DNA of 64,000 nt from Podarcis erhardii (Eukaryota): the NCBI GenBank assembly GCA_964252035.1, contig OZ176211.1. One strand, given 5' to 3'. The translations under genes and the position numbers were made by a program. Below are positions 1 through 64,000 of this stretch, one piece after another. The notes beneath the pieces are model-generated. The model saw only the letters and a list, made by a program, of their open reading frames with translations, searched no databases and was not told where the DNA came from. Positions within the stretch are counted from its first letter, which is position 1. Each line of letters begins with the position of its first letter.

Positions 1-3000
1 GCTGCGTATCAGTTCACCAAAAGTTTGGATAAATAGGAAAGTTTTAAATTGGCATCTAAAAGATAACAGTGTAGAAGACTGACAAATCCATATTTGTGCT
101 TCTATACAAGTGTTATATGTATAAGGGTTGTACAAACAATGCAAAATGTGGCAGTATTAAAATGCACCTGTTCAGAAGAATATTCTATTCTCACAATAGT
201 CAGCATTCTGTGCCCACTGAGTCCTCATTTGGATGTTTTGGGGATTTCCTCCAATTAGTTTTTTTTTTTTTTTTTTTAATGAAAGGCTTTTATTTTTTGT
301 ACATTTACAAACTTTGGGTTCCCCCAGAACATGCTGACATCTTCCTCTTGTGCATGGATTGTGCTGTTTTGACTAAATAAGGATCAGCCTTTGACTAGAT
401 CACTGTTATGGATATGATATTTGCAATGTATTGGGAAAACAGAGGCAGCCTGTTCCATTGAGTCTCTCTTGTGCTGCATCTGAATAAGATGGATTCACAC
501 AGCATGCTCACTCACTGTAAGGCCATTTTTCTGTGGCAAAGAGCCATTTGAAACCTGGCTTTTGGATGGGTTTGTCAGGTCTTATTTTACTGATAGTTAC
601 TGCAATCCTGGCTTGACGTAGTATGAATTGTCTGGGGAAGGAAATGCAATAAAGGAATATTGCACCAGTACAATTGCTGGTTTAATGTTCTCTTCCTTTA
701 TAGATTTGCCTTTGCATGCATATTTGTGTGCCTGTATTTCACATTGTTTTAATGATTTACTTAAACAGCAGTTTTATATTATTGTTGTTTGAATAGAGCA
801 ATCTCAGCACCTAAATATTCTTTATAAACATGTGTGACTCACAGCTGTCAGATTAAAGGATTTTGAGGTCTGGGTTTCAAATGTTTACTGCTTTCTGAAA
901 TTAGACTGCATGGTTCAGCAAAGTATATTCCCTCTTATATAGCCAGCTATTGTTCCACTGAAAAGTCAAGCCTTTTACAAGGGACTGGGATTTAGTAAAG
1001 TGCTGTGGCGGTCAAGTGATAAAAGGTATGTCACATAGAATGTATGGGTAGCACATGGTAGTATCATTCATTCCTCAGCTTATGCTGTGAAAAAACACAT
1101 TGGTGGAGAAGACTGAATGCTTTTTTTTCTGTTTAGAGAATTCCCCAGTGGCACATTTTACCTGGGTTTTGAGATGGCTCATTAATAACTTTTAGTAAAT
1201 GAGAAGAGGCAGTTAAGAAAAGATGCCAAGATACCGAATAGGTTTATTTGTTTGAAACTTTGTACACAACGAATGTTAAATGGCTAATATAGAATAATGT
1301 TGCTTTCCCATTACTTCGATCAGCTCCTATTGGCATCTGGTAATAAAAGAACAGGGACTGGGAACCTGTGATCCTCCAAATGTTGTTGCACTTTGATTAT
1401 CATCATTCCTGACCTTTGTCATGCTGGCTGGCATAGGTTCCCCTCCTCCGATTAATTTTTTTTCTCAGTAGTGGCAGCCCAGTTCTGAAGAATGTGTTGT
1501 ACACTTTCAAGAGACAGGTGAGAACAGTGTTGTTGTGCAGTTGTCCTTCCAAAGTAGCTGTGGTTTTTAATAGGTATTTATTTTTTGAATTACGGCACTT
1601 TTATTGTGACCCACCTTTCTTCCTAAGCATGAGTAAAGTGACCATAGGTCTACTTTACAGAAGTGACCCCTCTCATTGAAGGGATCCTCTTGTTTGAATG
1701 ACTGTTTGGTCCAAGACCAATTAAAACAAAACAAAACTGGAAGAAGCAGGGTCAGCCCAGGATGTTCTGCTGCCTGATGCAGAAGACAAGATGGTGATCC
1801 CATTCCCCAGAAAAAGTCAATGTGGGCAACGAAATAGCGTCCTCCACAGAAACTGAGGGAAGCAGGGTAGTTTGGAGAACTAGGTACAAGACAAGCTGCA
1901 TGGTCCACAAATCTCAGTCCTCAAATAGAGGGGGATGCTAATCCCTTCCCAACACCTGCTGCCTGAGGTGGTTGCCTCACTTTGCCTAATGATAAGAAGG
2001 GAGAGAAGGGGTTTGGAAGTTGCCCATCAACAGGCTGAGCTGGTATACAGATCACTTGTTTACAGCCTTCACAGCTATGCACTGTATTTCTGTTTAAATT
2101 ATAACAGTTATTTCTAAATTAGAATATGCTTCCACCCCCTTAAATCTGTGTCTTCTTTTTTGGTACTGTGTAAGTCTCCACCTCCAATATACTCAGGGAA
2201 AGGATACAATTTAAGATACAACAAAGACCTCCAGTTTTTGTTCTTCTCCCACTCTTCACTCAAAAATTACAAGCCCTACTACTTATGTCTGGAATGCATT
2301 ATATGTGTTGGGTTGTACAGAAAAGTAGCTCTGTTGCTAAGGAATCACAGCAGCCACAATACAGCAATGTGTTACAGCATGAAAAGGGCTGGTTTCTATG
2401 GATTCTGGCAAACAGCATGTAGTGGGAATTCCCTTTGGATACACATTACATTAATCTTTCCATCTCACATCAGAATTGTAGTAAATTAATTTATGTTCCA
2501 ATATCGCGGCTTGGCTGTGGAGCACTCTGAATGAACAGTTGTAAACACAAATGAAACAAATGGGTCTCCTGTGAGCTTTAGTTGCCATTTTTTCCTGTTG
2601 TCTCAGCAAAGCAATTGTGGAACACTCAAATTATTTTCAAATTTCCTTACAAATGTGCTGTTCGGGATTCTAGACACTTGGCCTCCTTCTTTCCTCACAC
2701 AGCTGCACCAAAGAAAGAGGCACATGTTTTTCACTGTATGCCTCTAAGTGCCAAGCGTATGGCTGGCATTTGTTAACACAGGAATAAAAGCAGACCTAAT
2801 GTAGTCTGTGGCAATACTAACCAAGACAGGGAGTGTACAGCATGGGTTATAAGAGCACCTTTTGTACTTATTCTCTTTGTTTGTGGCTGTTAGCATTTGT
2901 GTTACAGACTGGTGCTCCACAGTAGTCTCTGTGATGTGGAGGTTGTACTCACAGTAGACTTGCAGAATTGGAAGCGATACAGCAGCTGCAGCTGACAGAG

Positions 3001-3144
3001 GTGGCGGGCATTTTAATTTCCCACAATGTGCTAATATGGCTTCACTCCACGACATTATGGGAAATATAAATGGTAGCTCCCCAGAACAAGCCTGGATGCT
3101 AAGGACAGGGTTTGGGTAACACCAGTCCTAAGTATGTTATTTGC

Positions 3145-3313
3145 TGTTACCAGCATTCCAACACCTCCTTCTCTCAGTCTGCTCCCTCTGGCTACTCATC
3201 ATTGTCCCACCACCAATCCCCTGGCTCTGCGCCTTCTTCCCCTGGGGGTTGCCTTGGGTGTTCCCCTGAGGGTTGCCTCCTACCACTCCTCTGCATCCAG
3301 CTAGTCCATGACA
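3145..3313. mobile_element. Short LTR-like remnant
   Basis: TGTTAC...ATGACA (TG...CA), GC-rich interior similar in style to 50276-50672. Flanks only 3/4 matched. Confidence 0.3.
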
Positions 3314-4419
3314 TAGCCTCAGGGTGAGTTATCATTATTATTGTTGTCACAATTGGGGTAGATAAATCCTCTGTTTACTTGATCAAGGACATTTCTGCCC
3401 ACATAATGAAAAGGGAACTAACATGGAAGTAAGCCCCACTGTTTTCAATGGACCCTACCCGTCCAAACCTATATGTGTTTATTCAGAAGTAAGTACCACT
3501 GAGCTTACTTTTAGATAACTAGGTATAGGGTTGTAGCCATATTCCCAGGAACGTATGCTTCAAATTGTAGCTTCAAATTATTTAATATGTCTTTTGGCCT
3601 TGTTCAGTTCACATAAGGGATAGTAAACATCACATGCTGTCTCGGAGAGGGGAGGGTGGGAAGAAAGACATTTTAAGAAGATAGGAGACCATTACTCGCC
3701 CACCCCTGGGGCCTGGAATAAGATGTTAAATCTGAAACCCTCCTGAAGGTTGAAAATCTACTTGTGCTCTAGACACATGAATTGATACAGAAACAGCTGG
3801 GCACAGCTTAGTGAGCAGTTGTCAGTAGCATGAAATTTATTATTATAATTGGCTGTAGATGACATTGCTGGAAGGGTCACCTGTAAAAGCAAGGAGTGAA
3901 TTGACCTGGAGCTTTTTAAAAATCCAGGTCTATGAGGTCAGAGTTTAAGTAATGCTGAGAGAGTCTTATATTAGCAAGCTCTGGGTTCTAAACAACCAAG
4001 CAAGACTAGATTGGGACAATGCAGTTCTGAAGCTATACTGACCAAGGGGACGGCCACTTACGCAAACAGAGAACGATGGAGACAATTTGAAGAGGCGTCT
4101 AAAGATGGATGTGAGATGCTGCTGCTGCTGAAGACTGCTTTAATCCAAATAGATTTTCTTTCAGTCATTTTAAAAGTAATACTGCATTCATGAATTTTAT
4201 GTGAGCATGGATTTGTAGAGGTCACATTTTGAAGTTATTGTTTAGCATGACGTCATCCACTGAAGATAAGTGGATTGTATGCAAAACTGTATAAGTAAAA
4301 CATGACCATTAGAAGTGATGCTAAAGGATGATCTGGAATTAGAGTAGTATAGGACAACTAGGGCAATGTAATTGGTTTGACTCTATCACATTTATGGAAG
4401 ACTATAAACTCCAGATTTT

Positions 4420-4685
4420 ATTAGGAATTCAGTTCAGTTCACATTTAAAGGTGAGCCTATATATTTTGCACTTTATAAACAATACGCAAACTGAAACACA
4501 ACCATCCTTTGAAATTCACACTTCTCTGAATTTTGCAGTGCAGTTCCCCTGCCGGGTAATGTGCATGAAAATGTGTATACTAGGGTAAGGTGTGCACAGA
4601 AATGCATATGTAAGTGAAAGTAGCATATGAAAATTAATTACATTACAGGAAAGTGTCAGAAATTTGTAGATTTCACCCCTCCCTA
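4420..4685 (+). mobile_element. Degenerate copy of the same MITE family (related pieces at about 10420-10650 and 19390-19605)
   Basis: Shared motifs ttcagttcacatttaaagg and cagaaatgcatat; right end cacccctcccta. Confidence 0.45.
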
Positions 4686-4877
4686 GCTTTGGTTTAACTT
4701 TTTGCTTTTTCACAGTAGTTCTCCTGGGATATCTGAGGAGGAAAGGGTTTTTGTGCGCATACAACTTGCTGAAAGGAGGTCGCAGGACCCTAGGATAATT
4801 TCTTGATCATCTTTGATAATGTTTTTGTACGATCCTTTCTGATAAATGGTTGGCATCTACTTGGGGTTATTCCTGTT

Positions 4878-4891
4878 GTTGCCATGGAGAC
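4878..4891. promoter_or_regulatory. RFX X-box motif
   Basis: GTTGCCATGGAGAC fits the X-box consensus; motif match only. Confidence 0.35.
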
Positions 4892-5233
4892 TTCTGTACA
4901 CAGCTGCAATTTGGAAGGGGGATCCTGTGGTTTAGTTATTTTTGTTGCACTGGAGATGCTGCAGCAGGAACATATTCCTCCCCCCAGCTGTTCATTAATT
5001 TCATCCATGTGCATACCTTCAATTTTCTCAGTCCATTACATGTGTGCCATCTAGAAAGAACTCATGCCGGATAAATCAGTTAATCTCTGAACTGCCACCA
5101 CCCCACTGTGCTCTTGCATTATATGCTAATTTTAAAAACATGGTTTTTAAAACTAGCTGTATGTGTTCCTAGAGTTGAACTTCAGAATGAATATACATCT
5201 TCAATTCTGTAATGACAGACTAATCTCAAAAAT

Positions 5234-5289
5234 AGTGTGTCTTCGATGTAGGAACAAATCAAGTGTGTCTTCGATGTAGGAACAAATCA
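5234..5289. repeat. Perfect 28-bp tandem duplication
   Basis: AGTGTGTCTTCGATGTAGGAACAAATCA x2. Confidence 0.95.
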
Positions 5290-5469
5290 AAGAATAATTT
5301 TGACTACCACAGGAAGGAAGTTGATATATACATACCACAGGATAAGGCAACCTTATCTGGCTAACCATGTCAAGACCACTATCAGACTGGAGACGGGGTG
5401 GGCTTTGGTAATATGGTGTCCTGAGTGAGGACAAAATTTGGCACTCCACCAACTTTTAATAGGTTTATG

Positions 5470-5523
5470 GAAGAAGAAGAAGAAGAAGAAGAAGAAGAAG
5501 AAGAAGAAGAAGAAGAAGAAGAA
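5470..5523. repeat. (GAA)18 microsatellite
   Basis: Perfect trinucleotide run; source of the spurious poly-Lys ORF. Confidence 0.97.
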
Positions 5524-7392
5524 TTTGACCCCCTCGGCTGAGCTCCCTTTGCCGGGGGACCGCCCTCACTGCTCTAAATCCCACGCTGGTCTGGAGTCAT
5601 CCACAAATTTACAGGATGAATAGATAGGAAGGTCACATAATTCCAAGCACAATAGCAACGTACTTTTGCAGCTCCCCAAGCCTGCTTCCTTCTAATTAGT
5701 TCCAAATGCTCAAGTTCTTTATCTTTCACTGGTGACATTCAAAACACACTCTCTCCCTCTCTCCCTACACACATGCAAAAAGAGAGCAAATGTTGGTCTT
5801 AGCATCAGGCTGGCACCAGGTAGGTGTGAGCTGACCTTGATGGCTCATTTGAATTGCTTATTAATGAGCAATGCACCAGTCAGAAAAATCTCAGAACACT
5901 ATGGTCAGACTATTGTTTATTTCTTGTATGCCTGTTGATACCTAACAATACTGTGTAGAAAATACCGTTTGACAGTAAGGTGTGGTTAACTGTTTGAAGA
6001 GAAAAGCAACATTTAAAGGTTACCCTAGCTAGTGTTTGAAACTCCCATTGTTCTAGGCACATTTTGCAACAGGGGATTTCATTAGCGTGAGCAGTTTCTG
6101 AGCTCTGAGCACAGTACTGCGCCTAAGATTTCAGATTAAAACTGCAGAGTGGAAGGAAAGGAGGACCTTTTTCTTCTTCCCTACTTCCAGTTACTCTCTG
6201 AAGACTGGAGAAGAGACCCTCTTAAGAATATTAGGGGGAGTGGGCAGGGGAAGGACTAGACCATGTGAAAAATGAACACAATATTTTAGCTGCAGTTCAT
6301 TCATTTTCAGCTTTGTATTCTTGTTATTAAAAAAAAAATCATGCCTAGACATTCTGTTGTGCCCATAACCTAGGTTAAAGGTGCCATTTAGCTCCTAGCT
6401 TTCATATATCGGTTTGTAACACCGACATTAGCTACTAAGCAAGGTTATGTAGTAAAATCCAGCCAACTGGCATGAAGCAGTGGGGAGAACCAAGATGCAT
6501 CCTGACATCCTGTTTGGCACCATTGCTGTTGCCTTTGTTTTTGCAGGACAGCTACTGCAAGGAATAATTTCTCTAATGGACATATTCTCTGCCAGGGGCT
6601 TGAGTCCATGATATGTATGTCAGCCATTTTAATTAAGAGACTGGAATTAAATCTTCTCAGTAATTAACCTTCCTTTACAGTTGCACCACTTTCTACTTTC
6701 CCTTTGATGTGAGAAAGGAATAATAGCTCGATATGCAGAAAAATCAATACCCTTTCCTTTACATATATTTCTTCTCCCTGCCCCACCCCAGCTCCAGCAG
6801 TTCACATCTGATAAAGGTGATGTGCTTCTGCCAAGAAAGCAAACTCTCTAGGTTCCTTTCCACATAAGAAGCTACACGGGTGAATTGGTTCCTAAGCTAT
6901 GGGGGAGCTAGTGATGAGCAAACACTGCTTCATTGCTCTGTTCAGAATTGGCCCATCTCAAATAAATTATTTTTGCTGCCATACAAGTTGATTGATGTAA
7001 TCAGGAGTATGATGGGGTCCAGAGGTCTCTCTGATCCCAACCATACTGTGAGCCCTTCTTTGTCACCCCATTCCCTTCCCCTTCTTTCCCCACTTATCTG
7101 GCAGCACCAACTCCTGCCAGGGGCTGTGCTCCATCCAAAGCCCAGCAGCAGCTCTCTGGGTGGGGCACTATACCAGCTTCCTGGCAGATGGGTTGCTGCT
7201 GCTTACTGGGAGGGAGAGAGGGTGGTGGAGGCAGTAGGGAGGTCAGCACAGTGCAGATGCCTCCCCATCTCCTCCTCCTCCTCCTTGGCTTCTAGGGCTT
7301 TCTTTCTTGGCAATGACCACACAAGGGCTATAGCACACCAAGTACATCTGATTGAACCTTTCACTCACAAACACAGAGCGCCATGTTAGATA

Positions 7393-7745
7393 CGGTGGTG
7401 CCCCGCAAGACGAACGCCTCGCAAGACGGAAAACCCGCTAGACGAAAGGGTTTTCCGTTTTGGAGACACTTCGCAAAACGAATTTCCCTATGGGCTTGCT
7501 TCGCAAGACAAAAATGTCTTGCGAGTTCCTGCGGGTTCCCCCCCCCTTTTTCCCCCTTTTCCTAAGCCGCTAAGCCGCTTAGCTGATCCGCTGATAAGCC
7601 GCTTAACAGCTGATCGCTAAAAGCCGCTAAACCGCTAATAGCGCTAATCCGCTAAGCTGTCAATGGGCTTGCTTCGCAAGACAAAAAAACCGCTATATGA
7701 AGAGCCTCACGGAACGGATTAATTTCGTCTTGCGAGGCACCACTG
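7393..7745 (+). mobile_element. Tc1/mariner-type MITE, family A (TIR CAGTGGTGCCYCGCAAGACGAA)
   Basis: About 22-bp TIRs, TA on both sides, internal (AAGCCGCT)-like repeats. Confidence 0.9.
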
Positions 7746-7822
7746 TACAAGGAAGCTGACTTATACCACTGGTCCATCTAGCTCTGTATGGGCTACACTA
7801 ACTTCATTTATTTAGTAGCAAC

Positions 7823-9600
7823 CACGGCCTTGCAGAAGCAGGCAGAGGCCTGGGCCAGGTAGATAATGTGCCCCCCTTTTTTTTACCCTGGGGATAACTG
7901 AAGTCTTATAAATAAGAAAGTATATAAATAATTTTCAATAAAGTTATGCTGACAATTTTATTTCAAGGCTACGGAATTGATCTGTAAAAATATATAACGT
8001 GATTTTTTTATAATGTATTATAATTTTAAATATATTTTACAATAAATACTTTATTCATTTTAAAATGTATTATACAATTTTTAATAGTTCAATAATGTAT
8101 TTAATAATCTATTTTTAAGTAGACAAATTTGACTATTATAATTAAATTATAACTTCTCTGTCTTCTTATTCTGCTCTTAAAAAATATGTATGCTTGTGAG
8201 AAAGCCACTATTGCTCATAAGCCACTATTTCTTTAAAAAACATAGTTTACACCAAATATTATCCTCATTGAGCTATATGTACTCCTCAGATGTAAGTAAT
8301 ATTCCTGGCCTAGTCAACAAAATTTTAAACAAATGGCCACATCTTCATCAATTTTTCATCATTTTCAAAAAAAAATTAGCGATAAGAAAGCCAACACATT
8401 TATCTTTAAGGTACGTGTGGTTTTAATTTTTGGCAAACAAGATTTCAAACAAAAACTGGACTTCCGGAGGCGGCACGAACGGCAATGGCGGTCTCCTTCC
8501 TTTTGTGAGGGGGGAAGCTCCGCAGAAACAGGGTCGTCTGCTACGGCGAAGCAGAGACCCTCGTTGAAAACCGCAGGCAGTGGGAGCCTGTGGCCGTGGG
8601 ACTCAGTGGGCACCATCAGTGCCCCCCAAAAGTGCGAAGGGACCTCGCAAGGGGTTCCGGAGCGTGACAGGGGTGGCGCGGTGCTGTGAGTCGATCGCTC
8701 TTTCTGTGGGGTGAAGCCGCGAAGCTGCTGTCGGTGAGCGCTGACCTTTTTCCTGGGACTATTCGGCTAAGAAAACAACTATCTGTGAGTAGGTGAAGTT
8801 TAATGAACCTGTGATTAATTGGAAACTAAAGCTTGAATTTGGCAATGAAGCGGGAGGCGCAACCAGGAAGTCCGTCTCCCGGCTCTGTTTAAAGTTTTAA
8901 AGCAACGGCGTTTAAATTTAATGCTTTGGAGTTTGTGAACCTAAAGACTCAAATTTCAACATCAAACAGAAGATTCCCTCTCAAGTAAATTGAGGGGGAA
9001 AGGGATAAATTTGATCTTTGCCTCTTCATTTGTGGATTTACAAAAATTTCTGAACTCCCGGCAATCGGGCTGCCAAGTTGTTAGAACTGTCAGGCTGCTT
9101 TGGACCGTTACATTGTAACTCGCACCTCATGGAGACATTGTAATTTTATTAGGACTAACTCTGCAAAAGTTAAAAGTTTCGGAAAGGTTTTCTGGAGATT
9201 TGCAACTGTGTAAATTTCTAAGGGACACTTTGAAAATTGAGAAAAGACTTTATAAATTGTGACCAAACAAAAACTAACCAACTTTTTGCAGCATGAGAAA
9301 CATGGTCCACCATCACGTTCGTGGCGCGCTGGCTGCTGGAGCCTTGGTCGCCTCCACCCACCCAGCGCCCGTTCCGCATTCCTCTGCGGAGCCAATCGCA
9401 GGCCCTGCCCCGGACACCAGGGAAGCTTTTCTCTTGCGCTGCCATCCATGGCCCCAGGGAATCTGCCACCGCTGCCTTTGCGCCTCCATGTTCACCCCAG
9501 TGAATCCTCTGCGATTATGAATATGCTGACCAAGGCCCCCTTTGGAATCTGAGGCCCGGGCCAAGTGGCCCATATGGCCCCCACCCCCCGTCTGGGCCTG
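7823..9600. mobile_element. Candidate internally deleted hAT-derived composite element
   Basis: Flanks GTAGCAAC (7815-7822) and GTAGCAGC (9601-9608), 7/8 match. Ends CACGGCC / CAGGCCC (rc). Subterminal motif GAGGCCYGGGCCA near both ends. Faint hAT dimerisation-like translation (VAICLK/ILLTRP...LRST) on the minus strand at about 8275-8343. Confidence 0.4.
8458..9263 (+). mobile_element. TSD-flanked insertion resembling an L1 5'UTR only (no ORFs, no poly-A tail)
   Basis: Perfect 12-bp direct repeat CAAACAAAAACT (8446-8457, 9264-9275). Starts GGACTTCCGG, CpG-rich first about 300 bp, then AT-richer. The L1 5'UTR assignment is from recall of squamate L1 5' ends. Confidence 0.6.
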
Positions 9601-12209
9601 GTAGCAGCCACCAAAACAGCTTAGATTCCTTCAACAGTTAATTGTGATGTTGGATGGCTGAGCACGCATTTCCCTGGTGAAATAGGATTCTCATCCCTAT
9701 TATATATTTTTCATGGTAAAAGGTCAACTACATAACAACAACCAATTAGCAGCATTTCCTCACTTGGCATCTCATAGGTATATTATAGCCATGGATAACT
9801 AAATAAGGAGGCAGAATTAACTATTCTTTATAATTGGGTTGGTTTTTGTTTACTCGCATAATGCAAAGTAAACTCTTCGTGCAATGAAGCTAGAAGTGTG
9901 GGGAGGAAAACGACATTTTAACTTATGTGGGATAACTGTTGTTTTTGTAGCCTTCCCCACATCTATAGTGCTTTAAAGTTATCTCGTTCATTACTGGCTT
10001 TTATGGTACGATATTGTTCAAGCGTTAATGACTTGAATGAAGACGTCTTTCATCTGCAATCAAAGGTTGGCAATTCTGCATGTTTCCATTTTTGTCTTGC
10101 TTGTTACCATTTGGGGGTGGTTAGCAGGATCAATCTTTTAAGCACAGCGATTCTAGTACAATGGAATGGTTACCTGAAATAGCATTTCCATAGCTAATTC
10201 TGCCATAAGTCAACCTGACACTAAAGGGTATCGCAAAGACCACGAAAAGGAAAGGTAATAAATAAGACATTGAACAAATGCTAATTGGGCTCTTTTTGTT
10301 TTATTTTTACTGCTAGATGTGTCTGACTCTGGATCATGGAGCTAAATTACCGTGAATGTTCAAACTATGAAAGTTAGTGATTTAATTTCTACAGCCCACC
10401 AATTAGGGACTATGCTGGTAGTGAAAATAGCATACAAAACTTATCATTGGAGAAGTTGCTTGCAGACATGGGTATGTTAGTCTAAGTGCATTCAAGAATG
10501 TGTTTATTAATAGACATTCACATTAAAGTACTGAAGAATTTTCATGAGGATTTTTTTAAAATGTACAGAAATATGCAGAACTGAATTTAAGACTGGAAAA
10601 AGGAGAAACCAAAAGTACTGAAATTGACAGATCCTTCAATCCCCAGTGATGAATCATGTGTTGTCTCCACATAGAGGCAGCTAGTGAGCGCACTGTAGGA
10701 TTGCAACCTAGCACAAATTATTAGTTCTGAGATGCTTGAGTAAATGTAGTACACACTACTGTAGAGCTAGTTTCAAGTATTCATTATACCAACAAGATAT
10801 TTTCAGACACAGCAGTGATTTGCAGAGGACCTTTACACTGGGAAGTAGTCCTTCATCCTCAATGCATCTTGTTGAAGCTAAAGTTCATTCTTAATTTACA
10901 ACATTTTGTACTCACATTTTGTCGTCATTTTATCCTACCTAGTTTAAGCATTACTAAGCCACCCCACCTTACCCTTTCTTAGCATTGTTTCCACAGCAAT
11001 CAATGCCCAATAAAAAGTTTTCTTTCTTCGGAATTTCACTGTGTGCTCCCCTTGACTTAATTTTGTCTCTAAATCCCACTACCTCTCAATCCAATATTTG
11101 CCCTCCTTTCTTCATAACGTAGCCCTCAATTTGCCAAACTTGGCAGCTTGCCTCTCCTTATCTTCCTTCCTAAACCCAGTCTTCCATCCTCTTGATCCTA
11201 TTTGCCTTTGAGCTTCCCGTCGTTTGTCAACAGCTTTTCATAATGGAATAAAACAAATGCAATATTTCATAGACGCTTTACTCCAAACCCTCCATATCAC
11301 AGGACGGAATCCAGAGGGCTGCTATGGGTGTCTGCAGGGGGGTGCTGGAATTGACAGTTTCACAACAGCTGTTGCATGGAGGCATCAATCCTATATGGTG
11401 CTGCTTTGCAAGTGGTTTTTCTGTAGGAGCACCTTGCACTATGCAGGATTGATGCAAGGAGGCATCAATCCTGTGATGTGCTCCTTCAGGAATGGTGTGT
11501 CAGGCAAGAAGGAGAGTCCAAACAGTCTCCTAGGAAGACAAAAGTGGCAGTCAGGTTGCGTTTTGGCGTGGGTTTTCCTGCTTAATGCCTGCCTTTTCTT
11601 CCTGCCTATGACACCCCCAAATCATCCTGGACCATACAGTCTGTCCTACAGCAATCCGTGGCTGTCCTTCAACCCACCTCAACCCTTTAATCCCTTCAAA
11701 TACACCCACTTTGGCTTGGGACTCAGCCAAATCTGGTGCACAGCCCCAATTAATATGTTGTTGTTGTGGTGGTGGTGGTTAATATCCCACCTTTTCCCCC
11801 ACCTGGGACTCAAGGTGGCCTACACAAAGTAAAACAACAGATGAAAGGCATAAAGCTAAAAACAAATAAAAGGTGATAGTTGTAATTACAGTAAGAGAAT
11901 TAAACCAATGTAAAAACAAATCTGTTAATATGCAGGTTGTAAAAACAGCACAGCACTATTAAAAGTCCTTTTCTTAAAACAAAAGTCATTTCTCAAAAGC
12001 CCATTGGAATGAAACAGTCTTCAGCTGCTGACAGAAGCATGAGAAGAAGGAAGCCAGTCTGGGTTCTCTAGAAAGGTCCAGCATAACCAGCAGGGACACA
12101 TTCTCCCTGTCCAATTCGCAATGTAAGTCATCCACCAAGGTGGTCAAAGCCATCCCTGCCCCACAACCAGGCTGAAACAGGATTGAACTGGATCTAGATA
12201 ACCCATCCG

Positions 12210-12217
12210 TCTATCTA

Positions 12218-12265
<48 letters not shown>

Positions 12266-12294
12266 ATCTATCTATCTATCTATCTATCTATCTA
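12210..12294. repeat. (TCTA)n microsatellite, about 20 units, two interruptions
   Basis: Direct inspection; followed by an L2-like tail remnant. Confidence 0.95.
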
Positions 12295-14562
12295 CTCTGT
12301 ATACCACCCTTCATCTGAAGATCACAGGGTGGTTCACAACGTAAAAATTCAGAAACCCTGGCAGCTGAGATGCCACTACACATTCTAGTACCTTGCCCAG
12401 AAATTAAATGTTGGAGGCTGGACGATAATTATCCAGTAAGGTGGGATTCAGAGAGGGCTTTTCAGTAGAGGTCTTATAACTGCCCCATTTATTTATATGC
12501 ATTGTTGTATGTAACTGTAAATGTATGCTAGTTACTTTAGGAAACCTGGAATGCATATGTGTAAAGTATGCATATAATAGGATATTTATAGTGTGCATAA
12601 GATGCATAATTGTTAGTGGTTTTAGTGGAACTGATAAAAATTTAAAAAAATTATTTGTGAGCTCAGAGGGCAAGATGGGAATTGGAAAGAATGCATGCAG
12701 ATAAGATCAACTTTGAGATTTTCAGAAAATTCCATCCCTACCAGAAAAACATCACTGTTTTCAAATAGTGCAAGAGCCTATTACATAAGCTCATTTGCAA
12801 CCATTCTCTCATCACAATTGCAATGTTTAATTTCTTTGTCATCTATTATATCAGGTCTCTCAAAATCATGGACTGTTGTCCTTATTTCTCCCTGAAGGGG
12901 AAATTTTGCTTTGTCTGTAGCTGTTCAATTCCCCTCCTCCTCTACCACCAGCCAGATATGTTGTTATGTTAAGCAGTCGAGCATTTCTACATGGTTTCTC
13001 TCAGCTCAGTCGTCTCCAGATAACACAAATGGACAGCGCTGTACATCAATCTTAAGCACAACAAACAAGCCAAGAAAATGTCGTGGTGAATTTGGAGCTT
13101 GGTAGATTGGTTTTTAATTGAGTTTATTTTAAAAGAATGAAAAACCGAAGTGTATCTCCCCCTCCCCCTCTCTCTCACACACTTACACACTTCAAATCCT
13201 TACGCTATACTGCTAATGGAATGGGAGCAGGTGGCTGATACATAAATAATATGGTTGTGTCTACTAATACTCTAATTCAGAATCTCTTGAGGGGATTAAT
13301 ATCTAGACTCTTCAAAATGATATATTGTCAAAATCTGATTGGCAGCATCTCAGTTCATCTCCCCAAAGAAATTGTGTTATCTTTTTTGCCAATCTTCTTC
13401 CTTTGTATTGTTTTTCCTTCCCACCTAGAAAACTTTAAAATCATTTGACGTACACATCTCTAGTTAATCAGGAACTCAAATAATATAACTTATTTTAAGG
13501 CTATAAGGTCAAGCCTCAAGATTTAACTAGCTTTTTAGGGTGCCTTTATGGTACAGTACTTTAGGTTCTCTACAGATAAAGGAAATTCAGCACTCAATGG
13601 TTATTGCTGAATGGACTCAACCCACCAGTCAATCTTCCATGCTCTTGACCAGCTCCCATTCATGTTAATGGGGCTAATAGAACATATTAGTGGATTGTGT
13701 CCTTTGTGTGTGTTGTTTGTTTCTTTGTTTTTACATGAGATTTTTGTGGTATCTGGTGACATTTCCCCCTTGATAAATGTTCCGGGTATTATCCAACGTT
13801 AGTCATACTTAGAGTAGTTGGCATCTGTATCTTACTCAATCTAATTTAAACAGATCTTAGTCAAGGAGTTGTAGTTTTGTAGGTGAAGTAGGAACAAAGC
13901 AGTCCCATAGTTTTTTAATATCTGCAGTCCCCTACATCAAGGATGGGGAGCCTACAGACCTCCGCTTATTGATAGACAACAACTCCCACCATCTCTTACA
14001 ATTGACTATGATTGTAAGGGACTGGGGTAGTTGTAGTTCAACAACAACTGGAGGACCTATGGTTCCTGGTCACTGTCCTATATCTTTAGGGCAGATGAAA
14101 ATTGAACATCATCTTGTCATGGAAATGCAGAATTTAGGAAGGCTTTAACTTGTGGTTTTTATGTCTGTTATGCTGGTGTCATAGGCATCAGAGGTGTGTA
14201 GAAAAAATGTTGGCAACCCTAAGAGATGCCCTTACCATCAGGTTTCTTCCCACCAGCTTTATCCCTTCAATCACGTGCCTTTCTATAGTACACTACCCCC
14301 ACAGTTCCTCTTTATACCTCTCATTCTGTGGCTAGTTATTCTCCATAATCCATTCTGTTCTGTAAACACAGGTACAATCCACCAATTGACTTTCTAAACA
14401 GAAAAAAATCATTCACATGTAGCATTAACTGTGCCCCTTAGCTCAGATAGCACAGAATTGACCTCAGTTGGTAGGCACCAGCTGAGCTTTCAACTTCAGA
14501 AATGACAATAATCTATTAATGGGCCACAGAGTTTGTTGTAGGTGGATCTAACCTGCTCTGCC

Positions 14563-14697
14563 AGGGGTGGGCAACCTATGGACCTTCAGATTTTGCTGGA
14601 CTACAGATCCCATAATCCCATAAACCATTGGCTGTGCTGTCTGGGGCTGGTGGAAGTTGGAGTTCAACAACATCTGCAGGACCATAGGTTCCCCATG
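14563..14697. mobile_element. Small hAT-type MITE (CAGGG...; related copies at about 1350-1445, 13940-14075 and 56640-56780)
   Basis: Quasi-palindromic caggggtgggcaacct...ctggactaca...ggagttcaacaacatct...aggttcccca. Confidence 0.55.
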
Positions 14698-17600
14698 AGA
14701 ACTGCAAAATGAGAAATGCACTCATTTTGGTTTAGAAATGAAGACATCAAATAGCCCAAGGCTTCCTCACAAGTGGATTTCCTGGAAACACTCACACCCC
14801 GCAAGGCTGAACTTGGGTTTTCCCCAAAGCAGAGCAGGTTTTGTCAATTTCCGTCTCAGCATCCTGCTATATAAGTCTAGTTACAGTGCTTCTGTTCCAC
14901 ATTTCATACATTCTTCTGGACATGTAGTACTAAAACTTCAGTATTATTATTAAGCAGCCTGTGCATTTTGTTAAAGAAATAAATGAAATGAATGCCAAGC
15001 TTAAAAGCACTACTCTTTAGATCACGGCCAGGTCCTTGCTGTACCTGGTAGGAGCAGATGTGTCAACTTTTTGTTTCCTCAAGATACTTCACAGGCCTTT
15101 GGGACTTAAGAGTGCCAATTACCTGTGAAATAACAGATGGCCTCTTTGATTAGCCCAGATGAGTAAAAACACAATTGCCCCTAACAAAGGATTGTGATTA
15201 GTTTAGTTACACAACAATAGAAAAAACTCTTAACAGCTGTACGTAGAAACAAATGAAGGGTTTGTTTATTTATTTCACTTCATTATCTTCTTTCAGCATC
15301 ACACAATGCCATCTTAATATTAGGACCACAAATTGTACAGGTTCCTTTTCACCTCTTTTTGGCAAATCACTTTTTGCAATTAAAGGAATGGATTAATAAT
15401 TGCTCCCCAAAGGAGCAGTAATAAAGGCTTAGTGCGGGTTTACATATAATTATTGCATTTGTTCCAAAAGTCTTAGCATAAATCATTAAACATATGTTTT
15501 AACTAATTTCTTTTTAAGTAATCTTCCTCTTAAAAGGATTTTCTTTCTTCCTCTTTTGTATGTCATTCATTTGGTGGTTCTGTGCATTTTTTTTTCTTAT
15601 TTTTTTTTGGTATGCCTGATAATGACTATAGTAAAATTTGTTAACGGTGTACGAAGGCGTGTTGCTTCATCAAAGACTTTCCAAGGATGAGCTTTTCTGC
15701 AGGCCTAAGCAAAAGATAAATAATAAAAGAACATGCTCCTGCATTAGACACTAATACAGTTGAATGCATTAGTGCAAGGTCTGAATACATTCATGAAAGA
15801 TGACATGTAACCCCCAACCCCCCCCCCCCCGGTTCAACCCTTTTCCAGTATCCCTCATGCGTGCTTCCATGCTTGCAATTTGTGCAGCTTGTGGACAGTT
15901 CTAGCAGAGGGGAGTTCCACCCAGTTTGGGCAGCATCTTCCATGTGCTTTGACATAATCACATTATGCAACGTCAGCTGAACTGAGAAAAATGACTGCAG
16001 GCAAAGTCCCAATATCTGTTCCTGAGCAAGTTTTGTCTTCTGTTTTAGAGACAGAACACAATGGTGCCATTAGGGTTGCGCTCGGAGGCAAAGGTTTGGA
16101 CATCTGTTCCTGCTCCCTTAGCTGGTTGCCCAGATTACTTCCAATCTCTCACTAAAGTCACTGCTTGGAGTCACAGCTTTAATTTTCAAAGGCAAACATG
16201 TTGGTGCAAAAAGAAAATATAGAAGGGAGAATTACTGGATGCCAAGATCCAAGTTTGGGGCAAATACTCTTTGGTGAGAACCCCAGCAGAGATTTAAAGT
16301 CACGAAAGTAAAGTATGCAGCAAACATTGCTGTTTGAAAAGTTTTTATTCCTTTCCAGATGCAATTTTGTCAGGCTTAGCTGTACTTTTGACATGTGTCA
16401 GTGCCTATAGAAAGAAAACAGAGCCACTTTCCCAGTAAAAAGCAGGCCTTGCTAAATGGTCAAAGCAACAGGATGGAAAGGGAGGTAGGAAATCACACAA
16501 CAGTCATGGGACTAAATCCACATTGCAGTTCCACAAATCTTATTATTTAGAACTAAACCTTAACTTGCAAAGCTTTATTAAAATGGTCTTGCACACAAAC
16601 ACTTCTCTTTACTTATTCCTCCCTTGTCCAAGTATCTGAAGCTAATTTGTCATGTTGACATAGAGAGAACCAGGATTATTCAACATTGCAGAGCAAGTGA
16701 ATAATACTCAGTAAAAGCCAAGGTTGATAAGTTGGTCTGATATTTACGTTTATTTGGGATTCTCCTGATTGATCTGGGGGGAAACCCACATATATTTTCA
16801 AAATGAACTACAGCATTTGGGGTACAATAACTAAAATAGAGCATACATTTATAATTTGAGAATGAATCAATTCATGGAAATTATACCTTCCCATTTTTAG
16901 CTGCAGCATCTCATTTCCTCTTGTCGTATTTCTAATGGTGTACAAACTATTGTGCTGTATAAAATAGGAATTATTTATGACCAAGCCATTGACTTATGAT
17001 CCGTTGTTTTTTAGAAGGGAATAGCTGCCTTTGACATCTAACCCTGGAGCTCAAGGTTGAGATAAATAAAGGGCATTCCCAATGTAGGGGAGGCCATAAT
17101 AAACCTTTTTATGAAATGTCAGAAAGACACACCAGTACAATACCCTCCTTTTCTCTATATGTTGGTCACACAGCCCTCCAAGGCAGAATAAGTCATATTT
17201 TGAGTTCACTTTATTTCCCCGCCTCTTCTGGCTATATTGAGTGCATGATTATAGGAAAGGCAGTAAAGTGCTTCCATTAAAAAGAGGCTTAACCTGCGAG
17301 ACAGAGGTCAAGACACAACCTTAATCTCCATGACACAACTGTTGTATATGTGAATTCATCTATCCATCCATCTTGCTTGCAGTTGGAGCACAGGTTGTAA
17401 TCATTTCACAGGATAGTGATGTGGGAGGTTGGAATCAGAGATTTTCCATTCCAGATGACACAAAAAGATTAAAAAGAAAAAGTCCACTGTTCCTGCTCCA
17501 GAAAATAGCCCTGTAGTCTCTGCCATTCCCCCCCCCCCCAAACTAGGATTGGAGATAGGATCATACAACAAAAGTTATTTGTCTTTGTAAAGGAGATTAT

Positions 17601-17836
17601 AAAACAGCAGAATATTGGTGTGATTTTTTTCTGTGGTTCCTAGTTAGGTGGCGATTTGGGAGTGATTTTGTTTTCTAAGGCTTCATTAGTAATTCATGCA
17701 CTGGAATGACACAATAAGAGCTGCTTAGCATTCAAATGTCTGAAGCATAAGGCATGTATAAAGATAAATATTTTTAAAAATAAATATTGTAAAGCATTTA
17801 TAAAATTGTGCAGTCAGGCAGGGTTAGTATGCTATA

Positions 17837-18070
17837 CAGTGGTACCTTGGTTCTCAAACACCTTGGTACTCAAACTACTTGAACCCAAACACTGCAAACC
17901 CGGAAGTAAGTGTTCCAGTTTGCGAACTTTTTTCATATGCCAAACATGCTCCGTTTTGAGTGTTATGCTTCCGTTTTGAGTATTACGCCGAGGTCTGTCT
18001 GTTTTTGCTATTTATTTTCCGTTTTTGCAACTCTCTTTTTTGTTTTTGTGACTGTGTGGAACCCAGTTCA

Positions 18071-18106
<36 letters not shown>

Positions 18107-18325
18107 GTGACTGCAGTTTATTGCTTTCATTTTATGGCCCAATGGTCTGGTTAGATAGTAAAAATTTGTGTTAAATTGCTGTTTTAGGGGTTGTTTTTAA
18201 AAGTCTGGAACGGATTAATCGATTTTGCATTACTTTCTATGGGAAAGCGCGTCTTGGTTTTGGAGTGCTTTGGTTTTGGAACAGACTTCCAGAATGGATT
18301 AAGTTTGAGAACCAAGGTACCACTG
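17837..18325. mobile_element. Tc1/mariner-type MITE (TIR CAGTGGTACCTTGGTTCTCAAAC) containing (GATT)8
   Basis: Perfect TIRs of more than 20 bp, TA TSD; microsatellite at 18073-18104. Confidence 0.9.
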
Positions 18326-19079
18326 TACTGGCTGCTTGTGGTGCATGATGTCATAGGCACTGGTCAATAGATACTTATGTTGATACTCAAACATCAGCAA
18401 TCCACACAGCATTGTAGTGAAACAGAAAATGAAGCAAGAGCTGACTGGGTGGAAGAGAATCGCATTTCCCCAGAAATAAAAATTGCTGCTTGAATGCAAA
18501 GAAGATACAATTTTGCCATCTCAGGAGAGCAACTGCAGGGAGAAACATTTGTATCCCCCCACAACAGCTGAGTAATAACTACACATCCATCACACAATAA
18601 AACAATTGCCTAGAAATGCTCTCAGTGTTCAACGTGACTGATGTTCTTTCCAAGAGTAAATAGCTGTTATGGAAAGAATAATTCAAAGGAAAACTTTTTT
18701 TTTTTTAATATCCATTTCGGTCACCTTGAAGAAGCAAATCTGGCTGTTCAGCTGAAATCCTAGTGAGGATGAAAGATTTATTGCAGATTTCATGATTCTA
18801 CACCACTTCATACTTATTGATTGCATTATTAGATGGCTTTCACGTTAAAGTCTCCCTTTGTGTAAACAAGTGGGGGGGGGGAGCAGTTTCATGTCAGAAG
18901 GCTCCAGTCTGAGTTATGTAAGTTTATCTGAATATCACAAACAAGCCCGCGTGTGCACCTATCCATCCTATACATTAAGGAACCAAGGGTTCATTAATCC
19001 CAAATGGAATGTCTGTAAGGTCCCAACGTTCAGGCTCCGATGTTTCAAAATCACAAAATAGTGTGTCTAATGAACCGGC

Positions 19080-19390
19080 CTGGATCCTGTGAACATCATC
19101 AGAGGCCCTTCTTTGTGGGCCTCCTCCACGAGACGTCTGGAGGGTGACAACATGAGAACGGGCCTTTTCTGCAGTAGCTCCGCGTTTGTGGAACCCTCTC
19201 CCCAGGGAGGCTTGCCTGGTACCTTCATTATACATCTTTAGGCGCCAGGTGAAAACCTTCTTCTTCAGTCCGGCTTTTGCCTAATGAACATTCTGTGTCC
19301 TTTTAAATGTCTTTGTTGGGAGCTGTGTATTAGTGTTTTGTTTTGTTTTGTTTGTGTTTTTGTTATTATGTATTTTGTGTTTTTATTTTG
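19080..19390 (+). mobile_element. L2 3' fragment
   Basis: gaggcccttct...gggccttttctgcagtagctcc...tgtggaaccctctcccc...tttaggcgccaggtgaaaacc, followed by a T-rich 3'UTR. Confidence 0.7.
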
Positions 19391-19681
19391 TATTTTTATG
19401 CAAATTTCTTTGAATATAAACAGTATTGTATGCAATTTTGCCTAGCGTATACATGACTTGGCTGGACAACCACATTGCAAAAATTCAAGGAAAGGCAAAT
19501 TTCAAGGGATGGTTGTGTTTTGCCTTGTGTATTATTTTGGTGTGAATTCAGTCAAGCGGCCTTTAAATGTGAATTGAATTGAACTGGATTTCTGCCCCAT
19601 CTCTTCATCCAACCTTTCATCCACAACAAGACAATACCAACGCAACATTTCACAACAATGCCTTGTCAGCACAGCATGCTA

Positions 19682-20040
19682 GTAAAAGGTAAAGGGACCC
19701 CTGACAGTTAAGTCCAGTCGCAAACAACTCTGGGGTTGTGGTGCTCATCTTGCTTTACAGGCTGAGGGAGCCGGCGTTTGTCCGCTTCTGCAGACAGTTT
19801 TTCTGGGTCATGTGGCCAGCATGACTAAGCTGCTTCTGGCAAAGCCAGAGCAGCGCACGGAAACACTGTTTACCTTCCTGCTGGAGCGGTACCTATTTAT
19901 CTACTTGCACTGCATGCTTTCGAACTGCTAGGTTGGCAGGAGCTGGGACCGAACAACGGAGCTCACCCCATCACAGGGCCTCGAACCGCTGACCTTCTGA
20001 TAGGCAAGTCCAAGCGGCACAGTGGTTTAAACCACAGCGC
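19682..20040 (-). mobile_element. Sauria SINE
   Basis: tRNA-like head (rc of gcgctgtggtttaaaccac...ggttcga), core ctagcagttcgaaagca, (ACCTTT) tail. Confidence 0.92.
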
Positions 20041-21052
20041 TAACTACCCACAAAATAAACCTGCATCTTAAACATAGAAGCAGTCGTGACAGAGTGTATT
20101 CAGAGGTACAAATATGTCTATTGTCTTCAGCAACCTATAGTCTATCTATCCTGGCCTGTGAAAACATAACAAAACTCTCTCTTAGTTTATATGTGTACCC
20201 TGAATTTGTTGGGTGATCCAACCCATAAAATTGGATTTACACAGCCATAACATAGTAGATCCTCCCCTTCCTCTAATACAAGTTAATGGCTTGTTTCATC
20301 TGTAGACAATCTGCATAATATAGGCAGATCTGCTTATGAGCATGTCAGCTTCTTCTGATAGTCCCATCAGGGGCCCTGATGAAAGGGAGAAACCTTCAGA
20401 TACAGATGGGGAATCATCCTTCATCTTTCATTCTGCAAACTGCCAGACAAACAGAAGCCCCCATAGACAGGGGTGGGGGTTGCTGGAGTAGAACTGCAGC
20501 CCTTAACTGCAATTGATGTACAGATGCAACTCCCACTGGGAACTGGTTCAAACAGATTTGCTAATGGTGAATAATTAAGAGCAAAATAAATAATCAATAA
20601 TGCCCAGTACTTGTTGAGTCAATTGAGGTGGGGGATGGAATTCAATACTGTGAAGCATATTGGAAAGGATGGGAAGGGGGGGGGTAGCAGTATCACATCA
20701 AGGGTTTCTTTTTTAACTGACTGGTCACTTTGGTGATTTTGATTGACTGGCAGCTTTTCAGGGGTTGGGGGGAAAGGTTAGGAGTCTCAGACCTACCAGA
20801 AAGAGCTGTGAGTAGGTCACCCGTCCTCATTTTGAAGGCCAGAGAAGGCTGCAGGCAGAGCCTTTTCATCCAAACTTCCCTGCCATTCTCTTTTTGTTCC
20901 TTTTCTACTTGAGCAGTTTTCAAAGGCCCCCAAATTGAGAGTAGAAAAGGTGGGAGAGAAACAATTCCTTCCTCGTCTCCAGATCTAGTAGTGAATTTAA
21001 AGGGGAAATGTGCAGGAGGGGGCGGAAACGCCTTCAGGTTGCAACCTGTCGC

Positions 21053-24000
21053 TTTTTTTTTTTTTAATATATTTTATTGAGGGTTTTCTTGTTTTACAGT
21101 GTAAGTGTAATGCCTCGTGTATTTTTTCCCCCCCCGTGTAACATTTTTACAAATCCATTTCATTTGTTGAGGCATTAGGGGGAGAAGAAAAAAGAAAAGA
21201 AAAAAAAAAGAAGAAAGGAGGGTGGAAGGAGGGGAGATGGATGGGGGTGGGGTGGGGTAGCGGTGTTTCTATTATGCTTAATGTATGTAGTTTGGTGTCA
21301 GCGTGCTTGTGTTGTTCACTTGTGTTCCTTTGGTGGTGAGAGAGGTTGGGGTTGGCCTAGGATGTGATTGTTTGTTTGTGATTGGCTGTGGTGATCTTTG
21401 TTTTCGTGTGTGAGTGAGGTGGGTGGGTGTTTTGGATCAAGTTAGCCATATTGATTTTTATGCTGTTGGTGGATTATTGTCATTGTCCTGTTGGGCTGTG
21501 TATGTGATAAAGGGGAGCCATACCGGGGTGAAGGTGTCTTCTTCTGTTTGTCCCCGTGTCAGTTTCAGTTTGTTAGTTAATTTTTCTAGTAGGGCTGTTT
21601 CCCATACTATTTGGTACCATTGGTCCATGCTTACTCCTGACAGGTCTCTCCAGTGTCTGGTTATGGTGTTTCTGGCTGCTGAAAGTAGGTGGGTTATGAG
21701 TTCTTTGTGGAGTAAATGGGCATTGTTGTCTTGGAAGATGTTTAGTAGGGCCAATTCTGGGGTGAAGTCTAATACTTGCTTTGTTATTTTACATATTTCT
21801 TGTATGGCTGTTGTCCAGAATAGTTGGATTTTGGGACACTCCCACCACATGTGGAGGTATGTGCCTGTGGAGGTGCACCCTCTCCAGCATTTTGGTGAGG
21901 TTCCTGGGTGTATTAGCGCTAGTTTCCTTGATGTTAGGTACCACCTGTAGGTGAGTTTCAGTGTGAGTTCTTTTCTTTTCGTCGATATGGATTTAAAGGG
22001 GGGTTTAGACCACATTCTGGTCCATTGAGTGGGGTTAATCTCATAGCCTATGTCATTCTCCCATTGTTTTTTGATTGCGTCTAGGGGATTTGCGGGATTT
22101 TGGAGTAGTATTTTGTATATTGCGGATACCGTCCCTTTACCATTTCCCTTTGTTGTTAGGAGGAGGTTTTCAAAGGTTGTCAGGGGCCTAGTTGCTGCTG
22201 ATTTTACTGTTGGGTTGTTTAAGAGGGCATGTAGTTGGTGTTGTGTTAACCAGGGCATTTGGGTGTCTTCTAGTTTGTCTTGTATTTCTTGTGTTGACAA
22301 GGGTTTGTTATTTTTATAAAAGTCTATTAGGCGATATAAGCCTTTGGTTCGCCAGGCTTTTATCTGGAGGTTTTGTGCTGCATGGTGGAATAATGGGTGG
22401 TACGCCAGGGGGATTAGTGGGGATGGGGTTGGGGATAGTTTGCCTATTTGTGTTTTCCATGCTTTGAGCATGGTCTGTGTGTACCTGTTAAGTGTTGTGG
22501 GAATTTTCTTTAGTTTGTTTGGGAGGAGTGGGTATGTTGTGGTGCAGGTATTTTCAATTGTGTCCCTCTCTAGGTGTACCCATTGTTTTGTCTCATCTTC
22601 TAGTATGTATGGAATTACATGACGTATTTGGTTGGCAATGTAATATGCTTCTATGTTGGGGATTCCCCATCCTCCTTCTGAGGTGGGGAGGTGCAGGTAT
22701 TTGGGGCTTATTCTTGGTTTTTTATGTGAGAAGATGAAAGAGTGTAGTTTTCTCTGCCAACTGCGGAGTTGGGTTGAGGGGATCCAGATTGGGAGGGTTT
22801 GGAATAGGTAGGTTAGTTTTGGGAGTGTGATCATTTTGATCATGGCTATTTTGTCTGAGAGAGTGAAATTCGTGTTATTCCATCTCTTTAGGTCTTTGTT
22901 AATTTGCCGCCACAGGGGCTTGTAGTTGTGGAGGTACAATTTGTTGAGGTTTCTGGTTATTTGTACCCCTAGGTATCTGAACTTGGTGTGGCAGAGTTTT
23001 ATTTTGGTGACCTTCGTGAGCTCTTTTTGGGTGTGAGGAGGGGTGTTGAAGCACATAGCTTCTGACTTTGTAAAATTTACCTGTAGGCCCGACACCATTG
23101 CAAATTTGTTGAGTTCTCTGATTAGGGAGGTTGCTGTGCTTATGGGGGTCTGGTGTTGTCACCATTAGGTCATCTGCAAAGAGCCCTAATTTATAGGTTC
23201 TGCCTTTTATTTCCACTCCCTTGATGTCTGTGGCTGCTCGGATGCGGATTGCTAAGGGTTCCAGAGCCAGGATAAATAAGAAGGGAGACAGTGGGCATCC
23301 TTGTTTCGTGCCTCTTTGGATAGCTATAGTATTAGAATCCATATTGTTAATTCTGCATTTTGCTGAGGCTTGGGAGTATATTTGTTTGAGGATTTGTAGG
23401 AAGTTGGGGCCAAATTTCATGTTAGTTAGTACTGCTAATATGTATTTCCACTCTAAGCAATCAAAGGCTTTGAGGATGTCTAGGGACATAATTGTCAATG
23501 GGAGTTTCGTTGCCTTGCTGTGTTCGATCAGGTTCAGTAGTTTCCTGATGGGGTCTGTTATATTGCGGCCAGGGACAAAGCCAGTCTGGTCTGGGGCTAT
23601 TAACTTGTGTAGGAAGATTTTTAGGCGGTTGGCCAAGATTGATGTGAATATCTTGTAGTCTTGGTTTATTAATGAGATTGGGCGGTATGATTCTACTTTG
23701 AGGCTGTCTTTTAGTGGTTTTGGGATGGAGACTATTTTGGAGTGGGTCCAGGTTTTGGGGATGGGGCCCCCTTTTATGATGTCGTTGAATAGGCGGGTCA
23801 TGTAGGGCATCAAGGGTTCTTTGAATTTCCTATAGAATTCTGCTGTGAAGCCGTCTGGGCCTGGGGCTTTGTGTGGTTTCAGGTTTTTGAGGACCACATC
23901 TATTTCCTCTGGGGTGATAGGGCTGTCCATGAATTCCTGTTCCTCATCAGTTAGGGTAGGCATGGTCAGTCCTGCTAGAAATGTTCTGATTTCCTTCTCT

Positions 24001-24205
24001 GGTGGGTTATGGGAGGTGTATAGGTTGGAGTAGAATTCTGCAAATTCTGAGGTTATTTCTTCAGGGGAGGATGTTATGCTGCCGTTTTTTTTGGTGATGC
24101 AGTGTATTCTTGTTTTGAGTGCTTTTTTCCTACATCTATTTGCTAGTAATCTGGAGTTTTTCCCTCCATATTCATAGAAACGTTGTTTAGAATATAGAAT
24201 GCTGA
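21053..24205 (-). mobile_element. Young 5'-truncated L1-clade LINE (ORF2 RT to C-terminus, 3'UTR, poly-A)
   Basis: RT motifs PGPDGFTAEFY, YRPISLINQDYKI, DQTGFVPGR, QGCPLSP, LFADD; C-terminal CWRGC...HMWWEC zinc knuckle. AATAAA (tttatt at 21073-21078) and poly-A (T-run 21053-21065). No clear TSD. Confidence 0.95.
21458..24205 (-). CDS. L1 ORF2 (partial, about 915 aa) split into two ORFs by one +1 frameshift in the G5 run at 23144-23148
   Basis: ORFs 22899-24209 and 21458-23098 join as ...FADDLMVTTPDP/ISTATSLIRELNKFAMVSGLQVNFTKSE... if one G is removed. No internal stops in the joined frame. Confidence 0.85.
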
Positions 24206-26442
24206 TCACCTCAACTGCAAGTTGCCTCCTCCCATCACCTCCTTTTTACAATGGTGCATTTGCAGCTTTAGTTTTTTTGTCATAAAGAAAGAAACAAAAT
24301 CATAAAGATGGGGTTTGAAGCATAAAGGGGAATTATTTACATAAAGGAGACATTTTACATCTGCTGGGTGATACGGTATTCCTTTAAAGTGAACGTGATG
24401 AAAGGCTCCTGAGCACGTTTGTCACATCTGAAGTCAGAGCATTTTATCGCACATTGAATATATTAGATTTAATCTCACGGAGACTTTGAATCTTGTGTCG
24501 GGTCATGGGCCCCTTATTTGCAAGGCCAGCTCTGATGCTTTGTTTATGAGCCCAAATGTGAACGTAGAGCTGAAGGGAGGTTTGATCTCAAATCAGAGAT
24601 CAGAGCATTTGGTGTGATAGGTAGCAAGTAGTGCAGAAAAATTCTTGATGGCTGCAAATTTGTTTTAGGGGCCCCCACCCCTGAAATCAGAACAAATTAA
24701 AACTTGACATTATTGGGGCTTGCCTACACTACGGACTTAAAAGGGGTAGCTGCCAATTCCCAGGAAAAACAAGGGTGTGTGTGTTTAGGTCACAACGTGT
24801 GTGCCAGGCATGCCCTGCTCCAGACATACAATTCACCATGGTAGGTATACACTGTTACATTTGTAGAGCCCCTCACACCTGCTAAACACCTGGACAGTGG
24901 GGTGTGGCAGGCTGGCCCACAGGGCTTCGCAACCCCCTGTGGGATTTACAATTTGGGGCACTGTAAATATTAAGCGGGATATCGTATTTTGGCAGCCAAG
25001 TAAAAGGTTTGCAAGAAACCAGCCAGAGAATAGATAAAATACTCACCCAGGAAAAGACTACTGGATAGGGTAAGCTGAGCAACCAGTGAAAACTTCATCA
25101 AGAATAAGCAGTTAACAAGCACAGAATAACTTTTTCATAGGTGTTGATGAAGCAGATGTTTATGTACACATGGTGAACAATGACTACTCATGTGCAGGAT
25201 CTGATTTAACATTCCAATATGGGGAACAAATTCAGAGATGGGGGATGTTGATCAATTTGTAATGCAGCTAAGCATTTCAAGCAGGACATACTCGTATACA
25301 GAACAAAGTAATTATAAACGTGCACGTTACAAAGGAAGTTAGGCTGGCAAGCACATGAGCCAGGGCTTTTTGGGTGGTGGCCCCACAATCTTGGAATACT
25401 GTCTCATGTTATATTAGGGAGTCCTCATCCATGGATATTTTTATACAAGCCTTAAAAACCATGTTACATTGGCTTACATAAACTAATAGTTGCTGTGGCT
25501 CTGATTGTGTGGTCTGGTCTTGATGGCTGTATTGCTAGTTTTAATAATATGGGTTTGTTTTGTTAAGATGCTTAAATGTTGTTTATTGTTTTCTTGTACT
25601 ATAATGTGAACCACCTTGGGAAGAATTTTTGTTCTAGAATTTTATTCAAGATTGTGCAGGAATTTATTAGATCAAAAAAATTCAGGACGGCCACCAGAAA
25701 TAAAGGGGAGACACCCCACCCCCAAAACCCCATAAACAGTCCAATGAGGACTATGTATGCTTAGTGTGTGAATAATGCTAATGGACTGTTGCAAGGAATG
25801 GGAAAATGGGAGGGACATTGAGGGTCTTAAGCAGACATTCTCCACACTGCAACATTTTGTTGCAGGTCTCAGTAATCTTTTCCATAATTCTGCTGATTTC
25901 TGTTTGTAAGGGCCCTGAATGATGTAGGCTTGAGATGCTGGTTGCAAGGCTCACACAACTGAATGCTCTTGCATATATTTTTCAATAGTTTTTATTAAAG
26001 ATTTTCAAAAAACAATCCCTAGAGCTAGATGTGAAGGAGAATGTTCCAGCTCAGCCATAATACCTAGTTTGTAATGCCCAGTGACTTTTTGTTTTCATCT
26101 GTTTTCCTTTGATCTAGGACACTGTTGGCATCTTCCTCCTTCAGACATAATGAACGATGCAGTGTTGGGGACCTGTCAGCTCCACTGTACTCTTTTGTTT
26201 TCTATTCATCATTATGTCTTAGCTGTCCTCTTTAATTTAGCCAGAGTTCAGTGTGGGGCACAGGATGGAAATCACTCATTGCTGAAGACAATACCTTGGC
26301 TCTGCATGGAGATTTCACACATCCATTTATCATCACGTGTATATTTATACACAGTAGATGCAGCTGTTAGGATTAGAAAGAACATTTAAGGTAATCATTC
26401 CTATAGCTCATTCAGCGATTAATAGCTTATCTATGGCATAGA

Positions 26443-27096
26443 CCGTATTCCTCGCTCCATAAGACGCACCTGACCATAAGACGCACCTAGTTTTTAGAGG
26501 AGAAAAACAAGGAAAGAAATATTCTGAACAGTGGGTGCATGATTTTTTTGGTGCAGGCTGTGGCCATGGACATGCTATGTGATCTGATGGTGAATTTGGG
26601 GTGACCCAATGCAAAAATCCCTGAGGATCCATGGGCTTTTACCTCCCCCCTCCCAGGCAGTCTCCTTTATCACTAGCGTCCCTTATCTCCCTCCCGATCG
26701 CTTACCGATCAGCTGCTTCCTTTCAACACCCACTTCCCTCTTGTTTGCCTTAGTGTCTTTTCCTTAGCTGGAGCAGTTTTTTGCCCCTCCTTTTCTTCTC
26801 ATTTCTCTCCTCATTAGTCTTCCTGTCTCGTCTCCTTGCAAGTTTGCTGTCTTTACCTCCCCGAACCCAGGCAGCCTCCTTTATTGCTGGCGTCCCTTAT
26901 CTCGCTCCCGATCGCTTGTTGATCAGCGGCTTTGTTTCAACACCCACTTCCCTCTTTCAAAAAAAAGAAGAAGCAGCATGATCTGCTTTTCTCCCCTGGG
27001 CAATTCAGCTCCACACATTCGCTCCATAAGACACAAGGACATTTCCCCTTACTTTTTAGGAAGAAAAAAGTGTGTCTTATGGAGCAAAAAATACAG
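26443..27096. mobile_element. pogo/Tigger-like MITE (TIR CCGTATTTTTCGCTCCATAAGAC)
   Basis: Imperfect TIRs and right TA. Repeated ccataagacgcac; internal direct repeat of about 90 bp (26653-26742, 26867-26956). Confidence 0.8.
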
Positions 27097-28197
27097 TATT
27101 TTAAGGCCAGCATAGGCAATGCCCTTCTGATGTTGCTGAACAACTGCTCCCAGAATTCCTGACTGTTGGCTGTGCTGGCTGGGACTTGTGGGAGCTGGAG
27201 TGTAACAAATCTGCAGGGCCACAAGTTGCTTACCTTTGCATTAAGCAGCTGCTATTATTATTTTAATACCTCTGTCTCCTTAGGTCTCACACATAACATC
27301 AAAAAGAGGTCTCTAATCGTCTCTGACATTAGCTTTGAGGAACAAAGCACTTCCCTGTTGCACATGTGGATAGTCCAACCTTTGAGCTGCTTAGTCAGAG
27401 AAAGTACCTTTCACCCCACGTTTGGAAAGCTTAGTCGTACAAGCAGATGAACAGATCCCATTTACACAAAAACAGAGATTAAAATGCAAATTGATTTCCA
27501 CATTTTTAGTCCTTCTTCCAAATATGTACACGATCCATTTGATCTGGGAAGTCAAAACCAGTTGACTGAAGCCCTCATTTGTCCACAGTCACCCTTGCAT
27601 TAGTTGAGGCAAATTGCAGTGCATTCGCTTCTGTAGCTCATAGAAACTATTCCCTCTCTTAATCTTGTTCACATGAAGATTTCTGTAATCTCAGATGGAT
27701 TTTATCTGTTGGAAATGCAGTTACGAGCTGAAATGCATAATGATACTCTTTTTTTTCTTTTGTTTGCTGTTAATGGAGATAGTCTCTCCCCCCCTTCTTC
27801 TTGAGAACTGTATTTTTGTATTGTGTTTGCTGTTCCAAAAAACTGGTAGCTTAATTTTTTTCAAGTATACCCACCCAGGAGGGCAGATTCCAAGTGCTGA
27901 AATATTTATGATTTCAAAATTGTTGCACCTGGCTTTTCCTTCCTTTTTGTGTGCAAAGCATTAAAACTAATTAATGTCATTCTTTATTTCCTTTATTTCC
28001 ATTTCTGGCTTTCCGTTTTCAGCAAAATTGTGCCATTTGCATGAGAAAAATGTCACAGTATGAGAAAGCTGAAAGCTGTGGGGTGGGGGGATATATATAG
28101 GAAATAAACATCATTTCTGCTTTCACAGATATTCAGGACCCTAAAGATGACTGCTCAGAAGTAAGCCCCATTTAGTTCAATGTGATTTACTCATAGG

Positions 28198-28625
28198 AAG
28201 GGATGGGGAAGAAATTTGATTAAAATTTAAAGGTGAATCCCCCTAATTTTCCCTTTCGGAAACAGAATGCAAATTGGAATGCAGGCAGCCTTCAGCATTT
28301 GCACTTCTCCACATTTCACAACGCAATTCTCCAGCCAAGTGATTTGCACAAATATGCATATACTAGGATCAAGTGTTCATAAAAGCATGTGTCGGTGAAA
28401 AATGACATACAAAAATTCTGTATATTGTGGAAAAATAATATTTTCAAAAATATGTATAAGGCAAAACTGCATACAAATATATGCATATTAGGAGAAATTC
28501 ACACTAAACTGCTAGTTTAGTAAAAATAAAAATGCAAATTGAATCAGAACTGGGGAGAACTAAATTTAAGATTGGAAAAATGAGAAAGTGAGAGAAACCC
28601 ATGTTGACAGATTTGCCCATCCTTA
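28198..28625 (+). mobile_element. Older copy of the TAGGGATGGG hAT-MITE family
   Basis: aagggatgggga left end, tttgcccatcctta right end, same internal motifs. Confidence 0.55.
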
Positions 28626-29428
28626 ATCCCAGTTACAGGTTTGCAGCCTTAGAAAAGCCATGCTTATGTTTCTTTACTAGCATTTGATCAATTTTGGTGT
28701 AGCCTTGCAAGCCCTTTCTTCCCTTCCAATCTGCTTTGTTTTCTTTCTTCATCCCGTTCTATATTACTTTCAAAAGTAACTTCACTTTTAATATTTTACC
28801 CAAAAGGATCCACGTCTGCTCAACTGAATGACTTCACTTATATTTATAAGCTATAAAGCCAGAGTAGGATTTGACCCAAAGGATCTTACTCAATTTATTT
28901 CATGGAGTTTTAAGTAAGGTTCATGACCATTAAGTGGTCTGGTTTTTTCAGCTCTTGGCAGAAGAAAGACTGACATTTCCAACCCAAATGTCTTATGGTT
29001 CTTATTTGTGCACAAGCCTGTTCTTGCCTCTCAGAAATCAATAAATTATCCAACTCCTATTTAAATACAATAAAAACTAGCACAACAACTTATACATTAT
29101 TACATAGTGCAATTGACAGTAGTTGCTTAAATGCAAGAGGCAGTCATGCATTGGGAATAGTAAATACATGCAAATAAATGGCAGTGGGCTCTTAGATATA
29201 GATACTGTATTCCTAATAGTGATTAATATAGAATGGTATGCTGGGTTGTTCACATGAATTGAAAAATTAGTCTGTCTTTTGCAGGCAAAAGCCAAGCAAC
29301 ACTGCAGGTTAGTGCATGTTAATAGCTGGCTGTATTTTGATGGTCACCACAAGGCATCTGTGGCAGGAATAAACAGGGAAAAATAAGCCTGCTATAACTA
29401 TACCCCGTCTCTCCTCAAAGTGAAGCTA

Positions 29429-29659
29429 CAGTGGTACCTCGGGTTACATACGCTTCAGGTTACATACGCTTCAGGTTACAGTCTCCGCTAACCCAGAAAT
29501 AGTACCTCGGGTTAAGAACTTTGCTTCAGGATGAGAACAGAAATCATGCTCTGGCAGTAGGAGGCCCCTTTAGCTTAAGTGGTGCTTCAGGTTAAGAACA
29601 GTTTCAGGTTAAGAACGGACCTCCGGAACGGATTAAGTACTTAACCTGAGGTATCACTG
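29429..29659. mobile_element. Tc1/mariner-type MITE (TIR CAGTGGTACCTCGGGTTA)
   Basis: TIRs, TA TSD, internal repeated cgcttcaggtta motif. Confidence 0.88.
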
Positions 29660-30294
29660 TACTTAGTTAGTAAATTCACGTCTAAGGCTTTAGAATGTTT
29701 ATTCACAGGGTTGTATATATTAGTACAATCCTCATTTTTGCACATTTAAAGCAAGAATGGGGAACCTCAAATTTCTGGCCCCCAGGACTGTCCTCAAGCC
29801 ACACCCCTTCTTCCCTGGCCACACCCCTCCACTATAGGTTTGCCATATGTCTGGAAAATTCCGGACCTGTATGGAAATCAGATGCCTAAAATAGTGTCCA
29901 GGATTGTTTTCCCCCAGGGTTCCCCCATCTTTCTGCGGCGTGCATGGCGAGAGCTCCAGCCACCCATGGCGCTGCTGCTGTTTGCGCTGGCTGCTGCCTC
30001 CCTCACTTGACTGTGCATGGCCACTCCATCCAGGAACTGCTTCTCCAAGTCTCAGTTGTCCCAGCACAGTGTCCTGAGCGTGGTGGGCTCTTGCCACAGC
30101 CTCAGTGCCAGCACTTGGCACACCTTTCCGAGGGGCCTAGACCCACTGTTTACATCTTCAAGCCTGCCCGTCTGACGACAAGGTGTGAGCATTCCTGCGC
30201 AACAACTCCCACCGTCTCCTACAGGCAGGGGCGCCGACTTATAAAAAATATTGGGGGGGCCCATACCGGGGTCCTGCCCCGGGAAGTTTTCTAA

Positions 30295-30825
30295 GAGCCG
30301 CTCCAGGCCCGTTGCTGCTGCTGCCACCCGCCTCGTGGCCCCCTCGCCAGCTGAGGGAGGGAGAGAGACCGAGAAGGAGAGAGATGCGTGGTGGGCAAGG
30401 CAAGTGCCCGCCGCGCCGCGCCTCGCCTCCCACCGCCCCTCGTGCCGGCCGCCCCCTCCCCTCCCTTCCCCGCGCGCGCGCGCTCGCTCGCTCGCTCGCT
30501 CACCCTCCTCACCCCCGCTCTTGGCCGTTCGCCCCAGGAACTCGCCGCTGTTGGGGTTGTAGATGAACCTCCGCCCCTCGGCCATAGACTGGCTGAAGGG
30601 CTTCTTCTCCTCCTTGGCCATAGCGAGAGAGAGAGAGATAGAGAGAGAGAGGCTGGAAAGAGAGAGGGAGCTCGGCGGTTTTTCCCCTGCCGAAACAACA
30701 GCGGCTCCTCAGAACCGCTAAGTAACTCTCCCTCAGGCGCCCGGCGGGAGAGCAGAAGAGAGGAAAAGGAAAGAGGGGCTGGGCCAGTCGCACGCACCGA
30801 GCAAAACTACTCGCGCCGCCTCTTT
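30295..30825 (-). promoter_or_regulatory. Short CpG-island-like block: captured ATP1B3 5' region/5'UTR, exon 1 and start of intron 1
   Basis: Abrupt GC/CpG-rich block with (CG)n, (CTCG)n and (GA)n tracts around the exon. It is bounded by transposon terminal sequence on the left and AT-rich transposon interior (30830-30965) on the right. Confidence 0.55.
30513..30621 (-). pseudogene. ATP1B3: Orphan copy of coding exon 1 of Na+/K+-ATPase subunit beta-3 (36 codons + 1 nt), inside the hAT element
   Basis: Translates [36 protein letters not shown]. This matches the beta-3 N-terminus as I recall it (bird ...[31 protein letters not shown]) better than beta-1 or beta-2. The 109-nt coding exon ends in a phase-1 donor G|GTGAGG (GT at 30512-30511). 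Both conserved Trp codons read GGG. Exons 2-7 were not found by eye in the window. Confidence 0.85.
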
Positions 30826-31138
30826 TACTACCGTAATAATTATTTGTTTTAACTCATTACTGAATGTATTTTAAAAGGTAACTATCGTCAAACAAGGAAA
30901 ATAAAAAATACCAACATAATTTTGTGATTTTACAAAGCATAATATAACTAATAATTTTCTTAAATTATTGGGGGGGGCAGAGCCCCCCCAAAACGAATTT
31001 TGGAGGGGGCTTGGGCCCCCTCAGGCCCCATGGAGTCGGCGCCTATGCCTACAGGTAAAAGGGAGGCAACATGGGCTTGTGTGCAAGCGTGTGTGTGTTA
31101 TTCCGGAAATCAGAAGCGAAAGCATCGCTTTCACTCTC

Positions 31139-31624
31139 TTTTTTAAAGAAATAATATTTATTCAACTTTTAAAGATTACAAAGAGAAAAAGAAAAAAGAA
31201 AAAAAGACAGAAAAAATACAAGCAATTAAAAAAACACCACCACAGATCAAACCTTTACATAACTTTCTTTCCTTTGCTTATTTCCTTGACCTCCTCACAC
31301 CTCCCTTTTTTTGTATTCTAGTTCAATTAGATATTTCAGCAAATCCTTTCCAGCTTTGTTTTTATCCTATTAATTTATCTTAATATACTGTAATTTTACA
31401 TTCTCGTCTTTCACCAATTAACAAATCCATTTTTACCTAATCCTTTATATCATTTCTGCTAAAACCACATTACTTCATTCCAACATCCTTCTAACATTCC
31501 TTAATTTTACAATGTTTCTGTAGATAAACTTTAAATTTTTTCCAATCTTCTTCCACCGACTCTTCACCTTGGTCTTGGATTCTGCTAGTCATTTCCGCCA
31601 GTTCCATATAGTCCATCACTTTCA
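31139..31624 (-). mobile_element. L1 3' fragment (end of ORF2 plus 3'UTR)
   Basis: Minus strand reads KVMDYMELAEMTSRIQDQGEESVEEDWKKFKVYLQKHCKIKEC*, then a U-rich 3'UTR with AATAAA and an A-rich tail. Possible TSD ACTCTC (31133-31138 / 31625-31630). Confidence 0.7.
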
Positions 31625-32037
31625 ACTCTCCATGACCTCTGTGATCCAGGGAGGTTGGGTGGCCTCTAGCCCTAGCGGAATCGGCTCCCCCTACCCCCCC
31701 CCTTGGCTGGAGGTGACGCTATGGTTGCAGGAGGCTAGGCAGGCTCCTTGTAGGCAGCGGTGGGAAGGGAGAGCAGGTTTGAAGGGGAGCCATAGAAAGC
31801 AGGGCATCAGTGGCCAGAGGTGCACTAGTTATGGTAGCTAGCTGCGTTATTACACATAAGGGTTAACTTTCCCCTTTAAAAAAATCAACAATTTTGGGGA
31901 TTGTCTGCATTTTTACTTTTTGAAATATGGTAAGACTACTCCACCGGTTCTTATTTGTATCCTTCTTGAGTGTTTTACCTGGGTAAAACTTGGACCTTGC
32001 TCATGCGTTTAAACTGCCTCGATGGAGGGCAGAGAGG

Positions 32038-32070
<33 letters not shown>

Positions 32071-32255
32071 ACCATCTAGTCTGCTGTACAAAGGAAAATT
32101 TTATATTCATTGGTCTGCCCCACAGGCCACCCCCAGAAGGTACCCTAGAAGGAAATGGTGGCCCTCAGGCTGAAAAATGCCTCCCACCCCTGCTTTTAAA
32201 GCCAGCTTGATGTGGACAGACCACATCAGTGGTGGAATAAATCTCTTAGATGACA

Positions 32256-32387
32256 TAATAATAATAATTTATTTATTGTTTATACCCCACCCATCCAGCT
32301 GGGCCTCCCATCCACTCTGGATGGCTCCCAACAGATTAAAAACAGAATAAAACATCAAACATTAAAAACTTCCTTAAACAGGGCTGC
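32256..32387 (-). mobile_element. L2 3' tail remnant
   Basis: (AAT)n plus taccccacccatcc...taaaaacttccttaaacagggctgc; same family as 52356-52635. Confidence 0.65.
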
Positions 32388-35334
32388 TTGTGAAGAAATA
32401 TATATATGGGGGGGTGAGCCCTGCCCCTTCTTTCTGTACATGAATAGGAATTCCTGCACAGGGACTATGCATATACACCCCAGTACACATAGGATCTGAG
32501 TGAGGGTGGATCTGATGGATTGATCAGTCTACTTCCAGTCTGTGTCAGCTTCACATGTTCATAAGCCTGTTACGTCCTGGTTTTGCATTCATTTGCATTT
32601 GTTTAAAAAAATCTGAATGAAAATTCATATTGAAATTCATATTGAAATACATCTATGAGGTGGTGGGAACGATGGCAGAGGTTTCCTCCTCTGCGAAAAG
32701 GACTCAAATGGACCACTTACGTCTGTGGACTTCCCTTTCTGCTAATGGAGAGGAAGGTCTACAATGTCTAACTGCTCCTCAGCAGACCTCCTCAGGAACT
32801 TTGGGTTGCTCTCTTAATATTTAAAAGCCCTTCTTTGAAACTATTTACCTTCAGGATAACTCGCTTTATGCAGAAGATCAATGGAACATAAGTAAATATT
32901 ATTTTATTTAAGTGAAAATGATGTCTTCCCTTAAGGAAATATTGAACCATTTTCACATTCACAACCAGTTTTAAAATGAAATTGAGAGCAGGAAGAGAGA
33001 AGGGAGATATCCAAATAGGAGTATTCTTTGTCACCATGTGTATAAATAGCTGTAAAGTGATAGCATAAGTGAATGTCTCGCCTCTTCCGCAGGCAAATGG
33101 AGCTAATAAAAGTGGCAATCCTAGGAGACTTCCATCTACAAATCAAATTTGGTCCTCCTGCTTTCATAAACTCCTGGCATTTAATCAGTGGCGGAGTGCT
33201 GTTTATTGGTTTGGCTTGTAGTGCAGATGCCTTCAAGACCATCTCTTAAATAAGCTCTGAAGGAATTATAGTGGAGTGCATTGGAATAGCTTGCAAATGC
33301 CTTGAGTTGGAAGACAGGGAGAGAAGTTATTATGAGAAATAAAAGGTATCAAGTGCCTAAAGATTGTTAACTTTTTTTTTTCAAGAGTTGGCTCTTCAGC
33401 CTGAAGTGGCAGGCTCTGCAGTAAAGCTCTTTGATAGATGCTGGTGGAGGCTTTCTGGATCTGGTTGCAATAACAAACGATAACGGCTAGGATTCAAAGA
33501 CCTGCATAGGCTTACACAGATTCCAGTGAAATGTTTGACACACAAAAACACCACCACCCTGCTTTATTTAGCTGCCTCCCAACTGTTTTTTCAAATTTCC
33601 CTTGGTTTCAGAAGCAGGTTTTCCCCCAATAAAAATAAGTCTTAAAACCCCTGTGGCTTCATGAAACTAATGTAATTCTTCTTTGGATCCATGTGTTTTG
33701 GTGATAAGGATCTGAACACAACAGTCACCTATAAGCTTTGTTATATATTTCTTGGGTGCCTCCTGGAACTGCTCAGAGATCATTATGAATTGGTTGGGTG
33801 CATGCCAACTACCAAAATTACCGGGTGGGTGGGGAGGAGTGGTGATACTAATTCTCTGTAAGAAACATCAGACAGATGGTTATGAAAACCGTGCAGGGAT
33901 GGGGGATATGTGGTCTTGCAGATGTGGGCTGGCATTTTTATACCAGCATTGCCAGAAAATGTGCATGCATGAGGAGCACCCATCTCACAATAAACACCCT
34001 TGATGAATGGCTCCCAATCTGTATAATAAAGAGACCCAGTAGCAGAAATACTCAGTTGTCTGCTTCATTTTAATTCACATACCTTATTTTTTTAAAAATC
34101 ACAGTTGGCAACTTGGTCAGCCAAGTACGACACAGGGACTCTGCAACCTATTTTGACAATTTCTGATTATGTTTCTTTTTAGCTGCTTGTAAGGCCAAAG
34201 AGGCCACATAGACCAGGATAGCTCCTTAACAAACAAACACAAAAGCAAACAACAAACAAACTTATTCATATACTGTTCTTCTTCATCATCCCCTAGACAG
34301 AATCATGAATAAACTGCAGGACAACCTGGAGCAGATGATACCATGAAGAGAAGTTTACAAGTCCTCTATTGCCAACTGCTTAGTAAGTAGACAATCATCT
34401 GAATACTTTGACATTTTCTCTCTATTGTAGGTGTACTTACTTTGGATATGAGTAATACTACTCTTGCCCCCCCCCCTTCTCCCCCCTCTTAATGTTCATC
34501 AAAATTTATTGTAAATTTCCTTCCATTGTTCATCTCACACAACCCACCTTATCCATTTCTTCCCCTTTCTTGTGCTAGGGGTTAAGTTGTTAAATTGTTT
34601 TCTTTTCTTTTCTAGTGGTGATAGCAAATGGATGGGCCCATGTGTCTTAGAGTTGGATCTCTGCCAATTTCTCTTACAGCACTTGTCTGAACTACTAGGG
34701 ACAACCTAGCCATGTTGCTAAATGCCTGGATGCTGCCAAATGCATGATTGCCTCTGATAACCGCTTAGAGGTTTTGATGATTAAGGGGTATATATAAAAT
34801 AAATAAAACTGTGGCTGCAAATCGTAATTCCCAGCTCCTCCATAGTGTTTAGAACGTAACTGTGTGCTGATGTTCTCTCCCCCCCCCCTCGTTCTCAGTG
34901 ATAAAGAGGAGAAGCAGTATAATGCCAGGCATAGCTGTCCGGTCCCAGCAGGGGTTGGGGTTGAGGCGGTGAGTGGTCTTTGGCACAGGCACTTACAAAC
35001 AAGGTGTCATCAGGAAAGGCGGAGTCACATCCAGATCCTGGACAGAGGAGTGTCTAAGATTCTGGCTAGAGCATTTCCTTCTGTGCTGTATAGAACTGTT
35101 GATTCAGCAGAATGGTGGCGCAGTCATTGGTTCCTGCAACATGGAAGTGATGGGGGCTTTATTAAGAGCAGTGTCTTGAGGAAGATGGCAGTACATACTA
35201 CATGCTCCAGCTTGGGTCTGAGAGCTGAGAATGCAGGTAAATTCTACCAGATGTTATGATGGGGGAGAACAGAGCCAGATGTGTATTTGTTACTTTTTGT
35301 AGCAGCTGTACATCAGGTCACATTTCTAATTTTA

Positions 35335-35577
35335 TTTTTATTTTTATTTTTTTAAAAAAAATTACTGGTTTTCACACTTATCACATAAAAAAGATACAAG
35401 AGGAAAAAAAACATTACAAAACACAAAAACAGAATTAAAAAACAGAATTGTTACTACCAAATCCTAATTTCATTACATTGATAACAGACTTCCTCGAATC
35501 CCCTCTAACTGAATTTCATTATATCACCTATTTAGCAATTCTCCAAATTCATATTTCTAATAATATTAACTTCTTTG
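35335..35577 (-). mobile_element. Short L1-type 3'UTR insertion with 15-bp TSD
   Basis: TSD ACATTTCTAATTTTA at 35320-35334 and 35578-35592; A-rich tail on the minus strand. Confidence 0.7.
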
Positions 35578-36399
35578 ACATTTCTAATTTTAAGGTGTCT
35601 CTTTGTTCCATGCAGGACTTGTTTTTGACCCTGAACTCTCAGATACAATCTACTAGTTTTATTGTTGTCATAGTAGCTGTACTTTGCATGTTTGCAAATC
35701 AAGAGTTTGTTTAGCTTTAGAGCTGCTAAATAAAGTAAAATTAAAGGGGATAAATATGTACTCAGTTCCTTTAGTTTAGTTTAGTAGGTTTTATCTGTTG
35801 ATAAATGTTTTATATCCAAACCTTGATTCATGTCATCAAATTACTTTCCGCAAGCTACATGCCATGCTATCTAATTCCATTAAAAGTTATTAGGTGTTTT
35901 AACTGCTATGGTTATTAGGAATTCTTTTGTGTTCATTTTTTACATAGTGATGGAATGTTTCTAGTCAGCAGTAATCTATTTAGGGATTATGTATTTATGG
36001 AGTATGGTATGGCTGAAAGTTATTTTCACATGTTCATAATTCACACAGTCTGAATAGATACATAGGATGTACTCATCTGTTTGCAAGAGAGGTTGAAAAT
36101 CATTTCCGAAAAGAGGATTTCAAGTTAGTTTACGAGGGTCATTGCCAACCCATTTATGAAAGCAGCACAGATTAAGATGTTTTTCTATTTACTGTTATAT
36201 TCATCACCACAAGATAATTTAATAGAGTTTAAGCTAATGAAAATATTATATCCCCAGCTAATGCTAATGCAAGCACTGGTGAATGCAGTACTTTCTATAA
36301 TGCACCTAAAATTTACTTCATCTGCACATAAGTGATTAGTATATTATTATTACTGATGTAATTCACTTCATCTGAGCATAGCAAGCTGCTTTATTGGTT

Positions 36400-36540
36400 C
36401 ACCTTGCTCAGTATTACCTGACTAGCAGAGGCTTCTTCCTTGACTTCAAATAGGAGACATTCCTGGAGATGCCAGGAATTGAAACTGGGACAGTCTACTT
36501 CCAAAGCAGATGCTCTACCACTGAGCTTCAGCCTTTTCCC
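36400..36540 (-). mobile_element. Old tRNA-derived SINE
   Basis: Reverse complement has A-box agctcagtggtagagcatctgc and B-box-like gtttcaattcctggc. Confidence 0.6.
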
Positions 36541-39500
36541 AAGTGTAATTCAGATACATAGGCTACAAAAAACAAACATTAATGAATCTTAGTCTTTGCA
36601 TTCATAAGCCAGAATCTACTTCAGCTGATGCATGCATGCATGCATGCAGTTGGCAGGTTAGGGCAGGGATAGCAATATAGTGCTGCAATTGTAGTGCCAT
36701 TTACCTGGGAGAAAGCCCCAATGAATCCAGTAGGACTCACTCTGAGTAGACATGGTAGGAGTTGCACTGGTAGGAGATCAAAAAGCAGAGATAAACAATG
36801 GATCACCCAGCAGCTCCTCAATTCTGGCAGTCCCTTTCAGCTTTCTATGCTTTTGGGTGGGTGAGCCTGCAAAACTGTCAACCAGATAGAAGCAGGTTGT
36901 TATCATGTGGTGATGCATATTGCACATGATGTGTATTATGCAGATGTAAGTCACAGACTGAAACATTCATTGATTTTTGCATGGCTTTTGAGAACAAACT
37001 TCTAGGTTTCTAAAAAGTATTGGAAGCAGAATATAAAAGATGTGTCAGCCCTTTCTGTCAATGTCCCTGATTGCAAGATTTGCTTTGGGCTTTTAGTGTA
37101 TAAGCTTTTCAAGAACAGAAAAGAGATAAAAAATACAGAGATCCTCTCAGGGATTTCAGTGACAAAAAAAAGTACTGATGTGTTGTCATATAAACAGTGA
37201 AAGTGGCGCAACTTGTTATTAAAATACAACTTTTTCAAAAATGTGAATTTCAGCGCAGGTTGAGTGAATGAACAAGCTAATTTTTTTGTACAATGGAGCA
37301 GAATTGTTTCATTCTATAACTAAAGCTAGTCAGGGGGCGGGGAGAAGAATCTGTGCAGTATATTTGTTTCGAACGATTGTAAAAGTGTTCTTTGTCCCTT
37401 ACAGCAAAGAGATGATCTATATGTCTGTTTAATTTCCAATAAACTAGTTTGTTTATGCCTGCTAGGCAGACTTTCTACTTTAATGGGCTTGTTCCAATTG
37501 CTTTTCACACACTCCAGTTACCATTCATAAAGAGTAAGAACATATTAGACATGAATAGGGTTAGAAGGTTTTTATTCTGGAACTTTAATCCTCATGGAAG
37601 CTGGCTTAATGTTGCTCTGTGAATCTCTCTCTCTCTCGCGCGCGCGCTCTCTCTCTCGCAGTAAAAATGTTTACTGCGTTTTCTAAAACTGGCTACTAGT
37701 TCACATAAAATAACAGCTATAAAGATATCACCCTAGCCCGTGATCTTGGCCACATTTATAGGGAAGCCGAGGCCCATTGGATCAACATGTAATGTTAAAC
37801 GATGCCAGAGTCCCAGTGAAAATGCTGCTATCAGAGTGGAGGAGAAATTTCAGTGAGAAATGTAGGTTTGATCTTTCTGCTGAGTGAGAGCAAGTTTCAG
37901 GATGGTGTCACAGCATTCTTCCATGAAAGATTCTCATAAATTTACCACCTCCCTCCCTCCCCTCCTACTCATCTGCAGGAATACACATGGGTTCGTGCGA
38001 GCATTACAATGGGCCACAACAGGACATCTATACAGTCTTCCTATAACCCCATCCAATATGGCTGTGCACCAGATTCGCTCCAGGTCCATGCCCCTAGCTT
38101 AAAATTGAACCTATTCATAGGGATTTGGACATTGGCCAAGTTGGGTAGAGACATCCATGGATCGCTGTTGGTAAGGATGCATGGCCCATAAGGACCCAAG
38201 GCTCTGGGGGTGGGGCATCAGGCAGGAAGGAAAAGCAAGCAGTGTTTGGGAAAACCCCATGTAGAGGCTTAGACCAACTTGACTGTGTCTTCCTGGGAGA
38301 AGCTAGAAGCCCACAACCACCTGGTACTCCCTCCTTCCTGGCATTCCATCCCTGAACAGGTACCTCACACAGGATTGATGCCTGTGTGCACCAGCTGTTG
38401 AGCCATCACACCTTCAGGTTGCTCCTTTGCAAGTGGCTTCCCTGCAGAGAACCTGCTTGCAAAGGGACACCCTACAATTGACCCCTCTGCTCTCGATCAG
38501 GAGAAGGGAAGGAGACACATGCCCCTCTACCATTCCATATACAGTAGCCAGCTGAACTGGCAACCAAATCTGAATTCAACATTAGTGAAAGGAGAGCATC
38601 TTTCACCACATAAAAGACGATGTCACAACAGAGAGGAATGGTGGGGCATTCAGGAGGAACAGTTAGGCGTTGCAGCTGTTGCCCCCCAGCACCGGCCACA
38701 TGAGGTGGGTTCCTCACTTTGCCTAATGATGGGGTTGCCCTGCGTCCAGTGCCCTTCCAGCCATGCACATTTCTAGTTTGAAGCCTACCAGTAGCTAGGG
38801 TGGCAGGGATCTGTTGTAGCTATCTAATGGTAACTTAATTTTAAATTATTATGATCATTTAAAAAGAATGCATCTATGAACTCTTATGGGGAGTTAGGTA
38901 ATTATTCTTAATCCTCAAGCAAGCATGCACAGAATAGAAGCTGTACATTGTATTTTCAACATTTCTCTGGTGGATATACCTTCTATGCATAAATAAGAAG
39001 AATGGGGAGAGGGAAACCAAAATTTCAAAATAGGTACGTTGATTAACATCTTGAAACCACTACAAGGGCTTTTGTTGATAAGCGTCAATTAAAGTGAACA
39101 TGTGTCTACAGCTTTCCTTCATTTGCCACGAGACACATATTATGCTACATTTGCTACTTTCATTAAGCGCCTGGCTTTGTAAGGAGAGTTTAAAAAATAA
39201 CACACCCCTAATATGGTGATTAAGCCCTGCAGCTTGAACCATAATAATTCAGTATAGATGTTTGTTGTGCTTTCTTTCTTCATGGGTGGCTGAAACTGAA
39301 TGTATAATAGTGAATATATTGGGGGGGGGAGGACTTTAAGTGACTGTGAAATTAAGCTCCCATCCAGGTTCTTTGGAGTTAAGCAGGACTAAACAGTTGT
39401 GCAGTGTGAGGTGTTTGTGGTCAAAGCTTCGCATAGTGGGTTGGATCCAGACTTAACAGCACAAGCCTATGCATGTCTACTCAGAAGTAAGCCCCACTAG

Positions 39501-40557
39501 GTTTCTGTTAGACTTATTTTCAGAAAAAGTATATAGGATTGCAGCCTAGGATAGCTGACTTAGCTCCTATTGAAATCAATGGGAAAAGCTAGTCATGACT
39601 TACATTCCATTAATTCAAATGAGAATTAAGTTCAACGAAGTTCTTCATTATTATTATTTATTGAACTTACATCCTGCTTTTCCTACCGAAGGACCCCAGG
39701 ATGGCAAACATACCCTCATAAAAACAATTTAAAAAATCTAAAAACAGTGAAAACATAGTTGAAAGCATCTAAAACAGTTATAGTTAAAATATTCTTAAAA
39801 CAGTGAAAACATTCTCTCATCTCTGAATCCATATGTTAGTTGCATGAAGGAGGCATCACACGATTACTGAAGGGAAGAGTGGCCTTACTTAGATGTCCAC
39901 ATTGATTGCATGCAGGCTTCTTCACTGCAGATGACTATAGTAATATGTGAATGACTGAAGGCAGTCCCACACAGCATGTCCAACACCAGCAATGGCACCA
40001 GTAATCATTCATACTAATAACCAATCCAGTTCAGTGTCTCACTCCAATCCAGTGTTTCACTTGCTTTAAAAAACAAAACAACATATAGCCAAGGAGGCCA
40101 TGATTGCACACAGGGGAAGGGGCTGCTTAAACCTTTCTCCTCTTGAAGTTTAATAATTAAGCATTACCTCTGTGAAATTGCTCCCCCCCCCGCCCTCTGG
40201 GTCTTTATTGTTATGAGTTTGGGGTGTTAAGCTATATGCCAGACCCTTCTAATCCCTGGAGCAAGTGCTAAAAGCTAATCAAGTCTTCTTATTCCTGAAA
40301 ATAGTCCAACTAGGTTCCTGGTGATATGGTGGGGGATTAAGGGGCTCAGTGCAAGAGCCTCAACAGACAAAGCCAGCGTTTGGAGTAGAGTTTTGCAGCC
40401 ATGGCACCTAGATGTAAAACAGTAATCTGGGAGAAAACAGAGAGACAGAACAATATTTGATATCTGTTTGAATCCAAGGCTGTGGCTATGGGAGAAACAA
40501 TACCCTTTGGGGTGTTAATGCTGTTAACGACTCCACCATAGGCTCAGGTTGTATATA

Positions 40558-40798
40558 CAGTGGTACCTTGGTTTACGAACTTAATCCGTTCTGGAAGTCT
40601 GTTCTTAAACTGAAATCGCTCTTAAACCGAGGCACGCTTTCCCTAATGTGGTCTCCCACTGCCGGTGCCCTTCCACCGTTCGGCTTCCGCTCTTAGACCG
40701 AGGTAAAGTTCGCAAACCAGGACACTACTTCCAGTTTTGTGGAGTTCCTAAACTGAATCGTTCGTAAACAGGGCTGTTCTTAAACTGAGGTACCACTG
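40558..40798. mobile_element. Tc1/mariner-type MITE (TIR CAGTGGTACCTYRGTTTA)
   Basis: TIRs and TA TSD. Confidence 0.85.
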
Positions 40799-41842
40799 TA
40801 TGTGTAAATAAACCATATATCATGAAGACACCACAGTCTCCGCTGTGCCTCATTCTCAAAGGAAACCCAAACCGTGGGTAAGCACCTGGACCCCCTGAAA
40901 TCTTGCATCACTCAAAGATTGGGATGGTGCGCAACAATATATTTTCTTCTGTAGAGAAAAGCCACTAGGGAGGGAGCAATTATTATTAGCCGTTACATGG
41001 ATAATGTATTTCCATAATATGAGCTGTTCACTGAATTTAGTTTTTCTTGTAGGCCAAGCTGAAAGCTCCTTAGTTTTTCTATATTTAGAATACACAATCT
41101 GAGCAGTAATAAATGTAGACCATTCGGCAACACATTTAGGCTGCTGTTTGATATATTTTTGGAGTTTTTGATACTTAAAAAGCAAAGGATGTCACTTTCT
41201 GTTTGAGAGGAAAATATAACGCTAGGCAAAAAACATCATGAGTGGTGACATCTTCACTATTTATTCTGTCTGCTTTACTTTAAATTTGAATCTGCCTCTG
41301 GGAGTGCTGCATTCCACATCCAAAGCTCCTTTGGATCTAGCTAGCTTAGAAGGAGTGAGTTATATGACTTGGTGACAGTCCGCTCATAGAAAACAGCAGG
41401 ATGTTCCTCTTCCTATCTGGAAAAGTTGTTTGTTGATGTTTTTCTCCCAATCAGCGTTGCTTTCATATTCTTCCTATGCACGAACCAGTTCCATAGCAGA
41501 AATCCAGTTGCGTTTTCAGATTTCTTTGATCATGTCAAATAGTGTTTTTAAGTAATGCAGAAGGCTGCATTCCTGCGCTTAGTGACACATGCATAAGCCT
41601 TGCTAAAGTCAGTGTGATTTGCGCATACATAATTGACAGCAGAATGTAACCGTTAGACTTCAGTGAAACTGGGCATGCCTCCTCTTGTCAAAAGTATACA
41701 CTTCTTAAGACACCAATTCTTTGAATTTCAAGCAGGCATGTGTAATGCATAACAGTTTTCTATTCCTCAAAGCCAATGAGCATAATATTTGGAGTTTGGA
41801 TAATTGCACGTATGACTGACTTCAAAGCTTGTTCTTTGTAAC

Positions 41843-42269
41843 TAGGGATGGGGATAAATTTTATTTTGTTTGAATTTTAATGAGAAGCTGCTTTATCCAC
41901 ACATTTTGAACGCACATGTGAACCAGTCACAATTATCTTTCTAAATTTATACGTTCCCCAAATTTGTGATGCAGTTCTTCAACCAAACAATGTGTTAGCA
42001 TATATTAGGGGATAGAGTGCAACCCTCACCATACATTTTTAAAATAGCATGCCAAAATACATTATATTTGCAGAAATTGCTTGTAGAAATGCATAAAACT
42101 ACGTTCCAAAAGTGTATATTTGGAGAAATTATTAATACAATGCTGATGAATTTTCATGAGGACTTTTTTATAATGCAAATAGCTGAAAAAAAGTGTGGAG
42201 AACTGAATTTAGGTTGGGAGAAAGGAGAAACTGAAGGAAACTGTAATTGGAATATTCATCCCCATTTAA
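41843..42269 (+). mobile_element. Older copy of the TAGGGATGGG hAT-MITE family
   Basis: TAGGGATGGGG left end; shared internal motifs (aaatgcat, ggagaactgaattt); degenerate right TIR. Confidence 0.55.
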
Positions 42270-44693
42270 CACACTGCAGTGTTAAACAGATTTTCTGAGA
42301 AGAAAAAGGAGGTGGCAGCACCAAGAGGGCTGAAAGACCCTTAGAAGGAGACAAAGCCTTGAAAGAATGTTCAAAGTGGAAACATTTACAGGAAATGCAA
42401 AATGCCCAGTGCATTTTGGTGTATCACCTTCTTCAGGTACAAAGAAGACAGCAGTTGTTCATCTGAAGGACATTGTCTCAAATTTCTTTGCCTCTGGAGA
42501 AGGAGATAATTCATATATGAATCGAGCATGTTTCATTTCCCATAAATGCTTCCATTTTGAGTACCATTTCTTCCCTTTCTTGGCAAAAGGTCCCGTCCCA
42601 CCCCCGCCATTAATTTTACTGCCATAAATACATGATTGAACTCTGTTTGTTCAAATGTGTGGATATTATCTGGTCGTTGTTTCCAAATTGAGGAACATAA
42701 GGGATCTATGCTGGTCATATTGTAGCTTCCACATGTCTCCTCATGTGTTTGTTTTTTTGTTTTGCTCAGCAGCTATTTCCCCAACCCTGCATCGCACCCC
42801 CAGACTGTCAACAAGGAAATACTTGTGTGCATGCCCCGTAAGGGAAAAGTTAATGGAGGGTATCTGAGAGTGTGAAACCAGTGATTGAGAAGAAAGGGGC
42901 AACACACAACCATGTGGTAACTTCTCAGCAAACACTACCCAGTGGGAAATGTCAGTGTATAGGTATCAGAGACAAAAGAAATGTAAAGTGCTTTTGTATA
43001 GACAAAAGTATACAAATGCAGACACAAAAGGAATGGATCTGTGTGACCCACGTGTACACTAATACCACGATATTGACACAACTTCAGTCTGACTGATGCC
43101 TTTCTCTGTACCATGTGTGCTGTTGGTTGGTTTGGTTATTAAATTTATATTTCAAAGCTGCCCAGGGTGGCAAAAAAAAAAGTGACAATACATCAAAAAC
43201 ATTTTAAAAACAATTCCAAAGCAGATGCAGACAGGGCAAAGATGTTGTGCTGATTCCAACTTTAAACTGGTGTTATTCTATCATATTCATCCAGAATGGG
43301 GTGTAACATTAAGGGTATCATATCCATATGTGTGCAAAATGAGCAGGTGAAGGGTTGCATAAATACATATAGGCAGGCCTTTACAATTTGTATTTGTTTT
43401 GCTCTGCACAGCAGAGACTTCCCCGACTCTGTATTGTACCCCAAACCATCAAACCTGACTTACGGTGCAGCAAGCAGTGGAAAAAAGAATTAATGGTGGT
43501 GAATTGTATTCAATGTCACTCTAAAACCACAGATACATTTGGGAAGTTTTTCAACCTAGCCAAAATATGCACAGGCGTAGGCTATTAAAAAGGGGCTGAG
43601 AGTATAGATTTGTATACCATGTTTTAAAACCATGTCATTAAATTTAGCATTAAAAGCTGATTGACTCCTACATGATGGCATTGGCTGGTCTTGTGAGCAG
43701 ACAGGCAAATCCCTGCATTTGCCCACAGTTCTCAGCATGATAGTATCTTGACAGAAGGCATCTTCACTTTTATGCTCATTCTGACACGTTTATAAAAAGA
43801 GCCAAAGGAAAGCTCTTTCAAGATTAATGAGAAAGGGTAGCTTTCTTTAATGCATATCCTCCATACACTTGCAATTTGCCAATGCAGATTCCTTATGCTG
43901 GGAACCAAAGCAGTAGAATGAGTTCATCTTATGCCAGACATATTAGTACAAGTTCATCATCTAATAGAAGATTTACATATGCAGTGGCCTATTTTCATAC
44001 ATGGCACTAAAAGTGTCTTTCAACCTCTCTCCCACTGCATGTGTGAATGCTGTCAGCTCAGAATCAGAAGTGAAGGAGAGCTATTTTAAAAATGAATGTA
44101 TATTCCAGCCAATGTGATTATTGAATAATGTATGTAGGAAATGGGGGGAAATGGATTTAAGCATCACTGTAAATATTCCATTAGTCACTGACATCTGTGA
44201 CACATGGCTTTTATTTAGAGTATTTATTTAGGGTGTTTGTGAACTGCCCTTTCTCTAAAGGAGCAATGGATGATATACAACAAGCACCAAAGCAAAATAT
44301 ATCAAATATCTATAAGCGCACACCCAAGCTAAAAAATTAAATAATAAATCACTAAAACATCAAGTCATGCATTGCTACTGTGGATTGAACCCCTCCTTAT
44401 CACAGTATCAAACTGTAAAACCCTGGGTAAATAAAAATATATTTGGTTGACGTCTGAAAAGCAGCAATGTGAAAGACAGACACACCGGGGGGGGGGGGGG
44501 GAGAGATAATTCCAAAGCTGAGGCCCCACCACATGGACCTTTCTGAACTTCCCAACTCCATGAATCCTGGCAGTGACTACAAGCAAAGCCCACCCACTTA
44601 CCCGCCAATCTTAAGAATTGAACTGGCTGGCACAGGAGTATGTGCTCCTTCAGATATTTGGACCCTGACTCATTTGGGGTTTATAAACTATTA

Positions 44694-45051
44694 AAGGTAA
44701 ATGTAAAGATACCCCTGACCATTAGGTCCAGTCGCAGACGACTCTGGGGTTGCGGCGCTCATCTTGCTTTATTGGCCGAGGGAGCCGGCGTACAGCTTCC
44801 GGGTCATGTGGCCAGCATGACTAAGCCGCTTCTGGCAAAGCAGAGCAGCACACAGAAACGCCGTTTACCTTCCCGCCAGAGCGGTACCTATTTATCTACT
44901 TGCACTTTGAGGTGCTTTCGAACTGCTAGGTGGGCAGGAGCAGGGACCGAGCAACGGGAGCTCACCCCGTTGTGGAGATTCGAACCGCCAACCTTCTGAT
45001 CGGCAAGTCCTAGGCTCTGTGGTTTAACCCACAGCGCCACCCACTTCCCCC
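44694..45051 (-). mobile_element. Sauria SINE with 12-bp TSD
   Basis: Full-length consensus-like copy. TSD TATAAACTATTA at 44682-44693 and 45052-45063. Confidence 0.95.
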
Positions 45052-46260
45052 TATAAACTATTACCAACACCTTTAATCGAGCCCAGTAGCACACAGGTAG
45101 CCAGCACCAAGCTTTTATTGGGTATAAGCAACGGTTCATAGGAAGTGCCTCTTTTCTATAGACAAAATGTGATGTACGCAGAGGAATGAGAGCTACTTTC
45201 TATGTAATGGCTTGATGGCAGTGAAAGTGCTCTTATAAGCCTCTCCATTATCAGGAAGCATAATAGGAGGCAGATTTCAATGCATAACTAACCAGAGATT
45301 GTGGCAAGCTTCTGTCGTCCTACAGTACCCATATATGTTGTCACTGCAAAATGTAGCCAACCTGCATTTCTTTACCCCCTTCAGCTCATATTCACCACTC
45401 CTTCCCACCAAAAACCTCAATTAGTATGGTGATTCAGTCAATCCACACGGAATAAGTAAATCTGCACAGGTTGCATTGATGTGCGCAATTTGCTATTCCT
45501 CTAGAGTTCTAACTTTTCCATGGTACCTAGCTGGAAGTTTCTCCATACAGTTTTGAACACATCTGGCCTTAAGCATGCACTGCAATTACAGGCAAAACTT
45601 TGTAGCAATCTGCTGTGACAGTTCTTAATAGATAGCTCAATAGACTTGAATCTCACTGCCACTTTCAGCCTGGAGGTCTCCCATGCTGCTAACAAGTGTT
45701 CAACTGCATTTCTCAGCCTGGAAGAATATAGGACTAAACAGCATGATACCGGGAGTCCTTTGGAGCTATGAATCATTGCAGAAGTGCTTGAGAGAAGTTG
45801 GAAATTCGCACACTCCCAAAAGTCTTCATGTCACATCTTATTTCTACTTTCAGAAAGAGTTCATAGAATATTAGAAGCTGCCGGTCTCCAATAAATTGCA
45901 TGCAACTCAGATGATTTATAGAAAAGTTATGTCTCCCTTTTAAATCCTGGGGCTTTTCATTCCTCTATTAGCCAATTTGTGAGGCTCTCCTCACTCTTCC
46001 AAGTTTTGATTCGTTTTCTGTCTGGGCAGGGGCGGAGGGCAATATTATGTAGTGAGTGCAGTTGCACAGTGATAAAACTCAAGAGTTCCCCATTGCTGAA
46101 GGCATCAAGAATTCATGAACCATTATTAAGATATTGAATAATAAGAGGAAGTTGAAGAATAGCAAAATAGTCCATTTAGCGTAACCTAAAATTTTCCTTA
46201 GGTGTGGAAGTAACAATTTTTAGCTTGCAATGATCAATAAATGGCTTCTATTCCCCCCTT

Positions 46261-46622
46261 GGGACGCGGGTGGCGCTGTGGGTAAAACCTCAGCGCCTAG
46301 GACTTGCTGATCACATGGTTGGTGGTTCGAATCCTCGTGGCGGGGTGAGCTCCCGTCGTTCGGTCCCAGCTCCTGCCCACCTAGCAGTTCGAAAGCATCC
46401 TTAAGTGCAAGTAGATAAATAGGTACCGCTTTATAGCGGGAAGGTAAACGGCGTTTCCGTGTGCTGCTCTGGTGCCGGTTCACCAGAGCAGCTTCGTCAC
46501 GCTGGCCACGTGACCCGGAAGTGTCTGCGTACAGTGCTGGCTCCCGGCCTCTTAAGTGAGATGAGCGCACAACCCTAGAGTCTGTCAAGACTGGCCCGTA
46601 CGGGCAGGGGTACCTTTACCTT
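46261..46622 (+). mobile_element. Sauria SINE
   Basis: gggacgcgggtggcgctgtgg head, ctagcagttcgaaagca core, tacctttacctt tail. Confidence 0.93.
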
Positions 46623-47640
46623 TTATTCCTCCCCTCAGAACTACCTTGTCTCTCTTGTCTTTATGAAATGGGTCATTTTGGCATTAGTCAATCCATCCAT
46701 TTGTTGTTGGCACCATTTGTGTCCTCCACTTCCTACCATATAATAATCTTGCTGCCATTAACATACATGAGATCTGTTCCTTATACAATTCTTTACTGAA
46801 TGCAGTTGTTTTTTCAATGGAGAGGAGAGCTAAGTCAGGAATAAGTGTTTGGCTGATAACCTATCCAATGATATAAAAAAATTAAGCCCTAAAGCTCTCT
46901 ACTCTTTCACATGCCCACCACAGGCAAATATGACCCCTGAGGTCCTCAGCCTCTCCAGCAAAATAGGGATAGTGAGTTATGAATATAGCTGAGCTTTACT
47001 GGTGTTAAGTGCCAGTGATAAATCAGTTTCAGCATACCTTTATGTCACTTTCGAATTGGAACAAGACCATAGATGTTACCACTAAGTATCAATGATTGTA
47101 ATATTGCAATCCGTCTCCCAAGCTTTAAGTGCAGAGTAACCAGTTTCAAATTTAAGATCCAAGAGGATCTTAGTAAGAATGGAGATGAGACCCTTTCGCT
47201 CCTTAGAACATGGTTTGCAAAAGAATTCATAAAAAGTCAAAGAAAGAGGGGACAGGGACCCTCAAATCTGCAAGCTGGTTGAGCAAAGGTTATTTGAGCT
47301 ATTTGAAACCAAGAAACTCATGTTCCAGAGAGAAATTATTTTTTGCAGATGAGAATTCAGAGATTCTGAATTGTCAGTAGGTTCACTACCATATTTACAG
47401 GGTGTATAGCCTTGACAACAAGTGATCTTTATCATTCATCAATATTTTGTCAAAATCCATTGGTCTCTTAGCTGCTGATGGATTCTCAGATAATTATTTG
47501 CTGAAGATTTTACTTTAAAATATTCACACCATTGGGAATTTTCCTGATGTAAACATTATTTAATGTTTTAATTCTCCATCAGCAGTCCATGGTTGGTTAA
47601 GTCCATATATCTAAACAACGTATTACCTCCAAATCTCAAA

Positions 47641-49578
47641 GTAAGTAAGTAATTTTATTTACGGCCATAGGCCCATACAGGTAAAAACGACACATAAATA
47701 ACAACTTGTGCACGTGGGAAAAACAGCCGCGAAAACACCACTATAACAATAAAATACTATAAGATAGAATGGCATACTACGCCTTACTTAGCTTGTAGTG
47801 CTCCTTGGCGTCGCTTTTGGGTAAGGACAGCGACCAGGAACCTTGCCACTTTCAGGGTCGTATGAGTATCCTTATCCTGCAAGATTTGGGCAAGGTGGAA
47901 TTTTGGTGGGGTACCCTCTAGTTTCTGTATGATTGATCCCAACAAATTTGCCCGTGGCACATTGAACAGGGGGCAAGTGAACATAATGTGCTGGAGCGAC
48001 TCCGGTGTCTCCTTATCACATTCGCACATGGCGGGGGCTTGGCCCTTTGAGAATCTATGTCTCAGGACGTTGGAGGGGAAAACGTTGAACCTCGCTTTGG
48101 TGAAGGCCAGTCTATGGGCAACAGTCAAAAGGGAGGAGAGGTATGATGGAACGCAGTAAGTTAAAGTGATACCAATGTTCTGAGGCGAACAAACACCTCC
48201 CCCCAGCATATAATTTCGCTGTAGATCGATGTCATCCAGTCTTTGGCGGATCAGTCTTAGAGCGGTAATTTGGTCTAGTTTTAGGGAATCTGAAGGAGAG
48301 ATTCCATAACTCAGGAGTTTGGCATGAATTCTACTAGTCCAAAGGCTAGAGAATTCATCTCGCCATAAGCATTGGACAAGGTAGTGGTTTGGTAATCTAT
48401 GCCACAATGATAACCAATAATTGAAGACTTGCTTCCACAGGCAAGTTTCTAAGGATGCGATCTTCAATTCTAGTCGCATGGCTGCGTTGCTTACGCACAG
48501 GGGGAGCATTAGGAGCCGACGTAGGAATTGATTTTGCAGTGTCTCGAGAGGAGCAAGATCTGTCATCACAGCCCAAAGCGGGGCAGCATAAGCAACCACG
48601 GCAACCACTTTTGCCTTGAACACCTTTAGGGCCGAGGGAACATGCAAAGCTCCATCCGAAAAAAAGAATCGGAGGAGCGCATATGACAGAGTTTTGGCCT
48701 TGTTAAGTAGGTGTTGAATTTGAGCTTTCCACCCCAAATTGTATTGAAAAATAACTCCTAGGTATTGAAATTTTAGAACTTGCTCTATTTTTGCTCCACC
48801 AAGCTTCCATTCGTATAATCTCCGGCTTCTGGAGAAAATCAGAATCTTGGATTTAACATGGTTGATGGTTAATTGGTTGAGTTGACAATACGTGGCAAAG
48901 ATCTTCAAAGCTCTGGTTAGTCCAACACGTGTATAAGATAGAATTACCGCGTCGTCCGCATATAAAAGGAGTGGGCAGCGGTAGTCCGCTAGTCTAGGCG
49001 CGTGTGTACTTAGAGATGAGTTAACTAGGGGTGCTCGCATGTCGCTGATGAATAGGTTGAATAGACAGGGAGCCAATATACATCCTTGGCGCACTCCCTT
49101 GTTTATTGGTATCGAATTTGTGAGGTCGCCCACAGGAGTAAGTCTCACTCTGGCAAGGGTACCTTCGTGGAGCTGACTTATAAGCCTTAAGAGTCTTCTA
49201 TCAATGCCCTGTTTCGCAAGTTTCTCCCATAGGATGTTTCTAGGAACGCTGTCAAAGGCTGCCTTTAGGTCTAAGAAGGCAGCACAGAGGTAGCCCCGGG
49301 GAGGAGAGGAGTACTTCCGTGCAAGGTGATAAAGAACTATCGCATGATCGGTTGTAGAGCGTTTAGTTCTGAACCCTGCTTGTTCGTGGCCAATCTGATT
49401 AGTCTCATCTACCCATCGCAATAGTTTAGTCAGCAAAAAGCTGGCATAAATTTTCCCTATGATCGAAAGGAGGCTGATGTTACGGTAGTTTTCCGGCTCC
49501 GTTGGAGAGCCTTTTTTATGAATTGGTACTATAATGGCCTCCTTCCATATTTTGGGGATGAGGCCAGAAGCGTTGATT
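47641..49578 (-). mobile_element. Young 5'-truncated RTE-X-like non-LTR retrotransposon
   Basis: Perfect 14-bp TSD CTCCAAATCTCAAA (47627-47640 and 49579-49592), (TTAC)3 tail and AATAAA. RT motifs QAGFR, DLKAAFD, KGVRQGCILAP, YADD; C-terminal CEC...HIMFTC knuckle. The RTE-X clade call is an inference. Confidence 0.9.
47784..49577 (-). CDS. Reverse transcriptase ORF (partial, stop-free, about 597 codons) of the RTE-X-like LINE
   Basis: The listed 550-aa ORF continues upstream in frame (INASGLIPKIWKEAIIVPIHKKGSPTEPENYRNISLLSIIGKIYASF) up to the TSD. Confidence 0.88.
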   Translation of the reverse strand: MNASGLIPKIWKEAIIVPIHKKGSPTEPENYRNISLLSIIGKIYASFLLTKLLRWVDETNQIGHEQAGFRTKRSTTDHAIVLYHLARKYSSPPRGYLCAAFLDLKAAFDSVPRNILWEKLAKQGIDRRLLRLISQLHEGTLARVRLTPVGDLTNSIPINKGVRQGCILAPCLFNLFISDMRAPLVNSSLSTHAPRLADYRCPLLLYADDAVILSYTRVGLTRALKIFATYCQLNQLTINHVKSKILIFSRSRRLYEWKLGGAKIEQVLKFQYLGVIFQYNLGWKAQIQHLLNKAKTLSYALLRFFFSDGALHVPSALKVFKAKVVAVVAYAAPLWAVMTDLAPLETLQNQFLRRLLMLPLCVSNAAMRLELKIASLETCLWKQVFNYWLSLWHRLPNHYLVQCLWRDEFSSLWTSRIHAKLLSYGISPSDSLKLDQITALRLIRQRLDDIDLQRNYMLGGGVCSPQNIGITLTYCVPSYLSSLLTVAHRLAFTKARFNVFPSNVLRHRFSKGQAPAMCECDKETPESLQHIMFTCPLFNVPRANLLGSIIQKLEGTPPKFHLAQILQDKDTHTTLKVARFLVAVLTQKRRQGALQAK

Positions 49579-50275
49579 CTCCAAATCTCAAACCTTCCAA
49601 CTTTTCTCTATATCATTTCATATTGATGGTGAGCCATTTGGGCTGGTTGGACTTTTATGTTGTTTCCAGTTTCTCAGCAGTTCAGAATCAAGGAATTTTG
49701 TTTTGTTTGCTTCCTTGAAAATTCCTCTCTTCCCGTAGTATTTTATGTAGTACGACCTTCACCAAATTCCTCTCAAATTTAGATACCTTTGAATGTCAGT
49801 TATCCATTCTGAAGAAAGCCATTTGATACAGGTAGCAGTATAGTATAATTTTATGTTTGGAATAATTTGACACCCACTTCACCCTGCTGCCTTTTTCATC
49901 TTATAATATTCTGATGTTAATATTTTCCCCTTGCTGTTTTTAATTTTTCTCGTGGATTCATCCTGCTTTATGCTTTGTTTTATGCTGTTTTCTTTCATTT
50001 GTCTTTTTTTTTTTTTTTGCAAAATGGTTTTGTGTTGCAGTAATTTCATTTTAATCTCCATTTGTAAATCTCTTGGAAAGCGGAATATCAGCTCTCTAAA
50101 TACAATATGATCCAATAAATAGCTTTTCCTGAACACATTTTGAAAAACATGGCTGTAGACCTCTTGTGCGAATGTGGGGAGGAGTGGTGCATAGATAATT
50201 TGCTGAAATAACTGAATGATTATCAGAGCGTTTGGACTTCTCAAAGAACTTTAGACATTAAAAGTTATAGCATGA

Positions 50276-50672
50276 TGTAATAGTTATAAGGGGTTGCTCG
50301 TGCGTAAGTTGCTGCCACTCCTGGCTAGGTAGCCTGGTTAAACCTGTTCTGGCTGGACAGCCCTTCACTTCGTGGCTGTTCAGTCGCTAGCAGAATCCGT
50401 CAGTGGGCATTTCTTGAACTTCTTCCAGCAAAGAAGCTCTTTGACGCCAAGCCTACGCCTACTTTCCCTGCGCGGAAGTCTTCTGCGCAGTGTGGGTGTG
50501 GGTAGCGTCCTGGAGCCCCCTCGCTGATTCTCCCATCTGCCCCCCTTTATCCCTGGTGTTACGCTGATTTCCTTCCCCAGCCGATGAGCTCCCTCTCTCC
50601 CTGCTGGGCCCCTCTCCAGCATCGCTTGAGAGCCTTGCCTCCACCTCTGGCTCCGATGTCAGTTCCCTGACA
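50276..50672. mobile_element. Solo LTR (Gypsy/ERV-type), 397 bp
   Basis: Starts TGTAA and ends TGACA (TG...CA). Perfect 5-bp TSD CATGA at 50271-50275 and 50673-50677. Confidence 0.75.
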
Positions 50673-51237
50673 CATGATTAAAAAAAAACCAAAACACCTC
50701 AGGTGATTTTTATCAGCTATCCTTGTAAACATATTACAACTATATCCCCACTCTCGAAAGTATAAAAGATCTCAGCAGCAACAGATGTATTATTAATATT
50801 TCTCTGGAAAGCAATATATTTTTGCACAGCTTGAACATTTCTCTTGTTCGTGAATTTGAACACTCCAATCATAACTCTAAAAACTGCTGTAAATCAATAG
50901 GATTCTTTTCCTCCTGTAATGAAACTTTAATAAATCAGAGGTGACAGAGAAGAGTCTTAAAAAAAGACTTCAAAGCTGGTGAAGTTTCATAATAGCAGTC
51001 AATCAGCTTTCCACCAATGAGCGTACTCAGCAACACAGGACAGGAAACTCTCAGAATTATCCTTCCCTTGAAAGGAATGATGTAAATAGGTGTCCATGCT
51101 GCTTGATGCAAATGTTTCATCAAAAGCCTATTTTGAATGAAAGAAAAATGGGTGAGAGTCTCTTCTTTCTTTTTTGGTTTCTGGAGCCCACCAGCTTCCA
51201 GTAAATTGGGCTATTCCTTGGAAGAGCTTGTCTACAT

Positions 51238-51948
51238 TAGGGATGGGGCAGAAATTCCAGCCAAGTGATGTGTACAGAAATGCATATACTGAGGTATAAT
51301 GGGCATAGAAAATGCATTAGGGAATGTGCCTTTGGAAAAAAAAAAGTGGGATGTGAGTGGCGCTGTGGGTTAAACCACAGAGCCTAGGACTTGCTGATCA
51401 GAAGGTCGGTGGTTCGAATCTCCACAACGGGGTGAGCTCCCGTTGCTTGATCCCTGCTCCTGCCCACCTAGCAGTTCGAAAGCACGTCAAAGTGCAAGTA
51501 GATAAATAGGTACCGCTCTGGCGGGAAGGTAAACGGCGTTTCTGTGTGCTGCTCTGGTTTGCCAGAAGCGGCTTAGTCATGCTGGCCACATGACCCCGAA
51601 GCTGTACGCCAGCTCCCTCGGCCAATAAAGCGAGATGAGCGCCGCGATCCCAGAGTCGGCCACGATAAATAGGTGCCCTCAGCCAATAAAGCGAGATGAG
51701 CGCTGCAACCCCAGAGTTGGTCACGACTGGACCTAATGGTCAGGGGTCCCTTTACCTTTATGTTAGGCAAACTTACAGATAAAAATGTGAGTACATTAGG
51801 AGAAATGCACACTAACACGCTGATGAATTTTTATGGGATTAAAAAAACAACAACTGCACCCAAGGAACTGACCTGTGGAGAACTGAATTTAAGATTGGAA
51901 AAATTAGAAACAGAGAAAAATCAGAATTGCCAGATTCACCCATTCCTA
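51238..51948 (+). mobile_element. hAT-type MITE (TIR TAGGGATGGG), interrupted by a Sauria SINE
   Basis: TAGGGATGGGG at the left end, CCCATTCCTA at the right end. 8-bp TSD GTCTACAT / GTCTAAAT (7/8). Confidence 0.7.
51348..51760 (+). mobile_element. Sauria SINE with an internal duplication of about 49 bp, nested in a hAT MITE
   Basis: Consensus head, core and tail. Segment gccaataaagcgagatgagcg...cccagagtyggycacga occurs twice (about 51617-51665 and 51677-51726). Confidence 0.92.
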
Positions 51949-52157
51949 GTCTAAATGCATTAATTGAGAATCCTGGGTGCAATTTCATGGAAATAAAATC
52001 ATGAACTCACTAACACAGTGGCCCCTTGCATATGGACACAGTAAGGGTCCTGGGTATGCTCAGACAGCAGGGCTCGGCTGTGGCAATTATCTGACCCACT
52101 TATCAACAGTAATGAATGGGATACACTTCCCAGGAGGGTGTGTGCATGTCTTCATCT

Positions 52158-52310
52158 GGGATAGCTCAGTCGGCAGAGCATGAAACACTTAACCTCAGGG
52201 TCATGGGTTTGAGCCTCACGTTGAGCAAAAGGTTCCTGCATTGAAGGAGATTGGACTTGATGACCCTCATGTTCCCTTCCAACTTTACAGTTCTGTGATT
52301 CTATGATTCT
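52158..52310 (+). mobile_element. tRNA-derived SINE with CR1 tail (Squam3-like)
   Basis: tRNA-Lys-like head gggatagctcagtcggcagagca; CR1-type tail ttcccttccaac...ttctgtgattctatgattct. Confidence 0.8.
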
Positions 52311-52355
52311 TTGTGTAAAACCACAGACACCTCCTAAGGCATATCCTAGTATGGC

Positions 52356-52406
<51 letters not shown>

Positions 52407-52635
52407 TTATTATTTGTACCCCGCCCATCTGGCTGGGTTTCCCCAGCCACTCTGTGCGGCTTCCAACAAAGATGAAAGATACACTAAAATGTCACATACT
52501 AAAAACTTCCCTGAACAGGGCTGCCTTCAGATGTCTTCTGAATGTCAGGTAGATGTTTATCGCTTTGACATCTGATGGGAGGGCGTTCCACAGGGCGGGC
52601 GCCACCACCGAGAAGGCCCTCTGCCTGGTTCCCTG
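52356..52635 (-). mobile_element. L2 3' fragment with (AAT)17 tail
   Basis: (AAT)n at 52356-52406, then taccccgcccatctggctggg...gggagggcgttccacagggcgggcgcc...gagaaggccctct. Confidence 0.8.
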
Positions 52636-54112
52636 CAAGCCATCACACATCAGCCCAACTCCTGTCTACTCATCTCCAGTGACCCCGATCCTCCTCTTGG
52701 GCTTCTGTGCAGCCTATTCATACCAGGAGCAAAAATTAGGTCTACGTCCCCAGCCCTGCAGCCCCAAAGACCATGCATGAGGTGGAGGCCACTGGTGGCT
52801 GTGGCGTGGCAAGTCTATATCCATGCCCCTCCTGCTCAGCAGTCAGCCTCAGCTTGGTGATGCAGTCCATGCACACAGAGAGTGTGTCATGGGTGCAACT
52901 GGCAGTTAATGGAGTTGTTTATTTCAGTTTTATTACCTGTGTACAAGAAGGAAAGATTCTCGATTGGACCTCACTGATTCCGCAGGAACAGACTTCAGGT
53001 AAAAGTACTGAGAGCTGCTGCTTAAAATAGTCACATTTAATTAGCCACCTTGAATCAAGCAGCCCCACTTCTCTGTATTTAGCTGTATCAATCCAAAACT
53101 CTTTTTACTACAGTCTTATTCCCCCTTGGCAGATGTTGGCTGCAGATGGGCTACATATAATCTCCTTCCTCCTTCCTTGTCCCCTCTTGCACTTCAAACC
53201 AATTGCAGCAATTAGTGGGTAGAAAACAGCTCAGCTCTTTGTGCTAGAAGCTACAGATGTTAGCTTTTTCCTTCCATCTGGGAAAACAAGGAGATTTTTT
53301 TTTACCTTTCGTCATAAAGGTCAAGCCCATGTTTTCAAAGATCCATTTCCATTATGGCTTCCATCACAAACAAGTTGTTGGTTGTTGTTGTTTTGCTAAA
53401 ATAGTTGGCCAGCCAATCATATAATGAGAATGTTTTTCAAGCAATTACTTCGGTACTTCTGTTAAACTTGATTGCAATCAGTTTCTCAATAATCAATTTC
53501 TTAATTCTATCAGACAGCTTGGGGCATCTTTCCATAACTGTAAGATTAGAAAACCTAACCTTACAAGCTGTTCTGTCTAAGTTAGAGTTCATATGATTGC
53601 TGCTTTCCCCTTGGCTCTATAGCTCAGTCCTCACTAAGGTGGCCAGTCTATGTGTGGGCTGTACCATTTCAAATGGCAGGTGGAAGCTCACATGGTTGCA
53701 TACCCAATCATGCAAAACCATTCCCTCCACAGAGGAGACTAGAAGGCTTTCATCTAGATTTTTATATAGAGGTTTTGTTTTGTTTTGTTTTTAATCGAGG
53801 AATTAAATCATGTGATACAAATAAAGCAGGAAAAATGATTACATCTGTCACAACTTATTCATTGTGAAATGCCCTCAGATATTTTTGCAATCAAATATTT
53901 AATCCAATTGTTCAGAGTCTAGCATACAGATATTTTAGCATGCCTGCCATGAATCCGCCTTTCTCTTATGAAGCAGTTTGTATGTCAGGCCTTAGAGATA
54001 ATACTTCCTCGAGGGCAAGTATTCATATGAACTGCGTCAGTTTTATGGCTACTTTGCCTCTCCTCCCTCTCACTTCCCTGCCTTTCATTTACGGGAAATC
54101 TTGGCAATAGTT

Positions 54113-54126
54113 GTTACCATAGTAAC
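54113..54126. promoter_or_regulatory. RFX X-box motif
   Basis: GTTACCATAGTAAC, near-palindromic; a GC box GGGGCGGG lies about 25 bp downstream. Motif match only. Confidence 0.35.
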
Positions 54127-54350
54127 ATGGCAGGATAGTTCAAATGATGGGAGGGGCGGGAAATGAAAATATGAAGAATTAACCATAAACTGATTGAGGT
54201 TGCTTTAGCCAAAATGTATTCCCCCCCCCCCCAAATAGCAAAGTATATTCACTGAAATTATCCATAATTATTATTGAACTGTGCCAGCAATTATTGAAGA
54301 ACATTTAAGTAGATTGTGTGCGCGCGCATGTGCCTGTATTTGGTCAATTG

Positions 54351-54404
54351 CACACACACACTCATACACACACACACACTCATACACACACACACACACA
54401 CACA
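54351..54404. repeat. Compound (CA)n microsatellite
   Basis: (CA)n blocks separated by CTCATA. Confidence 0.92.
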
Positions 54405-55079
54405 ACATTTCAAACAATACCATTAATCATATGCCTGGCATACATGGGTAAATAATTTCCAAGTCTTTGTCTCTCATCCTCAACCGCAAACTCACACAGA
54501 ACATCACAAAGTAATAGTAATAATACTTACACGAACAAATATTGCTGTTATGTTCATGCTAACACACAACAGAACATTCTCAGTGGTGGATCCCTCATTA
54601 TGGAGCGCCCTTAGTTGTAAGGTGAAGCTGTCTCCCTCATTACACACACACACCCCCACCCCTAACTTAGTCAATGCCATCAGTTTACATTGTTGAAAGA
54701 AGACACAAGTTCCATTGTCAAATTGGAAGTCCAGGATGAATTTGTCAATACCAAGAGCTAAGTGTCTCTGAGAAGAGGACATATAGTTCTAGTCTCAGTC
54801 AAAACTGTGTTTCTCAGGGCAAGGCACTTGTGGAGTTTTTTTGTCTTAGGTGCCAAATAACTTGGCCATTGTTGGATGCTATATATTTTTGACTTTGGAA
54901 GAGGGGCACCATTTGTTATTCTGCCTCAGGCAGCACAATGTCCTGGTCTGGCCCTCTGTGTACATTTGTAGTAGAACACATTGTCCTCATTTGCACATAG
55001 TGCTAACCAAAACACAAATGAGCAAAAGTGTAAGCTTCTAAAGAGGAGATAGTGGCTGCTTTGCACTAAGCAAAGCCAA

Positions 55080-55325
55080 GAAGAAGAAGAGTTTGGATTT
55101 GATATCCCGCTTTATCACTACCTGAAGGAGTCTCAAAGTGGCTAACATTCTCCTTTCCCTTCCTCCCCCACAACAAACACTCTGTGAGGTGAGTGGGGCT
55201 GAGAGACTTCAGAGAAGTGTGACTAGCCCAAGGTCACCTAGCAGCTGCATGTGGACGAGCAGAGACGTGAACCCGGTTCACCAGATTACGAGTCTACAGC
55301 TCTTAACCACTAAACCACACTGGCT
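55080..55325 (-). mobile_element. tRNA-derived SINE (Squam2/MIR-like) with (TTC)n tail
   Basis: Reverse complement has a tRNA-like head (agccagtgtggtttagtggttaagagc...), ccacaacaaacactctgtgaggt core and an L2-like tail. Confidence 0.7.
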
Positions 55326-55523
55326 TAGTGGTTTGGCTTAACATGTCTCCCAAATCTGGGCTTATGATTTAGCTCTCTCAGACAAAGCCCAAACTATAAC
55401 CCATAGGACACACCTTTGTGATGGACTTGAGGCTTCAGATTCAGTCCCTAGTACCTCATTTCCCTGAGACCCTGGGAAGTGAGTTTGAAATTTTCTGCCA
55501 GTCAGAACTGACAAAACTGAGCT

Positions 55524-55655
55524 GAGCATGAGATTCTTAATCTCAGGGTTGTGGGTTTGAGCCCCACTTTGGGTGAAAGATTCCTACATTGCAGGGGGTT
55601 GGACTAAATGATCCTTATGGTCCCTTCCAACTCTACAATTCTGTAATTCTGTGAG
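55524..55655 (+). mobile_element. Squam3-like SINE (5' end degenerate)
   Basis: tcttaatctcagggttgtgggtttgagcccc...ggtcccttccaactctacaattctg. Confidence 0.75.
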
Positions 55656-56410
55656 CTCAATAGATTATTTCTTCAACTCAGTATAAAGTATCTCATACCT
55701 TCATAATGATGTTGTGAATAGCCGGTGTGTGTTGCACTGGCATCTATTTATTGGACCTGAAATTAATTTGAATAGAGAGAATTTCCTGGCAAATTCTCCT
55801 AACTTAAATGACATGCAAAGGAAACTGCATTTGTATTCTCCTCATGTAGCAACGACCCATTGGAGGCTTACTTTAAAGGTTGTATTACTCTATTTGATAA
55901 ATGTTGCTCAGCCTGTTTCTGTCCCTCTCTAGATAATGCTTTGATAAAGCCCCAGTTGACTGGTTTTGATGGGCAGCTCTTCTGTATACATTGGTTTTAT
56001 TGGGAGAATATCACATAGCATAACAGAAACCTTGAAAAGGTCACTCTGGCAGAGAGGATATTGGTAAAGCACGAGTGGCAAATCAGCAGTTCAGCTTTAA
56101 TATGGATGATGCTCCCAATGGCTCCTAACAGGCAAAGGGTTTATTTTTGCTGAGTTTTATTCTGATCAGCTTCAGTACACTGCCCTGAGGCTTTTTGTAA
56201 TTTGTGTTCAAATTGTGACACCTTAGAAAGAAAGAAAAGGCACCACGATTGGTAACAGAGGAGTTCCCGGCGGTTTCTGCTCTTTTAATTTTGAATTACG
56301 TTTGATTGCATGGCAAAATAATCTCTTTCAGGGAGGTCTGGAACCACCTATGTTGAGCAAGGCCAGCCCCAAGCTTACCCCCCCCCCACATTAAACTGTA
56401 ATCATTGACT

Positions 56411-56545
56411 CATAGAACTGTAGCGTGGGAAGGGGCTCCAAGGGTCATCTAGTCCAACCCCCTGCAATGCAGAAATCTCAACTAAAGCATCCGTAACAGG
56501 TAGCCATCCAACCTCTGCTTAAAAACCTCCTGTGAAGTAGAGCCT
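56411..56545 (-). mobile_element. CR1 3'UTR remnant
   Basis: catagaactgtag...aagggtcatctagtccaacccc...aacctctgcttaaaaacctcc. Confidence 0.7.
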
Positions 56546-57138
56546 GCCAAAATCAGTAGGGCTCCTTTCATATGACTGCCCCCCTAAATTTTGCCAGGGG
56601 AAGATTACCTCATACTGCAGAAGTTCCCACATTGAACTAGATGGCAGGAATAGCCAATGTGGTGCTCTCCAGATATTGTTGGACTACTACTCCCATCAGC
56701 CTTACCCAACATAGCCAGCCGTCAGGAATGATAGGCGTTGTAAGTCCACCAACACTTGGAGGGCTCCATGTGAGCAACTTCTATGCAAGGGCATTGTGTG
56801 GGAGAGACAGTATGGTGGGGTGGCCACCAGTCAACTTGCACAAGTGCTGGAGGTCCTGGTCAGTGGTCCTGGTGGAGGGTGGCAAGATAAGCAGGCACCA
56901 GGGCAGTGGGCCGCCACACAAGGATCCCATGTGCTGATGCTGGGCCCGATGTTTAGAAAGAACCTTGAGTGGGGTGGCACCTGTCTTGAAAGGTGCTGTG
57001 TGCCTACTTTGTATTATAGGTATGTGAATTAGTTGAAATGAGCATTCTCAGCAGGGCTGTGGCTGAGAGGGGCAGGCAGTGCCACCTTCCACTCTCTGAA
57101 TGTTCTGGTAGCTCTTTTATTTGTGGAAATCCAAGGTG

Positions 57139-57528
57139 TAGAATCATAGAATCATAGAGTTGGAAGAGACCACAAGGGCCATCGAGTCCAACCCCCTGCC
57201 CAGCAGGAAACACCATCAGAGCACTCCTGACATATGGTTGTCAAGCCTCTGCTTAAAGACCTCCAAAGAAGGAGACTCCACCACACTCCTTGGCAGCAAA
57301 TTCCACTGTCAAACAGCTCTTACTGTCAGGAAGTTCTTCCTAATGTTTAGGTGGAATCTTCTTTCTTGTAGTTTGGATCCATTGCTCCGTGTCCGCTTCT
57401 CTGGAGCAGCAGAAAACAACCTTTCTCCCTCCTCTATGTGACATCCTTTTATATATTTGAACATGGCTATCATATCACCCCTTAACCTCCTCTTCTCCAG
57501 GCTAAACATGCCCAGCTCCCTTAGCCGT
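57139..57528 (-). mobile_element. Young CR1 LINE 3' fragment
   Basis: Minus strand FSLEKRRLRGDMIAMFKYIKGCHIEEGERLFSAAPEKRTRSNGSKLQERRFHLNIRKNFLTVRAV (CR1 ORF2 C-terminus); (ATTCTATG)n tail. Confidence 0.92.
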
Positions 57529-57814
57529 GTGCAAGAAGCGTTCTACCCAATCATTCACCAAGGAGTAATACAATTAAATACCTTATCAGGGTACATGTAT
57601 TTAGATTCTGGCTGTGATTCCCGGCCCCCTTAGGCTCACAAAATTACTGACTCCTATGTTTTAAGGCAAGGATTATCCACCTCTTATATTTTCCACGTAC
57701 TAATGGTTGAAGCAATCTAACCTCTTCACAGACTAAACTTGTGCATAGTTCATCTGTAGCTCTGCAGTTGGCATCATCTAATTGTAATGGCTTCCCAGGT
57801 ATAGGGAGCATAAG

Positions 57815-58030
57815 ACTATAAGAAGAGTCTGTTAGATCAGGCCAGTGGCTCATCTAGTCTAGCATCTTGTTCCCACTGTCACCACCAAGATCCCTGTGGG
57901 AAGCCTGAGTGCAAAGACACTCTTCCCGCTTGTGGTTTCCAGCAACTGGTATTCAGAAGAATTTCTGCCCCTGACCATGGAGGCAGATCATAGCCATCGT
58001 GGTTAATAGCCATTGATAGCCTTATTGATA
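57815..58030 (-). mobile_element. Old CR1 3'UTR remnant
   Basis: cataag...gatcaggccagtggctcatctagtctagcatc...catagccatc...aatagccattgatag. Confidence 0.6.
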
Positions 58031-58758
58031 GCCTTAGAGCACAGGAATTCAGATGGCATCATGGGAGACCACTGAAGGACAATTGCAGTTCTATAAACTC
58101 CATTAAGAGGCTGAATGAGAGATCACGAGGGTCTCTTGCTATGCAGTAAGGTGAAGCAAGCTGCCGTAGGTGGGTGGCAGGGTAGTGTCATGAAAGTAGG
58201 ACTTGGTGTCTGAATGGTGCAGCAATACGATTTAAATGATACCATTTGTGGTGGGTGGGGATGCTATTTGGACTCTGTTTCAAGTAGCAAAATGCCTTGA
58301 GCTGTTACCGCAAGTTCTTTGCCTTTCTAGAATCTACAAGACAGCAGTGGAACAACATTTCTTCAAAATACAATGGATATAGTTGCTTTGTTTACTTTTC
58401 GTAAGGTTTTAGTTTTAAAAAATAAAAAACCTAGCATAGCAGGAAAAAGAAAAACTGAACCCTAGAGAGACCTGAGTATGACTGAAGGGGTTTCATTGCT
58501 ATGAAGGCACTCTGTTCTCTGTATAATCACCAGAATCCAGCAAAACAGAAAAAGAATGAATGCTTTGGACAGGGTTGGGGACTTCTTTCTAAGCAAGATG
58601 GATGTAGAATAGCTAAAGTCATGTTTAATGATCCTTTACTGTGACAGAATCTAAAAATAGATGCATGTAACCAGTGAGTTATCTAGCTTTGCACGTACAC
58701 ACCCACCTCTTATCTACTCTCTGTGTTTGCGTATATCTATATCTATCATGTAAGGAGA

Positions 58759-58759
<1 letters not shown>

Positions 58760-58790
<31 letters not shown>
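58760..58790. repeat. (CA)15 microsatellite
   Basis: Direct inspection. Confidence 0.95.
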
Positions 58791-58792
<2 letters not shown>

Positions 58793-59963
58793 TCTTTGTT
58801 CCTCCATCCCCTTGTTGAGCGTGCCACAAAGCAACTGGCTAGGCATGATGAAGGCACTTTAGAGTTCATCCTAATTAAAAGCTTTCATTAAATATCCTAT
58901 CTTAATCAATTTTCCAGTGCGACACAAGGCTAGGCTGATTCTGGATTGTCAGTTTTGTGAGTGCATGAATGCTAGCAAGAAGACAGATACATAGATTTAA
59001 ATTAAAATACCCTGATTCTATACATGGTGGCATTTTGAGAATTCTTCTTCATGGTTTCCCTTCCCCACCCCGGCTCATTTTTTACATCGTTCTTCGTACT
59101 TATTAAACAGAGCGCAGGGTTCCAATGCTGCTGCAAATCAGCACAGGCTGACAGTACAGCGCAGTTGTCTGAACAGACCCTCGGAGGCTGAATTTAGGCA
59201 GGCATTGAGTGCAGTTCTCTCACGGACCCCATTTTCCTTCAACATGTTTACCTGAGAGAGAGGCATGCTTTTCTTTGGTATCTCCTCAGAGATGGGAAAC
59301 AGTAGGGGATGAATGCTCTTGGAGTTAATGTACTCTTTTGACAAGTGTTCTCATTTAAATGCCTAAAATATTTGGTTGTTTGTGTTTGCTCTGCTTGCAT
59401 TTTTGCTTTGCTTTGTGCTTGTTTACATAAACATGAAAAAAATCAAATGGAAAAAGGAAGAAATGGGCTGCTTGTCTCTGGAAGCTTGCCTTTCCCCTTA
59501 TGTATTAACTGTTCATGTGTAAGATTTTAATAGGGGAGCACTTTCAACTAAATGGTTGCCCCTCGGCATTCTGGACCGCTATAAAATAATGTAGAGGGCT
59601 GTGCTGCGTAAATATCAAATCAAATAAACTCTTACTCATTTCAGATGTACTGTTGCACATCATCAGCATCATGTGTCACATTAATTCTGTTCTTTCTCCA
59701 GTGAGTTCCGGGTACCATACAATATCCCTTACCCCCAGTTTTCCTTAGGCTACCACAATGCTGTGAGGAAAGGGTTTGAAGCAGGTAATTTGACTATACA
59801 AGAAGGACCTGGAATCATTTTTTTATCTGTCACCCCCAGATATCTGCAGTTTTGGCAGTCACTGTAACTTCTTATATTACAATGGCTGCTTTTTCACACA
59901 TCTTCTGAAATTCAAACAAAAAGAAAACCCAGATCACAGAACTTGTTCTTTAATTTGGTAATA

Positions 59964-60259
59964 CAGTGGTGCCCCGCAAGACGAATGCCTCGCAAGACGG
60001 AAAACCCGCTAGACGAAAGGGTTTTCCATTTTGGAGGTGCTTCGCAAAACAAATTTCCTATGGGCTTGCTTCGCAAGACGAAAATGTCTTGCGAGTTCCT
60101 GCGGGTTGTTTCCCCCCCCTTTTTCTAAGCCGCTAAGCCGAAAAGCCGCTAATAGCTCTAAGCCGCTAAGCTGTCAATGGGCTTGCTTCGCAAGACGAAA
60201 AAACCGCTAGACGAAGAGACTCGCGGAACGGATTAATTTCGTCTTGCGAGGCACCACTG
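59964..60259 (+). mobile_element. Tc1/mariner-type MITE, family A (shorter internal repeat array)
   Basis: Same TIRs, TA TSD, fewer AAGCCGCT units. Confidence 0.9.
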
Positions 60260-60770
60260 TACAAATGACTTAGTTGAGTTACACAGCTATTAAGAAATGT
60301 GTGACATTGGGTTCACACAAACATTCCATGTGCTCTGTGAAGAGAGAGGGTGATCTTAATATGGAGTATAAGAAATATATGGTTCTTTGTACTTGCTTTC
60401 CCCCCTGGTAATTGCAAAAATAGTGGAAATCTTGGTCAGTTGGCTCAAGTGAGCATGCAGAACAACTCACAGCACTATATAAACATTGAAAAGGCATTTT
60501 TACTTAATGCAAATCATTTCTACTACTCCTAAGCAAGCTGAATTGTGTCACCCAGAACAGATATCTACTAAGAGGTTCAAGCCCCACCCTAAGAGTCTTG
60601 CTGTTGTTTAGCTTTTCTGCTGAAGACTAGTTTAGAAAGAAAATTAAAAATGCAAATGGTTCTCATAGCAATGACATCCACACAAGGAAGTTACAGGTTA
60701 TTTTCTGAGGAATACTGGAGTCCAGCTTCGAAACATTGGGACGCCAGCCCTCTGACAATATATATATATA

Positions 60771-61029
60771 CAGTCATACCTCATGTTACGTTTGCTTCAT
60801 GTTACGTTTTTTCAGGTTGTGTCCCGCGGCGACCCAGAAGCACCGGAAAGGGTTACTTCCGGGTTTCGCCGCTCACGCATGCACAGAAGCACTAAATCGC
60901 ACTTCGCACATGTGCACAAGCGCCAAAGCACGCTGCTTACCTATGCAGATACGGCGTTTCAGGTTGCGGGCTTTTCAGGTTGCGAACGGGCTCCGGAATG
61001 AATCCCCTTCGCAACCAGAGGTACCACAG
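60771..61029. mobile_element. Tc1/mariner-type MITE inserted in a (TA)n run
   Basis: cagtcatacctc at the left end, gaggtaccacag+ta at the right end, repeated tcaggttgcg motif. Confidence 0.75.
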
Positions 61030-61574
61030 TAAATAGTGACTCAGTTCATTGTATGACCCTGCAGTAGACAAATTGAATTATCTTTGGTGGAAAGAAATAT
61101 CCCTACATTGATTTTCTGTTGTTGTAGAAGCCCAACTCTACTGTCATGGTGGTTGACAGGGTCAAAATCTTCTCTTTTTGCGCACTCTTATAACAGTATT
61201 GTTCAAATACATAACGCTTCTGTGACTTTAAAGGCAAGCTGCCTTCCAAGCCAATAAAAGGTTTAAATGCTTAACATAGGGAATGGTACTGCTCAAAAAT
61301 TAGCATGGGCCAATTTGGATGTATGAAATGTTTAATAGGACTTCAGGAGCAATAAGGTGTGTTATCCGTTGCTGATACAATGAACTAAAATAACTTTTCT
61401 TACTCACATGCAGTTTATTTCCCCACCCATGAGAGCTCATTCTTGCCTCGGTTATTTCTTTCTGCAAGATCTCCTTTCCATGAAATGTTTTTCCAGACTC
61501 CTTCCTCGTTCAGAAACGGTCTCAGACAGTGTGTTAAGGATGATTTACTTGCATGCTCTTCATTCATGTGAGGT

Positions 61575-61770
61575 CATGGTTAGATTGTCAGGCTTGGATC
61601 AGGAGGACTCAGGTTCAAATCCCTACTCAACCATGAAACACACTGGATGAACTGGAGCCGATCCCTCTCTTTTTCTCTCTCAGCCTAACCAACCATGTAG
61701 AATTATTGTGAGCACAAGATGGAGGAACAACAGAACCTTGTGTGCTGCTCAGAGGCCCATGGGGAAAAGC
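61575..61770 (+). mobile_element. MIR-like SINE remnant
   Basis: ggttcaaatccctactcaacc B-box-like sequence; cagcctaacc...ttgtgag core. Confidence 0.5.
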
Positions 61771-62710
61771 TTTCATTATTTCATACACAATACATTCTGA
61801 TGGTGCTGTGTGCACATTTAGAGATCAAGTGATGATGTACAGTATTGCTGAGTATGTGAGGCATCAGGTGATGTATATGCATGCACAAAAGAGCCCTTAA
61901 CCAGTCAACAGTCATTGTCTAATGAGAATATGGGTGATTTAGATCAGCCCCTGTGCTGCTGATGCTATATAGGGGTAGAAGAAGGCAACTATGGAGAATG
62001 CAGTCCCCTCCAGACTAGTGTTTTATTGCATGTGTATTCTGCAGCATCTTCTTGACACAACAATAGTGGTGGATTTATTCTGCTTTATTAGTTGTTCTGC
62101 AGTGCTTCCCCAGTGCTAGCACATTAATGCTCTTCACAGGGGCCACAGTGCAGGTGAGTAGAAAAAAGCAGAACATTTGTGTTATGAAGAGTTACTGGAT
62201 TTCAGCAAGGAGTTACCAGATATGCACTGACTGGAAATGAAGAAGTGTGACCATCCCAAAACTTTTGCAGGTGCAAGAGCTATTGGAAGTGAAATTGTAT
62301 GTGACCACCCTTGTAGCATGTTGAGCACAAATCATCATGAACACACCACAAGATGATACCTGGAGGGCACCTGAAGATAGCACAGGATTCTTAGATTGCC
62401 TACAGGGCAGAGATCCTGTGTCTTTAACAAGGATGTGAAAGGGAGAACAGGAGTAGATGTAGCTTCTCCTGCTGCAACATCACCCTTTTGTCAAGACGGC
62501 AGGCTACACTTGAGGCATCAAAGCAAAGGTGCCAAAAGCACATTCTTCCCTCATTTGGATGTTCACTCATTTGGATGTTTTTACAACTGGATCTCAACAT
62601 GAATATAAGAACATCAGGAGAGCCCTGCCAGACCAGACCAAAGGCCAGTCTAATCCAGTATTATTTTTTACACAACAGATGACCCTAGGAAACAGGACAC
62701 AAAGGTAATA

Positions 62711-63066
62711 CAGTGGTGCCTCGCAAGACGAAATTAATCCGTTCCGTGAGGCTCTTCGTATAGTGGTTTTTTCGTCTTGCGAAGCAAGCCCATTGACAGC
62801 TTAGCGGATTAGCGCTATTAGCGGTTTAGCGGCTTTTAGCGGATCAGCTGTTAAGGGGCTTATCAGCAGATCAGCTGATAAGCGGCTTAGCGGCTTAGGA
62901 AAAGGGGGGAAAAAAGGGGGGAAACCCACAGGAACTCGCAAGACATTTCGTCTTGTGAAGCAAGCCCATAGGGAAATTCGTTTTGCGAAGCGCCTCCAAA
63001 ACGGAAAACCCTTTCGTCTAGCGGGTTTTCCGTCTTGCGAGGCGTTCGTCTTGCGGGGCACCACTG
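62711..63066 (-). mobile_element. Tc1/mariner-type MITE, family A, inverted, inserted into an old CR1 3' end
   Basis: Near reverse complement of 7393-7745 with TA TSD. CR1-like sequence continues on both sides (about 62600-62710 and 63069-63170). Confidence 0.9.
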
Positions 63067-63317
63067 TAACCTCCTCTCAGTGTTGTTCACCAGCGACTCC
63101 TGTTCAGATCCTGGAGGCAGCATATAGCCATCATGATGTAGTAGCCATTGGCATCTGTAGTATGCCCACTGTACTTCTGGCTATATATTTTTTAAAATGA
63201 AACTTATGGAAGTTAAACAGAAAAAGGGATTTATTTCAAGAATGGTAAACAGAAATATTTTGGGAGTTGGAAACCTTCAAAGAATCATTAAACTCTCTCT
63301 ATATATAATCCAGTAGT

Positions 63318-64000
63318 TGTCGCAGCTGCTCAGTTGGATGGTAAGATGGTAAATGTACAGCTTAGATTTACTTCAGTCACTTACACTTAACACAGAGGTG
63401 TTCTGGCTTAGGTTTCAGTAACTTGTGAGTTCTGAAACAGGCTGGTACTTTCTGTGCTATTGCCTTTCAGATTCCCCACCTTTCGAAATCTCACACCCGA
63501 GGCTCCTCTAGTAGACTCATTATATCACACCTTCTAACTGGTTTGGGGTTATTCTTCTCTCACTAGAATATATATCCCATTCCTACTGAATTGGGGTTTA
63601 AGTACAGCATCCCCCTAAAACTCCACTTCTCCTCTCCCAAAATTCAGAACTTCCCAGTTCTCATGTCTGTATACCCTTAAATCACAATAACCACTGTCTT
63701 TCAGTCAAACCCTCCAGCTCAAAGACTGCCTTCTCTGGCTGTAAATATTCCCTCAGAGCGAGTTTTACACAGCTCAGAGATTATACAGTTATCCAGCTGA
63801 ATGCCAAGAACCAAAACTCCTTTTCTTTTTCCCTCTCAAAAGTGCTGTCTCCACACCCCTTTTGGCTGGCTGTACCCACAGCCAATCAGAGCGAAGCTCC
63901 AGCTCAGCATCACTCTGGTTGAATTCCGCCTGCACCACACCACCAAACTCTGCTTTACCTGGCCCTTACCTCACAGCACCCTTTTCTTGCCTGAATTTGC
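63318..64000. mobile_element. Probable LTR, running off the window end
   Basis: Begins TGTCGC; pyrimidine-rich promoter-like sequence with CCAATCAGA near 63882. The other end and the TSD are not visible. Confidence 0.35.

What the first reader, a model, noticed from the sequence alone, without database searches (positions are those of the whole stretch)
30218..31055. hAT transposon that has captured ATP1B3 exon 1 with its GC-rich 5' region (Pack-hAT-like transduplication in a lizard)
Seen in sequence: matching 14-bp TIRs and a perfect 8-bp TSD (CCTACAGG) enclose about 530 bp of CpG-rich DNA containing a recognisable Na+/K+-ATPase beta-3 first coding exon with its phase-1 GT donor and about 220 bp of intron 1. 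I found no ATP1B3 exons 2-7 and no exons of its usual neighbours (GRK7, TFDP2) in the window. Established: gene-fragment capture by non-autonomous DNA transposons is well known in plants (Pack-MULE, Pack-CACTA) and for Helitrons. Inference: capture by cut-and-paste TIR elements is far less documented in amniotes. Keeping the intron shows DNA-level capture, not retroposition. If the element was mobilised after capture, it would spread a housekeeping promoter plus exon 1 plus donor cassette.
Basis: partly seen in the sequence, partly recalled or inferred. Interest (0 to 1): 0.88.

Follow-up and report, generated by a model that had tools for sequence, protein, structure and literature searches.

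The report
Lizard hAT transposon carrying ATP1B3 start
An 822-base cut-and-paste transposon in a wall-lizard-type genome carries a 533-base genomic copy of the start of the sodium-pump gene ATP1B3, and contig depth suggests tens of copies in this lizard; the mechanism is known but is rarely seen at this copy number in vertebrates.

Summary
A perfect 8-bp target-site duplication (CCTACAGG, 30218-30225 and 31048-31055) and 12/14-matching 14-bp terminal inverted repeats bracket an 822-bp element. Its middle 533 bp (30293-30825, minus strand) matches the native ATP1B3 5' end of five lacertid genomes with identical boundaries in all five. The cargo holds about 200 bp upstream of the ATG, coding exon 1 (37 codons), the GT donor and 220 bp of intron 1.

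The window is not the native locus. It has no exons 2-7 and shares no synteny with the native loci.

Public contigs of the likely source organism cross both outer junctions at single-copy depth. A contig across the cargo/right-arm junction sits at roughly 35-55 times that depth, so the element probably moved after the capture. Two related organisms also hold the cargo at high depth, one at hundreds-fold.

This copy is decayed: both invariant Trp codons now read Gly, and it has private indels. The capture left out the CCAAT, GC-box and CRE-like motifs just upstream, so "housekeeping promoter" overstates the cargo.

I file it as a new member of a known kind (Pack-TIR/Pack-hAT; Tan et al. 2021). 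The scan has noted another ATP1B3 copy on other DNA of this genome (s1-232447) and sister families carrying CENPW, SPR and GNAL.

The parts
30218..30225 (.). Left copy of the 8-bp target-site duplication, CCTACAGG
   Evidence: Identical to 31048-31055.
30226..30239 (+). Left terminal inverted repeat, CAGGGGCGCCGACT; it begins with the hAT-type CAGGG
   Evidence: The single-copy contig of X1 (record 2) runs from the flank only 24 nt into the element and then stops, so repeated DNA begins here.
30226..30292 (+). Left transposon arm, 67 bp, GC 0.58
   Evidence: No match in 205 kb of the native ATP1B3 loci of five lacertids. Summed contig depth is thousands of times single-copy in three organisms.
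30293..30512 (-). Captured ATP1B3 intron-1 fragment, 220 bp, beginning with the GT donor at 30512-30511
   Evidence: Colinear with native intron 1 in L001-L005. A spliced RNA-type contig (X15 record 13) stops matching at 30512.
30513..30621 (-). Captured ATP1B3 coding exon 1 (36 codons plus the first base of codon 37; ATG at 30621-30619), with W16G and W36G
   Evidence: At 30576 most read depth in all four runs carries A, which restores Trp16.
30622..30825 (-). Captured 5' UTR plus about 58 bp upstream; it lacks 14 nt that the native genes and the other copies have after 30672
   Evidence: The distal 145 bp are 100% identical to the P. lilfordi, P. muralis and P. raffonei native loci. The X15 mRNA-type contig ends at 30767. 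The native CCAAT, GC-box and CRE-like motifs lie just outside the cargo.
30826..31047 (+). Right transposon arm, 222 bp, GC 0.37, with a G/C-run palindrome at 30969-31023
   Evidence: No match in the native loci. High-copy in the contigs. X1 record 3, at depth 3482, runs from the cargo 29 nt into this arm with no mismatch.
31034..31047 (-). Right terminal inverted repeat; the reverse complement reads CATAGGCGCCGACT
   Evidence: It matches the left TIR at 12/14. X1 single-copy record 4 starts 25 nt inside the element.
31048..31055 (.). Right copy of the target-site duplication, CCTACAGG

Best explanation
This is a non-autonomous cut-and-paste transposon of hAT type: short TIRs, an 8-bp TSD and no transposase gene. 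Its interior was replaced by a 533-bp genomic copy of the 5' end of ATP1B3, which makes it a Pack-hAT.

Inferred origin. A double-strand gap in a hAT deletion derivative was repaired with a template switch into the GC-rich ATP1B3 CpG island and back. This is the abortive gap repair or FoSTeS-type route of Tan et al. 2021. It happened in a Podarcis-like ancestor.

Inferred spread. A hAT transposase supplied in trans then moved the hybrid to new sites, each with its own 8-bp TSD. That produced tens of copies in this organism and possibly hundreds in a relative.

The copy in this window is one such insertion. It is now decaying and has no sign of function. It offers an ATG, 37 codons and a splice donor, but at most a core promoter.
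For: Shown:
- The TSD plus TIR configuration is unique in the window and rare in shuffles.
- The cargo boundaries are identical (30293 and 30825) against the native loci of P. lilfordi, P. muralis, P. raffonei, Lacerta agilis and Zootoca vivipara. The arms are absent from those 205 kb.
- The intron is retained, so capture was at the DNA level.
- Native exon 2 lies 14.8-17.4 kb downstream of exon 1 in all five species, yet the window has 30 kb on that side without it and shares no synteny.
- The cargo groups with the Podarcis natives (83/94 support; 2.6-3.3% versus 5.6-6.2% to Lacerta and Zootoca) and has a longer branch.
- In the likely source run X1, single-copy contigs (depth 64-98) cross each outer junction by 24-25 nt and then end.
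- Also in X1, a contig at depth 3482 spans the cargo/right-arm junction and carries the native-like 14 nt that this copy lacks.
- The cargo is also at high depth in organism B (about 260 versus 12) and organism C (about 60,000 versus 95).

Lead, not tested here: another ATP1B3 Pack-hAT is noted on a different piece of this genome (s1-232447).

Inferred: the capture mechanism and mobilisation in trans.
Against: - No second copy was read base by base here, so distinct TSDs of sister copies are not shown.
- The copy-number figures are ratios of contig k-mer depths. The tool warns these are not copy numbers, and they may be inflated about two-fold by overlapping contigs.
- The hAT assignment rests only on TSD length and the TIR start. 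The right TIR reads CATAG, not the YARNG pattern.
- No autonomous partner or cargo-free parent element was found.
- The TSD does not fit the weak nTnnnnAn hAT target consensus (recalled from my own knowledge).
- No orthologous empty site was demonstrated.
Confidence: 0.85

Rival explanations
1. In-situ capture. A hAT MITE already sat at this site, and the ATP1B3 fragment was copied into it here by transposition-independent gap filling. This locus would then be the founder, or a single-copy Pack-TIR, rather than a transposed daughter.
For: Tan et al. 2021 find that most animal Pack-TIRs are single-copy and arise this way.
Against: The contig across the cargo/arm junction has 35-55 times single-copy depth in X1 and carries native-like sequence that this copy lacks. 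Another copy is noted elsewhere in the genome. This copy has many private changes that the majority of reads lack (30576, the 14-nt and 5-nt indels). If tens of copies exist, the prior that this one is the founder is small.
Confidence: 0.05
2. This is the native ATP1B3 exon 1, or an assembly chimera that places it here, and the TIR/TSD-like strings are chance.
For: The exon-1 peptide is 35/37 identical to the lacertid protein.
Against: The window has no exon 2 within 30 kb, whereas all five lacertids have it at 15-17 kb. There is no synteny with the native loci. Homology stops exactly at 30293 and 30825 in all five species. Both invariant Trp residues are lost. Independent contigs cross both outer junctions at single-copy depth. 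The TSD plus TIR configuration is improbable by chance.
Confidence: 0.02
3. The carrier belongs to another 8-bp-TSD superfamily (P, Merlin or Zisupton) rather than hAT. The rest of the story stays the same.
For: The superfamily call rests on TSD length and the first five TIR bases only. No transposase was linked to the element.
Against: CAGGG at the terminus and TIRs of about 14 bp are typical of hAT (from my own knowledge of the Wicker classification). hAT is the dominant DNA-transposon superfamily behind animal Pack-TIRs, 208 of 370.
Confidence: 0.07
4. This copy, or the family, has been exapted. It would act as an alternative first exon or promoter that splices from the 30513 donor into host exons, or as a source of antisense RNA against ATP1B3.
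For: The cargo keeps an ATG, an open 37-codon exon and a GT donor, and its CpG content is barely eroded (o/e 0.83 versus 0.88 native). Tan et al. report that many Pack-TIRs are transcribed as chimeras.
Against: Both invariant Trp codons are mutated in this copy, and the proximal promoter motifs were not captured. No lacertid chimeric protein carrying the exon-1 peptide was found among proteins of 104-490 aa or in the HMMER representative search. The only RNA-type contig laid on the region is the spliced native mRNA. No host gene was identified around the insertion.
Confidence: 0.05

Closest known systems
Pack-TIRs / Pack-hAT of animals (Tan et al. 2021, Nat Commun 12:4280, PMC8277862), e.g. 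Pack-hAT-N8_XT carrying 291 bp of the CAPSL 5' UTR in Xenopus tropicalis
   Same: A non-autonomous hAT with TIRs and an 8-bp TSD carries a few hundred bp of a host gene's GC-rich 5' end. The parental gene is elsewhere in the genome. There are multiple copies and no TE at the parental locus. Multicopy cases capture GC-rich DNA.
   Different: That survey found only 4 multicopy cases among 370. The frog example was found on three chromosomes, and another frog case has five copies. Its main text does not mention lizards. Here contig depth suggests tens of copies, and hundreds in a relative, and the cargo spans the 5' UTR, a coding exon, the donor and intron sequence.
Pack-MULEs of rice and other plants
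   Same: TIR elements carry host gene fragments, favour GC-rich 5' ends and amplify to many copies.
   Different: The superfamily differs: Mutator has 9-11 bp TSDs and long TIRs. Those are plant hosts, and Pack-MULEs often carry pieces of several genes.
Sister Pack-hAT families noted by this scan in the same genome (CENPW, SPR, GNAL-XL; s1-263131, s1-220619, s1-263141 and others)
   Same: They are reported as small hAT elements with captured gene starts, in roughly 10-30 copies.
   Different: The cargos differ.
hAT-mediated amplification of a housekeeping gene in fungi (PMC6710886)
   Same: A hAT transposon carries and multiplies host housekeeping-gene sequence.
   Different: I saw only the title and abstract. 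That case is in fungal genomes and concerns amplification of a gene, whereas this element carries a short 5' fragment.

Membership tests
Pack-TIR (gene-fragment-carrying TIR transposon) | Both ends are those of a repeated TIR transposon family | tested here: met
   TIRs match 12/14. The arms 30226-30292 and 30826-31047 are at thousands-fold summed contig depth in three organisms. Single-copy contigs end 24-25 nt inside each terminus.
Pack-TIR (gene-fragment-carrying TIR transposon) | A target-site duplication flanks the whole unit | tested here: met
   Perfect 8-bp CCTACAGG on both sides. It is the only such configuration in the window, and 4 of 100 shuffles give any.
Pack-TIR (gene-fragment-carrying TIR transposon) | The internal sequence derives from a non-TE parental locus located elsewhere | tested here: met
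   The 533-bp interior matches native ATP1B3 5' ends in five lacertid assemblies with identical boundaries. The window lacks exons 2-7 and shares no synteny. The native locus of the source genome itself was not fetched.
Pack-TIR (gene-fragment-carrying TIR transposon) | Multicopy class: sister copies with the same internal junctions and different TSDs | tested here: inconclusive
   The junction-spanning contig is at 35-55 times single-copy depth, and a second copy is noted by the scan. No sister copy or its TSD was read here.
hAT superfamily | 8-bp TSD | tested here: met
hAT superfamily | Short TIRs beginning YARNG | tested here: inconclusive
   The left end reads CAGGG and fits. The right end reads CATAG and misses at position 3.
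hAT superfamily | Mobilised by a hAT transposase (BED, DDE and hAT dimerisation domains) from an autonomous element with matching termini | not testable with these tools
   There is no transposase ORF in the element, and no lizard-wide DNA search or TE library was available.
Native ATP1B3 gene | Exon 1 is followed by exons 2-7 in a conserved gene structure | tested here: not met
   tblastn finds only exon 1 in the window. Exon 2 lies 14.8-17.4 kb downstream in five lacertids.

The most novel reading that the evidence does not exclude
One hAT lineage of lacertid lizards repeatedly captures CpG-island gene starts (ATP1B3 here; CENPW, SPR and GNAL in other notes of this scan). It amplifies them to tens of copies, and in at least one relative to several hundred. 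That would be a vertebrate counterpart of plant Pack-MULE-scale transduplication. It would seed the genome with ATG-plus-splice-donor cassettes that could found chimeric first exons.
Probability: 0.3. Interest if true: 0.7.

Novelty: new member of a known kind. Interest (0 to 1): 0.5.

Why it matters
Gene-fragment capture by cut-and-paste transposons is a major source of new gene structures in plants. A survey of 100 animal genomes found it rare and almost always single-copy (4 multicopy cases of 370).

A lizard family that carries an ATG, a coding exon and a splice donor in tens to hundreds of copies would be useful in two ways. It would give a tractable vertebrate system for asking how multicopy Pack elements arise, by template switching during repair versus replication-coupled models. 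It would also allow a test of whether dispersed first-exon cassettes get recruited by host genes.

There is a practical point as well. These copies can mislead gene annotation, because they look like spurious ATP1B3 first exons and spurious CpG islands.

Tried and rejected
1. A search for sister copies through predicted proteins, using the ORF that spans exon, intron and left arm, returned only native ATP1B3 fragments of snakes, birds and turtles. The protein collection does not seem to hold ORFs from lacertid shotgun contigs.
2. An HMMER search of 1.84 billion representatives with the exon-1 peptide and a word search over proteins of 154-490 aa found no lacertid chimeric protein.
3. blastn of the element against the rest of the window and against 205 kb of native loci found no further copy of the arms, so no cargo-free parent could be described.
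4. The host gene of the insertion was not identified. Stop-free segments of 45 aa or more across the window look like TE ORFs or noise. The orthologous site in the five public lacertid assemblies therefore could not be fetched.
5. An empty site in organism B is possible. X4 contig 19 (696 nt) matches 29638-30217 and has 116 unplaced letters, and 580+116 would reach the next repeat's edge. However, no joint, second piece or variants were listed for 31056-31163, so I treat it as unproven.
6. A literature search for the TIR string found nothing.
7. The bacterial promoter and terminator scan and ARAGORN have no bearing on this element.
8. A composite of two complete MITEs was rejected, because no internal TIR abuts the cargo.
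9. Retroposition was rejected, because the intron is retained and there is no poly(A).
10. The window has no N. Read laying was given 3822 letters.

Full report
**What is in the sequence**

The stretch 30218-31055 reads: CCTACAGG, an 822-bp element, then CCTACAGG again. The element starts with CAGGGGCGCCGACT (30226-30239). It ends with the reverse complement of CATAGGCGCCGACT (31034-31047). The terminal inverted repeats therefore match at 12 of 14 positions, not perfectly.

I scanned the whole window for an 8-bp perfect direct repeat that directly abuts a TIR pair matching at 12/14 or better, 100-5000 bp apart. This site is the only hit. Only 4 of 100 Markov shuffles of the window give any hit at all. 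The window contains no N and no other copy of the element.

**The cargo**

On the minus strand an ATG at 30621 opens a peptide of 36 codons, followed by G|GT. The peptide is 35/37 identical to ATP1B3 of Podarcis lilfordi, Tiliqua and Pogona, at E about 2e-17. The two differences are the two Trp residues, W16 and W36. Those residues are unchanged in the ten squamate and chicken ATP1B3 N-termini printed. Both are TGG>GGG changes.

I fetched the native ATP1B3 loci of five lacertids:
- P. lilfordi (L001)
- P. muralis (L002)
- P. raffonei (L003)
- Lacerta agilis (L004)
- Zootoca vivipara (L005)

In every one, homology to the element covers exactly window 30293-30825. The 67-bp left arm and the 222-bp right arm have no match anywhere in those 205 kb.

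The cargo breaks down as follows:
- 204 bp upstream of the ATG
- the 109-bp coding part of exon 1
- 220 bp of intron 1, beginning with the GT donor

Retention of intron sequence shows that the capture was from DNA and not from mRNA.

**Not the native locus**

In all five lacertids exon 2 lies 14.8-17.4 kb downstream of exon 1. The window has 30.2 kb on that side. tblastn with the full protein finds nothing there except exon 1. Megablast of the whole window against the native loci finds only the cargo and dispersed repeats, so there is no synteny.

**Relationship to the native gene**

Without indels, the cargo differs from the three Podarcis native sequences by 2.6-3.3% and from Lacerta and Zootoca by 5.6-6.2%. 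The Podarcis natives differ from each other by 1.6-2.5%. A maximum-likelihood tree groups the cargo with the Podarcis natives (support 83/94). Relationships inside that group are unresolved. The cargo branch is 0.019, against 0.006-0.011 for the natives.

The copy carries eight private substitutions and several private microsatellite-type indels. CpG content is barely eroded, with 49 versus 51 CpG and o/e 0.83 versus 0.88.

The donor was therefore a Podarcis-type ATP1B3 allele, and this copy has since evolved without the constraint seen on the gene.

**What was not captured**

In the native locus, an ATTGG (CCAAT-box), a GGGGCGGG (GC-box) and a TGACGTA (CRE-like) motif sit at L001:4764-4788. 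That is directly upstream of the capture boundary at 4797. The motif names come from my own knowledge of consensus sites.

A 740-nt RNA-type contig of a related organism (X15 record 13) matches the window only from 30512 to 30767, and the rest of that contig lies elsewhere. I read it as the spliced native mRNA. It confirms the donor position to within 1 nt and puts the mRNA 5' end near 30767. The cargo thus holds only about 58 bp upstream of the transcript start. At most a core promoter was captured, not the proximal promoter.

**Evidence from public runs (Logan contigs only)**

In X1, which is probably the source organism because its flanks show 0-1 differences:
- A 626-nt contig at depth 64 runs from the left flank 24 nt into the element and stops.
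- A 187-nt contig at depth 83 starts 25 nt inside the right end and runs into the right flank.
- This is what a k=31 graph gives when a unique flank meets a high-copy repeat exactly at the TIR ends. It supports both outer junctions independently of the assembly. Neither contig reaches the tool's own criterion of 31 letters on each side.
- A 213-nt contig at depth 3482 covers 30658-30854. It runs from the cargo 29 nt into the right arm without a mismatch. It also contains 14 nt after 30672 that the native genes have and this window copy lacks.
- That contig therefore represents other copies of the same hybrid element, at roughly 35-55 times single-copy depth.

At position 30576, most depth in all four runs carries A, which restores Trp16. 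The W16G change is thus private to a minority of copies.

In two other organisms whose unique flanks differ from the window by about 3%:
- Organism B (X4): cargo depth is about 185-550 against 12 for single-copy flank.
- Organism C (X5): cargo depth is about 60,000 against 95.

The tool warns that summed contig depth is not a copy number, and overlapping contigs may inflate it about two-fold. I use these figures only as orders of magnitude: tens of copies in A and B, and several hundred in C. The arms alone are at thousands-fold depth, so the carrier family is very abundant.

The 0.81 share of sampled words held by X1 fits the idea that this copy's private variants are dropped from the contigs.

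**Leads from the scan's own notes**

These are unchecked AI notes and I treat them as leads only.
- Another "Pack-hAT ATP1B3" is noted on a different piece of the same genome (s1-232447).
- Sister families carrying the starts of CENPW, SPR and GNAL-XL are also noted, each reported at roughly 10-30 copies.
- I could not read those sequences. The second ATP1B3 copy agrees with my depth evidence.

**Mechanism (inferred)**

No TIR abuts the cargo on the inside, so the element is not a composite of two complete elements. The arms are unequal, 67 and 222 bp, as in deletion derivatives whose interior was replaced by filler DNA.

The best-fitting route is repair of a double-strand gap in a hAT element with a template switch into the ATP1B3 CpG island and back. 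Mobilisation in trans would follow. [quoted passage not shown] 2021. They also note that multicopy Pack-TIRs lie far from the parent gene, lack a TE at the parental locus and capture GC-rich DNA. All three hold here.

The hAT assignment rests on the 8-bp TSD and the CAGGG terminus. The right terminus reads CATAG. No transposase partner could be sought with these tools.

**Function**

I found no evidence for function.
- No lacertid chimeric protein with the exon-1 peptide appears among proteins of 104-490 aa or among HMMER representatives.
- The only RNA-type contig on the cargo is the native mRNA.
- This copy has lost both invariant Trp codons.
- The host gene at the insertion site, if there is one, was not identified.

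**Comparison with what is known, and novelty**

Tan et al. 2021 (PMC8277862) scanned 100 animal genomes and found 370 Pack-TIRs, of which 208 are hAT. Only four are multicopy: three in Xenopus tropicalis and one in the American alligator. Their frog example carries 291 bp of a 5' UTR and is found on three chromosomes. Their main text does not mention lizards.

The present element is a clear member of that kind. What sets it apart is the apparent copy number and a cargo that includes a coding exon with its donor and intron sequence. I therefore class it as a new member of a known kind, of moderate interest. Interest rises if the family-level picture is confirmed on assemblies, namely repeated capture of gene starts by one hAT lineage and hundreds of copies in a relative.

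**Limits**

- No sister copy, empty site, parent element or autonomous partner was read directly.
- One contig of organism B stops matching exactly at 30217 and has 116 unplaced letters, which would fit an empty site arithmetically. The tool listed no joint there, so I leave it as unproven.

Noticed in passing
window 29427-29661: A 235-bp SINE-like repeat lies here. Its summed contig depth is about 10^5 times single-copy in three organisms, and there are many 'goes back 235' joints, which indicate tandem or adjacent copies. Copies also sit in introns or flanks of ATP1B3 in all five lacertid loci.
   Followed up: partly
window 21461-24245 (-) and 47787-49607 (-): Two LINE fragments with long reverse-transcriptase-like open frames (566 + 448 aa, and 607 aa). 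They were not classified.
   Followed up: no
window 19684-20040, 44699-45049, 46258-46624, 51348-51665: Four copies of a dispersed repeat of about 350 bp. The same repeat occurs several times inside the ATP1B3 introns of all five lacertids at 78-91% identity.
   Followed up: no
window 31158-31669 and 32182-32437: High-copy repeats lie immediately right of the insertion, at 10^3-10^4 times single-copy summed depth, with sharp loose-end boundaries at 32335 and 32387.
   Followed up: no
window 36464-36535 (-): Rfam reports a tRNA hit (42 bits, E=1.6e-5), but ARAGORN calls no tRNA in the window. It is probably a tRNA-derived SINE head or a pseudogene.
   Followed up: partly
L001:4764-4788 (P. lilfordi native ATP1B3 promoter): CCAAT-box, GC-box and CRE-like motifs are packed within 25 bp and end 9 bp upstream of the capture boundary. 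The 145 bp downstream of the boundary are 100% identical among the three Podarcis natives and the cargo.
   Followed up: partly
window 30390-30773, run X5 (coded organism C): Summed contig depth over the whole cargo is about 60,000 against about 95 for single-copy flanks. Fourteen different contigs cover 30576. This suggests several hundred copies of the ATP1B3 cargo in that relative.
   Followed up: partly
window 30217/30218, run X4 (coded organism B), contig record 19: The contig matches 29638-30217, stops exactly before the TSD and has 116 unplaced letters. Its 696-nt length equals the left flank plus the right flank up to about 31163, as an empty site would give. No joint was listed there.
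   Followed up: partly
proteins P0048, P0046, P0057: Representative proteins of unknown origin carry an ATP1B3 exon-1-like peptide (73-76% identity) at internal or C-terminal positions: 297-333 of 340, 117-153 of 230 and 138-170 of 179. They could be misannotations or captures in other taxa.
   Followed up: no
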